The notes under the pieces were generated by a model. That model saw only the letters and a list, made by a program, of their open reading frames with translations, searched no databases and was not told the origin of the DNA. From positions 5,741-69,740 of the forward strand of contig CAVZRD010000011.1 in assembly GCA_963777675.1 (NCBI GenBank): a stretch of DNA of 64,000 bases, in the 5' to 3' direction. This stretch comes from an uncultured Gammaproteobacteria bacterium. GTDB lineage: Bacteria > Pseudomonadota > Gammaproteobacteria > Steroidobacterales > Woeseiaceae. Positions 1 to 64,000 of this stretch are shown here, in pieces (position 1 is the first letter of the stretch; every line of letters starts with the position of its first letter). Made by a program: the position numbers and the translations under genes.

Positions 1-665
1 CAAATAGCTGGATGCGCACGGTATCGCCTGGTCCGAGCACATAGTCGGGCGGCACAGGACCTGTCATCGGAGGTTCGAAGCCGGCTTCCTGAGGCTTGAA
101 AAGATCGTACCCAAAAGGCTGCAACGCCGCGGCGCCGGTTTCCTCCGTTTCCAGCAACCGCACGTCAATATCAAATGGCTCAAGCAATGACTCGGTGGCA
201 AGCCGTCGTTGAATATCATCCTCGGTTAGTCCAAGCAACGGTATGGACTGCAGACCATAGAGCGAAAGCGCGCCCGTTATCGTCGAGCAAAAATGTGTGA
301 CTCCCGCGCAGCCGGCTCAATAATGGATCTTCTGCAATGTCGGCGAGTTGCTCGCGGAGTGAGCGAATCTTTCGGCGTAAGTGTCACGATCAGTGACTCA
401 CCGGCTTGGGCCTGGGCTTTCCCGTCTCCGGGTGCAGCGGCTTCGGAGGAGTCCGTCGGGGGCGTCGCCTCCTCCTCACGACAGGCTCAATCCTGTTTGA
501 ACTAGAATCTTTGGTTGACTGTTGCCGCAGCACCTTCAGCGCCTGTTCGCGCTCGCTGGCTGGCAACTGATCCAGCATCCGCTGTTGCTCGGCTGTGAAC
601 CCGGATACTTGTGCAATAGATGGAGCCGCCAGTAGCCAGATGAAAGTCACTGTTGCGACGATCAT
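1..665 (-). pseudogene. wza: Polysaccharide export protein (Wza / Poly_export family), N-terminal part running off the window; frame broken at least 3 times
   Basis: ORF 390..665 starts with a signal peptide (MIVATVTFIWLLAAPSIAQ). Other minus frames continue EEEATPPTDSS..LIVTLTPKDSL, then REQLADIAEDPLLSRLRGSHTF. Positions 1..260 read LYGLQSIPLLGLTEDDIQRRL...LQPFGYDLFKPQEAGFEPPMTGPVPPDYVLGPGDTVRIQLF, which contains the Poly_export Y.LGPGD motif. Confidence 0.7.
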
Positions 666-845
666 TAGCTATGCGCCGCAGACGACGGCCAGCTTGCCGA
701 AAATCGTTTATGACTGACTGTTCATGTTAGTCCCCGCGATGCGCTTAAATGCTCCGCGACCGGCGGATTGTACCAGCGTTACCCGGCTCGGACAGATTCG
801 GATTCAGTACGAGCTTCGCCATTGCAGATAGAACGGGCTTTACCA

Positions 846-2269
846 TTACTCTCGTCCCGAGACGACGTCGTCGAGCTTCTCATAGCCCACGCTGCCCTCG
901 ATGACCCCAAACGGGAACGCGCGGCTGTAGGCGATGTCGATACTCGAGAGATCCTGTGGCAGTCGGCGTAAGCGAGTTGTAAGGGTCCGGCGGGCCGCCA
1001 TCGTTTAGCGTTCCGCTACGTATCAGGGCGCGCCACTGCGTATCGCTGTCATTGACGAGGACGACACCCAACGTCGCCAGTTTCGCGTCGTTGTCGGCTC
1101 CGTGGCCGATGACGTATCCCCGGTACCGATATCCCGTCTGGTAGATCGAGTGATTGTATGCGCAGTTGTAGATCTCGTTCTTAAGCACATCGCAAGTCGT
1201 TCCGGCGAATTCCAGATATCCCCGCCATGACCAGCTACCGTGCTTGATGAACCCATTCATACTCAACGCCACCCATAGGCAAGAAACCGGCTCGGGAAGC
1301 CCCCCGCCTCATCCTCGCCGATGAACTGACCGTAGAGATCCGATCGGCGTCCCGAAGATCGGGGACCAGCGAAAGTCGACGCCTCCAAGCTGGTCCCCGG
1401 GCTCATCTGCCGGAGACAAATTGGCGCCGCGATTATCGTTGCCGATGATAAGGTCTCCGAACGTCGACAACCCGCAGGGTCGGCCGTCGCCGCACCACAG
1501 CGCGGTCCGCGAAATGCCGATTTCGAGCGAACGTGAGCGGCCGAAACGCGAAGCGCATGCCAAAGAAGCGCGTATTCGGCACCGCACGGTCTTTCTCAAG
1601 TTGTCCGAAAATCGCCGTGAAATCCCATGGCCCGATCCAACTCAGCCACTTGGTTTCGAAGGCATCCGTGAAAACCCGATCGATCACCAGCGCCGGAAAG
1701 GGACGCGCATTATCGGAGAGGATCAAACTACCGTCCCAGCCGGGGCCCCACCAGCGGTTCTGCGTGCTGGCCGCGACCGACCAATTGCCGAACATGAAGC
1801 CGACGAGACTGTCGTCGGCACGGAGTATCTGGTCGTCATCGCCCGCGTCGACGATCTGCACATTGACGTCGGCGCCGAACGTTTCGCCGACCCAATCCGC
1901 TCCCACGGATGCCTCCGCCCGACCGCGCGGCGTGTTTTGAAAAGAGCGGATGCGTGCACGATTATTGGATATTCCGAGCTCCGCATTGAATGTCAGCTCG
2001 TCCGTGCGCGTCTCCCAGCCGGCCCGCCGCTGCACGCGTCGCACGACGTCCAGGATCCCCGGCGGCTGCTTCGACAGGTCGGCATCGTTCAGGGATTCGA
2101 GGATCGGGCCCCAGGCGAGCGGCCAGCTCGTGATCGGGCCGGTGATGATGCCCGCGTCCGCCAGGCGCTGGATGTCGCTGCGCAATGCCGTGTCGCCGGC
2201 GGGGATATAGGGACCGGCCAGGGCGGAGGAAGCGATGAGCGTCAGTGTGATTGTTGTCAGGCGGCGCAT
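846..2269 (-). pseudogene. wzi: Capsule assembly outer-membrane protein, Wzi family; frame broken at least 3 times
   Basis: ORF 1433..2269 (MRRLTTITLTLIASSALAGPYIPAGDTALRSDIQRLADAGII..) is Wzi-like. The protein continues in other frames (LEIGISRTALWCGDGRPC..; GFIKHGSWSWRGYLEFAGTTCD..YRYRGYVIGHGADNDAKL..; ..DLSSIDIAYSRAFPFGVIEGSVGYEKLDDVVSGRE, stop at 846). Confidence 0.75.
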
Positions 2270-2319
2270 CGGGAAATGGTAGCAGGTTGGGAGAGCGTGA
2301 CAATTGCGGGTGTGATTGG

Positions 2320-2344
2320 ATCGCGGCTGAAGCCGCTCCTACGG
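2320..2344. repeat. REP family A, single copy (ATCGCGGCTGAAGCCGCTCCTACGG)
   Basis: Exact match to the window-wide REP consensus. It contains the TAG stop (2339..2341, minus strand) of the sulfotransferase gene. Confidence 0.9.
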
Positions 2345-3145
2345 GTAGCCGAGGGATTTTGCTAGCGAGGCGGTCTTGTCCTTGACCCAGCTCGCTTGCT
2401 CGGCGGTCAGTACCTCGTGCCAGACGCCGTTTCTCGGGGCGATTTCACGACGGACCTGCGCCGCCCGCAGGGTCATGTTCTCGTCCTGTTCGAATTTGCC
2501 GTAGTTCGATTCGCCGGGCACAAGGAGATCCTCCTCCCAGGGGAGTTCAAGGAACTCGAGAATCCGCCGGAAAACTTCGGATGGGCGCTCGGTGAGCTCC
2601 TCGAAGCGGACAAGGTGGACATCCTCGCTTCCCGCGAGACGGGCCACGGCCTGATTGTCGACAATCCAGCGCCCGACACAGGCCTTGAGATCATCGAAGC
2701 GTCGATACAGCGATGCGACGTTGTCCAGCGGATTGCGGACAGTCAGGACCAATTTTGCGGACGGCACGACCCGACGGATGTTCCGCACGCACTGGACGTG
2801 CTTCGGCGTCTTCTCGACGACCATCGACTTTCCCGCGGCCTGCGCGAAGTAGTCCCAATCGGCGACGAGTCGCTTACTGCAAAGCACGCCGTTTTCCGGA
2901 AAGAACGCGTTGGTTTCGCGGCCGATCAGCAAGACCTCCGAATGATTGCCGAGCCTTGCCGCCGTCAGCGTCGTGCCGCTGTGGCCGCAACCGCACACGA
3001 AGACGAAGCGCGTCCGCGATTTGTGCGGCGTAACGAAGCGATTAGGCAGGCCCTGCCACGCGGCAAGCATGCGCTTTGCGAGCCACGTCGGCAGCCGCTC
3101 GAGATGCTCCTGGGCATACTTGCTACGGATCCGCACGGGCACCAC
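2339..3145 (-). CDS. Sulfotransferase family protein
   Basis: Intact 268-aa ORF. PAPS 5'-phosphosulfate-binding loop CGCGHSGTT, 3'-phosphate motif region LTVRNPLDNVASLYRR. Confidence 0.8.
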   Translation of the reverse strand: MVPVRIRSKYAQEHLERLPTWLAKRMLAAWQGLPNRFVTPHKSRTRFVFVCGCGHSGTTLTAARLGNHSEVLLIGRETNAFFPENGVLCSKRLVADWDYFAQAAGKSMVVEKTPKHVQCVRNIRRVVPSAKLVLTVRNPLDNVASLYRRFDDLKACVGRWIVDNQAVARLAGSEDVHLVRFEELTERPSEVFRRILEFLELPWEEDLLVPGESNYGKFEQDENMTLRAAQVRREIAPRNGVWHEVLTAEQASWVKDKTASLAKSLGYP

Positions 3146-3181
3146 TCATTCGCTGTCGAGATCCCCCGGATCGATATTGCA

Positions 3182-3763
3182 TCAGGATACCGTGATCATG
3201 TATTGCGACCGGAATACTCTGAACCTCTTGCGAGGGATTTGCCGCTCTTCGAGAAAGTCCAGCACTGCACGTCGAACGGGAAAGCCGTCGGGCTCCCCCC
3301 AATCGAAATCGTCGCCGCAGAGCACGCCGTCGCACCTTATCCTGGAGTAGCAATTGCGAAGGTCTTCGAGGACGAACTCATAATAGTGATTGCCATCGAT
3401 ATAGACAAAATCGAAGAACGCCTCCGGAAACTCTTTGATGACATCCCTGGAATAGCCCCTGCGAATCTTGACATTGAGGCAATCCGCGAACCGGGTTATC
3501 ACAGAATCGTGGATGTCGTCCATGTCCGTTTGAGATTTTGCCACCGAACCGCCGAACATCCGTTCCGGGAACTCTGATTGAAACGTCCAGGGGTCGATCA
3601 GATACAGCTCTTTGGGATTCAACGCCTCCAGCAGCACCGAGCTGAACTCGCCTTTCCAGACGCCGATTTCCGCGCCGACCGCATTTTTCGGCAAATGCCG
3701 CAGCAGGCGTTCCCTGGGACTCTTCAGCCCCATCGCCCTGGCAATAAGCGTCCTGACCCTCAT
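3182..3763 (-). CDS. Class I SAM-dependent methyltransferase (TylF / Methyltransf_24-like)
   Basis: Start taken at MRVRTLIARAMG (ATG 3763..3761), which forms an ATGA overlap with the wzx stop (3762..3760). Motifs GAEIGVWKGEFS, FDFVYIDGNHYYEFV. Lower GC than surroundings by hand count. Confidence 0.7.
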   Translation of the reverse strand: MRVRTLIARAMGLKSPRERLLRHLPKNAVGAEIGVWKGEFSSVLLEALNPKELYLIDPWTFQSEFPERMFGGSVAKSQTDMDDIHDSVITRFADCLNVKIRRGYSRDVIKEFPEAFFDFVYIDGNHYYEFVLEDLRNCYSRIRCDGVLCGDDFDWGEPDGFPVRRAVLDFLEERQIPRKRFRVFRSQYMITVS

Positions 3764-5141
3764 CGATCGCTGGATCCGTCGGCGCCGGCACGACCGAATC
3801 CCAACCCGTGCGTCTGGATCCCCAAGCGCCGCTTGGCGAAATACCAGAGCAACCCGTTCCATAGCACGATCGAAGCCGCCGTTGCGAGCGCCGCACCGTT
3901 CATGCCGAAGGGCGGTATCAAGACGAGATTCAGTATGACGTTGCTGATCGCACCGATGGCCATGCCTCGCGCCGTGTCGCGTTCATTGCCGCTCATGTTA
4001 AGGAGGATACCAACTGAGCCGGCGCCGGCATTCGCCAACTGCCCCGCTGCGACGATCGCCAGCGCAACGTGGCCGGCTGCGAACGGGCTGCCGAACATAC
4101 CGCGGAGGATGAACTCGCCGAAAAAGACGAATGCCAGGGCGACGGGCAACGCCGTGACGAGGCTGGCGCGTGCTCCGGCAGTGGCGACGCGTTGCAACGT
4201 CGCCATGTCGCCCAAGCGGTGCAGGCGCGCAAAGTGCGGCTCCACGACCATATTGACCGCTTGCAGGCCGAATACCACCAGGATGCCGCCCTGGATGACG
4301 ACCCGGTAAATGCCGACCTGCTCGGCGCTGCGGAAGAGACCGAGCATCAGGATGTCGGTGTGTTGAATGACCAGCTGCATGCCGGTCATGATGGCCAGTG
4401 GAAAGACAGCTCGCCGCCATGCCTTGTCCTCGTAAGTGCGCTTCGTCGTCTCGCGCAGCGCGTCGGGACGGGACGCCCGAAGGATCAGGGCTCCCACGAC
4501 GAACGCGACGAACGCCGCCAAGGCATGCAGGCCCATAGCATACGCCGCCGTCAAGCTGCCGGCGGGCAAGGCAAATGCAATGATCAGGCATGAAGCCGAC
4601 CAGAAGTCCGGGGCGCAGTATCATGTCGGGGAGCTGGCCGGCCACTACCCGGTGCAAACCCCGGAGTGCCGCACCCCGCAGATTGCCGAGCAAGATGAAC
4701 GGCACGAGCACGAGGCCCCAGGCAAACGCCAGCAATTCCGGGGCCTCGAAATGGCTCCTGAATACCCAGGCAAGTCCGCCCGCAATCGCGGCAAGCGCGA
4801 CCGAAATTGCTGCGGTAACGGTGTTGCTCCAGTACCAGAGACCGCTCATCAGCGGCCAATCGCGATCGGCTTGCGCCTTGGCCGTCTCGCAACGACGAGA
4901 TTGGGCAATCCGAATTGAGCCGGGATCGCCAGGATGGAGATCAGGGCAAGGACATAGGCGTACACGCCGTATCCTCCCGGCCCGAGGCTGCGCGCCAGGA
5001 TCACCGCCAGCAGAAACGTCAGTGCCGTGGATACAAATTTGACGGCGACGCTGCCGCGCCACCGCGCAGGAGCTGCGCCTTCAGCCCTTCGCCGCTGAAG
5101 AGACCGGCAAAGGGGCGGTTCGGTTCGGGGGCAGTTGGCAT
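3760..5141 (-). pseudogene. wzx: Polysaccharide flippase, Wzx / MOP(PST) family; about 3 frame breaks
   Basis: N-terminus MPTAPEPNRPFAGLFSGEGLKAQLLRGG (ATG 5141). Then GSVAVKFVSTALTFLLAVILARSLGPGGYGVYAYVLALISILAIP, WPLMSGLWYWSNTVTAAISV..LGNLRGAALRGLHRVVAGQLPDMILRPG, and ORF 3760..4569 (multi-TM C-terminal half). Confidence 0.7.
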
Positions 5142-5160
5142 GGGTACGGAGACGGCGTCG

Positions 5161-5185
5161 ATCGCGGCTGAAGCCGCTCCTACGG
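5161..5185. repeat. REP family A, single copy
   Basis: ATCGCGGCTGAAGCCGCTCCTACGG. It lies in the 39-bp gap between the pgi stop and the wzx start and contains the pgi TAG stop (5180..5182, minus strand). Confidence 0.9.
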
Positions 5186-6794
5186 ATACTTTCCAATACG
5201 GGTCAGGAGGCTGCGGGTCGAGGGGTTCTCACTATTGGCCACGTTCTTCGCGAGCTTCTTGCCGAGCTCGACGCCCCACTGGTCGAAGGAGTCGATGCCC
5301 CAGATCACGCCCTGGACGAACACCTTGTGCTCGTACAGGGCGATCAGCTCGCCGAGCGTCTCCGGGTCGAGCTTCTCGAACAGGAGCGTATTCGATGGCC
5401 GGTTGCCCACGTGCAGCGCCAGGGCTCGAGGCCTTTCTCGTCGAAGCCGTCCATCAGCGCCTCGGACTGGGCGAGCAATTGGCGATGGCGAGGTCCTGCT
5501 GAGCCTGATCGCCGCCGGCGGACTTCGCCGGCAGCAGGAAATCGGCCGGCACGAGGCGGGTGCCCTGGTGCAGCAGCTGGAAGAAGGAGTGCTGGGCGTT
5601 GTTGCCGGTCTCGCCCCAGACCACCAGCCCGGTCTTGTACTTGACCGGCTGGCCGACATGTGCACCGCTTGCCGTTGGATTCCATTCGAGCTGCTGCAGG
5701 AAGGCCGGGAAGCGCTCGAGCCGATTGTCGTACGGCAGGATCGCCTGCGAGTCGGCGCCGAAGAAGTTGTTGTACCAGATCGCCGATCAGGGCCAGCGGT
5801 CACCGGCAGGTTCTCCGCCATCGGCGCGTGCCGGAAGTGCAGGTCCATCTGCCGGCCGCCGGCGAGCAGCTCGCGGAACTTGTCCATGCCGATGACCAGC
5901 GCCAGCGACAGGCCGACCGCCGACCACAGCGAGTAGCGCCCGCCGACCCAGTCCCAGAACCCGAAGCGGCGTTCCGGGTGGATGCCGAAGGCTCCATCGC
6001 GGCGTGGTTGGTCGAGGCCGCGACGAAGTGATCGCCGACCGCGTCCTTGCCCAGGCGTTCGACGATCCAGCGCCGTGCGGCGTTGCGTTGGTCATCGTCT
6101 CCTGGGTCGTGAAGGTCTTGGAGCACACGATGAACAGCGTCGTCGCCGGATCGAGCTGGCGTTTCAGGTCGGCGAGTTGCGTGCCGTCGACGTTGGACAC
6201 GCTGTGGAATCGCATCCCGGAATGCCAGTGCGGACGCAGCGCGCGGCTCGCCATGACGGGGCCGAGGTCCGAGCCGCCGATGCCGATGTTGACGATTTCG
6301 GTGAGCCGATAACCCGTGCTGCCGGCGATCTTGCCCGCGTGCACGCCTTCGACGAACTCGTCCATCTTGGTCAGGACTTCCCAGACTTCCCGCACGCCGG
6401 GCGTGTCCAGCGCCACCGTGTCCGAGAGCTTGGCGCGCAGCGCGACGTGCAACGCCGGCCGGTCCTCGCTGCGGTTGATCGATTCGCCTGCGAACATCGC
6501 CTCGATCGCCGCCGGCACGCCGGCCTCCCCGGCCAGCCGGGCGAGGAGCTTCGCCGTCGTCGTGTCGAGATGGTTCTTCGAATAATCGAGCGTCAGCTTG
6601 TTCGCCGTGAGCGTGAAGCGCTCGGCCCGCTGCGGGTCAGCAGCGAACAAGCCGGCGAGTTTGGACTTGCTGATCTGCTTGCGATGGGCCTTGAGTGCCT
6701 CCCAGGCCGGCAGGTCGGTCGGGTAGCGCGCCGAAAGCTGCCTGTCGGTGTAGGACTTAAGCTTGTTTTTCGAGGTCGACGGCATAGAACTCAA
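5180..6794 (-). pseudogene. pgi: Glucose-6-phosphate isomerase; at least 4 frame breaks
   Basis: N-terminal ORF 5787..6794 (..[35 protein letters not shown]). Middle pieces in other frames ([29 protein letters not shown]; [29 protein letters not shown]). C-terminus [52 protein letters not shown]. Confidence 0.85.
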
Positions 6795-7788
6795 GATACC
6801 AGTCGACGAACTTTTTCACACCTTCGGCGATCGGCGTCGAGGGGCTGTAACCGACGTCCCGCGCGAGCGCCTCGGTGTCGGCCCAGGTGTCCGGGACGTC
6901 GCCGGGCTGCAGCGGCAGCAGGTTCTTCTCGGCCTTCCTGCCGAGGTTCTCTTCGAGCACCTCGATGAAGCGCATCAGCTCGACGGGCTGCTGGTTGCCG
7001 ATGTTGTAGAGCCGGTACGGCGCCCGGCTCGTGCCCGGATCCGGATCGGCCGGGTCCCAGTCCGGGTTCGGCTCGGCCGTGTGGTCCAGCGTGCGGACCA
7101 CGCCCTCGACGATGTCGTCGACGTAGGTGAAGTCGCGCTTGTGATTGCCGTAGTTGAAGACGTCGATGGGCTTGCCCGCGAGGATGGCCTTCGTGAACAT
7201 GAACAGCGCCATGTCCGGGCGGCCCCACGGGCCGTACACGGTGAAGAAGCGCAGGCCCGTCGTCGGCAGGCCGTAGAGGTTGCGAGTAGGTGTGCGCCAT
7301 CAGCTCGTTGGCCTTCTTCGTCGCGGCGTAGAGGGTGAGCGGATGGTCGACGTTCTGGTGCACCGAGAACGGCATCGCCGTGTTCGCGCCGTAGACCGAG
7401 CTCGACGAGGCGTACACCAGATGCTCGACGTCGTGGTGGCGGCAGCCTTCGAGGACGTGCAGCGAGCCGACGACGTTGCTGTCGATGTAGGCGTGCGGAT
7501 TCTCCAGCGAGTAGCGGACGCCGGCCTGGGCGGCCGAGGTGCGCTACCCTGTCGAACCCGTGTTCGGCGAACAGGGCTTCCATCGCGGCGCGGTCGGCGA
7601 GGTCGATGCGGGACATCGTGAAGCCCGGGTAATCGTCGAGGATCGCCGAGCGCGCGCTTCCTTCAGCGACGACGTCGTAGTAGTCGTTGAAGTTGTCGAG
7701 GCCGACGACCTCGTCGCCACGCTCGAGCAGGCGCTTGCGCAGTGAAGAAGCCGATGAAGCCGGCGGCGCCGGTGACGAGGATTTTCAA
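6757..7788 (-). pseudogene. NAD-dependent sugar epimerase (UDP-glucuronate 4-epimerase-like, CapI/LpsL family); at least 3 frame breaks
   Basis: TTG-start MKILVTGAAGFIGFF (7788). Pieces [67 protein letters not shown], and ORF 6757..7239 ([45 protein letters not shown]..). Confidence 0.8.
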
Positions 7789-7814
7789 ATTTTTCTACCT
7801 GTCTTGAATAGCAT

Positions 7815-7887
7815 CCGTAGGAGCGGCTTCAGCCGCGATCCATTTCGCAGTTCATCACACCAATCGCGGCTGAAGCCGCTCCTACGG
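7815..7887. repeat. REP family A inverted doublet (GTAG heads outward)
   Basis: CCGTAGGAGCGGCTTCAGCCGCGAT (7815..7839) and its exact reverse complement (7863..7887). Arms extend to CATCCG.../...CGGATG. Confidence 0.9.
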
Positions 7888-7896
7888 ATGCGATTT

Positions 7897-9191
7897 TTAC
7901 AAGCGGTCGTCGGATTCCGACGCCGGCAGCACGTATTTGACATCGTACAGCACGGCGCCCGGCTTGCCGTACGCGCGGATGCCCGCCGCGCCCAGTTCTT
8001 TGAACTGCCGGTGGGCGACGGCGATGACGACGACGTCGTAGGCGCCCGGCTCCGGCTCTTCGACCAGCGCGATGCCGTATTCATGCTTGGCTTCGTCGCG
8101 GTTCGACCCACGGGTCGTGGACGTCGACCTCGGCGTCCGTATGTCTGCAGTTCGCGAGACGATGTCCGACGACCTTGGAATTGCGCAGGTCCGGGCAGTT
8201 CTCCTTGAACGCGAGGCCGAGGATCAGGATCGCGTGCGCCGACCGGCTGGATCCGCTTGCCCAGCATCGCGCTTGATGACGCTGGCCGGCGACGTAAGCG
8301 GCCATGTTGTCGTTGATGCGCCGGCCGGCGAGGATCATCTGCGGGTGGTAGCCGAACTCCTGCGCCTTGTACGTCAGGTAATACGGGTCCACGCCGATGC
8401 AGTGGCCGCCGACCAGGCCCGGGCCGGAACGGCAGGAAGTTCCACTTCGTGCCGGCGGCCTCGAGCACCTCTTCGGTGTCGATACCGACGCGTTCGAAGA
8501 TCATCGCCAGCTCGTTGATCAGCGCGATGTTGACGTCGCGCTGCGTGTTCTCGATGACCTTGGCCGCCTCGGCGACCTTGATGCTGGAGGCCTTGTACGT
8601 GCCGGCCGTGATAATCGTGCGGTATACCGAGTCGATGAAGTCGGCCGCTTCCGGCGTCGAGCCCGAGGTCACCTTCAGGATCGTCGGCAGACGGCTGCTG
8701 CCTTGTCGCCGGGATTGATGCGCTCGGGGCTGTAGCCGACGAAGAAGTCCTCGTTCAAACGCGAGCCCGGAGCCCTTCTCCAGGAGCGGCACGCAGAATT
8801 CCTCGGTCGCAGCCCGGATACACGGTCGATTCGAAGACGATCACGTCGCCCTTCTTGATGACCCCGCCCAGGGTCTCGCTGGCCTGTCGCAGGGGCTCGA
8901 GATCCGGCCGGTTGCCTTCGCCGATCGGCGTCGGCACGGTCACGACGTAGAAATTGCAACGCTTCGAGTGCACTCGGGATCGCTCGTGAAACGCAGTTGC
9001 TTCGCGCTACGAAGCTCCTCTTCCGATGTCTCGAGCGTGGAGTCGTGGCCGGCATCGAGTTCGGCGACACGCCTGGCCTTGACGTCGAAGCCGACGGTCG
9101 GGTAGCGCTTGCCGAATTCGACGGCGAGCGGCAGACCGACGTAGCCGAGGCCGATGATGCCGATTTTCAGTTTGTCGATATCGAAGGACAT
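7897..9191 (-). pseudogene. Nucleotide-sugar dehydrogenase (UDP-glucose / UDP-N-acetylhexosamine dehydrogenase family, WbpO/TviB/CapL-like); several frame breaks
   Basis: N-terminus MSFDIDKLKIGIIGLGYVGLPLAVEFG (Rossmann). Pieces [107 protein letters not shown]-terminus ..[16 protein letters not shown], stop at 7897. Confidence 0.8.
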
Positions 9192-9246
9192 GGGTGCATC
9201 AATACCATAGGAAAGAGGGGATTACGTAGATACGCGTCTCAGGGTT

Positions 9247-9389
9247 ATCGCGGCTGAAGCCGCTCCTACGGATTCCATTCAGGCCACGGCGGTTCATTAG
9301 CATCCGTAGGAGCGGCTTCAGCCGCGACCCGATCACCATTGGTACAATCGCGGTTCATAAGCACCCGTAGGAGCGGCTTCAGCCGCGAT
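9247..9389. repeat. REP family A cluster: 82-bp REPIN (9247..9328) plus one extra copy (9365..9389)
   Basis: Three consensus copies read directly, in orientations reverse, forward, forward. Confidence 0.9.
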
Positions 9390-9402
9390 CCCTGCAATAT
9401 CT

Positions 9403-10905
9403 TTACCCCAGGTACCACAGCGCCGCCAGGCCCGAGATGCTCATCGTGACCGTGTACGGCAGCGCCATCCACACCATGCGGCCGTAGGACAGGCGGATCA
9501 GCGGCGCCAGCGCCGAGGTCAGCAGGAACAGGAACGCAGCCTGGCCGTTCGGCGTCGCGACGCTCGGGATGTTCGTGCCGGTGTTGATCGCGACGGCCAG
9601 CGCGTCGTACTGGGTGCGATCGATCAGGCCCGCTTCGAAGATCTTGCTTACCTCGGTGATGTACACGGTCGCCACGAACACGTTGTCCGAGATCGACGAC
9701 AGCAGGCCGTTCGCGATGTAGAACAGCGCCGCCTGCTCCTTGCCGTCGTGGTGCAGCACCCACTCGATGACCGGCGAGAACAGGTCCTGGTTGGCGATCA
9801 CGGCGACGATCGCGAAGAACACGACGAGCAGCGCCGTAAACGGCAGCGCCTCCTCGAAGGCGTGGCCCAGGCGATGTTCCTCGGTCACGCCGTTGAACGC
9901 TGTCGCCAGCACGATGACCAGCAGGCCGACGATGCCGGGCGAGGCGAGATGGCGTCCGAGTGCGATGACGAGGATCACGGCGACGACGGCCTGCACGCCG
10001 ATGGTCAGGCTCTCGGCCTTCGTGCGCCGACTCGTCATCTCGCGGTCGTACTCCAGCAATACGTCGCGCACCGCCGGCGTCAGCGTCGCGCCATAGCTGA
10101 AGGCTTTGGTCACCTCGAGCAGCACGCAGGTCGCGAGCCCCACCACGAGCACCGGCATCGACACGTGCGCCACCTCGCGGAAGAACTGCATGAAGTCCCA
10201 GCCGCATGACTTCGCCGATCAAGAGGTTCTGCGGCTCGCCGACCAGCGTCGTGACGCCGCCGAGCGCCGTGCCCACCGCCGCGTGCATCATCAGGTTGCG
10301 CAGGAAGCCGCGGAACTGCACCAGGTCCTCGTGGTGCAGCTCGATGACCTCGTCGTCCGTCGACGGGTCGTGGTCGTGATCGATATTTCTTGCCGGACGC
10401 GAACTTGTGATAGACGCCGTAGAAACCGATTGCGACAGAGATGACGACCGCCGTCACGGTCAGTGCATCGAGGAACGCGGACAGGAATGCGCCGGCGAAA
10501 CAGAACATCAGCGACAGCAGGATCTTCGAGCGCACGCCCAGCAGGATCTTCGTGAAACGTATACAGCAGCATCTCGCGCAGGAAGTAGATGCCGGCGACC
10601 ATGAACATCAGCAGCAGGATGACCGGGAAGTTCACGACCGCTTCGTGGTACACCATCTCCGGCGTCGCCAGCCCGATGATGATCGCCTCCACCGCCAGCA
10701 GGCCGCCGGGCTGCAGCGGGTAGCAGCGCAACGCCATCGCGAGCGTGAAGATGAACTCGAGCACCAGCGCCCAGCCGGCCACGAAGGGGCTGAGCTGGGC
10801 CAGGATCGGGTTCAGGATCAGGAAGCCGACGATCGTCAGTTTGTACCAGTGCGGCGAGTTGCCCAGGAAATTGGAGCGCAGGGCTGCGGCAAGGGATTGC
10901 GCCAT
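9403..10905 (-). pseudogene. nhaB: Na+/H+ antiporter NhaB; about 2 frame breaks
   Basis: N-terminus [74 protein letters not shown] closely parallels E. coli NhaB. Continued by [42 protein letters not shown] and ORF 9403..10191. Confidence 0.85.
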
Positions 10906-10994
10906 TCGTTCTTGTCCTCGTCTGCAGAACCGGCGATTCTAGACGGTTTGGGCGGGAATCGATAGGCGCCGGACGCGGGTTTATCGCGGCACAA

Positions 10995-11188
10995 ATCGCG
11001 GCTGAAGCCGCTCCTACGGATGCTTTGCCGGAATTCAGGTAATGATCGCGGCCGAAGCCGCTCCTGCGGATGCTTTGCCGGAATTCAGGTAATGATCGCG
11101 GCTGCAAGTCCGACAGATGTGCCTGAGCGCGATGCTATTTCGCCGACGTGCCCGGATCAGAATCCGTAGGAGCGGCTTCAGCCGCGAT
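10995..11188. repeat. REP family A cluster: 2.3 tandem 50-bp units (10995, 11045, 11095) plus one inverted copy (11164..11188)
   Basis: Unit ATCGCGGCTGAAGCCGCTCCTACGGATGCTTTGCCGGAATTCAGGTAATG is repeated. The last copy holds the dnaQ TGA stop (11178..11180, minus strand). Confidence 0.9.
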
Positions 11189-11897
11189 CCGACCGATCCC
11201 ACACCGGGGTGGTGTGCTCGCGTATCTTGTCGAGGATCGCCTCGTGTGCGGCACGCTCGGCTGCGGTGGCCTTTATGACGACCAGTTTGAGGTCGCCGCG
11301 GGCACGCCGCTCGCGCAGCGCGTCACCGGCGTCGGCGCCGTCGTCGGTACCGAGATCGGGGTCGAGCGACAGCGCGGTCTGTCCGCCGGTCATGGCGAGA
11401 TACACGCGCGCGAGCAGTTCGGCGTCGATGAGCGCGCCGTGCACGTCGCGACGCGAGGCGTCGACCTCGTAGCGCTTGCAGAGTGCGTCGAGGCTGTTGC
11501 GCTGGCCGGGGTGCAGCTTGCGCGCCAGCGTCAGCGTGTCGAGCACGGTCGCGTAGCGCGAGATCTTCGGCTCGGGATGTTCAATGAGCCTGAGCTCGTG
11601 TTCGAGGAAGCCGATGTCGAAGTCGGCGTTGTGGATCACGAGCTCGGCGTCCTTGACGAACTCGAGCAGCTCGTCGACGATCTCGGCGAAGCGCGGCGCG
11701 GTTTCGAGGTCCTCGCGGCGGATGCCGTGCACGGCCTCGGCGCCCTGGTCGATGTCGCGTTCCGGATTGAGGAAGCGGTGGAACTCGCGGCCGGTCAGGC
11801 GCCGGTTGACGAGTTCGATGGCACCGATCTCGATGATGCGATGGCCGCTGCCCGGCGAGAGGCCGGTGGTCTCGGTGTCGAGGACGATCTGGCGCAT
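11178..11897 (-). CDS. dnaQ: DNA polymerase III subunit epsilon (3'-5' proofreading exonuclease)
   Basis: Intact 239 aa. ExoI VLDTETTGL, ExoII VIHNADFDIGFL, ExoIII HGALIDAELLARVYLAM. Confidence 0.95.
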   Translation of the reverse strand: MRQIVLDTETTGLSPGSGHRIIEIGAIELVNRRLTGREFHRFLNPERDIDQGAEAVHGIRREDLETAPRFAEIVDELLEFVKDAELVIHNADFDIGFLEHELRLIEHPEPKISRYATVLDTLTLARKLHPGQRNSLDALCKRYEVDASRRDVHGALIDAELLARVYLAMTGGQTALSLDPDLGTDDGADAGDALRERRARGDLKLVVIKATAAERAAHEAILDKIREHTTPVWDRSDRG

Positions 11898-11918
11898 CAG
11901 GTTATTGGAACATATTTG

Positions 11919-11991
11919 TCGCCCGCTGGGGCGGGCTCCTACAGGGCGATGGGTAAAGGCGTGTCTTGTAGGAGCCCGCCCCAGCGGGCGA
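11919..11991. repeat. REP family B inverted doublet (TGTAGGAGCCCGCCCCAGCGGGCGA)
   Basis: Perfect 25-nt inverted repeat, 11919..11943 and 11967..11991. Each arm has its own GCCCGC/GCGGGC hairpin. Located in the dnaQ-rnhA gap. Confidence 0.85.
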
Positions 11992-11996
11992 TAACC

Positions 11997-12431
11997 TCAC
12001 AGCTCGTCGATGCCGCGATTGGCGAGCGCATCCGCTTCCTCGTTGCCGGGATCGCCGTCGTGGCCTTTCACCCAGCGCCATTCGATCCGGTGGCGGCTCT
12101 GCGCTTCGTCCAGCGCCTGCCACAGGTCCCGGTTCTTGACCGGCTTCTTCGCGGCCGTCTTCCAGTCGCGCGCCTTCCAGTTCGCCAGCCACTCGGTGAT
12201 GCCGTGCATGACGTACTTCGAATCGGTGTGCAGCACGACCTGCTGCGGGCCCTTGAGCGCGTTCAGCGCCTCGATGACGGCCGTCAGTTCCATGCGATTG
12301 TTGGTGGTCTCGGGCTCGCCGCCGCATAGGCGCTTGCGATGCCGGCCCGCGATCAGGAGCGCGCCCCAGCCGCCCGGCCCCGGGTTGCCGCGGCAGGCGC
12401 CGTCGGTGTAGATCTCAACTCTTCGGGTCAA
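11997..12431 (-). CDS. rnhA: Ribonuclease HI
   Basis: Intact 144 aa. [51 protein letters not shown]. Confidence 0.95.
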
Positions 12432-13203
12432 AACGGATGCGGGAGACGCGGTTGGTGGTGGTGCCGGCCAGGCCGCCGACGACCTTGGTCTTGTGCCGCC
12501 ATTGCGGACGCACCGGCGTCAGCGGGACGACCCGTTTCTGCGCCGTGAGCATGTAGCAGGCCGCGAATTCCGGCCACCAGCGCTGGCCCCGCGCCTCCCA
12601 GCGCGGCGAGAGCTTGCGGCGCTTGCCCGGCAGCGGCCAGCGGAAGAAATAGCGGGTGATGCCGTGGATCTGCATGTCCAGCAGCTGCAGCCAGTCGCGC
12701 AGGCGCCGTTCCGGAACGAGGAAATCCGCGCCCGGCGGCAGCCCGGCACCGGGGACCAGCCGGCGGATGCCCCACAGGCCGCCGGTCTTGAAGCCGAGGA
12801 TTACGAGGTGGCCGTGCGCGGTCAGCACGCGGTCGACCTCGCGCAGGATCGCGTGTGGCCGGTCGCTGTAGTCGAGGACGTGCGGCAGCAGCACGCAGTC
12901 CACCGAGTTGTTCGCGAGCGGCAGGCGATGCAGCAGCCCGACGGCCGAGATGCCCTCGCCCGGCGTCTGCTCGATCAGCGCCTTGCGCTGCGTGCGGGCG
13001 TGCCGCAGGAAGGTCTGCGCGCCGCCCCACAGGCCGAGCTGCACGCACTCCTCGCCGAAGATGCCGTCGAGCGCCTCCTCGACGTTGCGACTCTCGGCGG
13101 CGAGCAGCGCTTCGCCGAGCGGCGAGGCCAGCCACTGCCGCGCCACGGCGGGGAAATGTGCGCTCGTTTCCATGGCTTCGTCTCGCGTCACGTCCTGCGT
13201 CAC
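12415..13203 (-). CDS. SAM-dependent methyltransferase (type 11, YafS-like, conserved neighbour of rnhA)
   Basis: Intact 262 aa. Synteny with the rnhA-dnaQ block. [40 protein letters not shown]. The 3' end overlaps the rnhA start by 17 nt. Confidence 0.7.
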
Positions 13204-13254
13204 AATTTCGGGCCGGGCACTTGCGCCGCGGCGCGCGCCCGGTAGGATAGCCCG

Positions 13255-14874
13255 ATGCCTTCCTTCCAGTCGCGATTATCGCAAAGATTCCGGGTGCTTG
13301 GCGCCACGATCGTCACGATTCTGCTGGCCGGCAGCGCCGCCGCGGAGCCCCAGGAGCGAGCGTTCGTCGCCTCGGCCGGACAGAAGGAAGCCCCCAGCCT
13401 GACCCTGATCTCGCCGCTGGACGGCCTCTGGGATCGCCTGGAGACCGTCGAGCCGGCTACGGACGACCTGCTGGTGCGGCTGCGCTACGGCTTCGGGCTG
13501 CCGGCAGAGACCGACAACCCCCGGGTCCGCACCGAGCGCGACTGGTTCGTCGCCCACCCCGACTACCTCGACCGCGTGTTCACCCGCGCCCGGCTGTACC
13601 TGCCCTACATCACCTCCCAGCTCGAGGAGCGCGGGATGCCGCTCGAGCTCGCGCTGCTGCCGGTGGTCGAAAGCGCCTACGACCCGTTCGCCTACTCCCA
13701 CGGCCGCGCCGCCGGCCTGTGGCAGATGATCCCCGGCACGGGCCGCCGCTACGGCCTCAAGCAGAACTGGTGGTACGACGGCCGCCGCGACGTGGTCGAC
13801 TCCACGCGCGCCGCGCTGGACTACTTCCAGCACCTCTACGAGTTCAACGAGGGCGACTGGCTGAACGCGATCGCCTCGTACAACTCCGGCGAGGGCAACG
13901 TGCGCCGTGCCATGATGCGCAACCGCAACGCCGGCAAGCCCGACGACTTCTGGCACCTGCACCTGTCGCGCGAGACCACCACCTACGTGCCGCGCCTGCT
14001 GGCACTCGCGGACATCGTCCGTGACCCGGAACGCTACGGCGTCACCCTGCCCCATATCGCCGACGAGGAACAGTTCGCCGTCGCCGACGTCGGCTCGCAG
14101 ATCGACCTCGCGGTCGCCGCCGAGCTTGCCGGCGTCGACGTCGACACGATCTATACCTACAACCCCGGTTACAACCGCTGGTCCACCGACCCGAACGGTC
14201 CGTACCGGCTCGCGCTGCCGGTCGACGCCTACGACGCGTTCACCGAAGCGATCGCCGACGTGCCCGCGAGCGAGCGCGTGCGCTGGAAACGCCACAAGGT
14301 CGGCAACGGCGAGACGATCTCGGAGATCGCACTCAAGTACCACACGACGGTCCCCGAGATCCGCGCCGCCAACAACCTGCGCGGCAACACGATCCGTGCC
14401 GGTCACTACCTGATGATCCCGGTCGCGACCAAGCCGCTGTCCGCCTACGTGAAGAGCGCCGACGCGCGGCTTACGAAGACGCAGAATACGGCGCACGCGG
14501 CGAACCGTGTCGAACACACGGTCGCGAACGGCGAGAGTTTCTGGACCATCAGCCAGCGTTACCACGTCACGACGCGCCAGCTGGCCGCCTGGAACGGCAT
14601 GGCGCCCGGCGACACGCTGCCGGTCGGCCGCACGCTCGTCGTCTGGACCAACGCCGCCGTGACACCGCGCACCTCGCCGACGGCGGCGCTCGGCAACACG
14701 ACGCGCAAGCTGCACTACACCGTGCGCAGCGGCGACTCGCTGTACCTGATCGCGAACAAGTTCCGCGTCACGATCTCCCAGATCGCGCGCTGGAACAACA
14801 TCGACACGAAAAAAATCCTGAGGCCGGGGCAGACGTTGACGATGTACGTCGACGTGACCCGCCAATCGAGTTGA
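13255..14874 (+). CDS. mltD: Membrane-bound lytic murein transglycosylase D (SLT domain plus 3 LysM repeats)
   Basis: Intact 539 aa. Lipoprotein-like leader, SLT core LPVVESAYDPFAYSHGRAAGLWQMIPGTG, three LysM repeats (HKVGNGETISEIALKY.., HTVANGESFWTISQRY.., YTVRSGDSLYLIANKF..). Confidence 0.9.
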   Translation: MPSFQSRLSQRFRVLGATIVTILLAGSAAAEPQERAFVASAGQKEAPSLTLISPLDGLWDRLETVEPATDDLLVRLRYGFGLPAETDNPRVRTERDWFVAHPDYLDRVFTRARLYLPYITSQLEERGMPLELALLPVVESAYDPFAYSHGRAAGLWQMIPGTGRRYGLKQNWWYDGRRDVVDSTRAALDYFQHLYEFNEGDWLNAIASYNSGEGNVRRAMMRNRNAGKPDDFWHLHLSRETTTYVPRLLALADIVRDPERYGVTLPHIADEEQFAVADVGSQIDLAVAAELAGVDVDTIYTYNPGYNRWSTDPNGPYRLALPVDAYDAFTEAIADVPASERVRWKRHKVGNGETISEIALKYHTTVPEIRAANNLRGNTIRAGHYLMIPVATKPLSAYVKSADARLTKTQNTAHAANRVEHTVANGESFWTISQRYHVTTRQLAAWNGMAPGDTLPVGRTLVVWTNAAVTPRTSPTAALGNTTRKLHYTVRSGDSLYLIANKFRVTISQIARWNNIDTKKILRPGQTLTMYVDVTRQSS

Positions 14875-14883
14875 TTAAAGTCG

Positions 14884-15070
14884 ATCGCGGCTGAAGCCGC
14901 TCCTACGGATGCTATAACACCGCAGCGTTCGATGAGAATCCGTAGGAGCGGCTTCAGCCGCGATCCATCCACAGACGAATCTCAATTAGAATTCGTAGGA
15001 GCGGCTTCAGCCGCGATCCAATCACGGACCGATCTGATTTAGAATCCGCAGGAGCGACTTCAGCCGCGAC
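14884..15070. repeat. REP family A cluster, 4 copies (81-bp REPIN 14884..14964, then 14994..15017 and 15046..15070)
   Basis: Copies read directly. The last is divergent (CCGCAGGAGCGACTTCAGCCGCGAC). Confidence 0.9.
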
Positions 15071-15088
15071 AACCAAGGGGAAGAATCT

Positions 15089-15889
15089 ATGGGCTTCATG
15101 GCCGGCAAGCGGGCGCTGATCGTCGGCGTCGCGAGCGACCGATCGATCGCCACGGGCATCGCCGAGGCGTTCGCGCGCGAGGGCGCCGAACTCGCCTTCA
15201 CCTACCAGAACGACAAGCTCAAGAGCCGCGTCACCCGGCTGGCGGAGCGGCTCGATGCGGACCCGAAGCTGTGCTTCCCCTGCGACGTCTCCGTCGACGC
15301 GGAGATCGAGGCGGTATTCGAGCAGCTCGGCAAGCGCTGGGACGGCCTCGACGTGCTCGTGCACTCGGTCGGCTACGCGCCCCGCGACCAGCTCGAGGGC
15401 GGTTTCACCGAGGCGGTGACGCGTGAGGGCTTCCGGATCTCGCACGACATTTCGGCGTACAGCCTCGCGGCGCTGACCAAGGCGGCGCTGCCGATGCTGC
15501 GCGGCCGTAACGCGGCCGTGCTGACGCTGACCTACAACGCGGCGGTGCGGGTCGTGCCGAACTACAACGTCATGGGCCTGGCCAAGGCGAGCCTGGAGTC
15601 CTGCATGCGTTTCCTCGCCGCGGACCTCGGCCCGCTCGGCATCCGCGTCAACGCCATCTCGGCGGGCCCGGTAAAGACGCTCGCGGCCGCCGGCATCGGC
15701 GGCTTTCGCAAGATGCTCGCCTACGCCGAGAAATCGGCGCCGCTCAGGCGCACGGTGACGATCGACGAGATCGGCAACGTGGCGGCGTTCCTGTGTTCCG
15801 ATCTCGCCAGCGGGATCACCGGCGAGACGACGTTCGTCGACGCCGGATCGAACATCATGGCGATGGTCCTGGACGAGGATCCGGAATAG
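15089..15889 (+). CDS. fabI: Enoyl-[acyl-carrier-protein] reductase (NADH), FabI
   Basis: Intact 266 aa. [16 protein letters not shown].., [19 protein letters not shown] (Y-x6-K). Confidence 0.95.
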
Positions 15890-15897
15890 CACGATTT

Positions 15898-15978
15898 ATC
15901 GCGGCTGAAGCCGCTCCTACGGCTGCTATTACACCGCAGTGGTCGATTAGCAGCCGTAGGAGCGGCTTCAGCCGCGAT
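15898..15978. repeat. REP family A 81-bp REPIN
   Basis: Reverse copy 15898..15922 and forward copy 15954..15978. The latter carries the TGA stop (15968..15970, minus strand) of the symporter gene. Confidence 0.9.
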
Positions 15979-17272
15979 TCGTCGTCAAAGCGACGTTGGT
16001 CTCTTCCCCGTCCAGGCGTGCGACGATGGTCGCGCAGGCGGCATCGCCCCAGATGTTGACGCTGGTGCGCGCCATGTCCAGCACGCGATCGAACACCAGC
16101 AGCACGCCGAGCGCCTCCAGCGGCAAGCCCACCGCGTTGAGGATGATCGCGATGGCGACCAGCGAGGCCGACGGCACGCCCGCCACGCCGACCGAGGTCA
16201 GCAGCGCGATGGACACGATCGCGAACTGGGTGGCGAAACTCAGGTCCACGCCGTAGGCCTGGGCGATGAAGATCGCCGCCGCGCACTCGTACAGCGCCGT
16301 GCCGTTCATGTTCACGGTGGCGCCCAGCGGCAGCACGAAACTCGACACCTTGTTCGAGACGCCGACGTTTTCCTCCACGCACTCCATCGTCACCGGCAGC
16401 GTCGCCGACGATGACGCGGTCGAGAACGCGGTCAGCATCGCCTGCGCGAGTCCGCGCATCGTCCGGTACGGCCGCACGCGGCCGACGAAACGCAGCAAGA
16501 TCGGCAGCGTTACGAACGCGTGGATCGCGAGCGCGGACAGCACCACCAGCGCGAACACGGCCAGCGGACCGGTCGCCCTGTAGCCCGCCTTCGCGATCAC
16601 GCCGGCGACGAGTCCGAACACACCGATCGGCGCGAACTTCATGATCCACTCGGTCATGCGCATCATGACGTGGAACACGGCGTCCCAGAACGCGTACAGG
16701 GGCCCGGCGTACTGATCGTCAAGGCGGGTCATGAAATAGCCGAACAGGATGGCGAAGAAGATCACGCCGAGCATCTGCCCCTCCACCGCGGCCGCGAAGA
16801 TGTTCGGCGGCACCATGCGCTGGAAGATGTTGGCGACGTCGGAGAGCCCGGTGCCCTCCACCGCCTTCTCGAAGCCGGTCGTCGAGGCGTGCAGCGCCAG
16901 CAGGTCTTTCGCCGGTTCGCCGTCGACGTAGCCGGGGCCGACCAGGTTGACGAGCACGAGCCCGAGCACGATAGCGCTCAGCGTCGTCGCCGCATAGAAC
17001 AGCAGCGTGCGGCCGCCGAGCGCCCCGAGATTACCTCCCGAACCGATCCCGGCGACGCCGACGATGATCGAGGAAAGGATCAGCGGCACGATGATCATCT
17101 TCAGGGCATTGAGGAAGATCGTGCCGATGTAGGCGAAGATCGCGATGTAAGTGACGCCGAAGATCGTCGGTTCGGCGCCGCTGGCCGCATTGGCTTCGAA
17201 CACGAAGCCGCCGGCGATCGCGGCGAGGATAATGGCGATGAGGATTTGCCAGTGGAGCTCGAGCTTGCGCAT
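15968..17272 (-). CDS. Dicarboxylate/amino acid:cation symporter (DAACS / GltP family)
   Basis: Intact 434 aa, multi-TM. SSSATLPVTMECV and NMNGTALYECAAAIFIAQ motifs typical of the family. Confidence 0.85.
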   Translation of the reverse strand: MRKLELHWQILIAIILAAIAGGFVFEANAASGAEPTIFGVTYIAIFAYIGTIFLNALKMIIVPLILSSIIVGVAGIGSGGNLGALGGRTLLFYAATTLSAIVLGLVLVNLVGPGYVDGEPAKDLLALHASTTGFEKAVEGTGLSDVANIFQRMVPPNIFAAAVEGQMLGVIFFAILFGYFMTRLDDQYAGPLYAFWDAVFHVMMRMTEWIMKFAPIGVFGLVAGVIAKAGYRATGPLAVFALVVLSALAIHAFVTLPILLRFVGRVRPYRTMRGLAQAMLTAFSTASSSATLPVTMECVEENVGVSNKVSSFVLPLGATVNMNGTALYECAAAIFIAQAYGVDLSFATQFAIVSIALLTSVGVAGVPSASLVAIAIILNAVGLPLEALGVLLVFDRVLDMARTSVNIWGDAACATIVARLDGEETNVALTTNRG

Positions 17273-17291
17273 GGGTTTTCCTCTTCAGCAG

Positions 17292-17427
17292 GTCGCGGCT
17301 GAAGCCGCTCCTACGGATGCTGTTTTGCCGCTGCGGCGTGTCACTATCGCGGCTGAAGCCGCTCCTACGGATGCTGTTCCACCGCCGTGGCCGGACCAGA
17401 ATCCGTAGGAGCGGCTTCAGCCGCGAT
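17292..17427. repeat. REP family A cluster, 3 copies (17292..17316, then 82-bp REPIN 17346..17427)
   Basis: Copies read directly. Confidence 0.9.
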
Positions 17428-17469
17428 CATTCTCCCCCAACTCGAACGGCACCCCGGCAATGGCGTTCC

Positions 17470-19365
17470 CTACTGCAATACCTGCTCGGTCAGCGCGTCC
17501 TTGGAAATCACGACGTCGGCCTTTTCGTACATGGCCTGTACGAAGGCCTGGTAATCCGCCTCGCCCTCCTGCTGCACCAGCTGCCGTTTGCCGGCGTCGC
17601 GGTCGGCGAGCGGGATAGACTCGGGCCGGCCGGGCACGACCCCATCGAGGCTGTATATCGCGTAACCGCCCCCGGGCATCGCTACCTTGTCGCGCACCGG
17701 CGTGTCACCCGCCGGTTTGCGCGCTTCGAAGACCGCCGTCAGCACGGTCGGCTCGAGATCCTTGTCCTGGCGCCCGACGAGTTTGGGTGCCTCGACGACA
17801 GCGCCGGCCGCCTCGCCGGCCGCGGCAAAACTCTTCCCCGCGGCAAGCGACGCCAGCATCTTGTCCGAGCGCTCGGATATGATGGCCGTCGCCTTCTCCT
17901 TGCGGACCGCCTCGACGATCTGGTCGCGCACGGCTTCCAGCGGCTCGCGCGCCGCTTCATGATGCGCGGTGACCTTGAAGATGGCCGATCGGTTGTTGTC
18001 CATCTCGACGAGGTCCGAAACCTGGCCGTCGTTCAGTACCCGCGAGTCGAAAATTGCGTCGATCGCCGCCTGGTTGTTGCCGATCGGACCGCCACCGGAA
18101 CGCGTGATGCCGGTCGCCGTCTGGATGGGCAGACCGGTGGCATCCGAGATCGATTGCATGTCGGGTTTCTCGAACAGGGCGTCCGACATGCGCCGCTCGA
18201 GCTCCCGATAGGCATCCTCGGACTTGCTCTCCCGGAGCTCGTTGAGTAACTCGCTACGCACCTGGTCGAACGGCAAAGGCCCGCGCTCGAGGATCTTGTC
18301 GAGCTTTACGACGTGATAGCCGAAATCGCTCTCGACCGGGCCGCGGATCTCGCCTTCGGTCATCGAGAAGATCGCGTCGCCGAGCGCGTCCGGCAACTGG
18401 GAGCGCGTCAGTGCGCCGAGATCGCCGCCGTTTGGCGCCGTGCCGCCGTCCTTCGAATAGGTCCGCGCCAGGTCGGCGAACGGCTCGCCGGCCTTCGCCC
18501 TGGCCAGCAACTCCTCCGCCTTGGCGCGGGCGGCGTCCTTGTCGTCGCCGAACGGGATCAGGATGTGGCGGGCTTCGCGTTCCTCGTCCCGCAGAAACCG
18601 GCTCTTCTCCGACTCGTAATAGGCCTTGAGCTCGTCGTCGCTGATGTCGATGGACTTGGCGACCTCGTCGCGGTTCACCTCGATCATCTCGATATCGGCG
18701 CTCTCCGGCGTCATATACAAGGTCTCGTTGTCGTTGTAGTACGCCTCGATCTCGTCGTCGCCGACCTCGACGGTTTTCGCAACCGCGTCGAGATCGAATG
18801 TCGCGATTTGCACCTGCCGCTGTTCGGCCACCAGGTTCAGGTAGCGCCGGAATTGCGCCGGCGTGACGATGGCCGTCGCGGCGACCGCACGCCGTAACTG
18901 GTCCACCCGCATGGCATGGCGCTGGCGGGCCTCGAACTCCTTCGGCGTGAGGGCGTTCTGCGACAGCACGCTGCGATACGTCTCCATGTCGAACTTGCCG
19001 TCGACCTGGAAGTTGGGCACTTGCTCGATCGTGTCCATGAGCTCCTTGTCGGAGATGTGGTAGCCCTTGTCGGCCAGGTGCAGCTCGACGAGGCGGTCAC
19101 GCACCATCGAATCGAGGAGCTGGCGGCGCAGTTCGACGCGGTACTGGTCGGGGAGCTTCGCCAGCTGGGGATTGCGCTGCAACTGGTCCCGGTAGGCCTG
19201 CTCGAAACCGTTCATGCTGATCTCGCTGCCGTCGACCTTGGCCGCGTACGGATTGCTGATGAAGGGCAGGTTCTGGACGCCGAAGAACATGAACGGGATC
19301 AGGATCAGCCCCATGATGACGGCGGCGACGCCCCCGGTCAGCCTTTCGCGAATCGTTTGCAGCAT
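17470..19365 (-). CDS. ppiD: Periplasmic chaperone / peptidyl-prolyl isomerase PpiD
   Basis: Intact 631 aa. N-terminal TM anchor, parvulin-like domain (ARHILIPF..GGDLGALTRSQLPDALGDAIFSM..GYHVVKLD). Conserved position after hupB. Confidence 0.9.
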   Translation of the reverse strand: MLQTIRERLTGGVAAVIMGLILIPFMFFGVQNLPFISNPYAAKVDGSEISMNGFEQAYRDQLQRNPQLAKLPDQYRVELRRQLLDSMVRDRLVELHLADKGYHISDKELMDTIEQVPNFQVDGKFDMETYRSVLSQNALTPKEFEARQRHAMRVDQLRRAVAATAIVTPAQFRRYLNLVAEQRQVQIATFDLDAVAKTVEVGDDEIEAYYNDNETLYMTPESADIEMIEVNRDEVAKSIDISDDELKAYYESEKSRFLRDEEREARHILIPFGDDKDAARAKAEELLARAKAGEPFADLARTYSKDGGTAPNGGDLGALTRSQLPDALGDAIFSMTEGEIRGPVESDFGYHVVKLDKILERGPLPFDQVRSELLNELRESKSEDAYRELERRMSDALFEKPDMQSISDATGLPIQTATGITRSGGGPIGNNQAAIDAIFDSRVLNDGQVSDLVEMDNNRSAIFKVTAHHEAAREPLEAVRDQIVEAVRKEKATAIISERSDKMLASLAAGKSFAAAGEAAGAVVEAPKLVGRQDKDLEPTVLTAVFEARKPAGDTPVRDKVAMPGGGYAIYSLDGVVPGRPESIPLADRDAGKRQLVQQEGEADYQAFVQAMYEKADVVISKDALTEQVLQ

Positions 19366-19431
19366 GATGTTTTTCGGGAAATTTCGAGGCGAGGGATTCT
19401 ACGTCAGGCAAGGGGTAATGTGTAGGCGAGG

Positions 19432-19513
19432 ATCGCGGCTGAAGCCGCTCCTACGGATGCTGATCCGAGGTCGGCGCCGGATTGGAATCCGTAGGAGCGG
19501 CTTCAGCCGCGAT
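19432..19513. repeat. REP family A 82-bp REPIN
   Basis: ATCGCGGCTGAAGCCGCTCCTACGG...CCGTAGGAGCGGCTTCAGCCGCGAT. Confidence 0.9.
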
Positions 19514-19521
19514 AAGCCGGA

Positions 19522-19561
19522 CAAAAAAATACGGGGCCCTGCACGGGCCCCGCATTTTTTG
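19522..19561 (-). terminator. Intrinsic (potentially bidirectional) terminator after the tRNA-Val/tRNA-Asp genes
   Basis: Stem GGGGCCC/GGGCCCC (7 bp, 5-nt loop) with an A-run on one side and a T-run on the other. It lies immediately 3' of tRNA-Asp on the minus strand. Confidence 0.75.
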
Positions 19562-19563
19562 TC

Positions 19564-19640
19564 TGGCGGAGTGGACGGGACTCGAACCCGCGACCCCCGG
19601 CGTGACAGGCCGGTATTCTAACCAGCTGAACTACCACTCC
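19564..19640 (-). tRNA. tRNA-Asp (GUC)
   Basis: Minus strand GGAGTGGTAGTTCAGCTGGTTAGAATACCGGCCTGTCACGCCGGGGGTCGCGGGTTCGAGTCCCGTCCACTCCGCCA. Near-identical architecture to E. coli tRNA-Asp. Confidence 0.95.
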
Positions 19641-19646
19641 GAACCT

Positions 19647-19722
19647 TGGTGGGTGCTGACGGGATCGAACCGCCGACCCTCGCCTTGTAAGGGCGACGCT
19701 CTACCAGCTGAGCTAAGCACCC
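19647..19722 (-). tRNA. tRNA-Val (UAC)
   Basis: Minus strand GGGTGCTTAGCTCAGCTGGTAGAGCGTCGCCCTTACAAGGCGAGGGTCGGCGGTTCGATCCCGTCAGCACCCACCA. Confidence 0.95.
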
Positions 19723-19753
19723 GAAACCTCTGCGGCGATGCCCGGCAAATGCG

Positions 19754-19904
19754 ATCGCGGCTGAAGCCGCTCCTACGGATGCTGATCTGGCACCGTGGCT
19801 GGATCGGTATCTGTAGGAGCGGCTTCAGCCGCGACCCAACGTATCAATCCGCGACAGCATCTGCAGGAGCGGCTTTACCCCCGCCATGGGGGTGAAGCCG
19901 CGAC
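19754..19904. repeat. REP family A cluster: 82-bp REPIN (19754..19835) plus a copy with an expanded loop (19861..19904)
   Basis: Third copy is CTGCAGGAGCGGCTT-TACCCCCGCCATGGGGGTG-AAGCCGCGAC, with a nested palindrome inside the REP loop. Confidence 0.85.
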
Positions 19905-19941
19905 CGGCGCTGTCAATCAGCTGCCCCGCCCGAAGGGCGCG

Positions 19942-20214
19942 CTAGTTTACGGCATCCTTCAGGGCTTTGCCAGCCTTGAAACCCGGCACATTGCTCGCCG
20001 CGATGTGTATCGCTGCACCGGTCCTGGGGTTGCGGCCCATCCGCGCCGCACGCGCCTTCACCGAGAATGTTCCGAAGCCCACGAGCGAGACCGAACCGCC
20101 GCCCGCGAGGGTTTTCGTAATCGCATCAAGCACGCCATCGACCGCTTTCGTTGCGTCCGAACGCGACAGCCCTGCCGCTCCGGCCACTGCGTCTACCAGT
20201 TCTCCCTTGTTCAT
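19942..20214 (-). CDS. hupB: DNA-binding protein HU-beta
   Basis: 90 aa from MNKGELVDAVAGAAGLSRSDATKAVDG..GFGTFSVKARAARMGRNPRTG. Conserved lon-hupB-ppiD order. Confidence 0.95.
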   Translation of the reverse strand: MNKGELVDAVAGAAGLSRSDATKAVDGVLDAITKTLAGGGSVSLVGFGTFSVKARAARMGRNPRTGAAIHIAASNVPGFKAGKALKDAVN

Positions 20215-20441
20215 GCTTTCACCCTTGCAGATTGATTGAGGATCCAAATGCGGTTGCCCGCATACCCGAAACGCCCGATCGAACAGTGCCGGGCGACTGC
20301 ATCAATCCAGCGAACTCTACATCGAGTCGCAATCCGCTGAATCGCCGGGCGGGTCTCCGTGCACCCCCGCACGGCTGCGATGCTTATACCAAGCGGCAAA
20401 AACACCGTCAACAAAGCGGCTGCGACGCGGCTCCCGACGGT

Positions 20442-22880
<2,439 letters not shown>

Positions 22881-22965
22881 GGCTTCACCTCATAAGCGTC
22901 GCGGCCACGGATGTGCGTCCGAAACCTTCGAAATCAAGTATTGCTTTTGCCCAGGCGAACCGTCT

Positions 22966-23041
22966 GGATTGCTTCGCTTCGCTCGCAATGACACCTGCCA
23001 GAGATGTCGTCATTGCGAGGAGCACCGCGACGAAGCAATCC
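22966..23041. repeat. 76-bp palindromic element of a third type (translates as DCFASLAMT / VIARSTATKQS)
   Basis: Arms GGATTGCTTCG..CTCGCAATGAC (22966..22992) and GTCATTGCGAG..CGAAGCAATCC (23009..23041). Located in the clpX-lon gap. Confidence 0.8.
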
Positions 23042-23066
23042 ACTCCGGGTCGCGATGATATTTCCG

Positions 23067-24389
<1,323 letters not shown>

Positions 24390-24523
24390 GCTTGAGGCCT
24401 CTGTGACATAAAAATCAGCCGCTTACGGCTTGGAACGTATATAACACGCAGCTTTTCGGGGTGCAAAGGACCGCGTCCCATTCCCCCGCGGGGACCGCAT
24501 ATAACCGTTTGATATGTATAGGA

Positions 24524-25147
24524 TCAGCGCTTCTTGGCGCCGGTCATCTCCTTGCGTTCGACGAGTACCGTGTCGACGAGCCCGTATTCGAGGGCGGCGT
24601 CGGCACTCAGGAACCGGTCCCGCTCCAGGTCCTGCTCGATCTTTTCGAGCGTCTGGCCGGTGTGTTTCGACATGATCTGGTTGAGCCGGCGCTTGAGTTC
24701 GAGCACCTCGGTGGCGTGGATGCTGATGTCCGTCGCCTGGCCCTGATAGCCGGCGCTCGGCTGGTGCACCATGATCCGGGAATGCGGCAGCGCGTAGCGC
24801 TTGCCCTTGGTCCCGCCGGCCAGCAGCAGCGCGCCCATGCTGGCCGCCTGCCCCATGCAGATCGTCGACACGTCGCAGTTCACGAACTGCATCGTGTCGT
24901 AGATCGACAGCCCGGAGGTGACGTTGCCGCCCGGCGAGTTGATGTACAGGTGGATGTCCTTGTCGGCGTTCTCCGACTCGAGGAACAGCAGCTGCGCCAC
25001 GATGAGGTTCGCCATGTGATCCTCGACCGGGCCGACGATGAACACGAGGCGATCCTTCAACAGCCTCGAGTAGATGTCGTATGCCCGTTCGCCGCGCGCC
25101 GTCTGCTCGACGACCATCGGTACGAGATTCAGTGCCTGTGCGCTCAT
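24524..25147 (-). CDS. clpP: ATP-dependent Clp protease proteolytic subunit ClpP
   Basis: Start at [16 protein letters not shown] (ATG 25147). Catalytic region [16 protein letters not shown]. Confidence 0.95.
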
Positions 25148-25192
25148 TGACGTTCCTGCCCGTTTTCGATCCGGCCGATATTTTCTCACGAT

Positions 25193-26491
25193 TCACTCGG
25201 CCGAGGTATTCATATATTCGCCGAAACCGACGTCCTTCGTCGTGACCTTGCCGTTTTCCATCAGCCAGTCCAGCGCCTGTTGCTCGAGCACCATCGGCTT
25301 GATCTGCTCGACGATCTGCGGCGTGCTCATGTACACGTTGACCATCTCGTCGGAATTCTCGTAGCCCGCACACATCTCCTCGACGCGCGCCCGGATCTTC
25401 GACTCGTCCACGACGATGCCCTGGTCCGCGATGACCTTGCTCACCAGGATGCCGAGCCGCACCCGCTTCTCCGCCATCTCGGCGAAATTCTCGATCGGCG
25501 GCGCCTTGTCGTGATCCTCGATGCCGAGACGCCGCATCGCATCGTGCTGCATGGAGTGCATTTCCTGGTGCTTCAGTGTCTGCGGCACCTCGATCGGGTT
25601 CGCGTCGAGCAGCGCGTTCATCACCTGTTCGCGCAATTCCGCCTTCACCTTGGTCGCCGCCTCGCGCTCCATGTTCTCGCGGACGTCCGCCATGAACTGC
25701 TCCAGCCCGCCCTCGGTGACTTCGAACAGCTCCGCGAAACTGTCGTCGACCGGCGGCAGCACCTCCTCCTCGACGCGGTGCACCTTGACGGCGAAGTCGG
25801 CCTTCTTGCCGGCGAGTTCCTCGGCGTGATAGTCCTTCGGGAACTTGACCTTGAAGCTCTTCTCCTCGCCGGCGACGACACCGGTCAGGCCTTTCTCGAA
25901 ATCGGGCAGCATGGTCCCGCCGCCGAGCAGCACACGCACTTCGCTGCCCTTGCCGCCGGTGATCGGCTCGCCTTTCAGCGTGCCGTCGAAGTCGACGATG
26001 ACCCGATCGCCTTCGGCGCTGGCGCGCTCGACCGGCTCCCAGGACGCCTTCTGCCTGCGCAGCTTCTCGATCATGTCGTCCATGTCGGTGTCGCTGATCG
26101 TGACCTCGGGCTTCTCCACCTCCATCGAGTCGATGCCCTGCAGCTCGACCTCCGGCATGACTTCGAAGGTCGCGACGTACGCGAAGCTGTCCTTGCCCTT
26201 GCCGACCTCGGGCTCGATGCGCGGCCCGCCCGCCGGATTCAGGTTCTCCTGCAGGAGCGCGTCGGAGTAGCTCTTCTGCATGATCTCGTTGACCACTTCC
26301 TGGCGGATCTGCTTGCCGTAGCGCTGCCGCACGACCTTGGGCGGCACCTTGCCCGGCCGGAAGCCCTTGATTTTCGCCGTGCGGCCGACCGACTTCAGCC
26401 GTGCCGAGACCTCCTGCTCGATGCGCTCGGCGGGCAGCTCGACGCGCATGCGTCGCTGGAGCGTGCCCGTCGACTCGACAGTAACCTGCAT
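25193..26491 (-). CDS. tig: Trigger factor
   Basis: Start at MQVTVESTGTLQRRMRVELP (ATG 26491). GFRPGKVP motif. Conserved tig-clpP-clpX-lon order. Confidence 0.95.
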   Translation of the reverse strand: MQVTVESTGTLQRRMRVELPAERIEQEVSARLKSVGRTAKIKGFRPGKVPPKVVRQRYGKQIRQEVVNEIMQKSYSDALLQENLNPAGGPRIEPEVGKGKDSFAYVATFEVMPEVELQGIDSMEVEKPEVTISDTDMDDMIEKLRRQKASWEPVERASAEGDRVIVDFDGTLKGEPITGGKGSEVRVLLGGGTMLPDFEKGLTGVVAGEEKSFKVKFPKDYHAEELAGKKADFAVKVHRVEEEVLPPVDDSFAELFEVTEGGLEQFMADVRENMEREAATKVKAELREQVMNALLDANPIEVPQTLKHQEMHSMQHDAMRRLGIEDHDKAPPIENFAEMAEKRVRLGILVSKVIADQGIVVDESKIRARVEEMCAGYENSDEMVNVYMSTPQIVEQIKPMVLEQQALDWLMENGKVTTKDVGFGEYMNTSAE

Positions 26492-26585
26492 CCCGTTCCT
26501 ACCTCTGTTGCTCGCGGGGCGGCCCGAAGGCCGCCCGCGACTTGTCATTTATTTTTTTGAAAACAAATACTTAAATTCAATCCAG

Positions 26586-26672
26586 TGGTGCGAAAGGAGA
26601 GACTCGAACTCTCACGGGTTTCACCCCACTGGCACCTAAAGCCAGCGCGTCTACCAGTTCCGCCACTTTCGC
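26586..26672 (-). tRNA. tRNA-Leu (UAG)
   Basis: Minus strand GCGAAAGTGGCGGAACTGGTAGACGCGCTGGCTTTAGGTGCCAGTGGGGTGAAACCCGTGAGAGTTCGAGTCTCTCCTTTCGCACCA. Long variable arm. Confidence 0.93.
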
Positions 26673-26778
26673 ATGCCAGCCGGCGATTATAACGGATCCA
26701 ATCCGCTGTAGGAGCGCTGCGGGCAAATCGCATGGTCGACCGCCGGGGCGGCCGCCTACGCCGGGCGGATGCCGCATA

Positions 26779-28405
26779 ATGCGGGCAAATCCGGTCAGTC
26801 TGTCTGTGATGCCGCCCAAGCCCAAATCCGCAAGCGCCCTGCGACGCGAGCACCGCGAGATGTGCTTCGAGCACGCTTTTCCGCGCTCGCCAGAGGCATT
26901 CCGGCACGCGCGCGGACAACTCGACGATTTTGCACAACGACTGCGCGGCCTGCCGACGGCGCTGCGTCGCAGCCTGGACGACACCGGCATGGCCGGCACG
27001 TCGATCCGCTACCCGTTCTCCTACGACGTCGCGCGCTGGCTCGCGCGCCGTGTGCCGGGCCGGGTCAGCATCGACTGGCGCTGGGTCGGTGACACGACGC
27101 GAATCGACGACCTGCTGCGGCTGATCCTGCAGCCCGGCGAGGAAGACTACTTCGATTCCGGCTACGTCACGACGCGCCAGTGGCTGGACCGGGCTCGCGC
27201 CGGCAGTGATCGCAGCGATTTCGACTGGCTGATGGCTCAGCTCGAGATTCCGTCGTTCCGCGCGGTGTGGGCACAGCTCTACGATGCGGCGGAGATACCG
27301 CTCATCTGGCGGCTCGGCGATTGCCCGTACTCGAAGTCCCGCAATCGGGCACCGGTCTCGAGGGCAAAGACGCGCGAGCGCGGGATGCGGCCACGGCCGC
27401 GCCGCGTGCACCGGGAAATCCAGCGCCCCTTCGACACCATCCGCAAGCTCGGGGCAACCGACGGGTCGCGGCTCGTCGATGTCGCAATGGCATCGCTCGC
27501 CGTACGTCACCGCGAGACCTACCACTTCAATTTCGCCAACCCGCGAGAGGTCTATCTCGCCGACGCAGGTGTTGGGGTCTCCATCGCCGTGTTCGGCCTG
27601 CTGCCCGAGCACCGATTCCCGCTCGAGTGCACGATGGGTTACCTGATCCTGTCCAACGGAGTGCCGATCGGCTACGGCGGCTCCAGCGTCCTGTTCAGGC
27701 AGGTGAATACCGGCGTCAACATATTCGACGAATATCGCGGCAGCGAAGCGTCGTTCCTCTGGGTGCAGGTGATGCGGGTCTACCATGCCCTCACCGGCTG
27801 CACGCGGTTCATCGCCAATCCGTACCAGTTCGGGAGCGAGAACCGCGAGGCGCTGAACAGCGGTGCATTCTGGTTCTACTACCGGCTCGGCTACCGGCCG
27901 GTCCTGGCCGAAATCCGTACACTGGCACGTCGCGAAGCCGCGAGGCGTTCCCGCGACTCGTCTTATCGCAGCGATATCACGACGCTGCGCCGGCTCGCCG
28001 GCTGCGACATGCACCTGGTCCTCGCCGGCGCCCGACAGGCCGAACTGTTCGACGAAGCGTGGCTCGACACGATGTCGATGCTCGCGAGTCGTGAATTGAG
28101 CGCGGTCGGCGGGTCCACGCAGGCGCAAGCCGCCGAACGACTCGCTGCCGGACTTGCGCGGAACACTGCGCATCACGGGGCTCGCGCGCTGGACGCGCGC
28201 CGAGCAACGCGCGTTGCGGCGGATTGCGCCCTTCGTCGTCGCGGCCCGGCCGGAACGCTGGAGCGACGACGCCAGGCGCTCGATGCGGGCGCTGCTGCGC
28301 GCCAAAGGCGGCAGCGAAGAGGCCCGGTTTGCCCGTGGACTCGGGGACCACGGCGTATTCCTGGCCGCGCTGCGCGAAGCGTGCCGGCGCGCGGACCGGG
28401 AATAG
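26779..28405 (+). pseudogene. Large hypothetical protein (~540 aa) of unrecognised family; one frame break near 28150
   Basis: ORF 26779..28437 is protein-like up to ..AERLAAGLAR. ORF 28154..28405 continues plausibly (TLRITGLARWTRAEQRALRRIAPFVVAARPERW...). Start codon uncertain (M1, M11 or M28). The GAFWFYYRLGYRP stretch resembles the GNAT C-terminal motif. Confidence 0.5.
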
Positions 28406-28431
28406 CCGCCTCCGCGGGCCTCGAACGGATC

Positions 28432-28501
28432 CTGTAGGAGCGGCTTTAGCCGCGATCCGCCAAAGGCCCGCGCATGATCGCGGCTAAAGCCGCTCCTACG
28501 G
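28432..28501. repeat. REP family A, loop variant A2 (GCGGCTTTAGCCGC), inverted doublet
   Basis: CTGTAGGAGCGGCTTTAGCCGCGAT (28432..28456) and ATCGCGGCTAAAGCCGCTCCTACGG (28477..28501). Confidence 0.9.
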
Positions 28502-28579
28502 ATTCGAATCAACGCGACGGCAGGATTCCCGCGACCCCTGTCACAGAGCCGCACTCCCCCGGTTGCTATTCTGCCCGCC

Positions 28580-30364
28580 ATGAAGGGTCGACTCTTCCTG
28601 TTCCTGTTCGCATTGCCGTTCCTCGGCGTCGGCGTGTGGATGGCATGGTCCATCGGCAGCACGCTCTACGATGCGACGCAGATGCAAGACTGGGTGCCGG
28701 TCCGGGCGCAGCTGATGGAGGCCGGCTACCACACGAATACCGGCGAGGACTCCGACACCTACGAGGCCTACGCCCGTTACGGCTACACATACCAGGGCCG
28801 GACCTGGACGGGTAACCGGGTGGCGCTCGGCGGCGGCGCCGACAACATCGGCGACTATCAGCAGGACATGGGCCGACGGCTCGCCAATGCGCAATCCCGT
28901 GGCGAGCCGATCACGATCTATGTCGATCCGCAGAATCCCGGCCGTTCGATCATCGACCGCGACATCCGCTGGGGCATGATCGGCTTCCGGGCCATTTTCG
29001 TCATCGTGTTCGGCGGCGCGGGACTCGGCCTGATCATCTGGGCCGTCCGCGCGCCGAAACCGAAAGACAAGTCCGACCCGAAGTACGCGGATGCTCCCTG
29101 GCTCGCCGACAATGCCTGGCAGACCGCGACGATCCGTTCGAGTTCGAAGACGTCGATGTACGGCGCGTGGGCCTTTGCCGTGTTCTGGAACGCGATCTCG
29201 GCGCCGATGCCGTTCCTCGCCTACGACGAGATCGTCAACCATCACAAATACGTCGTGCTCATCGGCCTCCTGTTTCCCCTCGTCGGTCTGTTCCTTTTGA
29301 TCTGGGCGATTCGGCGCACGCTGGAATGGCGCCGCTTCGGCCCGGCGCCCGTCACGCTGGATCCGTTCCCGGGCTCGATCGGAGGCCACGTCGGCGGCAC
29401 GATCGACTTGCGCTTGCCGTTCGATCCGTCCGCGAAATTCAGGGTCACCCTCACGAACCTGCACAGCTACGTCAGCGGCAGCGGCAAGAATCGCAGTCGC
29501 AGAGAGAAAGCTCTGTGGCAGGACGCGATGGCGGCGCACGCCGAGTCCTGCGCCCTCGGCACACGCCTTTCGTTCCGCTTCGACGTGCCGGAAGGCCTCA
29601 GCGAGTCGGACACCGAACACGATGACAGCTACAAGCTGTGGCGCCTCGGCCTGGAAGCCGATCTACCCGGCGCCGACCTCGATCGAAGCTACGACATCCC
29701 GGTGTACGCGACGGCGCAGACCTCGCGTCTCCTGTCCGAGCGGGCCGTTGCGGAGTCCCGCGAGGAGCAGCACACGCTCGATATGGAAGCGGTGCGCGAA
29801 ATCGTCCATCTCGGCTACGGGTTGACGGGACGCCGCATGTTTTTCCCGGCGGGCCGATTCCTTGCCGGGTCCATCGGCGTCCTGCTCGTTGGCGCGATTT
29901 TCGCGGGCGCCGGCGGCTTCCTGATCCTGCACGAGGGCCACGCGATCTTCGGCAGCGTGTTCGGCAGTGTCGGCGTGCTGGTCGGCATCATCGGCCTGTA
30001 CATGATGGGCAATTCGCTGGAAGTCGAGCAGACCGGCGACGGCATTCGTACCGTGCGGCGTTTCCTCGGCTTGCCGGTCCGCCGCCGGCAGATGCGCCTC
30101 GACAACATCAAGTCGCTCGAGAAGAAGTCGAACATGCAGGCACAGTCGGGCGGCAAGTACGTCATGTTCTATAGCGTGTTTGCCGTCGATTACGCCGGCA
30201 ACAAGCTGACCCTCGGCGAGGGCTTCCGGGGCGAGCACGAGGCGAAGGCGGCGATGGAGCTGATCCGCCGCGAGTTCGGCATCCGCCAGCCGGAGCCGGA
30301 ACGACGGGGTACGAATCCGCTCGGCGACGACTACGGGCTGGATAGCCTCGCAGCGAATAACTGA
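28580..30364 (+). CDS. Multi-pass membrane protein with N-terminal DUF3592-like module
   Basis: Intact 594 aa. A TM helix, then a beta-rich segment (..YEAYARYGYTYQGRTWTGNRVALG..EPITIYVDPQNPGRSII), then a TM helix, as in DUF3592. At least 4 further TM helices and two soluble segments. Confidence 0.6.
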   Translation: MKGRLFLFLFALPFLGVGVWMAWSIGSTLYDATQMQDWVPVRAQLMEAGYHTNTGEDSDTYEAYARYGYTYQGRTWTGNRVALGGGADNIGDYQQDMGRRLANAQSRGEPITIYVDPQNPGRSIIDRDIRWGMIGFRAIFVIVFGGAGLGLIIWAVRAPKPKDKSDPKYADAPWLADNAWQTATIRSSSKTSMYGAWAFAVFWNAISAPMPFLAYDEIVNHHKYVVLIGLLFPLVGLFLLIWAIRRTLEWRRFGPAPVTLDPFPGSIGGHVGGTIDLRLPFDPSAKFRVTLTNLHSYVSGSGKNRSRREKALWQDAMAAHAESCALGTRLSFRFDVPEGLSESDTEHDDSYKLWRLGLEADLPGADLDRSYDIPVYATAQTSRLLSERAVAESREEQHTLDMEAVREIVHLGYGLTGRRMFFPAGRFLAGSIGVLLVGAIFAGAGGFLILHEGHAIFGSVFGSVGVLVGIIGLYMMGNSLEVEQTGDGIRTVRRFLGLPVRRRQMRLDNIKSLEKKSNMQAQSGGKYVMFYSVFAVDYAGNKLTLGEGFRGEHEAKAAMELIRREFGIRQPEPERRGTNPLGDDYGLDSLAANN

Positions 30365-30368
30365 ATTT

Positions 30369-30445
30369 TGGTGGGCCCCCGGGGAATCGAACCCCGAACC
30401 TGCGGATTAAGAGTCCGTTGCTCTGCCTGATTGAGCTAGAGGCCC
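30369..30445 (-). tRNA. tRNA-Lys (CUU)
   Basis: Minus strand GGGCCTCTAGCTCAATCAGGCAGAGCAACGGACTCTTAATCCGCAGGTTCGGGGTTCGATTCCCCGGGGGCCCACCA. Acceptor stem pairs when started at GGGCCTC. Confidence 0.9.
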
Positions 30446-30524
30446 CGCGCCTGAAACAATCGGCGAACCGCCGTGTCCAACCTTCGTCGGACGCGGGATG
30501 TTATCAAAAAACGGGGGAAACGGC

Positions 30525-31031
30525 ATGAAATCTCTGGCGGTGCTGGCAGCACTTCTCGGCTTCGGTGTGGCGCTTGCGGATTCGGGCGATCAGGTCCGCT
30601 GTCGCGAGATCGGATTTTCTCGTTCGGCGGAGCACCGCGACGCCGAGGCCTTCGCGACTTTCATCGACGACGATGCCCGCTTCGTGGGCGGCGGGGTGCG
30701 GCGCGGACCCGCCGCGGTCGTCGAGTCCTGGGCGCCGTTCTTCGCCGAGGACGGCCCCGAGATCGCGTGGCGTCCGCAGTTCGTCGAGGTGCTCGAGGAC
30801 GGCACGCTCGCCCTGACGCGCGGGCCGTATCGCATGACCACCATCGGCGACGACGGCAATCGGACCGAACAGTGGGGAACGTTCAATTCGGTCTGGCGCA
30901 AGCAGGCCGACGGCAGCTGGAAGATCGTGTTCGACGCGGGCAGCGCGCCCGACGAGACGCCCCCGGACGAGGTCAAGGCGTTGCTCGACAAGCCGGACGA
31001 GTGTTCGTCGTCGGATCAAAAGAATTCGTAG
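30525..31031 (+). CDS. SnoaL-like / NTF2-fold (DUF4440-like) secreted protein
   Basis: Start at MKSLAVLAALLGFGVALA (signal peptide). DAEAFATFIDDDARFVG...WGTFNSVWRKQADGSWKIVFD is typical of the fold. The TAG stop (31029..31031) lies in a REP. Confidence 0.65.
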   Translation: MKSLAVLAALLGFGVALADSGDQVRCREIGFSRSAEHRDAEAFATFIDDDARFVGGGVRRGPAAVVESWAPFFAEDGPEIAWRPQFVEVLEDGTLALTRGPYRMTTIGDDGNRTEQWGTFNSVWRKQADGSWKIVFDAGSAPDETPPDEVKALLDKPDECSSSDQKNS

Positions 31032-31101
31032 GAGCGGCTTCAGCCGCGATGATTACACGCGACGGAAGATGTGAAAATCGCGGCTAAAGCCGCTCCTACG
31101 G
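31026..31101. repeat. REP family A doublet (forward A copy 31026..31050, reverse A2 copy 31077..31101)
   Basis: Read directly. Confidence 0.9.
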
Positions 31102-31130
31102 ATGCGATTTCGGCTTGAAGGAGAGAAACC

Positions 31131-31216
31131 GACCGGGATCACAACCCGGGGCTCTACCCTGCCGCTGCGCGGCCCCGCTACGTCCTATTGTTTGATGGGT
31201 GGACGTAGCTCAGTTG
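31131..31216. other. tRNA-His gene remnants: 28-nt direct partial copy plus 19-nt inverted copy of the tRNA-His 5' end
   Basis: 31131..31158 is identical to 31252..31279 (D-arm/anticodon arm). GCTACGTCC is repeated at 31177..31185. 31198..31216 (GGTGGACGTAGCTCAGTTG) is the exact reverse complement of 31279..31297. Confidence 0.8.
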
Positions 31217-31220
31217 AGGA

Positions 31221-31297
31221 TGGGGTGGACGATGGGACTCGAACCCACGACGACCGGGATCACAACCCGGGGCTCTACCAACTGAGCTACGTCCACC
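31221..31297 (-). tRNA. tRNA-His (GUG), with G-1
   Basis: Minus strand GGTGGACGTAGCTCAGTTGGTAGAGCCCCGGGTTGTGATCCCGGTCGTCGTGGGTTCGAGTCCCATCGTCCACCCCA. Confidence 0.95.
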
Positions 31298-31335
31298 ATT
31301 GGTGAATGCGGCGCGATTTTACACGCTTTTTGGAC

Positions 31336-31634
31336 TGGTGCGCCCGGCAGGACTTGAACCTGCAACCCTCGGCTTAGCTTACCACTACCGCTTTCGCGAC
31401 CCCGCAGCGGCGGGTTTGTGGTCTGGACTATCTCTTCACCATCTCAGGTGCCGCACGTATAGTCTCTACGGATCCCGGCGATCGAACTTGCCGATCGCAG
31501 GTTTCCACGGGGTTGCCATCAGCATTACCTGTTAAGGGTTCCCCGTTACAGTGCGGTCCACTGCCCCGGTTCGGTTTCCCGGCGCAGGCTCCTCACTCAA
31601 AGGCCGATGCTCTATCCAGTTGAGCTACGGGCGC
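31336..31634 (-). tRNA. tRNA-Arg (UCU), interrupted by a group I intron (exons 31634..31600 and 31377..31336)
   Basis: 5' exon GCGCCCGTAGCTCAACTGGATAGAGCATCGGCCTT. 3' exon CTAAGCCGAGGGTTGCAGGTTCAAGTCCTGCCGGGCGCACCA. Joined, they give a canonical 77-nt cloverleaf with anticodon loop CU-UCU-AA. Confidence 0.85.
31378..31599 (-). ncRNA. Group I intron (IC3-like, ORF-less, 222 nt) in the tRNA-Arg anticodon loop
   Basis: The 5' exon ends in U and pairs CCUU with intron GAGG (terminal U.G). The intron ends in G. Blocks GCGCCGGGAAACC, GAUGGCAACCCCG and CCGUAGAGACUAUACGUGCGGCACC resemble the Azoarcus tRNA-Ile intron core. Confidence 0.8.
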
Positions 31635-31676
31635 TCTCTCGCTGCAATACGCAAATCTCCTCAAAACCGTCATATT

Positions 31677-31753
31677 TGGTCGGGGCAGACGGATTCGAAC
31701 CGCCGACCCTCTGCTCCCAAAGCAGATGCGCTACCAGACTGCGCCATGCCCCG
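31677..31753 (-). tRNA. tRNA-Pro (UGG)
   Basis: Minus strand CGGGGCATGGCGCAGTCTGGTAGCGCATCTGCTTTGGGAGCAGAGGGTCGGCGGTTCGAATCCGTCTGCCCCGACCA. Confidence 0.95.
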
Positions 31754-31795
31754 ACGGCGCGTATTGTGCCATGAAGTTGGGCTGGATCGCGGCTA

Positions 31796-31935
31796 AAGCC
31801 GCTCCTACGGACGCTGGTCGGGCGCTGGGACGCGTTCGATCGCGGCTAAAGCCGCTCCTGCGGGTGCTGGTCGGGGTGGGAATGGTCGGGACGTGGGTTC
31901 GATCGCGGCTAAAGCCGCTCCTACAGCCGGCCCCT
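31796..31935. repeat. REP variant A2, three direct copies (31796, 31849, 31912)
   Basis: ATCGCGGCTAAAGCCGCTCCT(A/G)C.. three times in the same orientation, spaced 53 and 63 bp. Confidence 0.9.
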
Positions 31936-31985
31936 ACAATTTGGTATCGTCGCGGACTTGAGAATTCCTCCGGAGTGAGGCGGCC

Positions 31986-32573
31986 ATGAGAAAGGTCCTG
32001 ATCGCGCTGCTGATGGCCCTGAGCTGGGGTTTCGCCACCGCGGCCGACGAGGTGCCGGCCCACCCCTACGTCGAGATGATCACCACCGAGGGCAGGATCC
32101 TGCTCGAGCTCGACGGCCGGGAGGCACCGCTGACCGTGGCGCATTTCCTCGAGCTGGTCGACAGCGGCTTCTACGACGGCACGATCTTCCACCGCGTGAT
32201 CCCCGGCTTCATGGCGCAGGGCGGCGGCTACACGCCCGACTTCAAGCTCAAGGAGACGGATGCCACGATACCGAATGAATCGGGCAACGGCCTGAGCAAC
32301 CTGCGCGGCACCATCGCGATGGCACGCACCGACGACCCGCATTCGGCGAATGCGCAGTTCTTTATCAACGTGGTCGACAACGGACGACTCGATCCGCAGA
32401 AGAAGGGTCGGGACGGGCGCTGGGGATACACGGTGTTCGGGCAGGTCATCGAGGGCATGGACGTCGTAGACAAGATCGTCTCCGGGAAGACCGGCGCGCA
32501 GGGTCCGTTCCAGTCCGACGTGCCGCTCGTGCCCGTCGTCATCAAGAAGATGTCACGCTACACGTTCAAGTAA
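31986..32573 (+). CDS. ppiA: Peptidyl-prolyl cis-trans isomerase, cyclophilin type, periplasmic
   Basis: Intact 195 aa. Signal peptide MRKVLIALLMALSWGFATA. FHRVIPGFMAQGGG, GTIAMARTDDPHSANAQFFIN. Confidence 0.9.
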   Translation: MRKVLIALLMALSWGFATAADEVPAHPYVEMITTEGRILLELDGREAPLTVAHFLELVDSGFYDGTIFHRVIPGFMAQGGGYTPDFKLKETDATIPNESGNGLSNLRGTIAMARTDDPHSANAQFFINVVDNGRLDPQKKGRDGRWGYTVFGQVIEGMDVVDKIVSGKTGAQGPFQSDVPLVPVVIKKMSRYTFK

Positions 32574-32579
32574 GCGGCG

Positions 32580-33302
32580 ATGGCGACGCTCTTCATCTCC
32601 GATCTGCACCTGGAGGCCGAGCGTCCCGACATAGCCAAACAGTTCCTCGAGTTCATGGAGAATGAAGCCAGGGAGTGCGAGGAACTCTACATCCTCGGTG
32701 ACCTCTTCGAAGCCTGGGTGGGCGACGACGACCCGAACACGCATTACTTCACGATCAAGCGGGCGCTGCGCAAGCTCGTCGACCGCGGCGTACCCGTCTA
32801 CTTCATGCACGGCAACCGCGATTTCATGGTGGGCAGAGAATTCTCGAACGAGACGGGTGTCAAGATCCTCGAAGATCCTTACCGGGTCGACATGTATGGC
32901 CGCAAGGTACTGCTCAGCCACGGTGACCTGCTGTGCACGGACGACATCCAGTACCAGAAGGTCCGCAAGATGACGCGCGACCCGGAATGGCAGGCGAAGA
33001 TGCGCGCGAAGCCCCTGAAGGAGCGCCTGCGGATCGCAGCCGAGGCACGGCGCCAGAGCCTCGAGCAGACGCTCAACATGAGCCTCGAGATCATGGACGT
33101 CAACCAGCAGGCCGTCGAGAAGACGATCCGCGAACACAACGTCGACGTGCTGTTGCACGGCCACACGCATCGGCCCGCCGTGCACACGGTCGACCTCGGC
33201 AACCGCAAGGCACAGCGTATCGTGCTCGGCGACTGGTACCGGCAGGGCAGCGTCGTGCGCTGGGATTCGCGGGGACCGCGGCTGGAATCCATGCCGCGAT
33301 AA
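32580..33302 (+). CDS. lpxH: UDP-2,3-diacylglucosamine diphosphatase LpxH
   Basis: Intact 240 aa. FISDLHL, ILGDLFE, HGNRDF, SHGD, HGHTH metallophosphoesterase motifs. Follows the cyclophilin gene as in E. coli. Confidence 0.93.
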   Translation: MATLFISDLHLEAERPDIAKQFLEFMENEARECEELYILGDLFEAWVGDDDPNTHYFTIKRALRKLVDRGVPVYFMHGNRDFMVGREFSNETGVKILEDPYRVDMYGRKVLLSHGDLLCTDDIQYQKVRKMTRDPEWQAKMRAKPLKERLRIAAEARRQSLEQTLNMSLEIMDVNQQAVEKTIREHNVDVLLHGHTHRPAVHTVDLGNRKAQRIVLGDWYRQGSVVRWDSRGPRLESMPR

Positions 33303-33304
33303 GA

Positions 33305-33439
33305 ATCGCGGCTGAAGCCGCTCCTGCGGGTGTGGGTCGGGCACTGGGGTGGATGCGATCGCGGCTGAAGCCGCTCCTACGGATTCATGTCCGGCCGCTG
33401 CGGTCTGGTAGCATCCGTAGGAGCGGCTTCAGCCGCGAT
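33305..33439. repeat. REP family A cluster, 3 copies (33305..33329, then 82-bp REPIN 33358..33439)
   Basis: Read directly. Confidence 0.9.
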
Positions 33440-33445
33440 CCGGCG

Positions 33446-34096
33446 TCATCGGGGCACGCCCGAGTGGAAACGGAACTGCGGGTCGGGTTCCGTGACCAGC
33501 TGTTCGTCGATCGCGCGGAATGCGCCGAGCCGTGCCTCGACCTCCGCCTCGCTCGCGCCGGTCTCGCTCTTCGCGAGCGCAATGTAATTCTCGAAATGAC
33601 GGGCCTCGGATTCGAGCAGGCCCGCATAGAACCGGCCCAGATCGTCCGGCAGCCGCGGTGCCAGCGCGGCGAAGCGTTCGCAAGACCGCGCCTCGATCAC
33701 GGCGGCGACGAGCAACAGGTCCAGCAGCTTGCCGGGCTCCTCCTCGCGCACCGCCTCGCGCAGGTCGCCCGCGTAGCGCGACGCGGTGAGCCGGGTAAAC
33801 CGCTCGCCGCGGTCCGCGATGATGCGGCGTACCTGTTCGTAATGACGCAGCTCTTCGCGCGCGAGCCGTGACATGCGCTGCGCGAGCGCCGGCCGCTCAG
33901 GGTAGCGGTACAGGAACCCGAGTGCCGTCGAGGCGGCCTTGAGTTCGCAGTTGGCGTGATCGACGAGGAGGTCCGGCAGGTGTTCGATGGCTGCGTCGAG
34001 CCAGGCGTCGGGGGTGGGCGCCAATTGAAAGTCCGCGGCAGGTATCGCGGCTAAAGCCGCTCCTACGGATACGGGGCCGGCCGACGTTACAGCCAT
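33446..34096 (-). CDS. miaE: tRNA-(ms2io6A37)-hydroxylase MiaE (ferritin-like diiron); start uncertain because a REP lies in the 5' end
   Basis: APTPDAWLDAAIEHLPDLLVDHANCELKAASTAL, REELRHYE, EARSCERF, ESEARHF (diiron ExxH motifs). The only ATG (34096) reads through REP 34044..34068 (..VGAALAAI..). The alternative is TTG at about 34030. Confidence 0.75.
   Translation of the reverse strand: MAVTSAGPVSVGAALAAIPAADFQLAPTPDAWLDAAIEHLPDLLVDHANCELKAASTALGFLYRYPERPALAQRMSRLAREELRHYEQVRRIIADRGERFTRLTASRYAGDLREAVREEEPGKLLDLLLVAAVIEARSCERFAALAPRLPDDLGRFYAGLLESEARHFENYIALAKSETGASEAEVEARLGAFRAIDEQLVTEPDPQFRFHSGVPR
34044..34068. repeat. REP variant A2, single copy inside the miaE 5' ORF extension
   Basis: ATCGCGGCTAAAGCCGCTCCTACGG. 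Confidence 0.9.
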
Positions 34097-35292
34097 TCGG
34101 CGACCTCCTCGGCGGACTGCAGACGGTCGTCCGGGTTCTTGGCCAGCATCATGTTGAGGATCGCCTGGTAGCGCGCGAAGCGGGCCGAGAGCAGCGGCAC
34201 TGGCGCCTTCGCGTGCTGATAGATGATGCCCATGGCCGTGTCGGCGCGGAACGGCTTCGTGCCGGTCAGCATCTCGTAGAAGATGACGCCGAGGCTGTAG
34301 ATATCGCTGCGATGATCGACGCCGTTGCCGTGACCCTGCTCGGGACTCATGTAGTACGGTGTGCCGAAGATTTCGCCCTCGTCGGTCATCTCCATCTCCA
34401 GCCGCATGCGCTTGGCCAGCCCAAAATCGATCAGCGCGATCGAGTCGTCCTCGCGCAACATGATGTTGCCGGGCTTGAGATCGCGATGCAGGATGCCGAC
34501 GGCGTGTACCTCCGCGAGCGCGCTCGCGATCTGGCGCAGGTAGCTGACGGCCTTGGGTCCGGCGATCCCTGCCGCGATACGCTGCTTCAGGTCACCGCCG
34601 CCGAGGTATTCCATCGCGATGTGCGCGTGATCGTCGCCCACGCCGAGATCGTAGATTTTGACGATGTTCGGGTGGTCGATCTCGGCGATCAGCTCGTACT
34701 CCTGCAGGAAGCGATCGAACGCGCCGATGCCGTCGGCGATGTCCGGGACCTGCTGCAAGACCTTGAGCACGACCTTGATCCCCGTCGCCTCGCGTTCGGC
34801 GAGGTAGATCGCCGAATGCGCGCTCGCATTCAGCTTCTTGATCAGCAGATAGCCGCGGATCAGCGGATGGATGCCGGTGCGCTCGTCGCCGACGAAAAGG
34901 GAGCCCGTCGACGCGACCTTGCGCTGCGCTTTCAGGATGTCGGAAAGCATCACCGACAGCACATCGTGGCGCACGCGCTCGCGCAGGATGAAGCCTGCGG
35001 CCCCGACCCGCTTCGCAGCCTCCTCTTCCTCCCCGACACCGAAATAGACGACCGGAGGGAAGCCCGCGGTGCGGCAGAATTGCCGCAGCACGACGAGGCC
35101 CTCGCGATCCCCGAGCCGATTGCCGAGCAGGACGATGTCGTTGCCGGCCCCGGAGAATTCGTCGGGCAGATTGCCGAACTCGGCGGGATCGAACGGCGTG
35201 ATCACGGCCTCGGGCCAGTGCGTGTTGACGTGGTGCGTGAGCAGGCTGCGGAACTCCGCCTGCCCGTCGATGATCATGATCCTGATGCTCAC
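34087..35292 (-). CDS. Hanks-type Ser/Thr protein kinase with N-terminal degenerate receiver (pseudo-REC) domain
   Basis: Intact 401 aa. Kinase motifs VVLKVL (Lys), HRDLKPGNIML, IDFGLA, GTPYYMSPEQ. The N-terminal 120 aa are CheY-like, but Gly replaces the phospho-acceptor Asp (IVLLGNRLGD) and the acidic pair is DG. Confidence 0.8.
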   Translation of the reverse strand: MSIRIMIIDGQAEFRSLLTHHVNTHWPEAVITPFDPAEFGNLPDEFSGAGNDIVLLGNRLGDREGLVVLRQFCRTAGFPPVVYFGVGEEEEAAKRVGAAGFILRERVRHDVLSVMLSDILKAQRKVASTGSLFVGDERTGIHPLIRGYLLIKKLNASAHSAIYLAEREATGIKVVLKVLQQVPDIADGIGAFDRFLQEYELIAEIDHPNIVKIYDLGVGDDHAHIAMEYLGGGDLKQRIAAGIAGPKAVSYLRQIASALAEVHAVGILHRDLKPGNIMLREDDSIALIDFGLAKRMRLEMEMTDEGEIFGTPYYMSPEQGHGNGVDHRSDIYSLGVIFYEMLTGTKPFRADTAMGIIYQHAKAPVPLLSARFARYQAILNMMLAKNPDDRLQSAEEVAEWL

Positions 35293-35319
35293 CGCGGCGC
35301 CCCCCGCCCGCGCGCGACG

Positions 35320-36879
35320 CTACATACCGACGGCTTTGCCGGTGCTGCCCGCAACGGTGCCGTCCGCAGCTTTGTCCGCGCCGGGCGCGAGTAGCCCCTT
35401 GCGTTTGGCCTCGCGCCGTTGCTTCGCAGCGTCATTGCGCCGCCTCTCGACCTCATGCAGGTATTCGTCCGTCACGTCCCCGGTGACATATTCGCCGGAG
35501 AAACAGGAAGTATCAAATTCCGTGATCGTGGAATTGTCGTGCTTCACAGAACGGATCAATCCGTGCAGGTCCTGGTAGATCAGCCGGTCCGCACCGATGA
35601 GCTCCTGGATCTCCTCGACCGTGCGCCCATTGGCGATCAGTTCGTCGGCGGCCGGCATGTCGATACCGTAGACATTGGGGAAGCGGACCGGCGGCGCGGC
35701 GGATGCAAAATACACCTTGCGCGCACCCGCCTCCCGCGCCAGCTTGATGATCTGCCGCGAGGTCGTGCCGCGCACGATCGAGTCGTCCACGAGCAGCACG
35801 TTCTTCTTCGCGAACTCGAGGCCGATCGCATTGAGTTTGTGCCGGACGGACCGTGCCCGCTCCGCCTGCCCGGGCATTATGAAGGTGCGTCCGACATAGC
35901 GGTTCTTGATGAAACCCTCGCGGTATTTCACGCCGAGGTGATTCGCGACCTGCACGGCCGCCGTGCGGCTCGTGTCCGGGATCGGGATGACGACGTCGAT
36001 GTCGTGATCCGGGAAATCGCGGATGATCTTCCCCGCCAGTTCCTCGCCCATACGCAGCCGCGCCTTGTAGACCGACAGGTTGTCCAGGATCGAATCGGGG
36101 CGCGCGAAGTAGACGAATTCGAAGATGCAGGGCGTGTGCCGCGTCTCGCCCGCGTACGCGCGGCTGTGCAGGCTGCCGTCGTTCTCGATGAACAGCGTCT
36201 CGCCGGGCTGCACGTCGCGTACGCGTTCGAACTGCAGGATATCGAGGGCCACACTCTCCGAGGCCACCATGTAGTCCTCGCCGTCGGCCGTCGGCCGCCT
36301 GCCGAGTACCAGCGGCCGGATGCCGTTCGGGTCGCGGAACGCCACGACGCCGAAACCGACGATCATCGCGACCACCGCGTAGCCGCCCTTGCAGCGCCGA
36401 TGCACGGCCTCGACAGCTCCGAACACCTGGTTCGGTGTCGGCCGGCCATTGGCCCGCAGCTGCAGCTCGTGCGCGAAGACGTTCAACAACACCTCCGAGT
36501 CGGAGCCGGTGCTGAGATGACGTCGGTCCTGCCGGGTCAGCAACTCGGCGAGCTCGTCGTAATTGGTCAGATTGCCGTTATGGCCGAGGCAGATGCCGTA
36601 CGGCGAATTGACGTAGAACGGCTGTGCTTCGGAAGACCGGGCGCCGCCGGCGGTCGGGTAGCGGACGTGGCCGATACCCGCGTTGCCCGTGAGCCGCAAC
36701 ATGTGCCGCTGCCGGAAAACGTCGCGCACGAGGCCGTTGGCCTTGCGCTGCTGCAGCCCGTCGGGACCCCAGGTCACGATGCCGGCCGCGTCCTGGCCAC
36801 GATGCTGCAGCACGGTGAGCGCATCGTAAATCGCCTGGTTGACGGGAGAATGACTGACAATTCCGACGACACCGCACAT
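35320..36879 (-). CDS. purF: Amidophosphoribosyltransferase
   Basis: Intact 519 aa. MCGVVGI N-terminal nucleophile, PRPP loop [13 protein letters not shown]. About 35-aa basic C-terminal tail. Confidence 0.95.
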
Positions 36880-36882
36880 GAA

Positions 36883-37431
36883 TCAGGTCCTTCCGGTATG
36901 GAGTTGGTCGTTGGGGAAGTCGATCTTGAGGTCCTGGTCCGGCTCCTCGGGCGTCAGCAATTCGAAGCCCTTCGGCGCCATGATCTTGATCCAATCGGCC
37001 ACGACCTCTAGCCGCGGGATCAGCTTCGAATCCTGCCACCACTGGCTGTCTTCGAATTGCGCGTACTGACCTGCAATGACGCACAACGCCATCAGCAGCA
37101 CGCCGCGGGCCGCGCCGAACACGCCGCCGGCAAGACGATCTATCCCGCTCAGCGCCGACAGCCGCACGATCTTCGCGATGCCCCAGCTGAGCAGGCCGCC
37201 GACGGATACCACGACAGCGAACACCAGGATGCGGCCGAACCAGGTCCGCGCCTCGACCGAATCGATCCAGCTCTCCGTAATCCGCCCGACGGCCGGGCCG
37301 AAATACAGCGCCGCCCAGATCGCGGCCAGCAATGCCGCCACCGATATCGCTTCCTTGATGAAGCCCCTGACGATACCGATGATCACGGACACGGCTATGG
37401 CGAGAACGATGAAAATGTCGATGATCGGCAT
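36883..37431 (-). CDS. cvpA: Colicin V production protein CvpA (membrane protein)
   Basis: Intact 182 aa, 4 TM. Conserved dedD-cvpA-purF order. Confidence 0.88.
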   Translation of the reverse strand: MPIIDIFIVLAIAVSVIIGIVRGFIKEAISVAALLAAIWAALYFGPAVGRITESWIDSVEARTWFGRILVFAVVVSVGGLLSWGIAKIVRLSALSGIDRLAGGVFGAARGVLLMALCVIAGQYAQFEDSQWWQDSKLIPRLEVVADWIKIMAPKGFELLTPEEPDQDLKIDFPNDQLHTGRT

Positions 37432-37517
37432 CGGCGATGTCGGCTCGGACGGGACCGGGATGGATGGACCGGGATTTTAGCCCGGACCCTTCACGAATGC
37501 ACTCGCCGCCTTGCAGA

Positions 37518-38126
37518 TCACGGATGGGGCACGACCTGGCCGTCGTAGCCTGCTTTTTTCAGCTTCGCGGCCATGGCCTCCGCGCTGGCCCGGTCTTTCT
37601 GCGGCCCGATGCGCACGCGCTCGAGGTGGCCCGACTTGGTATCCACCTCGCTCAGGAACGCGGCGTAGCCCTGCTTGCGCAGATCGGCCGCCAGGCGTTC
37701 CGCATTCTCGGCGCTGCCGAAGCTGCCGAGTTGCACGGCCCACATGCCGGTCGTCGATGTCGCGGCCTTCTCGGCGGGTTGTTCGCTCCCGCCGGGCGGG
37801 GTTTGAGCCGCCGGTTTCGCGGCGGGTTCGGAACTCGCCTTCGCGACGACCGGCGCCGGCGGCGATTGCTCTTGCACCACCGGCTCGGACTGCGCCGCTT
37901 TGGCGGCGGCCTCGTTCTCCACCGGCGCCGGCACCGGAGCCGTGCGATCGCGATCGAGGATCACGGTCTGGGTCTTCTGATCCGCCTGGCCCGGCAGCGT
38001 TACGTGCTCGCTGACGATCTCGTCCCCTGCGGGTGGCCCATTGAGGAACACGGGCACGACCAGGACGACGACCAGCACGAGCACGGCGGCGCCGATGATG
38101 CGTTCTTTCAAGGCTCGATCCATCAT
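37518..38126 (-). CDS. dedD: SPOR-domain cell-division protein DedD-like
   Basis: N-terminal TM, low-complexity linker, C-terminal SPOR domain (WAVQLGSFGSAENAERLAADLRKQGYAAF..RVRIGP). folC-dedD-cvpA synteny. Confidence 0.8.
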   Translation of the reverse strand: MMDRALKERIIGAAVLVLVVVLVVPVFLNGPPAGDEIVSEHVTLPGQADQKTQTVILDRDRTAPVPAPVENEAAAKAAQSEPVVQEQSPPAPVVAKASSEPAAKPAAQTPPGGSEQPAEKAATSTTGMWAVQLGSFGSAENAERLAADLRKQGYAAFLSEVDTKSGHLERVRIGPQKDRASAEAMAAKLKKAGYDGQVVPHP

Positions 38127-38166
38127 GGCAGGGGCCGGGATTATAACGGAATCGGGCTGGCGGGTA

Positions 38167-38318
38167 ATCGCGGCTGAAGCCGCTCCTACAAAAACGGCAA
38201 AAAGGGCATCGGGTCGCTCTATTGTATTGGCGCGTAATCGCGGCTGAAGCCGCTCCTAAGAGTCCTGTTCCGGCCGTCGGGGCCGACGAGGATCCGTAGG
38301 AGCGGCTTCAGCCGCGAT
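38167..38318. repeat. REP family A cluster, 3 copies (38167..38190, then 82-bp REPIN 38237..38318)
   Basis: Read directly. The last copy holds the folC TGA stop (38308..38310, minus strand). Confidence 0.9.
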
Positions 38319-39585
38319 CCGTGGAGTCCAACAGGCGCAGCACCGGGCCGACGACGTAGAAGGAGCCGGTAACGAGGACGCGGTCGCCGGGCTCGGCGAT
38401 GCGGCGCGCCTGCTTTGTCGCGTCGCCGATCGACTCCGCGATCAGGCAGGCGGCGTTCACCTGGTTCGCAATCCGGCGCGCCAGCTCGTCCGCATCGATT
38501 GCGCGCGGGCTCTCCGCCGTCACGGCGATCCACACCTCGACGTGATTGCGCAGCGACGTGAGGACCCCGGCGACGTCCTTGTCGTCGAGCATCCCGAAGA
38601 TCGCGATCGTCCGCGCCGGACGTGGATTCGTGCGGAGGTGCCGGGCCAGCACGACCGCGGCACCCGGATTGTGGGCAACGTCCAGCAACCACTGCGGGTC
38701 GCTGCCGATGCGCTGCATGCGCCCCGGAATAACCAGTCCCGACAATGCCGCGTCGACGACGTCGCGGTGCAACAGCTCGACGCTTCCGAGCGCCTCGAGT
38801 AGCGCAAGCACGGCGGCGGCGTTGTCCAGTTGGTGATCGCCATCCAGCGAGGGCCGCGCCAGTGCGTCGAGCCGGGTCGCGTTGCCACGCCAGCTCCAGC
38901 CGTCGCCGGCGGCGGACCAGTCGTAATCGCGGCCGGCGAGCAGCAGGACGGCGCCGGTCCGTTGTGCCTCGCGGCCGATGGTCGCGGGCACGTCTTTCGA
39001 ACCGAATACGACGGGCTTGCCGCGGCGCATGATGCCGGCCTTCTCGAACGCGATCGTCTCCACGTCGGCCCCGAGCCATTCGCAGTGGTCCAGGGTCACG
39101 TTCGTGATCAGGCCCGCGTCGGGCTCGATCGCGTTTACCGCGTCGAGGCGGCCGCCCATGCCGATCTCGAGTACGGCGGCGTCGACGCCGGCATCCGAAA
39201 GCACCAGCAGCGCGGCCAGCGTGCCGTATTCGAAATAAGTCAGCGGCACGTCGTCGCGGATGGCTTCGATGCGTTCGAATGCCGCGACGATCGCGTCCTC
39301 GCCAGCCTCGCGGCCGTCGATGCGTATGCGCTCGTTATAGCGCTGCAGGTGCGGCGATGTGTAGCAGCCGACGCGCGTGCCACCGGCCGCCAGCAACGCA
39401 CCCAGCATCTCGACGCAGGAACCCTTGCCGTTGGTGCCGGCGACGTGGATGACGGTCGCAGGCCGGCGATACGTCAGCCGACCGAGGATCGCCTGGACGC
39501 GCTCGAGCCCGAGGTCGATCTCGCGCGGCGACAGCGTCTCGAGACGAGTCAGCCAGGTGGCGAGCGGCGTCCCGTCGGCCGGCAT
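38308..39585 (-). CDS. folC: Bifunctional folylpolyglutamate synthase / dihydrofolate synthase
   Basis: Intact 425 aa. HVAGTNGKGS P-loop, Mur-ligase fold motifs. accD-folC synteny. Confidence 0.93.
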   Translation of the reverse strand: MPADGTPLATWLTRLETLSPREIDLGLERVQAILGRLTYRRPATVIHVAGTNGKGSCVEMLGALLAAGGTRVGCYTSPHLQRYNERIRIDGREAGEDAIVAAFERIEAIRDDVPLTYFEYGTLAALLVLSDAGVDAAVLEIGMGGRLDAVNAIEPDAGLITNVTLDHCEWLGADVETIAFEKAGIMRRGKPVVFGSKDVPATIGREAQRTGAVLLLAGRDYDWSAAGDGWSWRGNATRLDALARPSLDGDHQLDNAAAVLALLEALGSVELLHRDVVDAALSGLVIPGRMQRIGSDPQWLLDVAHNPGAAVVLARHLRTNPRPARTIAIFGMLDDKDVAGVLTSLRNHVEVWIAVTAESPRAIDADELARRIANQVNAACLIAESIGDATKQARRIAEPGDRVLVTGSFYVVGPVLRLLDSTDRG

Positions 39586-39594
39586 AGGCCGACT

Positions 39595-40461
39595 TCAGCT
39601 CGTGGCGGGCGCGGGTCGATGCTCGAACTTGGCGAGCAGTTCGGCGATCTGGACCCGCATTTCGCGACGGTCGACGATCATATCGATCGCACCGTGGTCG
39701 AGGAGGAACTCACTGCGCTGGAAGCCTTCCGGCAGGGTCTGGCGGACGGTCTGCTCGATGACGCGCGGACCGGCGAACCCGATCAGGGCATTCGGCTCGG
39801 CGATATTGACGTCGCCGAGCATCGCGAGACTCGCCGACACGCCGCCCGTCGTCGGATCCGTCAGCACGGAGATGTACGGGGTCCCCTTCGCGCCGAGTTT
39901 CGCGATCGCCGCCGACGTCTTGGCCATCTGCAGCAGCGAGAACAACGCTTCCTGCATCCGGGCGCCCCCGCTCGCGGCGAACGAAACCAGCGGCATGTTG
40001 TTCGCCGCCGCGTGGTTCGCGGCACGGGTGAACCGCTCGCCGACTACGGAACCCATCGAACCGCCCATGAAGGCGAACTCGAACGCGCAGGCGACGAGCG
40101 GCCGGCCGAACAGCGTGCCCGTCGCCGCCACGAGCGCTTCCTTCTCGCCCGTCTTCTTCTGTGCCTGTGCCAGCCGGTCCCGATAGCGCTTGCTGTCACG
40201 GAATTTCAGCGGATCCCGGGATTCGAGGTTCGCGGCGATTTCCTGTTGTGAATCCGGATCGAAGAAAAAATCGAGGCGCTGACGCGCACCGATCCGAAGG
40301 TGATGCTCGCATTTCGGGCATACCTGCAGATTGCGCTCGAGTTCGTTGCGATAGAGCTGGGCATCGCACTTCGGGCACTTGATCCAGACACCTTCGGGTA
40401 CCGAACGCGTACGCTTCTCCGTGCTGATGCGAGACGGCATCAGTTTCTTGAACCAGCTCAT
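39595..40461 (-). CDS. accD: Acetyl-CoA carboxylase carboxyltransferase subunit beta
   Basis: Intact 288 aa. Zinc ribbon [38 protein letters not shown]. Confidence 0.95.
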
Positions 40462-40500
40462 GGCGGCATCTTAACGGAAATCCCGTTCTTTGGCGCCGGG

Positions 40501-40524
40501 ATCGCGGCTGAAGCCGCTCCTACA
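40501..40524. repeat. REP family A, single copy between truA and accD
   Basis: ATCGCGGCTGAAGCCGCTCCTACA. Confidence 0.9.
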
Positions 40525-40531
40525 GGCGCCG

Positions 40532-41286
40532 TCATGGAACGCCGAATTCGGTGGGATAGGTCGACACGTACCAGGGTCAGGCCCTGCGGCGGCGCGGCCA
40601 TGCCGGCGCGCGTGCGGTCGCGGCTCGCCAGAACTTCGGCTGCCCAGCCGGGTGCCTCGTCGCCGCGGCCGATTGCAGCGAGCGTCCCGACGATGTTGCG
40701 AACCATGTGTTGCAGGAAGGCATTCGCCGTCACTGCCGATCGTCAGCCAATCGTCGTCGCGTACGACGTCGAGCGCGGTGACCTCGCGGATAGCCGTTCG
40801 GGATTGGCAACCGGCCGCGCGATATGCCGAGAAGTCGTGTTCGCCGATGAGCGCCCTTGCGGCATCCTGCATCCGCTGGGCATCGAGCGGCTCGTGGACC
40901 CACCAGGCGCGGTGCCGATGGAGCGCCGAGCGCTGCAGGCGATTCAGGATCCGGTACTCGTAACGCCGCGAAGTGGCCGTGTAGCGTGCGTGAAAACCCT
41001 CGGCGACCGGTTGCGCCCACGAAACGCAGATGTCGTCGGGGAGATTGCTGTTCGTGCCGAGCAGCCAGCTGCGCGGCGTGCGGTCGCTGTGGGTGTCGAA
41101 ATGCGCGACCTGGCCGGTCGCGTGGACGCCGGCGTCGGTGCGCCCGGCGCAGACGGCTTCGATCGGGTGGTCGGCTACGCGGGACAGCGCCTCCTCGAGC
41201 CGTTGCTGGATGCCGACGCCGCTCGTCTGGCGCTGCCAGCCGTTGTACCCGGTTCCGTCGTACTCGATGCCGATGGCGATGCGCAT
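40532..41286 (-). pseudogene. truA: tRNA pseudouridine(38-40) synthase TruA; two single-nucleotide frame breaks (about 40745 and 40557)
   Basis: MRIAIGIEYDGTGYNGWQRQ..AGRTDAGVHATGQV (catalytic Asp), then in another frame [29 protein letters not shown] further frame gives the expected end YPTEFGVP-stop (TGA 40532..40534). Confidence 0.85.
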
Positions 41287-41340
41287 GCGGTAATGGCGCT
41301 GCCGCGGGATCCGGCGCAGTGCCACGACGCCCGTGGACGA

Positions 41341-44300
41341 TCAGCCGGGCAGCGAATCGAGCAGTTGCTGAGCCTGCTGGCGTTGCGCTTCGTCACCCTC
41401 GTCGAGGACTTCCTCGAGGATCGAACGGGCACCGCTCGGATCGCCCATGTCGACGTAGGCACGTGCCAGGTCGAGCTTGGTGCCCACCTCGGTCATCGTG
41501 CGCGCGTCGTGCAGGTCGTCGTCGAGGTCTTCCGGCCCGAGCGACATGGTCGCCGCGTCTTCCTCGTCGTCCGCTGCGCGCCCCGGCCGCGGCTGCTCGA
41601 CCGTCGCGTCGTCGCGGACCTGCTCCACCGTATCGCCCGCGGCCTCGCTCACCTTGAGCGCGGCGGTGAGGTCGTCCAGGTCGAGATCCACATCGGTGCT
41701 CGCGATGGCCGGCATCTCGCCGGTCTCGTCCAGCTCCATGCTGCCGGTGAACGTATCCTTCGGCAGCGCCTCGGTCTTGGCGAAGTCGAAATCCTCGGAA
41801 TCGTCGTCGTCGAGACTCGCGAGCATTGTCTCCTGATCGTCGCCGAGCACATCGTCGGAGTCCTCGTCGCCGTAGTCCGACGCCAGCAGGGTTGCGTCCT
41901 CGTCGGACAGTTCCGCGCCGGCATCGGTCGTCGTGTCGACCGCGAGATCGGAACTCAGCACCTGCGTCATGCCGGTCGCGTCGAGGAGGTTGTCGTCTGC
42001 CTGCCGGTTGATACCCGTGTCGTCGAGAGACTCGTTAATGCCCGTGTCGTCGCTGCCCAGCGCTTCCTGCAGCCCGGTCGCGTCCTCGTCGATCTCGAGA
42101 TTGCGGCCGGTCTCGGCGGCCGAATCCGCGAGTTCGGCGTTGATGCCGGTATCCGACAGAGCCTCGGTCTCGCTCGTCGCATCGAGATCGTCCAGTGAGG
42201 CGAATTCGGTGTCGGCGAGGCCGTCGATGTCGAGACCGAGGTCGTCGAGGTTGATCTCGGCCGTGTGATCGCCGCCATGGCCACTGTCCTCGATGGCTTC
42301 ACCGAGGGTAGACTCGTCGAGCGACGGCAGTTCCGCCGTGCCCGACATCGCATCGAACTGTTCTTCGATCGTCGGTGATTCCAGCGCCGACTCGATCGTC
42401 GGCATTTCGGACGTACGATCGTCGGTCTGCATTTCGCGCGTCGCGTCCGTGTCGGCCGACATCTCCCGGGTCACTTCCGTGTCGGCCGACTCGACCGTCT
42501 CGTCGCCGGAATCGACGAAGAAATCGATCTCGTCGTCGCCGCCGCCGGCCGTGTCGTCGCTGCCAAAATCAACGAACTCGCCCGCATCCGAGTCGGCCAC
42601 GAGTTCCATGTCCAGCTTTCCGGTATCGCGCAGATCGCCCTCGTCGAAGGCCAGGTCGACGGCCTTGGTGGCGCCCTTGCCGACGGCGCCGGCGAACAGC
42701 TTGTCGTCTCCGGCGATCTGCTGACCCATGATCACGATCTTGTCCCAGTCGTCGCTGTCGCCCTCGCCGACTGCCGACTTGAGGCGGCGCGCCGCGTCGA
42801 TGAACGCGTCACGGTTGCCCCACACGAAATAGATCTCGCACAGCTTGGTCAGCAGGTCCGGGCGCTTCGGCTCCACTTCGAGTGCACCGTTGACGAGGTC
42901 CGCCGCCTGATCGTAGAGACCGTAGGCCATGTGGAAGTCGGCTTCGGCGATCGGATCGGACTGATCCAGGTTGATCGCCGTCTCGCTGCTGAAGGTATCC
43001 TCGAGAGAGCCGAAAGTCCCCGTCTCATCCTTTGCACCGGCTTCCTCCTCGAAGGAGGGCGGCGGCGTGACGACGGTCTTCTCGACGTCGGCGCGCCGTG
43101 ACTTGGAATCCTGTTCGACGACGACGATCGACTCGTCGTCGGCGTCCAGCGCACGCATGCCGCCCGTCGCCGAGAGGTCGTCGCCCATCTCGTCGGCATC
43201 CAGCGGCTGCCAGGAGTCGACGTCGTCGTCGTCGCCGCCACCGCGGCGCATCATCCAGAACAGCAGAGCCGCGACGATCGCGAGAGCGATAATGATGATC
43301 ATCCAGTAGCTCTTCAACAGGTCCATCGCCTGGTCGACGAATCCCGGTTTGGCTTGCTCCGTGTGGATGATCTGCGACGGCGGCGCCTGTTCGGCCGGCT
43401 TCTCGGCGGGCTGCTCCGCCGCCTCGCCCGCTGTTTCCTCGCCCTCCGCGGCAGGCGTCTCCTCGCCCTGTTCGGCCTTGATCTCGCCCGGCTCGGGTGC
43501 CTGTTCGGCTTCCCCGGCGGCCGGCTGCTCCGGCTGCTCGCTGATCTCGCCGCGGATCCGCGCCAGCTCCGCCCTCAGCGCCGCCAGCTCGTTGTTACGG
43601 ATCTGCAGCAGCGACTGTTGCTGCGGCGGCTCTTCGGCCTCGATCTCGGCGATACGCTTCTCGATTTCGTCCTCGCGGGACATCGGCTGCGCCGGGGTCT
43701 CGGCTTGTTCACCGGCTTCGGGCTCGGGCTGCGCCTGCCCTGCCGGGGCCGCGCCGGCCGTCTCGGCTTCGTATCCCTGGTCGGGCGGCACCAGCGTCAG
43801 GCTCGGCCTGGTCTCCGTCTCGGTCGCTGCCGGCGCCGCTGCGCCACCGCGCCAGGCGTCGTTCTGGCGCCTGGCTTCGGCAAGCGCGTCGCCGCGATCG
43901 ATGCGGAAGATATCGTCCGCACTCGGGATCCGCAGCCGCGAACCGGCCCGCAGGATATTGATGTTGCCCCCGAACGCCTCCGGATTGGCCTGGAAGATCG
44001 CCATCATCGTCTGGTTCATCGTCAGGCGGCTGTCGGGACGCACGCGCTGGGCGATGCTCCAGAGCGTGTCGTGGCGCTGCACGAGCACCTCACCGCCGGC
44101 GTTGGTCTCGAACGGCGCCTGCGCCTGCTCCGGCGGGGCGGGCGCAGGCGTCGCAGCGGGTTGCCGGACCGGTGCGGGCGTCTCGCGCGGCTGCGGCTGT
44201 GCGGCCACCGGCGCCGGGCGCTCGATGCGGCCGCTGTCGGCCGGCGCCGTGCGCGCGGGCGCCTGCACGGGTGGCTGCGCGGCCTCGGCCGGGGGCGCAT

Positions 44301-44697
44301 AGGTCGGCGGATCGAGCAACACCGTGTACTCGCGTAACAGGCGGCCGCGCGACCAGGTTGCTTCGACGAGGAACGTCAGGAACGGCTCCGACATCGGCGT
44401 CGTGGACGTCACGAGGACGACGTTGCCTTCGGCCTTGCCGCTGTGGACGATCTGGAACTGGAGATTCTGCAGATAATAGGGACGATCGAGGCCGTAGCGT
44501 TCGAACGTCTGGGCCGACGCGAGCCCGATCTTGAGATTGTTCAGCTCCTCGGACGAAGCCGACAACAATTCGATCCGAGCGCGCAGCGGCTCATTGAGTG
44601 CGGATTCAAGACGAATGTCTCCCAGGCCCAGGGCCCAGACCTCGCTCGATAGCAATATCAAGAGTACAAGCGAGATTCGAGAGAGTCGTCGCGACAT
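41341..44697 (-). CDS. fimV: FimV-family type IV pilus / polar-organising protein (LysM, TM, long acidic region, FimV C-terminal motif)
   Basis: Intact 1118 aa. N-terminal ALGLGDIRLESALNEPLRARIEL..REYTVLLDPP, LysM-like VLVQRHDTLWSIAQRV..ILRAGSRLRIP, one TM (YWMIIIIALAIVAALLFWMM), C-terminus TKLDLARAYVDMGDPSGARSILEEVL. asd-fimV-truA synteny as in Pseudomonas. Confidence 0.9.
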   Translation of the reverse strand: MSRRLSRISLVLLILLSSEVWALGLGDIRLESALNEPLRARIELLSASSEELNNLKIGLASAQTFERYGLDRPYYLQNLQFQIVHSGKAEGNVVLVTSTTPMSEPFLTFLVEATWSRGRLLREYTVLLDPPTYAPPAEAAQPPVQAPARTAPADSGRIERPAPVAAQPQPRETPAPVRQPAATPAPAPPEQAQAPFETNAGGEVLVQRHDTLWSIAQRVRPDSRLTMNQTMMAIFQANPEAFGGNINILRAGSRLRIPSADDIFRIDRGDALAEARRQNDAWRGGAAAPAATETETRPSLTLVPPDQGYEAETAGAAPAGQAQPEPEAGEQAETPAQPMSREDEIEKRIAEIEAEEPPQQQSLLQIRNNELAALRAELARIRGEISEQPEQPAAGEAEQAPEPGEIKAEQGEETPAAEGEETAGEAAEQPAEKPAEQAPPSQIIHTEQAKPGFVDQAMDLLKSYWMIIIIALAIVAALLFWMMRRGGGDDDDVDSWQPLDADEMGDDLSATGGMRALDADDESIVVVEQDSKSRRADVEKTVVTPPPSFEEEAGAKDETGTFGSLEDTFSSETAINLDQSDPIAEADFHMAYGLYDQAADLVNGALEVEPKRPDLLTKLCEIYFVWGNRDAFIDAARRLKSAVGEGDSDDWDKIVIMGQQIAGDDKLFAGAVGKGATKAVDLAFDEGDLRDTGKLDMELVADSDAGEFVDFGSDDTAGGGDDEIDFFVDSGDETVESADTEVTREMSADTDATREMQTDDRTSEMPTIESALESPTIEEQFDAMSGTAELPSLDESTLGEAIEDSGHGGDHTAEINLDDLGLDIDGLADTEFASLDDLDATSETEALSDTGINAELADSAAETGRNLEIDEDATGLQEALGSDDTGINESLDDTGINRQADDNLLDATGMTQVLSSDLAVDTTTDAGAELSDEDATLLASDYGDEDSDDVLGDDQETMLASLDDDDSEDFDFAKTEALPKDTFTGSMELDETGEMPAIASTDVDLDLDDLTAALKVSEAAGDTVEQVRDDATVEQPRPGRAADDEEDAATMSLGPEDLDDDLHDARTMTEVGTKLDLARAYVDMGDPSGARSILEEVLDEGDEAQRQQAQQLLDSLPG

Positions 44698-44796
44698 AGT
44701 GTTTATCTCCAGCTCCCGTATTGCCCCTGGGATGACGCCGGTGAGGGGCGTGGTCGTCGCAGGCAGGCCGTTTTACATATGGCCCCGAACTATAGC

Positions 44797-45819
44797 TTAT
44801 AAATGGTTTTTCGCCAATATTTCAGCAATTTGGACGCTATTTAGAGCGGCGCCCTTACGTATGTTGTCCGATACGACCCACAGATTGATGCCGCGCGGAT
44901 GCGATATGTCCTCACGCACGCGTCCGACGTACACCGGGTCCGTTCCGGCAGCGTTGCTCACGGCAGTCGGATACTCGCCGGTTCGAACGCCGTCGAGCAG
45001 CGTCACGCCCGGGGCGTCGCGCAACAGCTCGCACACTTCCTCGGCCGAAATCTTGTCTGTCGTCTCGATGTGCACGGCCTCGGAGTGCCCGAAAAACACC
45101 GGGATACGGACGGCGGTCGCATTCACGAGGATGCTCTCGTCGGCGAAGATCTTGCGCGTCTCCCAGACCATCTTCATCTCTTCCCTGGTGTAGCGATTGT
45201 CCTGGAATACGTCGATGTGCGGCACCGCGTTGAAGGCGATCTGCCGCACCTCGCCCTCGAGCTCGAGCGGCCTGCCGTTCAGCAACTCCGCCGTCTGCCG
45301 GGCGAGTTCGTCGATGGCGCGCCTGCCGGCGCCCGAGACCGACTGATACGTCGCGACGTTGATGCGCTCGATGCCGGCGGCGTCGTAGATCGGCTTCAGT
45401 GCGACAACCATCTGGATCGTCGAGCAGTTCGGGTTCGCGATGATGCCGCGGTTGACGTAGTCGGCTATCGCCTCGGGATTCACTTCGGGTACCACCAGCG
45501 GTATGTCGTCGTCGTAACGGAAGTGCGAGGTGTTGTCGATGACGACGCAGCCGGCGGCCGCCGCTTTCGGCGCGAATTTCGCCGAGATCGAACCGCCGGC
45601 CGAGAACAGGCCGATCGCCACGGTCGAGAAATCGAAGTCGGCGAGGTCTTCAACGACCAGTTCGTCGTCGCCGAATGCGACCTTGTTGCCGGCCGAGCGC
45701 TCGCTCGCGAGCGCATGCACGTTGCCGACCGGGAATTTGCGCTCGACGAGCACCTCGAGCATCGATTCCCCGACGACCCCGGTGGCGCCCGCGACGGCGA
45801 TATCGAATGTTTTGGCCAT
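44797..45819 (-). CDS. asd: Aspartate-semialdehyde dehydrogenase (Asd / USG-1 family, 340 aa)
   Basis: Start at MAKTFDIAVAGATGVVG (ATG 45819). Active-site IANPNCSTIQM, SVSGAG. Confidence 0.88.
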   Translation of the reverse strand: MAKTFDIAVAGATGVVGESMLEVLVERKFPVGNVHALASERSAGNKVAFGDDELVVEDLADFDFSTVAIGLFSAGGSISAKFAPKAAAAGCVVIDNTSHFRYDDDIPLVVPEVNPEAIADYVNRGIIANPNCSTIQMVVALKPIYDAAGIERINVATYQSVSGAGRRAIDELARQTAELLNGRPLELEGEVRQIAFNAVPHIDVFQDNRYTREEMKMVWETRKIFADESILVNATAVRIPVFFGHSEAVHIETTDKISAEEVCELLRDAPGVTLLDGVRTGEYPTAVSNAAGTDPVYVGRVREDISHPRGINLWVVSDNIRKGAALNSVQIAEILAKNHL

Positions 45820-45843
45820 GTTGTTGAGTGTACCTAGGGTTCG

Positions 45844-45867
45844 ATCGCGGCTAAAGCCGCTCCTACA
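45844..45867. repeat. REP variant A2, single copy
   Basis: ATCGCGGCTAAAGCCGCTCCTACA in the aroC-asd gap. Confidence 0.9.
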
Positions 45868-45892
45868 GACGCGATTCGGGCACGGCGCTTGA

Positions 45893-46978
45893 TTACAGGA
45901 CCGGCGTCGTGGATTCGACGTCCGCATTCTGTGCGCGATTGCGCAGATAATGATCCATCAGGACGAGCGCGATCATCGCCTCGGCGATCGGCGTCGCCCG
46001 CAGGCCGACACAGGGATCGTGCCGGCCCGTGGTGACGATCTCGGTCTGTTTTCCGGACTTGTCGATCGTCTTGCCCGGCACGGAGATGCTCGAGGTCGGC
46101 TTGAGCGCGATGCTCGCGAGCAGGTCCTGTCCGGACGAGATGCCGCCGAGCGTGCCGCCGGCGTCGTTCTTGTTGAAGCCGTCGGGTCCGATTTCGTCGC
46201 GGTGCTGGCTGCCGCGCTGCGTGACGGCCGCGAACCCGGCGCCGAGCTCGACGCCCTTGACCGCGTTGATGCTCATCAGCGCGTGCCCGATGTCTCCTTC
46301 CAGCTTGTCGAACACCGGCTCGCCCAGACCGGGCGGGAGATTCGTGGCCAGCACGCTGATCTTCGCGCCGATCGAATCGCCCGCCTCCCGCAGCTCGTCC
46401 ATGAAGGTCTCGAGCTCGTCGAGCCGGCCAGGGTCCGCGCAGAAGAACGGATTCTGATCGACGATCGACAGGTCCTTCGCCGCGAGCCGGATCGGACCGA
46501 GCTGCGAAACGTATCCGGTGATCTCGACGCCGAGGCGCTCGCGCAGATACTTGCGGGCGATCGCGCCGGCGGCGACGCGCATCGCCGTCTCCCGCGCGGA
46601 GGAACGGCCGCCTCCGCGGTAGTCGCGGATGCCGTATTTCTGTTGATAGGTGTAATCCGCATGGCCGGGCCGGAACTTGTCCTTGATATCGCCGTAGTCC
46701 TTCGACCGCTGGTCGAGGTTCTCGATCAGGAGTCCGATCGGTGTGCCCGTGGTGACGCCCTCGAACACGCCCGACAGGATGCGCACCTGGTCGGGCTCGT
46801 TGCGCTGCGTCGTGTGCTTCGAGCGCCCCGGACGGCGCCGGTCGAGATCGTGCTGGATGTCCCTGTCGGCGAGTGCCATGCCCGGCGGACAGCCGTCGAC
46901 CACGCAGCCGATCGCCGGACCGTGGCTCTCCCCGAACGTGGTGACGACGAACGATCGTCCGAAACTGTTACCTGACAT
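45893..46978 (-). CDS. aroC: Chorismate synthase
   Basis: Intact 361 aa. [31 protein letters not shown]. Confidence 0.95.
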
Positions 46979-47840
46979 GCTCGAGATCCTGTTTGGTCAG
47001 CAGGAACACACCCGACCCGCCGTGCTCGAACTCAAGCCAGGTGAATTCCAGATCGGGATACGCCCGTTCCAGTGCCGCCCGGCTGTCGCCGACTTCGCAA
47101 ACGAGTATTCCATCGTTGTCGAGAAAACGCGACGCATCATGCAGGATCGTGCGGACCGAATCCAGACCGTCCCGTCCCGCCGCCAGGCCGCCCGCCGGCT
47201 CGTGCCGGAACTCCTCGGGCAGCGCGTCCATCGCCGGCTCGTCGACGTAGGGCGGATTGCTCACGATCAGGGAGTATCGGCGCCCCGTGAGGTCTTCGAA
47301 GAAATCGGAACGGACGAGCCGCACCCGGTCGGCGACGCCGTGCCGGGCCACGTTGATCGTCGCGACCTCGAGTGCCGCCGCCGACAGGTCCACCGCGTCG
47401 ACGGTAGCCTGCGGGAACGCCTTCGCGATGGCGATCGCGATGCAGCCGCTGCCGGTGCCGAGATCGGCGGCGGCCGTCACGCGGTCCGCGTCGATCCAGG
47501 GCTCGAAGCGGCGGAGAATCAGCTCCGCGATCGGCGAGCGCGGCACCAGCACGCGTTCGTCGACGTAGAAGCGCAGGCCCGCGAACCACGCCTCGTTGAG
47601 GAGATAGGCGAGCGGCACGCGCTCGCCCACGCGCCGCTCGGCCAACGCCTCGATGGCCTCGAGCGCCTGCGCATCGACGCGCTGCGCGTACTGCGCCGCC
47701 GCATCCTCGTGCGCGAGGCCGAGGCGATCGAATACGAGCCAGGCGGCCTCGTCGACGGCATTGTCCGTGCCGTGGCCGTAAGCGAGGCCGGCCTGCTCGA
47801 AACGCGCGGCGATACGGCGGATCAGCTGCTCTACCGTCAT
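46968..47840 (-). CDS. prmB: 50S ribosomal protein L3 glutamine N5-methyltransferase PrmB
   Basis: 290 aa from [14 protein letters not shown] (ATG 47840). [15 protein letters not shown] motif (IVSNPPYV). prmB-aroC overlap of 11 nt as in many gammaproteobacteria. Confidence 0.9.
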
Positions 47841-47903
47841 CGGTTTGCCTGAACACACCGACATATATAATGTCTCATCCCCTGATATTCCACCCGGGTT
47901 CCC

Positions 47904-48515
47904 ATGACCGCAAGAAACCTGTTCATCGCCGGTGTCGCCATCGTCGCAATCGCCACGGGCCTGTGGTTCTCGCTGGAACTCGCGACGCCGCCGCCGGCGA
48001 CGCGGTCGGCGACCGTGTTCCCCGAGCCGGGCGAACTCCCCGAATTCTCGCTGCTCGACCAGGATGGCAACGCGATCGACCGCAGCGTCTTCGACGGCCA
48101 GTGGGACCTGCTGTACTTCGGCTACACGAACTGCCCCGACATCTGCCCGCTGACGCTGGCCGAACTCGCGAAGGCACGCCAGCAGCTCGCCGCGGCGGGC
48201 ACGGAAGCACCTCGCATCGTGTTCGTCAGCGTCGACCCCGAACGCGACACGCCGGACGTCGTCGCGAAGTACATCGCCAATTTCGGCGACGGCAATCTCG
48301 GCATCACCGGCGACCTCGACCAGATCCGCAAGTTCGCGAAAGGTTTGGGGATATTCTTCGCCAAAGGGCGCGAGGAAGGCGGCATGTACTCGGTCGACCA
48401 TTCGAGCGTCGTGCTCGTCGTCGATCCGCACGCGAAGCTGCGCGCCCTGTTCAGCGCGCCGCACAAGGCGGACGACTTTGTCCACGACCTGCCGATCATA
48501 ATGGCACGCAACTGA
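47904..48515 (+). CDS. SCO1/SenC family copper chaperone (thioredoxin fold)
   Basis: Intact 203 aa. TM anchor, CPDICP motif, conserved His (VDHSS). Confidence 0.88.
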
Positions 48516-48925
48516 TGCGGGCGAGGTTGGCGACGCTTGTGATCTTCGCGCTTGCGGCCTGCTCGGCGCAGCGGCCGCCGCTCGTCGCCAGCGACATCGA
48601 CCTGCGGCCGCCGCTGCCGGGCACACAGATGGGCGCCGGCTACCTGACACTGACCAACAACACGGAAGACCCGATCAAGATCACGAAGGTGACCAGCCCG
48701 CAGTATGACGCCGTCCAGATGCACGAGTCGGTCGTCGAGAACGGCATCGCGAAGATGCGGCCGCTCGACTCGGTGACCGTGCCGGCGCACGGCAGCGTGA
48801 CCTTCGAACCGGGCGCCAGGCACCTGATGCTGATGCGGCCGACCGGATCCGGCGCAGGCGTGACGCTGCATTTCATGGCCGGCGACAGCCTCGTGCTGAC
48901 AGTGAACGTGCCCGGCAAAGACTGA
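48515..48925 (+). CDS. Periplasmic copper chaperone PCu(A)C (DUF461)
   Basis: 136 aa from [16 protein letters not shown] (lipoprotein-like). H..M..HxM pattern ([22 protein letters not shown]). The ATG overlaps the SCO TGA (TGATG). Confidence 0.8.
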
Positions 48926-48931
48926 ACCGAG

Positions 48932-49795
48932 ATGCTCGAGCGCCTGTTTGTCCTGGTGCAGTATGCGTTGCCGCGCTACTGGCTCACTGCGCTGGTGTAC
49001 CGTTGCACCCGGATCCGGTCACGTGCCTTCAAGAACTTCCTTATCCGCCGCTTCGTGCGCCTCTACGACGTCGACCTCGACGACGTCATGCTCGAGGTGC
49101 CCGACGGCTTTGCGACGTTCAACGACTTCTTCGTGCGCGAGCTCGCCGACGGCGCGCGGCCGATCGCCCCGGAACCGGATGCGCTCGTCTCGCCGGTGGA
49201 CGGCACCGTCAGCAGCGCAGGGCGGCTGCGCGGCAACTCCATACTGCAGGCCAAGGGCATCGACTACTCGCTGACCGAACTGCTCGCGGCGGACATCGAC
49301 GACGCACGGCTGTTCGCCGACGGAACGTTTGCCACGCTGTATCTCGCGCCCCACAACTACCATCGCGTACACGCACCCGTCGACGGTGAGCTGGTCAAGG
49401 CCCATTACGTACCCGGCGACCTGTTCAGCGTCAATGGCCCGACCGTGGCCCGCCTTCCGGGCCTGTTCTGCCGCAACGAGCGCTTGCTCCTGCACTTTTC
49501 GGCGGCGATCGGCCGCGTCATCGTGGTGTTGGTCGGTGCCATGAATGTCGGCAGCATCAGCACGCCGTGGACCGGTGAGATCCGGCCGCGGAGAAGCGGT
49601 ATCGTCGAATCGCTCGCACTCGGGGCCGCGCCGGCGGCCGTACGCAAGGGCGCTCTCCTCGGCTGGTTCAACATGGGCTCCACCGTCATCGTCCTGCTGC
49701 CCGGCGGCGCCTGCGACTGGATGGACGGTCTCACCGCCGGCGCGGCGGTGCGCATGGGCGCGCGGATCGGCCGGCTCACGGGCGGCCGCCCGTGA
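48932..49795 (+). CDS. psd: Phosphatidylserine decarboxylase proenzyme
   Basis: Intact 287 aa. FNMGSTVIVL self-cleavage site, YLAPHNYHRVH. Confidence 0.93.
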   Translation: MLERLFVLVQYALPRYWLTALVYRCTRIRSRAFKNFLIRRFVRLYDVDLDDVMLEVPDGFATFNDFFVRELADGARPIAPEPDALVSPVDGTVSSAGRLRGNSILQAKGIDYSLTELLAADIDDARLFADGTFATLYLAPHNYHRVHAPVDGELVKAHYVPGDLFSVNGPTVARLPGLFCRNERLLLHFSAAIGRVIVVLVGAMNVGSISTPWTGEIRPRRSGIVESLALGAAPAAVRKGALLGWFNMGSTVIVLLPGGACDWMDGLTAGAAVRMGARIGRLTGGRP

Positions 49796-50757
49796 GCAGC
49801 TGGCGGCCGTGTTCCGGCGTGGCGGCGGCGCGCAGCCGCGCGGCACTGCTCGAGCGGGCGCGCGCGTACTTCGCCGGCGCCGGGATCCTGGCGGTGGATA
49901 CGCCGGCATTGACGCGTTACGCCGTGACCGATCCGCACATCGACAGCCTGACGGCGCAGTCGTCAACGGGCGGCTATTTCCTGCACACGTCTCCCGAGTT
50001 CTGCATGAAACGCCTGCTCGCGGCCGGCTTCCCGGACATTTACTCGATCTGCCGCGTATTCCGCGACGGCGAGTCCGGCGCACGCCATGCGCCGGAGTTC
50101 ACGATGATCGAATGGTATCGGCTGGGCTACTCGCTGGCGGACATCGTCGAGGACACGCTGCGCCTGATCGCGCGGTGCCTGGACGATCCCGCGCTGGCCG
50201 GGCGTGTCGAGATCGTCGACTACGGCGAGGCGCTCCGCCGCCATGCCGGGCTGGACGCCTTCGGCGCCGGCATCGACGAGCTGGCCGCGGTGACGGCCGC
50301 GGATGACCGCCTGCGCCGTGAGATCGGCGACGAGCGCGACGTCTGGCTCGATCTCGTCATGAGTACCGTCGTCGCCCCGAGCCTGCCGGCCGACCGGCTG
50401 ACCGTCGTCCGCCACTACCCGGCGAGCCAGGCGGCGCTGGCGCGGACCTGCCCGGCCGACGCGCGCGTCGCGGACCGTTTCGAAGTGTTCCGCGGCGCGA
50501 TGGAACTCGCGAACGGCTACGTCGAGTTGACCGACGCCGACGTACAGCGTGGACGCTTCGATGACGACCTCGACATGCGGCAACGGCTCGGACGCGAGGC
50601 CGTCCCCTGGGACCGCCACCTGGTCGATGCGCTGCGCGCAGGCCTTCCCGACTGCGCCGGCGTCGCGGTCGGCTTGGAGCGCTTGCAGATGGTCCTCGAC
50701 GGGACGGACGCTATACGCGACGTGATGACTTTCGAAAGCGAGCACGCGGATGCCTGA
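49792..50757 (+). CDS. epmA: Elongation factor P--(R)-beta-lysine ligase EpmA (PoxA/GenX)
   Basis: Intact 321 aa. Class II aaRS-like core LHTSPEFCMKRLLAAGFPDIYSICRVFRDGESGARHAPEFTMIEWY. The GTG start overlaps the psd stop (GTGA). Confidence 0.88.
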   Translation: MSSWRPCSGVAAARSRAALLERARAYFAGAGILAVDTPALTRYAVTDPHIDSLTAQSSTGGYFLHTSPEFCMKRLLAAGFPDIYSICRVFRDGESGARHAPEFTMIEWYRLGYSLADIVEDTLRLIARCLDDPALAGRVEIVDYGEALRRHAGLDAFGAGIDELAAVTAADDRLRREIGDERDVWLDLVMSTVVAPSLPADRLTVVRHYPASQAALARTCPADARVADRFEVFRGAMELANGYVELTDADVQRGRFDDDLDMRQRLGREAVPWDRHLVDALRAGLPDCAGVAVGLERLQMVLDGTDAIRDVMTFESEHADA

Positions 50758-51223
50758 CACCGACTACGCACTCCTTGCGAGCCAGCTTCGCGCGCTCGTC
50801 GCCGGCGAATCCGACCCGTTGGCAAACGCGTCCAACTTCGTGGCGCTGTTGTACGACGCACTGGCGGACGTTAACTGGCTGGGCATCTACGTGCTGCGCG
50901 GCGACGACCTCGTGCTCGGCCCGTTCCAGGGCCAACCCGCATGCGTGCGCATCCCGCTCGGCAACGGCGTCTGCGGTACGGCCGCCGCGACCGAGACGAC
51001 ACAGCGTGTCGCCGACGTGCACGCGTTCCCGGGCCACATCGTCTGCGACCCGGTATCGCGCTCGGAACTCGTCGTGCCGCTGTCGATGGACGGGAGGCTC
51101 GTCGGCGTGCTCGACGTCGACAGCCCGGCGCTGGATCGCTTCGGCGAGGCGGATCAGGCCGGCATCGAGTCCCTGTGCGCGGCGTTCTGCGAATCGCTTG
51201 CGGCCGGCGCCCGTTTTATTTGA
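50750..51223 (+). CDS. msrC: GAF-domain protein, free methionine-(R)-sulfoxide reductase-like (MsrC/YebR)
   Basis: Intact 157 aa. [44 protein letters not shown] matches the YebR family pattern. Confidence 0.8.
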
Positions 51224-51782
51224 CGCGCGAGACGTACTCGCGGGAACGCGTGTCCACCCGGATCACTTCGTTCTGATCGACGAACAGGGGCACGCGGACC
51301 ACGGCGCCGGTGGACAACTTGGCCGGCTTCACGCCCCCGCTGGCGGTATCGCCCTTGACGCCGGGATCGGTCTCGACGATCTCGAGTTCGACGAAGTTCG
51401 GCGGCTCGACGAGCAGCGGCGCGTTGTTCCAGAGCGTGACCTGACACATGTCGCCGTCGCTGATCCAGTCCCGCGTATCGCCTACCGCGCTCTCGTCGGC
51501 GGCGTATTGTTCGAACGTATCCGGTTTCATGAAGTGCCAGAATTCCCCGTCCGCATACAGGTACTGCATCGGGGTATCGATGACGTCGGCGGCTTCGATG
51601 CTCTCGCCCGACTTGAAGGTCTTGTCGACTGTCCGGCCGGTCTTCAGGTTCTTTACGCGAACGCGGTTGAACGCCTGACCCTTGCCCGGCTTGACGAATT
51701 CATTCTCGACGATGATGTAGGGATCGGCGTCGATGATGATCTTGAGTCCGGCGCGAAACTCGTTGGTGCTGTAATTTGCCAT
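51216..51782 (-). CDS. efp: Elongation factor P
   Basis: Intact 188 aa. [15 protein letters not shown].., modification loop VKPGKGQAF (Lys34). Converges on msrC with an 8-nt overlap. Confidence 0.95.
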
Positions 51783-51947
51783 AATCCGGAATTCTACCCG
51801 AGTCGTCGGGGGGTGCCCATGGGGGCCGCAATTATCACAATGAATCCGCTATTTGCACACCGAAATTTGATACCCGTCACGAATTTGACACGCCGGGAGA
51901 GACTGCCCGGGAGGCGGTGCTAGACTCACAATCCTTTAACAGAATCC

Positions 51948-54098
51948 GTGCCGACCTGGACGTCGCCGGACCGTCGCAAGGGACGCGATTTGAACGGGCG
52001 CCACAGCATATCCATTGCAGTCCTTACCGAGAATCAGGATGACGTCGCTCTGATCAACGGCGCGTTGCGCGATGCAGGCCATGCCGCGCACTGTCACTGG
52101 GTCAGGAAACCCAGGGACCTCGATACCACCCTCGCCGCCGAAGACATCGAGTTGATGATTCTCAACTGCGACCGGTTCCCGGCCAGCGTCCACGAGATCG
52201 TCAAGCAGAAGGAGCGCTACAACCCGGAAGTGCCGGTCATCGCCCTCAAGCAGACGGCCGACGAGAAGAGCATCCAGGACGCGATGAAGCACGGCGCCTG
52301 CGACCTCGTGTCGATCGGGCTCAAGGACCGCCTGCAATCGGTCGTCACCCGAGAGCTCCGCGCCCTGCGCGTCGAGCGCGCGCTGAACTCCACGATCCAT
52401 CACGCTACCGAGTACAAGCGCCAGCTGAAGGACCACATGCAATCCTCGAGCGCCGCCATTGCGCTCGTCGAGGACGGCATCATCACCGACGTCAACGACG
52501 CCTGGCTGAAGCTGTTCCGGGCAGCCAGCAATGACGAAGTCGTCGGCCTGCCGCTGATGGACAACTTCGAGACCGAGAGCCGTGCCGCGATCAAGGGAGC
52601 CCTGATTGCCGCGATCGCCGGCAAATGGGCGACCGACGAGCGCCTTTCCGCGAAGTCACTCGTATCCAGCGACGACGGCAACGAGGTCAAGCTCGAGTTC
52701 CGCAAATTCTCGTTCGACAACGGCCCCTGCGTGCAGGTCCGTATCGCGCCGCCCGACTCGGCGACGATCGAGCCGACGAAGCTCGTGCACGATGCGCTGA
52801 AACGCGATCCGACGACGCTGTTCTTCCACCGCGCCCAGTTCGTCGAGCGGCTGAAGAAACGCCTCGCCAAGAAGCCGCCGTCCGGACTGCACGTACTCTG
52901 CTACATCCGTATCGACAAGTTTTCCCAGGTCTGTAACAAGGTCGGCATCCTCAATTCCGACGAGGTGTTGGCCCAGTTCGCCGATGTCGTGCGCAAACGC
53001 CTGCACCCGCGCGACCTGGCCGGCCGCTTCGAGGGCACGGCGCTGATGGTGCTGCTGCATCGCGGCAGCGCACGCGACGCCGAGGTCTGGGGCAACCAGC
53101 TCTGCGAGCACATCCGCAAGCTCACGTTCGACGTCGAGGACCGCTCGGCCCAGCTCACCTGCACGGTCGGCGTGTGCCCGTTCAACGAGATGTACGGCTC
53201 GCTCGAGGAATTCGTGGCCGGCGCGGTCGACGGCTACGCGCTCGGCAAGCAGGCCGGAGGCAACACGGCCTACCTCAACGACACCGCAAAGGAAGACACC
53301 AAGCAGAAGGAATTCGACGCGATCTGGGTCAAGCACCTGAAGGCCGCCCTGATGGAGGACCGGTTCCGGCTCGCCCAGCTCCCCATCGCCGGCCTGCGCA
53401 GCGACGGCATCGAGATGTACGACCTGCTGGTGCGCATGCTCGACGAACAGGGCAACTCCGTGTTGCCGTCCGAGTTTCTGCCGGCCGCCGAGCGCAACAA
53501 CATGATGAAGAATATCGATCGCTGGATGGTCCGCGCGGCGATGGACTTCTGCAACGAATCGGATGCCGACCGGGTGTTCGTCCGGCTGTCGCGGCAATCG
53601 GTGCTCGACGCCACGACCATTGCGTGGATGGAGGCGGAATTCGACAAGAAGAAGTTCGACTGTTCGCGTCTGGTGATGCAGATCCCCGAGCGCGAGGCGG
53701 CCAAGCATATTAAGCAGACGCAGGCCGTGGTGCAGAAGCTGCAGAAGATGGGCGTCGGGTTCGCGCTCGAACACTACGGAATCGACCAGGAGCGCTTCCA
53801 GATCCTCGACATCCTGAAGCCCGGCTACGTCAAGGTCGACGGCGAACTGATGCACTCGCTGATGACCGATACCGAATTGCAGCAGCGCGTCGAGAAGATC
53901 GTGAGCGCGGCTCGCGAGCGCGACATCAAGACTATCGCCGAGCGCGTCGAAAACGCCAATGCGATGGCCGTGCTGTTCCAGCTCGGCCTGGACTACATGC
54001 AGGGACATTATGTTCACGAACCCGAGGTCGTCCTCGAGGACGTGGGTACGAGCAAGCATACGACGCTGGCCGATCTGGTGGCCGCGCACGCCAACTAG
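51948..54098 (+). CDS. FimX-like signalling protein: pseudo-receiver, PAS, degenerate GGDEF, degenerate EAL
   Basis: Intact 716 aa. REC-like N-terminus lacks the acceptor Asp (LMILNCDRFP). PAS (SSAAIALVEDGIITDVNDAWLKLF). GGDEF position reads RFEGTAL. EAL signature reads YDLLVR, NLS reads RLS, DDFG reads EHYG, but KVD..AERVE..QGHY are retained. Confidence 0.75.
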   Translation: MPTWTSPDRRKGRDLNGRHSISIAVLTENQDDVALINGALRDAGHAAHCHWVRKPRDLDTTLAAEDIELMILNCDRFPASVHEIVKQKERYNPEVPVIALKQTADEKSIQDAMKHGACDLVSIGLKDRLQSVVTRELRALRVERALNSTIHHATEYKRQLKDHMQSSSAAIALVEDGIITDVNDAWLKLFRAASNDEVVGLPLMDNFETESRAAIKGALIAAIAGKWATDERLSAKSLVSSDDGNEVKLEFRKFSFDNGPCVQVRIAPPDSATIEPTKLVHDALKRDPTTLFFHRAQFVERLKKRLAKKPPSGLHVLCYIRIDKFSQVCNKVGILNSDEVLAQFADVVRKRLHPRDLAGRFEGTALMVLLHRGSARDAEVWGNQLCEHIRKLTFDVEDRSAQLTCTVGVCPFNEMYGSLEEFVAGAVDGYALGKQAGGNTAYLNDTAKEDTKQKEFDAIWVKHLKAALMEDRFRLAQLPIAGLRSDGIEMYDLLVRMLDEQGNSVLPSEFLPAAERNNMMKNIDRWMVRAAMDFCNESDADRVFVRLSRQSVLDATTIAWMEAEFDKKKFDCSRLVMQIPEREAAKHIKQTQAVVQKLQKMGVGFALEHYGIDQERFQILDILKPGYVKVDGELMHSLMTDTELQQRVEKIVSAARERDIKTIAERVENANAMAVLFQLGLDYMQGHYVHEPEVVLEDVGTSKHTTLADLVAAHAN

Positions 54099-54266
54099 CG
54101 GCGTTGAGGACCCGAAGTGTGACGGGTGTCACGCTTTGTCTGCTGAACCATGCCCTCACGGTGCGCGAACGGCAAAACATAGAATGCTTCATAGCGGCCC
54201 CGGACCGGCCGTGGATAAGCTGCGGGACTCAGAGAATCGCGGGGCCTACGAAGTGAGGGCTACGAA

Positions 54267-56351
54267 GTGAAGAGATCGTCGAAATCGAAAACCGGACGCG
54301 TCCGGACATCCGAAAAGGCTGCGAAGGCGCTGCTGCCGGCGCTCGCCATGGTCGGCGGCAGTCTCGTCGCTCTGCCCGCGCATGCGCTCGAGCTCGGCGA
54401 CCTGCAAGTGCACTCGTCGCTCGGCCAGCCACTACGCGCCAGCATCGCCTATGCGCTGGCGCCGAACGAAATCGTGTCCGACACCTGCGTCAGTGTCCAG
54501 CAGGTCATGTCCGCCGACCGACTGCCGTCGGTCGGCAAGGCGTCGCTCATCGTCACCAACGGCGTCATCGCAATTACCGGCAGCCGCGTCGTGCAGGAAC
54601 CGTTGATGTCGATGCGCGTCACCGTCGATTGTCCGTACACACCGCACATCAGCCGTGAATACACTCTGTTCGTGGACCCGGTCTCGTTCCAGCCGGCGAC
54701 CGATGTGCAACGAGCCCCGCAGGCGCAGGCGGCAGCCACTCCGGCACCGGCGCGAAGCAACGCGCCCGCAGCACGCGCTGCGGCCCGGCACGCGCCGATC
54801 GGCGCCTCGACCCGGTATCGCGTGCGTGTCGGAGATTCGCTATCCGAGATCGCAGAGCGCATCGAGAACCGTCCGGTCGGCCTGTGGTCCGCCGTGACGG
54901 CCATCTTCGAAGCCAACCCCGACGCATTCCTCGACAACGACCCCAACAAACTCAAGGCCGGCAGCTGGCTCGACATCCCCGACTTCGGCGCGGGTACGCC
55001 GCCCGTCGTGGCGGAACGCGTCAGGAATGCGCCGGCACCGGTCTCCGAAGTAACGCAGACGGGCACGGCCTACGAGCCCGGTGCCGGCATGCCGGCTGCA
55101 TCTGCCCCGGCGCCCGACCTGAGGCCGGCCGAGCCGACGACCATGAGCCCGGCGGCAGCGGCCGCCGCCGGCACGGCGGCATCCCCCGCAACGGTGGCTC
55201 CCGCCGAGACGGCGACGCCCGTCGCGGCGGAACCGGCGGACAGCCCGTTCGTCGACCTGCAGCCGGGCGACGTGATCCGCGAACCCGCATCGAAGGCGGC
55301 CGCAAACGGCGCCGGCGATCGGACGACGATCCCCGACACCTCGCTCGAGGGGCCGCGCACCACGTCCTCTGCGCCGAACGTACCGATTGGTGTGATTCGG
55401 CCGGCATCGGATCCTGCCGCCCGGTCCACGCATTGGCTCGTCTGGCTGATCGGCGGCGGGCTCGCGCTCATCGGCGGTCTCCTGACGTTCGGCCGGTTCC
55501 GCGACCGCTCCGGATCGTCGCCGATGCCGGCCGCGAGCCCGCATCCGCTGCGCCGACAGTCCGATTTCGATACGCAGCGGGTGGAGGCCATACCCGAGGT
55601 TCATGCCGACGCCGACGCAGTCGCTATCGACGACGACTCGCCGACCGCCGAGAATCTCGCCCTCGATGCCGACCTGGAAATCGGCACCGGCCTTCGCGAA
55701 GGCACGGACGTCGACATCGCGCAGGACTTCGCCTTCGCATCGACGACGGCGCTGGACCTGGAGCTGCCCGAAGAGATGTCCAGTGGCGGCGACGAATCGC
55801 GCCTTACCGACGTGCTGCCGCCATTGCATGCCGGCAACCTGGAGACGATCCTCGAGCGCGAGGTACTCCCCGGCGAGGCGGACGATTACGACATGTCCGT
55901 CATCATAGATGCGACGAAGGTGCCCCTGCCCGAGGACATCACCGAGCGCGACCTCGAGGCGGTCGCGCTGCCCGCCGACGACGAGACACTGATCACCGAC
56001 GACTACACCGTCAGCCAGGAAGTCGACTACAAGATCGTCGAGCAGGACTACGAGGACGAGATGACTGCGACGCAGGCGCTGAACGCAGAAATCTCGCGCG
56101 CCGCCGAAGAGCTTGCCGCACGCATGGAAGAGGATCCGGATTCCACCGGCATCTCGATGGCCAGCGTCCACGAACTCGACGTCACGGCGCAGTTGCGCAG
56201 CGGCAACGACGACGACGTCGGCGACCTCGACGACACCGGTATCAACGAGCAGACCGTCAGCCTCGAGGCCGAGGACAAGACCGTCGAGATGAACGCCGGT
56301 GAGAAAGACAAGACCGCCGAGATGCCGATCAAGAAACGCCGCGGCGCCTGA
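54267..56351 (+). CDS. Second FimV-N-terminal-domain protein (signal/TM, FimV N-domain, LysM-like, TM, acidic tail; no FimV C-terminal motif)
   Basis: Intact 694 aa. ALELGDLQVHSSLGQPLRASIAYAL..REYTLFVDPV parallels the FimV N-terminus. YRVRVGDSLSEIAERI..LKAGSWLDIP is LysM-like. TM WLVWLIGGGLALIGGLLTF. DLDDTGINEQ motif shared with fimV. Confidence 0.75.
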   Translation: MKRSSKSKTGRVRTSEKAAKALLPALAMVGGSLVALPAHALELGDLQVHSSLGQPLRASIAYALAPNEIVSDTCVSVQQVMSADRLPSVGKASLIVTNGVIAITGSRVVQEPLMSMRVTVDCPYTPHISREYTLFVDPVSFQPATDVQRAPQAQAAATPAPARSNAPAARAAARHAPIGASTRYRVRVGDSLSEIAERIENRPVGLWSAVTAIFEANPDAFLDNDPNKLKAGSWLDIPDFGAGTPPVVAERVRNAPAPVSEVTQTGTAYEPGAGMPAASAPAPDLRPAEPTTMSPAAAAAAGTAASPATVAPAETATPVAAEPADSPFVDLQPGDVIREPASKAAANGAGDRTTIPDTSLEGPRTTSSAPNVPIGVIRPASDPAARSTHWLVWLIGGGLALIGGLLTFGRFRDRSGSSPMPAASPHPLRRQSDFDTQRVEAIPEVHADADAVAIDDDSPTAENLALDADLEIGTGLREGTDVDIAQDFAFASTTALDLELPEEMSSGGDESRLTDVLPPLHAGNLETILEREVLPGEADDYDMSVIIDATKVPLPEDITERDLEAVALPADDETLITDDYTVSQEVDYKIVEQDYEDEMTATQALNAEISRAAEELAARMEEDPDSTGISMASVHELDVTAQLRSGNDDDVGDLDDTGINEQTVSLEAEDKTVEMNAGEKDKTAEMPIKKRRGA

Positions 56352-56379
56352 TCCGGCACCGCCGACGCGCTCCGGCCAA

Positions 56380-56614
56380 CACCCGTAGGAGCGGCTTCAG
56401 CTGCGATCCCGACGCCCTCCGACGACCACCCGTAGGAGCGGCTTCAGCCGCGATCCCGACGCCCTCCGACGACCACCCGTAGGAGCGGCTTCAGCCGCGA
56501 TCCCGACGCCCTCCGACGACCACCCGTAGGAGCGGCTTCAGCCGCGATCCCGACGCCGTCCGACGACCACCCGTAGGAGCGGCTTCAGCCGCGATTCCGA
56601 CGCCGATCGTGCCA
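56380..56614. repeat. Tandem array of 5 REP-A copies, 47-bp period, forward orientation (3' flank of the RAYT gene)
   Basis: Unit CACCCGTAGGAGCGGCTTCAGCCGCGATCCCGACGCCCTCCGACGAC starts at 56380, 56427, 56474, 56521 and 56568, with near-identical spacers. The fifth copy contains the RAYT stop codon. Confidence 0.95.
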
Positions 56615-57115
56615 AACGGAATCCCAGTGCGGATAATCGTCCGGGTCCTGTACGAGCCCGGCCCTGACCGGATTGTGAATCAGGTATTCGGCTGCTTTCC
56701 GGAGATCTTCCGACACCCGGACGGCGTGGTCGTAATATCCGGCCTGCCAGATTCTGCGCCGCTTTCCGCCGAGCAGATTGATCTGCCTGGCTGATCGGCC
56801 CTTTAGATATCGGACTAGCAGAGCAAGACGCACATTCTCATGCAACTGGACCAGCCAGTGAATGTGATCCGGCATTACGACGTGAGCGAGGCTTACACAC
56901 AGGCCTTCAGCCGCAAGCCGCTCGAACTGTTCCTCGACAATCCGTGCGTACGATTCGTCTTTGAAGCGCGGTGTTCTACGATAACAACAGGCCGTGATGA
57001 AGTAGATTCCGCAGTTCTCGGAGTAGCGGTGCTTGCGAAGTGCTCGACTTTTCGGCAATGACCGCCCCACCGCGAAGATTTTGACCGACGGAGTCGCGCT
57101 GTTGCGCGAGCTCAA
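56585..57115 (-). mobile_element. REP-associated tyrosine transposase (RAYT / TnpA-REP, IS200/IS605 Y1 HUH family)
   Basis: Intact 176 aa. HUH motif MPDHIHWLV, catalytic-Tyr region IWQAGYYDHAVR, YLIHNPVRAGLV..DYPHW tail typical of RAYTs. Flanked by inverted REP arrays. About 52% GC by hand count of one line. Confidence 0.88.
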
Positions 57116-57149
57116 ATTTGTCTCTTTGTTTAGAAATGACGACGAGAAG

Positions 57150-57380
57150 ATCGCGGCTGAAGCCGCTCCTACGGGTGCGGATGCAGGGGCGGTGGCACGA
57201 TCGCGGCTGAAGCCGCTCCTACGGATGCTGATGCAGGGGCGGTGGCACCATCGCGGCTGAAGCCGCTCCTACGGGTGCGGATCCAGGGGCGGTGGCACCA
57301 TCGCGGCTGAAGCCGCTCCTACGGGTGCGGATCCAGGGGCGGTGGCACCATCGCGGCTGAAGCCGCTCCCGTGGGAGCGG
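57150..57380. repeat. Tandem array of 5 REP-A copies, 50-bp period, reverse orientation (5' flank of the RAYT gene)
   Basis: Unit ATCGCGGCTGAAGCCGCTCCTACGGGTGCGGATGCAGGGGCGGTGGCAC(G/C) starts at 57150, 57200, 57250, 57300 and 57350. The last copy has decayed to ..GCCGCTCCCGTGGGAGCGG.., a new hairpin just 3' of parC. Confidence 0.95.
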
Positions 57381-57381
57381 A

Positions 57382-59639
57382 TCAGGTTCCGGGTGGCATG
57401 CCCAGCAGGCGGTCGACGTGGCGCCAGCCGCGCGGTAACAGGGTCCCGCGCAATGCGCGCTCGCCGTAGTAGGCGTCCGTGTCGTTCCAGCGAATGGTCA
57501 TCGTGCGGGTGCCGCTGTGGACCTGCAGGTCGCCGTCCTCGGGCACGACGGCGATCGCGACGAGTTTCTCCTCGCCGGCCTGGTACTTCTTCGACGGGAT
57601 GTTGATGAGCTTGATGCCCTTGCCCTTGGCGAGGTCCGGCAACTCTTCCATCTCGAACAGCAGCAGGCGGCCGATCGAGCTGACGGCGGCGATCAGGCAT
57701 TCCGTGCCGGGCGGCACCGCCGCGGGTACCACGGCGCGGCCTCCGGCCGGCACTCGGAGGATGGACTTGCCCGCCTTGTTGCGCGTGACGAGCTCCGACA
57801 GCGTCGCGACGAACCCGTAACCGGCGTCCGATGCCAGCACGGCTTTCTGGTCGCCCTCGCCGATCATCACGCCGCAGAATTCGGCGCCGTCCGGTGGATT
57901 GAAGCGGCTCGACAGGGGTTCGCCCTGGCCTCGCGCCGACGGCAGCGATTGCGCGATGACGCTGTACACGCGACCGGTGCTGTCGATGAACATGGCGAGC
58001 TGGTTGCTGCGCCCCTGCGCGGCCGCGAGGAAACCGTCGCCGGACTTGTAGGACAATGCCAGCGAATCGACATCGTGGCCCTTCGCGGCGCGCGCGAAGC
58101 CGCGTTGCGAGAGCACCACGGTCACCGGCTCCGCGCTGACGAGCTGGGTCTCGTCGAGCGCCTGCGCCGCCTCGCGCTCGACGATCGCGGTGCGCCGCGC
58201 ATCGCCGTAGGTTTCGGCGTCCGCCAGGATCTCGTCCTTGATCAGGGTCTTCAGGCGTGCCGCGCTCTTCAGCGTCTTCTCGAGGGCGTCACGCTCGTCC
58301 GAGAGTTCTTCCTGCTCGCCGCGGATCTTCATCTCCTCGAGCTTGGCGAGGTTGCGAAGGCGCAGGTTGAGGATCGCCTCGGCCTGCGCGTCGCTGAGCT
58401 TGAAGCGCTTCATCAGCACCGGTTTCGGCTCGTCCTCGGCGCGGATGATCGCGATGACCTCGTCGATGTTGAGGTACGCGACGAGCAGGCCGTCGAGGAT
58501 GTGCAGCCGGTCGGTGACGATCGCGAGGCGGTGCTGCAGGCGGCGCTTGACCGTCTCCTTGCGGAACGCCAGCCACTCGGTCAGCAGGCCGACCAGGTCG
58601 AAGCTGCGCGGCCGTCCGTCGAGACCGATGACGTTCATGTTGATCCGGCAGCTGCGCTCCAACGACGTCGTCGAGAACAGGTGCGACATCAGTTCGTCCT
58701 TGTCGACCCGGTTCGAGCGCGGCGTGATCACCAGCCGCGTCGGCTCCTCGTGGTCCGATTCGTCGCGCAGGTCCTCGACCTGGGGCAGCTTCTTCGCGCG
58801 CATCTGCGCCGCGATCTGCTCCAGCACCTTGCTGCCCGAGATCTGGTGCGGCAGCGACGTGATCACGATGTCGCCGTTCTCGACCTTGTAGCGCGGCCCG
58901 CAGCCTGAGCGTGCCGCTGCCCGTTGTATACATCTGCTTGATGTCCGCACGCGGCGATACGAGCTCGCCGCCGGTCGGATAGTCGGGGCCCTTGATGTGT
59001 TTCATCAGCTGCGCGACGGTGGCATCCGGATTGTCGATCAGGTGGATCAGCGCGCTCGCCACCTCCCGCAGGTTGTGCGGCGGCACGTCGGTCGACATGC
59101 CGACGGCGATGCCGGTCGTGCCGTTCAAGAGCAGATTCGGGAGCCGCGCCGGCAACACCTCGGGCTCGTCGAGCGTACCGTCGAAATTCGGTGTCCAGTC
59201 GACCGTGCCCTGCCCGAGTTCGTCGAGCAGCGTCTTCGCATACCGCGCGAGGCGCGATTCGGTGTAGCGCATCGCCGCGAAGGACTTGGGATCGTCGGTC
59301 GAGCCCCAGTTGCCCTGCCCGTCGACGATCGGGTATCGGTAGGAGAAATCCTGCGCCATCAATACCATGGCTTCGTAGCAGGCGACGTCTCCGTGCGGAT
59401 GAAACTTGCCGATGACGTCGCCGACCGTGCGCGCCGATTTCTTCGGCTTCTGACCCCGCCGACAGACCCAGTTCGCTCATCGAGTAGATGATCCGCCGCT
59501 GCACCGGCTTCAGGCCGTCGCCGATATGCGGCAGCGCCCGGTCGAGGATCACGTACATCGAATAGTCGAGGTAGGCTTTCTCCGTGTAGTCCTTCAGCGG
59601 CAGCTGTTCGACGCCCTCGAGATTCAGACTGTTTTGCAT
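57382..59639 (-). pseudogene. parC: DNA topoisomerase IV subunit A; at least 2 frame breaks (about 59460 and 58900), probably sequence errors
   Basis: [52 protein letters not shown] (ATG 59639). Then ..[33 protein letters not shown] (active-site Tyr region). Then ORF 57382..58950 (C-terminal 520 aa). Confidence 0.9.
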
Positions 59640-59664
59640 GTGTCGGCCTCCTCGGCCACGGAGC

Positions 59665-61561
59665 TCAGACTTCCGCCAGGTTGCCCTTGGTCTCGAGCCA
59701 CTTGCGCCGGTCGCCGGCGCGCTTCTTCGCCAGCAGCATGTCCATGAGTTGATCGGTCTTTGTCGCGGCCTCGAGACGGTGAGCTGCACGAGCCGACGCG
59801 TGTCGCGGTCCATCGTCGTCTCGCGGAGCTGCGACGGGTTCATCTCGCCCGAGTCCCTTGAAGCGGGTCACCGAGACCTTGCCGCGCAGTTTCTCCGCGT
59901 AGATACGGTCGCGTATGCCGGTCGAGCTCGGCTGTCGTCGAGCGCGTAGAACACTTCCTTGCCGACGTCGACTCGATACAGCGGCGGCATCGCGATGTAG
60001 ACGTGGCCGGCCAGCACCAGCTCCCGGAAATGACGCAGGAACAGCGCACACAGCAGCGTCGCGATGTGCAGGCCATCCGAGTCGGCATCGGCGAGGATGC
60101 AGATCTTGTGGTAGCGCAGGTTGCTCGAGCGTGGTTGCACCGGGGTCGACGCCGAGCGCGATGCTGATGTCGTGCACCTCCTGCGAGGCGAGGATCTCGG
60201 CGGAATCGACTTCCCAGGTATTCAGGATCTTGCCGCGCAGCGGCATGATGGCCTGTGTCGACCGGTCACGCGCCTGCTTCGCCGAGCCGCCGGCCGAATC
60301 GCCCTCGACGAGGAAGATCTCGCACAGTTCGGGTTCCTGGGAGTACAGTCGGCGAGCTTGCCCGGCAGTGCCGGGCCGCTGACGATCTTCTTGCGGACGA
60401 CCTTCTTCGCGTCCTTGAGCCGCTTCTGCGCCCGGCCGATCGCGAGCTGCGCGATCGCATCGCCGGTCTCGGGATGCCGGTTCAGCCACAGCGAGAAATT
60501 GTCCTTGATGACGCCGGCGACGAACGCGGCGGATTCACGCGAGGACAGCCGCTCTTTCGTCTGGCCCGAGAACTGCGGATCCTCCAGCTTGGCGCTACAG
60601 CACGAAGCTGAGGCCGTCCCAGACGTCCTCCGGCGCGATGGTGACGCCGCGCGGCACCAGGCTGCGGAAATCGGCGAACTCCCGCAGCGCGTTCGGTCAG
60701 GCCGGTACGCAATCCGTTGACGTGGGTGCCGCCCTGTGGCGTCGGGACCAGGTTCACGTAACTCTCGGCGATCGCCTGGCCGCCCTCGCCGACCACCCAG
60801 GCCAGCGCCCAGTCGATGGCCTCGTTGTTGCCGGTGAGGCTGCCCGAGAACGGTTCGGCGGGCAGCAGCTCGGCGCCGCCGCCCGACTCGACCAGGTATT
60901 CGTCGAGCCCGCCCTCGTAGCACCATTCGAACTTCTCCTTTGTCTTCTCGACCTTGAGGCGCACCGTGAGGCCGGGACAGAGGACCGCCTTGGCGCGCAG
61001 CGCGTGCTTTAAACGCGAGATCGAGAACACCGGGGAATCGAAGTATTTCGGATCGGGCCAGAAGCGTATGGTCGTCCCGGTATTGGCCTTGCCGACCGTA
61101 CCGACCTGCTCGAGCTTGCCGCGCTTCGCGCCGCCGGCGAAGCTCATGTTGTATTCCTTGCCGCCGCGCCGGATCCAGATCTCGAGATTCTTCGACAGCG
61201 CGTTGACGACGGACACGCCGACGCCGTGCAGGCCGCCGGAGAACTGGTAATTCTTGTGCGAGAATTTGCCGCCCGCATGCAGGCGGGTGAGGATCAGCTC
61301 GACGCCCGGGATCTTCTCCTTGGGGTGTTTGTCGACCGGCATGCCGCGGCCGTCGTCGTCGACCTCGACGGAGCCGTCCTTGTAGACGGTGACCTCGATC
61401 TTCTTGCAGTGCCCCGACAGCGCCTCATCGACGCTGTTGTCGACGACTTCGTGTGCGAGGTGATTGGGCCGGCTCGTGTCGGTGTACATGCCCGGCCGGC
61501 GCCGAACAGGCTCCAGCCCGCTGAGGACTTCGATGTCCGCGGCATCGTATCGTTTCGCCAT
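59665..61561 (-). pseudogene. parE: DNA topoisomerase IV subunit B; about 6 frame breaks, probably sequence errors
   Basis: ORF 60482..61561 (MAKRYDAADIEVLSGLEPVRRRPGMYTD..HLAHEVVDNSVDEA..GGLHGVG). Then pieces QFSGQTKERLSSRE, LFLVEGDSAGGSAKQARDR-like ([34 protein letters not shown]), [55 protein letters not shown]. Confidence 0.9.
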
Positions 61562-61643
61562 CTACCCTGTGCCAGAGGTTGCCCAAGCGATGTCCGGCCG
61601 GATTCTAGCGTGAATGGCGGGCCGGCGACAGCCGGGCGGGCGA

Positions 61644-62228
61644 TCAGTTCAGGTCGTCGAGCAGGGAACGCCTGACGTTGTCGTCGACGGGCGAGATCTC
61701 CACCTGGTAGTTCGGATGGTCGATGCCGGCGGCCAGCGGCGCGCCGCCGCGCAGCGCGTCGACCATCGCCTCGCTCAGCTCGAAGCGCAGGAAATGCACC
61801 GAGGACGTCTTGGCGTCGTCGGCGCGTTCGAGATCCTCGTCGGCGATCGCGTAGACCTTGTCGAGATCGCCGATGCGCACGAACACGCGGTTTTCGACGT
61901 CGACGAGCCGGGCCAGCATGGCCTTGCGCTCTTCTACCTCCGGGAACTCGATCATGAACGTTGCCTTCCAGTTCGAACCGTCCGGAATCAGCGGATTGTA
62001 AGCCTGCAGTTCGTCCTCGATACCTGCCTGTTCGAAGATGCGTTCGATGCGCAGCATCTCCTGGACCTGATACTGCATCGTGAGCCGGTCCTCGAAGTAC
62101 AGCGCGGCATTGGTGCCCAGCGCGATGCGCCGGTTGCGCTTGTGGGCGATCACGCGCTCACGGAACTCCGGGCGCGCGGTAGCGTACTGTTCGAGGCTGT
62201 ACAGGTCCTGGCGGGTGAGCTTTTGCAT
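61644..62228 (-). CDS. DUF3501 family protein
   Basis: 194 aa from MQKLTRQDLYSLEQYATARPEFRERVIAHKRNRRIALG (ATG 62228). Conserved partner of the upstream Fe-S/CCG protein and rubrerythrin. Confidence 0.75.
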   Translation of the reverse strand: MQKLTRQDLYSLEQYATARPEFRERVIAHKRNRRIALGTNAALYFEDRLTMQYQVQEMLRIERIFEQAGIEDELQAYNPLIPDGSNWKATFMIEFPEVEERKAMLARLVDVENRVFVRIGDLDKVYAIADEDLERADDAKTSSVHFLRFELSEAMVDALRGGAPLAAGIDHPNYQVEISPVDDNVRRSLLDDLN

Positions 62229-62232
62229 CGAT

Positions 62233-63576
62233 TCAGATCCCATAGGCATGTTTGAGCAGTGACATCGGATTGCCCGCGGTGTGTCCTTCGAGGCCGTCGG
62301 CGATCTGCTCGGCAGCCATCGGGCAGTCACTGACGAAGTGGTCTGCCTCGGCCTTGCCTACCCTGCCGATCACCGGCCGTGCGATCTTCTTCGACTGCTC
62401 GTGAAACTCCTTCTTCACGGCGTAGGTGCCGTCGTGACCCGAACAGCGTTCGATCGCCTCGACCTCCGTTCCCGGCACGAGCTGCAGCACGTCGCGCGTC
62501 TTCAGGCCGATGTTCTGCACGCGAAGGTGGCAGGGGACCTGGTAGGAGACCTTGCCGAGGGGATTTTTGAAGTCCGTGCGCAGCTTGCCGTCCTTGTGGC
62601 GCAGCATCAGGTATTCGAACGGGTCGAAGGTGGCGTCGCGGACCTTCAGGACCTCGGGATCGTCCGGGAACATCAGCGGCAGTTCCTGCTTGAACATCAG
62701 GGTGCACGACGGGATCGGCGTCACGATGTCCCAGCCCTTGTCGACCCAGCTCGCCAGTACCGGGACATTGACGTCCTTCGCCTTCGCCACGGCCTCGAGG
62801 TCGCCCAGTTCCAGCTTGGGCATGCCGCAACACACCTCCTTCTCGGCGAGCGCGACCGGGATGCCGTTGTGTTCGAAGACGCCGGCGAGGTCGACGTCGA
62901 TCGCCGGATGATTGCGATTGCCGTAGCAGGTCGTGTAGAGCACGACGCGGCCGCGTGTCGAGGAAGTCGGCTCGGCGCCTTCGCCGGAAGCGCCCTCTTT
63001 TGCGCGTAGCTGCTTGCGCGCGGACTTCGAGTGGTAGCTCGGGATTGGCGCGTCTCGATGCACACCCAGGGTTGCCTGCAGCAGTCCCCTTCCCGCGCTG
63101 CTTCGATTCGCCGCATTGACGAGCTGCGCGACCACCGGGATGCCCGCCAGCTTGCCGATCGTGTCGGTCGCACTCAGCGTGCGGTCGCGGAACGAGGCGC
63201 CCTGCGTCTTGAAACGGGCCGCCTTGGCCCGCAGCATCAGGTGCGGGAAGTCGACGTTCCATTCGTGCGGCGGCACATACGGACACTTCGTCATGTAACA
63301 CATGTCGCACAGGTAGCAGTGGTCGACGACGTCCCAGTAGACCGGTTTCGCCACGCCGTCGAGTTCCATCGTCTCGGACTCGTCGATGGCATCGAAGAGG
63401 GTCGGGAAGGCATTGCAGAGATTGAAGCAGCGTCGGCAGCCGTGACAGATCTCGAACACGCGCTCGAGTTCGGCGTCGAGCGCGGTCTCGTCGTAGAAGG
63501 CGTCGCTGCGCCAGTCGAGGGGATGGCGAGTCGGAGCCTCGAGACTCCCCTCGCGTCGGTCAGTGGGTCCGGCCAT
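62233..63576 (-). CDS. (Fe-S)-binding protein with CCG domains (heterodisulfide reductase HdrD / GlpC-like)
   Basis: Start at MAGPTDRREG (ATG 63576). Ferredoxin-type clusters CHGCRRCFNLC and CYLCDMCYMTKCP. CCG motifs (EVCCGMP, RCSGHDG). Confidence 0.8.
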   Translation of the reverse strand: MAGPTDRREGSLEAPTRHPLDWRSDAFYDETALDAELERVFEICHGCRRCFNLCNAFPTLFDAIDESETMELDGVAKPVYWDVVDHCYLCDMCYMTKCPYVPPHEWNVDFPHLMLRAKAARFKTQGASFRDRTLSATDTIGKLAGIPVVAQLVNAANRSSAGRGLLQATLGVHRDAPIPSYHSKSARKQLRAKEGASGEGAEPTSSTRGRVVLYTTCYGNRNHPAIDVDLAGVFEHNGIPVALAEKEVCCGMPKLELGDLEAVAKAKDVNVPVLASWVDKGWDIVTPIPSCTLMFKQELPLMFPDDPEVLKVRDATFDPFEYLMLRHKDGKLRTDFKNPLGKVSYQVPCHLRVQNIGLKTRDVLQLVPGTEVEAIERCSGHDGTYAVKKEFHEQSKKIARPVIGRVGKAEADHFVSDCPMAAEQIADGLEGHTAGNPMSLLKHAYGI

Positions 63577-63629
63577 ATGTTTCGTCCAGGGACGTGGCCG
63601 CAGGAGGAACCGTAGCCGCCACGGGGTCA

Positions 63630-63653
63630 ATCGCGGCTAAAGCCGCTCCTACG
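63630..63653. repeat. REP variant A2, single copy
   Basis: ATCGCGGCTAAAGCCGCTCCTACG between the rubrerythrin and Fe-S genes. Confidence 0.9.
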
Positions 63654-63713
63654 AGCCGAGTTCGGGCATGCGGGTGCAGCCCCGAAGGCCGCGCCGCACG
63701 GCCGAACGGTTGC

Positions 63714-64000
63714 CTATTGGTCGAGCGTGTCGAGCGCCTTCTGGAAGCGGTTCGCGTGCGAGCGCTCGGCCTTGGCCAGCGTCTCGAACCAGTCGGCGAT
63801 CTCGTCGAAGCTCTCGTCCCGGGCCGTCTTGGCCATGCCCGGGTACATATCGGTGTACTCGTGGGTCTCGCCCGCGATCGCGGCCTTCAGGTTCTTCGCG
63901 GTCCCGCCGATCGGCAGGCCGGTGGCGGGATCGCCGACCTCCTCGAGGTACTCGAGATGGCCGTGTGCGTGGCCCGTCTCGCCTTCCGCGGTCGAACGAA
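63714..64000 (-). CDS. Rubrerythrin-family diiron protein (C-terminal part; N-terminus outside the window; no C-terminal rubredoxin domain)
   Basis: Minus strand reads ..[93 protein letters not shown], stop TAG at 63714..63716. Confidence 0.8.

Follow-up and report, generated by a model that had tools for sequence, protein, structure and literature searches.

Three tRNA genes lie in a row on the minus strand of the window (the whole 64-kb stretch of DNA that was analyzed), and the middle one, encoding tRNA-Arg(UCU), is interrupted within its anticodon loop. From upstream to downstream, the cluster reads as follows.

31677..31753, minus: tRNA-Pro(UGG), a conserved neighbor in the tRNA cluster, 42 nt upstream of the split gene
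31600..31634, minus: tRNA-Arg(UCU) 5' exon (sequence; ARAGORN on joined exons and in -i mode; BLAST to intron-less alleles)
31378..31599, minus: group I (IC3-type) intron, 222 nt (RF00028, nhmmer seed profile, covariation, MFE)
31336..31377, minus: tRNA-Arg(UCU) 3' exon (sequence; ARAGORN; BLAST to intron-less alleles)
31221..31296, minus: tRNA-His(GUG), a conserved neighbor, 39 nt downstream of the split gene

An interrupted arginine tRNA gene

The 5' exon (35 nt, ending in GGCCUU) comprises the 5' strand of the acceptor stem, the D-arm, the 5' strand of the anticodon stem, and C32, U33, and U34, the final exon base and the -1 U of the 5' splice site. The 3' exon (42 nt, CUAAGCC...CCA) continues with C35, U36, A37, and A38, the 3' strand of the anticodon stem, a 5-nt variable loop, the T-arm, the 3' strand of the acceptor stem, A73, and an encoded CCA. 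A preliminary description of this DNA had recognized two clean tRNA halves that join as a 77-nt tRNA-Arg(UCU) cloverleaf, and ARAGORN agrees, calling the joined exons tRNA-Arg(tct), 77 nt, with a canonical cloverleaf and the anticodon UCU. The arginine identity elements A20, C35, and A73 are all visible in the tRNA sequence. On the genomic sequence, ARAGORN -i reports tRNA-Arg(tct) with a 222-nt intron after linear nt 35 (standard position 34/35). The Pro-Arg-His order is kept in relatives both with and without the intron.

The intron begins with UGAGUGAGGAGCC and ends with GGUAGUGGUAAG. A permissive local search of 451 nt with RF00028 aligned it to the full length of the model (positions 1-253; E=4.5e-4), at a score of 24.0 bits that falls below the gathering score of 50 bits, at which no intron was reported. 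The RF00028 check advised in the preliminary description thus succeeded in extent and E value but not in score. According to Williams (2020, bioRxiv 10.1101/2020.01.27.920355), the RF00028 seed contains no bacterial members, and the cut-off used to discover bacterial tRNA introns is 18 to 20 bits. An nhmmer profile built from 12 published bacterial tRNA-intron seeds, with Arg.3Ug left out and none taken from our own scans, matched the intron with 63.5 bits (E=2.5e-19). Since this was its sole match in the 64-kb window, the likeness is not a chance one. The MFE of the intron corresponds to a z of -3.36. The Azoarcus-like core blocks pointed out beforehand are present, and the 13-mer GCGCCGGGAAACC occurs unchanged in the Azoarcus seed. 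As also foreseen, the intron contains no ORF, and tblastn found no trace in it of the endonuclease ORF carried by some relatives (see below). Default ARAGORN did not call the split gene, and Rfam gathering thresholds were equally blank, bearing out the prediction that tools lacking a model of bacterial tRNA introns would overlook it. The evidence supports the view that an ORF-less IC3 group I intron divides this tRNA-Arg(UCU) gene between nt 34 and 35.

A match to RF02553 (YrlA) at 31268..31371, scoring 27 bits where the gathering score is 69, was rejected; it is made of the tRNA-Arg T-arm and the tRNA-His D-arm.

Splice sites and secondary structure

The splice sites and helices, all on the minus strand, are listed below in the order of the transcript.

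31589..31602, minus: P1 hairpin, with GGAG invariant in 32/32; a P10 pairing is suggested by sequence complementarity
31561..31587, minus: P2, a 9-bp stem CUGCGCCGG/CCGGGGCAG with the conserved 9-nt loop GAAACCGAA
31551..31556, minus: P3 5' strand, CCGCAC, pairing with 31456..31451
31507..31546, minus: P4, P5, and P5a (covariation in the family and against seeds; MFE fold)
31470..31506, minus: P6 (GG/CC; 96.9% paired) and the P6a hairpin
31457..31469, minus: J8/7 and P7 5' strand, GUAGAGACUAUAC, the most conserved core block
31451..31456, minus: P3 3' strand, GUGCGG, in a pseudoknot with P7 (covariation in the family and against seeds)
31437..31450, minus: P8, a 4-bp stem CACC/GGUG with the conserved hexaloop UGAGAU
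31426..31431, minus: P7 3' strand, AUAGUC (covariation in the family and against seeds)
31381..31422, minus: P9, P9a, and P9b (covariation in the family and against seeds)
31378..31378, minus: omega-G, the last intron nucleotide, at the 3' splice site (family alignment; empty-site boundary)

We demonstrate the exact borders of the intron by comparison with natural intron-less alleles, to which BLAST alignments break exactly at 31377/31600. Together with ARAGORN -i, these alleles uphold the placement between nt 34 and 35 that had been deduced from the exon and intron ends. They also confirm the 3' border at the intron-terminal G noticed earlier, which is G in 111/111 introns among the matches listed. 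The gene thus combines the features denoted Arg.3Ug: a tRNA-Arg, an intron after anticodon-loop position 3, a -1 U, and an omega-G (CUU/...G/CUAA). The splice positions named for other introns in the preliminary description (34/35 for Leu(UAA); after nt 36 for Ile(CAU) and Arg(CCU)) match the settings given in Williams 2020 (Leu.3Ug, Ile2.5Ug, and Arg.5Ug, respectively; bioRxiv 10.1101/2020.01.27.920355).

In P1, the internal guide GGAG (31592..31589; intron nt 8-11), invariant in 32/32 sequences, binds C32-U33-U34 together with intron nt 1 (31602..31599). The 5' splice site is marked by the wobble between U34 (31600) and G at intron nt 9 (31591), a pair that is U.G in 32/32 aligned introns, while at P1 pair 4, 21 introns have U.G and 11 have C-G (n=32). 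An exon-terminal U in a U.G wobble had been correctly predicted, but in the register CCUU/GAGG (intron nt 6-9). That register is not conserved, and homologues such as L121 lose the U.G there, whereas GGAG is invariant. Judging from complementarity, a 2-bp P10 may form between A7 and G8 (31593..31592) and the 3' exon bases U36 and C35.

Covariation was assessed over 59 pairs from P1 to P9 in 32 non-redundant homologues. Paired combinations occupy 96.5% of the cells, versus ~40% with the partners slid, and compensatory changes occur at 31/59 pairs, a value reached by 0/500 shuffles. The window copy keeps every family-invariant column and 58/59 pairs. Against Azoarcus and 7 other published seeds, the core helices are 96.4% paired, with compensatory changes at 14/28 pairs; P2 and P6 were omitted from this cross-lineage count, because MAFFT could not align either of them between the window lineage and the published seeds. 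Every core helix is therefore under selection, and the P3-P8 core, with its P3/P7 pseudoknot, is conserved.

The individual helices follow this pattern. P2, present in the MFE fold, shows compensatory changes at 7/9 pairs and is 97.8% paired, with one G-G mismatch in the window copy; its conserved 9-nt loop, L2, follows GAAWNNGAA. The pairings CCGCAC/GUGCGG and ACGGGG/CCCCGU, first spotted by eye as P3- and P4-like, are true helices with covariation, P3 being 100% paired with 5/6 pairs compensatory both in the family and against published seeds. P4 (ACGGGG/CCCCGU) is followed by P5 (CC/GG) and P5a (CAG/CUG). The P5 internal loop, CCUUAAC/GAUGG, is similar, though not identical, to the 11-nt tetraloop receptor CCUAAG/UAUGG and may serve as a tetraloop receptor. 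J8/7 and the P7 5' strand (GACUAU, 31464..31459) have columns that do not vary, either within the family or in comparison with Azoarcus and the remaining seeds, while the variable P7 pair is A-U, G-C, or U-A among homologues. By homology with Azoarcus, P7 would be the guanosine-binding helix. P8 is 100% paired, with 3/4 pairs compensatory. P9 (ACCAC/GUGGU) encloses P9a (CCCGC/GCGGG; 5/5 pairs compensatory) and P9b (UCGC/GCGG; 4/4 compensatory), the latter capped by an invariant GAAA tetraloop. Promoter-like and terminator-like sites on the plus strand inside the intron were dismissed as consensus noise, the "terminator" being the P9a hairpin read from the opposite strand.

Relatives, empty sites, and earlier reports

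A pattern scan listed 119 species-level genomes, of which at least 110 have tRNA-Arg(UCU) split at the identical site; the carriers (at least 110 species-level genomes) are mostly Gammaproteobacteria. As the scan needed an exact core motif, this count is a minimum that favors one sub-lineage. Complete chromosomes of carriers include OZ245053.1, NZ_OZ253579.1, and OZ271838.1. The exons of the hits were checked by brute-force joining, because ARAGORN -i often failed or gave ghost exons (Ser, Lys, SeC). The carriers nearest to the window among the matches listed are Woeseiaceae, with shared synteny and a flank identity of 66-79%.

Among the matches listed, 30 relatives carry a full PF11645 endonuclease ORF (131.8 bits), and 9 further relatives carry remnants of it. 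The only PDB match of this PD-(D/E)XK endonuclease is 2OST (E=2e-4; PDB title "putative endonuclease"), which we take to be I-Ssp6803I. The insertion of ~420 nt lies in the distal P6a (intron nt ~103-118), as located by BLAST breakpoints at intron nt ~102 and ~119 and by ORF positions. At least 120 metagenome contigs with the same synteny have a near-identical tRNA-Arg(UCU) gene that is uninterrupted, and these empty sites are seamless, with neither terminal inverted repeats nor target duplication. In evolutionary terms, the intron can be read as part of a lineage that moves by means of a homing endonuclease of the I-Ssp6803I-like PD-(D/E)XK type, whose gene lies in P6, the window copy having lost the ORF or never had one. 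The Synechocystis tRNA-fMet intron with I-Ssp6803I (PDB 2OST) resembles the 30 ORF-bearing relatives; it resides in another tRNA and at another insertion site, and the window copy is ORF-less.

Among published introns, the Arg.3Ug seed Rba190.Arg.3Ug shares with the window copy the isoacceptor, the splice site (CUU / intron ...g), the -1 U, the omega-G, and a guide, GGAG, that pairs with CUU and intron nt 1. Yet it is only 56.6% identical to the window intron and no closer than introns of other tRNAs. The window lineage differs from it in J3/4 (UGUA, not AAA), in P6 (GG/CC, not GCC/GGU), in its 9-nt L2 and minimal P8, and in AAGAGAUAGUCC in place of AAGGGAUAGUCC. The most similar published seed is Rur1 (65.1% identity), of the alphaproteobacterial tRNA-Arg(CCU) intron (Arg.5Ug; Agrobacterium type), likewise an IC3 intron in an arginine tRNA, but with the isoacceptor CCU and a splice site after nt 36. 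The cyanobacterial/plastid tRNA-Leu(UAA) intron (Leu.3Ug; Anabaena/Nostoc), for which self-splicing has been shown experimentally, has the same U34/nt 35 site, an IC3 core, and a similar P9, though it resides in another tRNA; the window intron shares 63.8% identity with a proteobacterial Leu.3Ug seed.

The Azoarcus tRNA-Ile(CAU) intron (Ile2.5Ug), the structural model for IC3, aligns column for column in P3, P4, P5, P7, P8, and P9b, with compensatory changes, and has the blocks GUAGAGACUA, AUGGCAAC, AGUCCAG, and GCGAAAG in common with the window intron. Its site lies after nt 36, it lacks the P9/P9a extension, and overall identity is 56%. Its L2 is a GAAA tetraloop docking in a canonical P8 receptor, whereas the window intron has a 9-nt L2 and a P8 of 4 bp with a hexaloop. 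Bacteroidota variants also keep the canonical 11-nt P8 receptor, in contrast to the minimal, receptor-less P8 hairpin of the window intron. The absence of the L2 GAAA/P8 receptor pair is a lineage difference, not the loss of a core requirement.

The preliminary description knew of no group I intron in a gammaproteobacterial tRNA-Arg(UCU) gene, but this novelty does not hold, given the precedent below, the "Arg.3Ug" setting, and the at least 110 carrier genomes. For Beggiatoa "BOGUAY" and for "Ca. Thiomargarita nelsonii Bud S10", tRNA-Arg-TCT genes broken by putative group I introns have already been described (Flood et al. 2016, PMC4853749, citing MacGregor et al. 2013a). Like the window gene, these are gammaproteobacterial and were missed by annotation pipelines; the hosts are Beggiatoaceae, not Woeseiaceae-like, and the comparison is one of published descriptions. 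That report includes no analysis of intron structure or splicing. "Arg.3Ug" is one of the settings listed in a purely computational preprint (Williams KP 2020, bioRxiv 10.1101/2020.01.27.920355), and a search of the searchable literature returned no splicing experiment on this intron lineage. It is well supported that the Arg intron described here is a fresh case of a known kind rather than a discovery, and that it leaves knowledge of group I introns unchanged.

Proposed splicing pathway and competing explanations

We consider it very probable that this tRNA-Arg(UCU) gene is functional and that a 222-nt ORF-less IC3 group I intron splits its anticodon between U34 and C35. In keeping with a working gene, AGA occurs among the codons of the window's genes (14/13,279), and no second tRNA-Arg(UCU) was found in the 64 kb. 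By homology with the Azoarcus and Anabaena tRNA introns, the Pro-Arg-His cluster would be transcribed and the intron would fold as P1-P9 with the P3/P7 pseudoknot. The guide 5'-AGGAG-3' (intron nt 7-11) would bind C32-U33-U34 so that the U34.G9 wobble comes to lie at the 5' splice site, and free guanosine held in P7 would attack after U34. The omega-G (nt 222) would next occupy the G site while A7 and G8 of the guide hold C35-U36 (P10), and exon ligation would restore the loop CU-UCU-AA, giving the mature 77-nt tRNA reading AGA. Catalysis itself, P10, and the tertiary contacts, such as docking of the L9b GAAA in the P5 internal loop, are proposed by analogy.

Autonomous folding is an assumption in this pathway, because L2 (9 nt) and P8 (4 bp, hexaloop) differ from the Azoarcus clamp; a GAAA-tetraloop/receptor pair stabilizes the Azoarcus ribozyme. 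The insert could accordingly be a group I-derived but inefficient self-splicer that needs a host protein (chaperone- or maturase-like) in vivo, the tRNA still being made. Such dependence would suit the low RF00028 score and an L2 and P8 (minimal, with no canonical 11-nt receptor) unlike those of the best-studied self-splicing relatives. We nevertheless regard it as improbable: the whole catalytic core, the U.G wobble, the omega-G, and the L9b GAAA show either invariance or covariation, no conserved protein gene was found beside the ORF-less copies, and small IC3 tRNA introns are generally autonomous (Azoarcus, Anabaena).

Still less credible is a dead tRNA gene with an insertion that is no longer removed, AGA being read by a copy of the gene at some other place in the genome. 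In favor of this, standard annotation tools report no tRNA at the locus, AGA is rare in the window genes, and the view is limited to the 64-kb window. Decay is at odds with exons that differ from those of relatives at only 2-5/77 positions and keep a perfect cloverleaf fold, with the retained invariant positions and 58/59 pairs, and with the maintenance of the split gene, with compensatory substitutions, in more than 100 species. Moreover, Flood et al. (2016, PMC4853749) give the interrupted copy as the only tRNA-Arg-TCT found in Beggiatoa and Thiomargarita. A different element (a protein-spliced bulge-helix-bulge intron, a group II fragment, or a small transposable element), which the anticodon-loop position and nothing further would suggest, has a negligible probability and is refuted by the specific and strong sequence and structure homology to group I seeds (seed profile, cross-seed pairing), the seamless empty sites, the absence of a bulge-helix-bulge motif, and the position 34/35 rather than 37/38.

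The value of the find is more practical than conceptual. Woeseiaceae, Thiodiazotropha symbionts, Sedimenticola, Wenzhouxiangella, and others will seem to be without tRNA-Arg(UCU) because default finders and Rfam thresholds miss the gene, and this apparent absence skews assessments of tRNA complement and completeness. A bolder reading, to which we give only a small chance, is that the Woeseiaceae/Thiodiazotropha-type intron is a distinct IC3 sub-lineage residing in the sole tRNA-Arg(UCU), with AGA decoding dependent on splicing and phage arrays exploiting this. Were it true, the 9-nt L2, the minimal P8, and the altered J3/4 and P6 would stand in for the classical tetraloop-receptor clamps; guanosine-dependent self-splicing would be needed for, and could tune, the reading of the rare AGA codon; and phage tRNA arrays with the same split gene could spread or exploit the dependency. 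Splicing is open to experiment, since cultured carriers exist (Lentisalinibacter salinarum X77, L. sediminis C23, and Wenzhouxiangella sp. EGI_FJ10305). With full ORFs, remnants, ORF-less introns, and empty sites, the recovered family displays all stages of the homing-endonuclease cycle at one target site, which makes it a good natural system for intron gain and loss.

An intron in tRNA-Arg(UCU)

The minus strand carries a tRNA-Arg(UCU) gene in two exons. The 5' exon (31634..31600) reads GCGCCCG-UA-GCUC-AACUGGAUA-GAGC-A-UCGGC-CUU and the 3' exon (31377..31336) CU-AA-GCCGA-GGGUU-GCAGG-UUCAAGU-CCUGC-CGGGCGC-A-CCA; the intervening 222 nt (31599..31378) start with UGAGUGAGGAGCC and end with GGUAGUGGUAAG. 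Among the six tRNAs that default ARAGORN reports for the window are tRNA-Pro(UGG) (31753..31677) and tRNA-His(GUG) (31296..31221); none lies between these two, as the preliminary description expected of tools blind to bacterial tRNA introns. Rfam with gathering thresholds likewise has no match between them. The joined exons are called by ARAGORN as a 77-nt tRNA-Arg(tct), and its intron option, run on genomic DNA, recovers the same gene and places an intron of 222 nt after linear nucleotide 35. Since the D-loop holds one extra nucleotide, this is standard position 34/35. The sequence and both calls establish the split gene that had been described.

The insert is a group I intron, as proposed from the sequence and now supported by four independent lines of evidence: RF00028, a seed profile, covariation within the family and pairing across published seeds. 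In a permissive Rfam search of 31250..31700, RF00028 matched over its entire model (positions 1-253) with 24.0 bits (E=4.5e-4), but under the gathering score of 50. Williams 2020 (bioRxiv 10.1101/2020.01.27.920355) points out that no bacterial sequence is among the 12 RF00028 seeds, and needed cut-offs of 18-20 bits to detect bacterial tRNA introns. An nhmmer profile of 12 published bacterial tRNA-intron seeds (Leu, Arg(CCU), fMet, Thr, Met, Ile (Azoarcus), Lys and Ser), built without the Arg.3Ug seed or any sequence from our own scans, gave a single match in the 64-kb window (31545..31379, minus strand; 63.5 bits, E=2.5e-19), spanning P4 to the base preceding omega-G. The feature is real and its interpretation correct.

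A sub-threshold Rfam match to YrlA (Y RNA-like; 31268..31371, minus strand; 27.4 bits, gathering score 69) is an artefact, because it combines the T-arm in the tRNA-Arg 3' exon with the D-arm of the adjacent tRNA-His. The mature tRNA has A73 (31338) and A57 (T-loop, 31355), each G in 21 of the 22 closest relatives among the matches listed; both bases are purines and both are compatible with tRNA-Arg. Three genes upstream of the tRNA cluster are unremarkable chromosomal neighbours whose arrangement is also conserved among Woeseiaceae MAGs:

33446..34096, minus strand: MiaE-like tRNA ms2io6A37 hydroxylase (200 bits, under the equivalog cut-off of 320)
34087..35292, minus strand: Ser/Thr protein kinase domain protein
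35320..36879, minus strand: purF (523 bits)

Fold and covariation

The elements of the intron, all on the minus strand, are as follows:

31602..31599 with 31592..31589: P1, CUU+U / GGAG
31587..31561: P2, 9 bp, 9-nt loop GAAACCGAA
31556..31551 with 31456..31451: P3, CCGCAC / GUGCGG
31546..31507: P4-P5-P5a
31506..31470: P6-P6a
31469..31457: J8/7 and P7 5' strand, GUAGAGACUAUAC
31450..31437: P8
31431..31426: P7 3' strand, AUAGUC
31422..31381: P9, P9a and P9b, the last capped by GAAA
31378: omega-G

We projected this manually drawn P1-P9 model onto an alignment of the window and short homologues, 32 non-redundant sequences in all (<93% identity). Standard pairs occupy 96.5% of 1869 cells, versus 84% in column shuffles and 34-44% with 3' partners slid by 1-3 columns. 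Both sides change in 31 of 59 pairs, and the observed value was reached, by any measure, in none of 500 shuffles. Compensatory pairs occur in every helix from P2 to P9b, except P5 (two invariant pairs) and the outer P6a pairs, which vary on one side only; P7 has one variable pair, seen as A-U, G-C and U-A. In the window copy, all invariant columns are intact and 58 of the 59 pairs form, the exception being a G-G in P2. Across lineages, the window and eight published seeds including Azoarcus, counted over P3, P4, P5, P7, P8 and P9b, pair in 96.4% of cells, with 14 of 28 pairs compensatory (0/500 shuffles). The minimum free energy fold independently yields P2, P4-P6a, P7, P8 and P9-P9b (z=-3.36).

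The P1 register must be revised: the pairing first proposed, CCUU with GAGG (intron nt 6-9), is not conserved among homologues (the homologous locus L121 has UGGG there). GGAG at nt 8-11 is invariant in 32/32 sequences, and intron nt 1 (U in 21, C in 11) always pairs with G8. The guide 5'-AGGAG-3' is complementary, with one G.U pair, to the spliced loop C32-U33-U34-C35-U36, and would therefore be able to hold both exons, first in P1 and then in a putative 2-bp P10.

The gammaproteobacterial lineage has a conserved L2 loop of 9 nt, GAAWNNGAA (alignment columns 64-78; 31578..31570), and its P8 is a 4-bp stem with hexaloop UGAGAU (columns 245-271; 31446..31441). In Bacteroidota variants P8 is still long and contains the canonical receptor motif CCUA(A/C)...UAUGG, and P2 is different. 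These differences suggest that the tertiary clamp may have been remodelled within the family. Because L2 and P8 are unlike the Azoarcus tetraloop-receptor pair, splicing might depend on a protein cofactor, which we consider unlikely.

Distribution, empty sites and endonucleases

Scanning GTDB representatives (one genome per species) with a pattern made of the IC3 core motif and a following G|CUAAG gave at least 119 loci; brute-force exon joining (119 loci listed) restored an entire tRNA-Arg(UCU), interrupted at this same position, in at least 110 species genomes. Among the matches listed, introns measure 201 to 697 nt, and the final base is G in 111/111 (window included). Judged by record titles, hosts among them are mostly Gammaproteobacteria (Woeseiaceae, Ca. 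Thiodiazotropha, Sedimenticola, Wenzhouxiangella, Lentisalinibacter, Lysobacterales, Chromatiales), with about eight Bacteroidota (Saprospiraceae, Chitinophagaceae) and, by MAG label, single Patescibacteria, Omnitrophota, Blastocatellaceae and others. Five Woeseiaceae MAGs (loci L147, L205, L175, L230, L184) share 86-89% identity with the window intron over its full length and have syntenic flanks, which marks the window's source as a gammaproteobacterium resembling Woeseiaceae.

In IMG/VR, tRNA-Arg(UCU) is split at the same 34/35 site in 18 of 120 viral contigs matching a generic IC3 core (L019, L022, L023, L034, L041, L044, L048, L054, L068, L071, L074, L076, L082, L085, L087, L106, L108, L117), mostly within phage-style tRNA arrays (Asn-Thr-Gly-Val-Ser-Pro...). 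These introns are about 200 nt long, two being 615 nt, and match the window lineage only over a 57-74-nt core. The same 120 contigs hold 17 split tRNA-Leu(UAA) genes (ARAGORN).

A 56-nt query spanning the junction found uninterrupted, clade-specific tRNA-Arg(UCU) alleles at no fewer than 120 metagenome loci (L240-L359), and such alleles are plentiful in marine and sediment metagenomes; the order Pro-Arg-His(-Lys-Leu) is common to most of those among the matches listed. BLAST alignments of these loci to the window stop at 31377 and restart at 31600, the inferred splice sites, and their flanking genes are 66-79% identical to those of the window, the same range as in intron-bearing relatives. Related lineages therefore differ by the presence or absence of exactly these 222 nt. 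The comparison indicates that the intron was gained or lost repeatedly among them.

Long introns match window intron nt 1-102 and 119-222, with an insertion in distal P6a. There, tblastn finds a full-length sense-strand ORF of 136-149 aa (intron nt ~130-580) in at least 30 homologous introns of 634-697 nt (L127, L128, L130, L131, L137, L145 and 24 other loci). The one tested, from L127, matches the PD-(D/E)XK endonuclease family PF11645 (131.8 bits), and its sole PDB match is 2OST (E=2e-4). Nine mid-length introns (L125, L142, L157, L182, L185, L202, L209, L211, L222) hold only fragments of 22-67 aa; the window intron, said from the start to contain no ORF, shows no trace of it by tblastn. Four Bacteroidota MAG introns (L129, L151, L173, L201) carry an antisense ORF of 124-176 aa with CxxC...HH...CxxH motifs, which in L151 matches HNH (PF01844; 22.3 bits, cut-off 21.4) and thus represents a second, unrelated endonuclease family at the same intron site. 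Full ORF, decayed ORF, ORF-less intron and empty site at a single target make up the classical homing-endonuclease cycle, and we infer that this family presents all its stages at one target.

Precedents and function

Setting names give the tRNA, insertion position and splice-site bases. The classical bacterial settings, Leu.3Ug, Arg.5Ug, fMet.2Ug and Ile2.5Ug, are all IC3 (Williams 2020); for Leu, Arg and Ile they agree with the splice positions given in the preliminary description. Its implied novelty does not hold: the 17 new settings of Williams 2020 come with a seed alignment that includes Rba190.Arg.3Ug (CUU|C...GGAG...g), and a putative group I intron interrupts tRNA-Arg-TCT in Thiomargarita Bud S10 (Flood et al. 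2016, PMC4853749) and, according to that paper, in Beggiatoa BOGUAY (MacGregor et al. 2013a), both Gammaproteobacteria. The same paper describes tRNA-Arg-TCT as absent from the annotated genes of both and found only as the interrupted gene.

Of the 77 exon positions, only 2-5 distinguish the window from relatives, AGA accounts for 14 of 13,279 codons in the window's long ORFs, and default ARAGORN finds no second tRNA-Arg(UCU) in the 64 kb. Along with the Beggiatoa and Thiomargarita precedent and selection on every intron helix, these observations make it likely that the intron is spliced and the tRNA used, and a dead tRNA gene highly improbable. A literature search, weak evidence given that it covered few subscription journals, found no paper in which splicing of a tRNA-Arg(UCU) intron was assayed.

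Of interest here are the annotation blind spot for this split gene, the wide occurrence of the family among marine-sediment and symbiont lineages that are themselves abundant, the apparently complete homing-cycle series at a single site, and the putative ribozyme periphery of the lineage. The Rba190.Arg.3Ug seed is not especially close to the window intron (56.6% identity), ranking below an Arg(CCU) seed (65.1%) and a proteobacterial Leu(UAA) seed (63.8%); relative to published seeds, the window lineage has its own J3/4, P6, L2 and P8 features.

Follow-up and report, generated by a model that had tools for sequence, protein, structure and literature searches.

A 176-aa ORF between fimV and parC in an uncultured Gammaproteobacteria bacterium is bracketed by two mirror-image arrays, each composed of five copies of the same short REP. 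The locus raises two questions: whether the ORF encodes the enzyme that mobilises this REP, and how two such regular arrays came to border it. These questions were addressed in a window of 64,000 nucleotides, the whole stretch of DNA that was analysed (GCA_963777675.1, CAVZRD010000011.1:5741-69740), and in the assembly to which it belongs (3.35 Mb, 17 contigs, 83% complete). The locus is very probably a canonical REPtron with locally amplified flanking REPs, and probably belongs to the type known from Pseudomonas, Stenotrophomonas, and Marinomonas ('group 3').

The left border of the locus is a fimV-like gene on the plus strand (54267..56351; Pfam FimV_N, 40.6 bits), which is convergent with the 3' end of the ORF. 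It is followed by the left array at 56362..56604, with REPs on the plus strand (TRF period 47, 5.2 copies, 96% matches, score 437), the ORF on the minus strand (56585..57115), a short AT-richer leader between the ORF start and the right array (57116..57149, minus strand), and the right array at 57150..57383, with REPs on the minus strand (TRF period 50, 4.7 copies, 94% matches, score 405). The right border is the 3' part of parC (57382..58950, minus strand; Pfam DNA_topoisoIV positions 216-431 and DNA_gyraseA_C), which lies upstream of the ORF on the same strand. The parC gene is broken into three frames, which match the Pfam profile at positions 1-27, 57-213, and 216-431, and parE into at least two, with all breaks inside 3 kb, so the assembly contains indel errors. 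The 176-aa frame was independently present in L136, a JGI metagenome contig of 1023 bp carrying the same locus beside the same fimV end. The promoter scan found no sigma-70-like promoter upstream of the ORF on the minus strand, the terminator scan found no intrinsic terminator within the arrays, and Rfam families gave only sub-threshold chance matches across the region.

Judged from its sequence, the ORF is a REP-associated tyrosine transposase (RAYT), as the first-pass annotation had proposed, naming PF01797 and RAYT models as the check. In these profile searches it passed the curated NCBIfam RAYT model NF047646 (REP_Tyr_transpos) with 140.9 bits over model positions 1-146, against a cut-off of 80 bits, and also matched Pfam Y1_Tnp (PF01797) with 48 bits; the IS200 model NF033573 (transpos_IS200) gave 45.1 bits, under its cut-off of 55. 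The best PDB match was E. coli TnpAREP (4er8, E 4e-7). In the alignment with 4er8, H84-I-H86, the HUH motif that had been recognised in PDHIHWLV, falls on H59-M-H61, Y144 (in AAEYLIHNP) on Y115, and N148 on N119. In TnpAREP, Y115 is the catalytic tyrosine, and H59/H61 and N119 are the metal ligands (Messing et al., PMC3479197). By this correspondence, Y144 is the predicted catalytic tyrosine of the RAYT. That role had earlier been given to the block WQAGYYDHAVR, which is present and conserved in the family, but it is Y144 that aligns with Y115; in L136, the closest relative, the block reads GYHDH, and both the HUH and the tyrosine motifs are kept (HVH and EYLIHNP).

Two codons, TTG 57115, from which the 176 aa are counted, and GTG 57070, are start candidates and both are kept in L136, while TTG 57058, suggested by homologues aligning from residue ~21, was rejected, the codon being TTT in L136. 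Compared with L136, the RAYT had a dN/dS of 0.21 at a dS of 0.146, which indicates purifying selection. The low GC content remarked on previously was confirmed at 57.6%; with the part shared with the REP left aside it is 56.4%, in the 3.8th percentile of the 454-bp windows of a genome with 64.5% GC. GC3 was about 0.63-0.64, against 0.83 in fimV and 0.91 in parC. The canonical C-terminus of the group is ...YPHWDA(I/V)W(L/I/V) (e.g., ...WDAIWL), and the RAYT ends in ...YPHWDSVWHDRRRNRG*, seven residues past the canonical end. The last seven codons enter the fifth left-hand REP and are supplied by a partial spacer and the REP, so that the TGA stop (56585-56587) lies, as the annotation had it, within the TTCA hairpin loop of the REP at 56571-56595. 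An array-caused loss of the autoinhibitory tail, giving a hyperactive enzyme like TnpAREP-delta152, was considered and rejected: relatives are without such a tail and the RAYT is seven residues longer. The gene is single copy in this 83% complete assembly.

IS200/IS605 elements are multi-copy, carry subterminal hairpins on the same strand, and often contain tnpB. An insertion sequence of this family was rejected as a description of the locus, given the single copy, the inverted hairpins, the IS200 score under the cut-off, and the lack of a second family-matching ORF between the arrays.

The REP is the 25-mer CCGTAGGAGCGGCTTCAGCCGCGAT, composed of GTAG, two nucleotides (GA), a perfect 5-bp stem GCGGC/GCCGC, and a 4-nt loop TTCA, which is replaced by TTTA in about 25 copies. 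As single-stranded DNA, the 5-bp GC stem folds at -6 kcal/mol (z = -1.9), and no U tract is present. The flanking REP had been described as the same 25-mer that is spread through the window, and 50 matches at ≤3 mismatches, compared with 0 in 100 shuffles, agree with this. Genome-wide counts of RAYT genes and REPs, also suggested at that stage, returned one RAYT for this REP and 260 REP copies at ≤3 mismatches, 114 of them exact, in 3.35 Mb. The REP occurs on 16 of the 17 contigs, and no 20-mers in the genome are more frequent than those derived from it.

The commonest type of REP cluster is the '-+' doublet (57 of 128 clusters). Of 70 '-+' pairs in all, 50 have a spacing of 56-57 bp, and the pair consensus folds into a single ~82-nt hairpin; being paired at a fixed spacing within one hairpin, these doublets are REPINs. 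The initial ~110 kb of contig C11, where the RAYT lies, had the highest REP density of the genome: 50 kb there contain 38-40 copies, whereas the genome averages 3.8. Such a peak around the RAYT is about a 1-in-20 coincidence for one genome and was not replicated in the complete congener G005, in which density was highest at 0-125 kb, ~1 Mb from its RAYT.

The second Y1 gene of the assembly, located on contig C9, encodes a 237-aa protein with 29% identity (82 bits), and no further Y1 genes were found. Its flanks carry not the CCGTAGGAGCGGCTTCAGCCGCGAT REP but another inverted repeat of 19-25 nt, AAAGGTGTCAGGTTTATTT, present in 15 copies. The arrangement named in advance as speaking against a link, with this REP around another RAYT and a different REP here, was therefore looked for and not encountered. 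RAYT homologues in four congeners (37-44% identity) are associated with the same GTAGGAGC head on a different stem or loop, which reflects the usual co-variation of RAYT and REP, and the CCGTAGGAGCGGCTTCAGCCGCGAT REP was practically absent from the five congeners tested. REPs inverted on both sides of the gene are a defining RAYT trait (PMC2817692) and are found here as five on the plus strand to the left and five on the minus strand to the right. Because the flanking REP is the dominant repeat of the genome and the C9 gene is paired with another repeat, the RAYT is probably the enzyme that mobilises the REP, as had been surmised. If it works as TnpAREP does in E. coli, S. maltophilia, and Marinomonas, it would bind the single-stranded, GTAG-tagged hairpin REP (GTAG-GA-GCGGC-TTCA-GCCGC) and would cut nearby CT/CA dinucleotides via Y144 and a metal bound by H84/H86. 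Such cleavage would spread REPs genome-wide, mainly as 82-nt inverted doublets, the REPINs.

The best protein matches of the RAYT were RAYTs of Pseudomonas, Stenotrophomonas, Luteimonas, and Methylotenera at 40-50% identity, which would suit a place in group 3. REPtron Mb of Marinomonas sp. MWYL1 (group 3; Corneloup et al. 2021, PMC8266576) has the same REP design of GTAG, 2-nt gap, 5-bp perfect stem, and 4-nt loop. The REPMb loop requires T, T, and A at positions 1, 2, and 4 and leaves position 3 unconstrained (PMC8266576), and both TTCA and TTTA comply. The Marinomonas enzyme is, as here, of the HUH/Y1 type with the catalytic Tyr on helix alpha-D, and the closeness of the two systems is one of REP design. 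In both systems the REPs are concentrated around the transposase gene, which in Marinomonas is taken as recent arrival (PMC8266576); unlike there, the REP here is also genome-wide (260 copies, mostly REPINs) and the flanking REPs stand in 5+5 arrays.

In Pseudomonas fluorescens SBW25 (Bertels and Rainey 2011, PMC3116915), single-copy RAYTs likewise lie beside a cluster of their own REP type, REPs occur mostly as REPINs, and ordered tandem repeats include flanking sequence. Pseudomonas RAYTs are the best protein matches (46-50% identity), with a canonical C-terminal YPHWD..W. In contrast to SBW25, the array units here are single REPs in one orientation and not whole REPINs, the stem is shorter, and the RAYT gene ends seven codons late, inside a REP. 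The E. coli K-12 REPtron (tnpAREP/yafM, BIME-2; Ton-Hoang 2012, PMC3333891; 4ER8, Messing 2012, PMC3479197) shares the bracketing of the gene by reiterated REPs and the residues H59/H61, Y115, and N119, aligned to H84/H86, Y144, and N148. The E. coli enzyme, however, belongs to group 2 and matches the RAYT weakly (E 4e-7), its arrays alternate in orientation (y/z2) with longer, imperfect hairpins, and it has an autoinhibitory C-terminal tail of ~25 aa with E161 that is absent here. The 'HT' reiterations of GTAG-family REPs (Di Nocera et al. 2013, PMC3733652), singleton REPs repeated in tandem with flanking segments, have the structure of both arrays, but they are presented in that study as a general trait of large REP clusters and not specifically as symmetric arrays around a RAYT.

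The left array is built of units of a 22-nt spacer and the 25-nt REP, with plus-strand REPs at 56383, 56430, 56477, 56524, and 56571, the last ending at 56595. Units of the right array consist of a 25-nt spacer and the 25-nt REP, with minus-strand REPs at 57150, 57200, 57250, 57300, and 57350, the last ending at 57374. On either side, the sequence from the outside towards the gene is 5'-GTAG...hairpin-3'. These copy numbers rest on one assembly with indel errors nearby. The five plus-strand REPs with a 47-bp period on the left match the first-pass annotation, but its start at 56380 had to be moved to 56362, where the TRF array begins; the five opposite REPs with a 50-bp period on the right stood unchanged (TRF 57150-57383, REPs 57150-57374). 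On the RAYT side, the right array has its border precisely at the 3' tail of the REP, and the left array ends in a partial unit of ~9 nt, CCGACGCCG, at 56597. This ~9-nt repeat at the left array end fits slippage, and an enzyme-made origin is compatible with it too.

The degenerate outermost REP (57350..57380, minus strand) has three mismatches. In the copy at 57350-57374, GTAG is changed to CACG, which creates the hairpin CCGCTCC-CGTG-GGAGCGG (57363-57380), located 1 nt from the parC stop (57382-57384) and folding at -13 to -14 kcal/mol, more strongly than the REP hairpin. The mutated copy and its new hairpin after the parC stop had been correctly reported, but the copy had been called innermost, whereas it is the farthest from the RAYT and adjoins parC. 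It is probably the ancestral copy at the site.

The origin of the arrays could be read from their spacers. The last 25 nt of parC, ATGCCACCCGGAACCTGATCCGCTC, recur in diverged form as the right-array spacer GGTGCCACCGCCCCTGGATCCGCAC, and the left-array spacer CCGACGCCCTCCGACGACCAC resembles the 3' coding end of the RAYT. As the spacers copy neighbouring gene ends, the arrays are reiterations of '[gene end + REP]' and not independent insertions. L136 differs from this locus by 5.5% over the RAYT gene, with 97% nucleotide identity at the fimV end and 93% identity of the RAYT protein. The parC-side spacers show 0-3 differences per 25 nt within the array and 5-7 per 25 nt from L136, whose two copies are identical. 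Spacers uniform within an array yet diverged from L136 indicate concerted evolution, with continuing expansion and contraction. The local tandem amplification proposed at first reading is thus upheld, with spacers copied from the neighbouring gene ends and homogenised within each array, and the sequences support the view that local tandem duplication both produced the arrays and drives their turnover. On the fimV side L136 has two units, and the contig breaks inside the 50-bp array; the two-unit count may reflect the true state, or identical inner units may have been collapsed in short-read assembly. Resemblance to a CRISPR array was dismissed, with spacers that are near-identical per array (0-3/25 differences) and derived from neighbouring gene ends.

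Arrays of this kind proved less unusual than had been thought. Other head-to-tail arrays of single REPs were found away from any RAYT at C1:340960 (68 bp × 5.6), C1:369671 (63 bp × 5.9), and C15:55048 (48 bp × 3.7). The REP is present in 5 of the 14 minisatellite-type arrays of the genome, and these are 5 of the 6 arrays with ≥90% unit identity. Among 80 related RAYT loci in other species, 17 had a tandem array ≤700 bp from the gene, and 4 had arrays on both sides; L066 and L078 are among the few with single-REP units of ~45-47 bp in 4-5 copies, and at L007, a congener RAYT locus, one side carries four copies in tandem. Singleton REPs reiterated head to tail with flanking DNA have already been described (PMC3733652), as have ordered tandem REP/REPIN clusters, some adjoining SBW25 RAYTs (PMC3116915), and, for E. 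coli, a yafM gene with BIME-2 arrays to its left and right (PMC2817692). The earlier impression that same-orientation arrays are less usual therefore has to be moderated, given the three further arrays in the genome, the 17 related loci, and the published cases. The 5+5 symmetry, the one slightly uncommon trait of the locus, is at the upper end of the known range but not new in kind.

As we infer the duplication mechanism, each flanking REP would have been reiterated head to tail together with ~22-25 nt of the adjacent gene end to give a five-copy array, likely because replication slipped or direct repeats exchanged unequally, perhaps with help from the hairpins or the enzyme, and the arrays would be continually homogenised and resized. 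A tentative, if somewhat unlikely, alternative is that the head-to-tail arrays were made by the RAYT itself and not by slippage, through CT/CA cleavage and strand transfer or through rolling-circle replication on an excised single-strand circle, as in the published models of enzyme-made BIME amplification (Ton-Hoang et al. 2012, PMC3333891). The share of REPs among the arrays with ≥90% identity, the CT and CA dinucleotides in both spacers, and the RAYT-proximal border of the right array exactly at the REP tail are in keeping with enzymatic amplification. The partial unit at the left end is, however, what slippage between short direct repeats predicts, hairpins by themselves promote slippage, and no observation made here separates the two mechanisms.

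The history of the fimV-parC site was followed in 30 sampled congeners, in 27 of which the intergenic region was readable. In all 27, fimV and parC are convergent and directly adjacent, tens to ~250 bp apart, and no RAYT is present. In G044, which has the most similar ParC (84%), a related REP stands directly past the parC stop, and near fimV there is its inverted partner in degenerate form; in G006, REPs of yet another type lie between the two genes. Among 185,579 species genomes, the best RAYT homologue had ≤50% identity, and the L136 protein was the sole close match in a collection of 5.8 billion proteins. Lineage-specific arrival and an old resident lost elsewhere both fit these data.

It is unlikely that the REPs and the gene form an autonomous or recently mobile IS200/IS605-like unit, transposed or transferred into fimV-parC, in place of a domesticated, immobile RAYT. 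The lack of the gene at the site in the 27 congeners and of a homologue above 50% identity among the species genomes, the GC3 below that of both neighbours, and a REP density that peaks over the 110 kb surrounding the gene, a recent-arrival sign in the Marinomonas literature, would suit such a unit. Against it stand the single gene copy, the IS200 score under the cut-off, and hairpins that are inverted, unlike the same-strand hairpins of IS200/IS605. Furthermore, the same site is occupied in a relative at a dS of 0.15, so the arrival of the REPtron was not very recent, the REP pair at the empty site of G044 offers loss there as an alternative, and the low GC3, found also in the Y1 gene on C9, could reflect weak expression. 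Quite unlikely, too, is a 'young' REPtron, in which the gene-plus-REP unit entered fimV-parC by mobility or transfer, its REPs radiated in cis, and the arrays are enzyme-made concatemers acting as the donor pool from which REPs disseminate. Such an entry would explain the low GC3 and the absence from the 27 readable congeners, and REPs radiating preferentially in cis would give the density peak within ~100 kb. If true, it would be evidence, at the genomic level, that RAYT genes can move and that REPs spread with a bias in cis, neither of which the literature regards as proven.

That the arrays are above all regulatory elements of the host, with an incidental link to the RAYT, is very unlikely. 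In this reading, stacked hairpins in the 3' UTRs would stabilise the convergent transcripts of fimV and parC or bring about their termination, and would insulate the RAYT. The position of the arrays, directly after the parC stop on the right and 31 nt after the fimV stop on the left, is compatible with such a function, REPs of E. coli are known to act in 3' UTRs as stabilisers and attenuators, and the RAYT, without a promoter of its own in the scan, may depend on read-through. The 27 congeners, however, have no array at the site, the hairpin is weak as DNA and has no U tract, and the inverted symmetry around the gene, the hallmark of the family, would be left unexplained. Finally, that the five-copy arrays are an assembly artefact of a locus with one or two REPs per side, as the frame breaks of parC and parE within 3 kb and the two fimV-side units of L136 could suggest, is highly improbable. 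Individual units bear point differences of their own (e.g., spacer variants at 57150-57250 and 56401 C>T), both arrays are internal to a contig of 359 kb, and the genome has arrays of other periods (48, 63, and 68 bp) at other places. The count in L136, a contig that itself breaks inside the 50-bp array, would be explained by the collapse of repeats of this kind in short-read metagenome assemblies.

Read as a canonical REPtron with locally amplified flanking REPs, the locus adds little conceptually, as the RAYT/REP association, REPINs, and tandem REP reiteration have all been published. It is a clean, small natural example, with a single RAYT, a single dominant REP family, and a REP whose 5-bp stem follows the Marinomonas Mb design, known from biochemical work, in which the origin of the arrays in neighbouring gene ends, their concerted evolution, and the lineage-specific presence of the gene are readable from the sequence. 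It may serve as a model for the enzyme dependence of array growth and for the neighbourhood bias of REP spread.

A second REP family, GTAGGAGCCCGCCCCAGCGGGCGA, was detected in the window at 11919-11991 and was represented by 26 copies genome-wide, among which pairs in +- orientation about 35 bp apart were frequent. It carries the GTAG tag and shares the head GTAGGAGC with the dominant REP; its stem is CCCGC and its loop CCCA. No cognate RAYT for this family was found in the 83%-complete G000 assembly of the genome studied, and either the enzyme of the dominant REP may also serve the GTAGGAGCCCGCCCCAGCGGGCGA REPs or these may be a relic.

A second Y1/HUH gene, encoding 237 aa, was matched by the RAYT model on contig C9 (41786-42499, corresponding to 1495-2208 of the extracted locus L002). 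Its product scored 82 bits on this model and showed 29% identity to the RAYT of the window. The gene is enclosed by its own inverted repeat of 25 nt (L002:1384-1408 and L002:2203-2227), which includes AAAGGTGTCAGGTTTATTT and is present in 15 copies in G000, most of them in close inverted pairs. A duplicate of the 3' end of the gene together with one repeat arm lies 133 bp downstream.

Other REP types were also present in the "empty" fimV-parC spacers, lacking the RAYT, of G044 and G006, the congeners with the most similar ParC. In G044 (L104:2301-2440), GTAGGAGCGGCCCATGGCCGCGAT immediately 3' of the parC stop was accompanied by a degenerate inverted partner, and in G006 (L105:2307-2500), GTTGGAGCGCTTCTTGAAGCGCGAT occurred twice with inverted partners. 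Either REPs land repeatedly at the fimV-parC site, or a REPtron may once have occupied it.

The parC and parE region next to the RAYT (window 57382-60489, minus strand) is split between reading frames with Pfam profile matches. Three overlapping frames of parC covered positions 1-27, 57-213 and 216-431 of the DNA_topoisoIV profile, and at least two frames of parE covered Toprim positions 1-63 and 54-94. Both genes are essential, and the several frameshifts that they carry over 3 kb indicate indel errors of the assembly, whose marker completeness is 83%, rather than pseudogenes.

Tandem repeats with a 48-bp unit but without the dominant REP were found at C10:60002-61496 (31 units, 78% unit identity), where the repeat is probably coding, and at C9:223767-223937 (3.5 units, 98% identity). 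In the complete congener genome G005, the cognate REP GTAGGAGCGGCTTTNNAGCCGCGA (132 copies) formed many arrays with a 110-bp period, for example, at C1 1609-2402, 737601-738007, and 836070-836474. These consist of REPIN units in alternating orientation, whereas the G000 arrays are built of head-to-tail single-REP units.

The maximum REP density in G000 was observed at C11:1-110000, which includes window 1-64000, with 38-40 copies/50 kb compared to a mean of 3.8. To the right of the RAYT, the density on this contig fell steadily with distance and was zero past 220 kb, a pattern not replicated in G005. The peak on C11 fits cis-biased spread or recent arrival.
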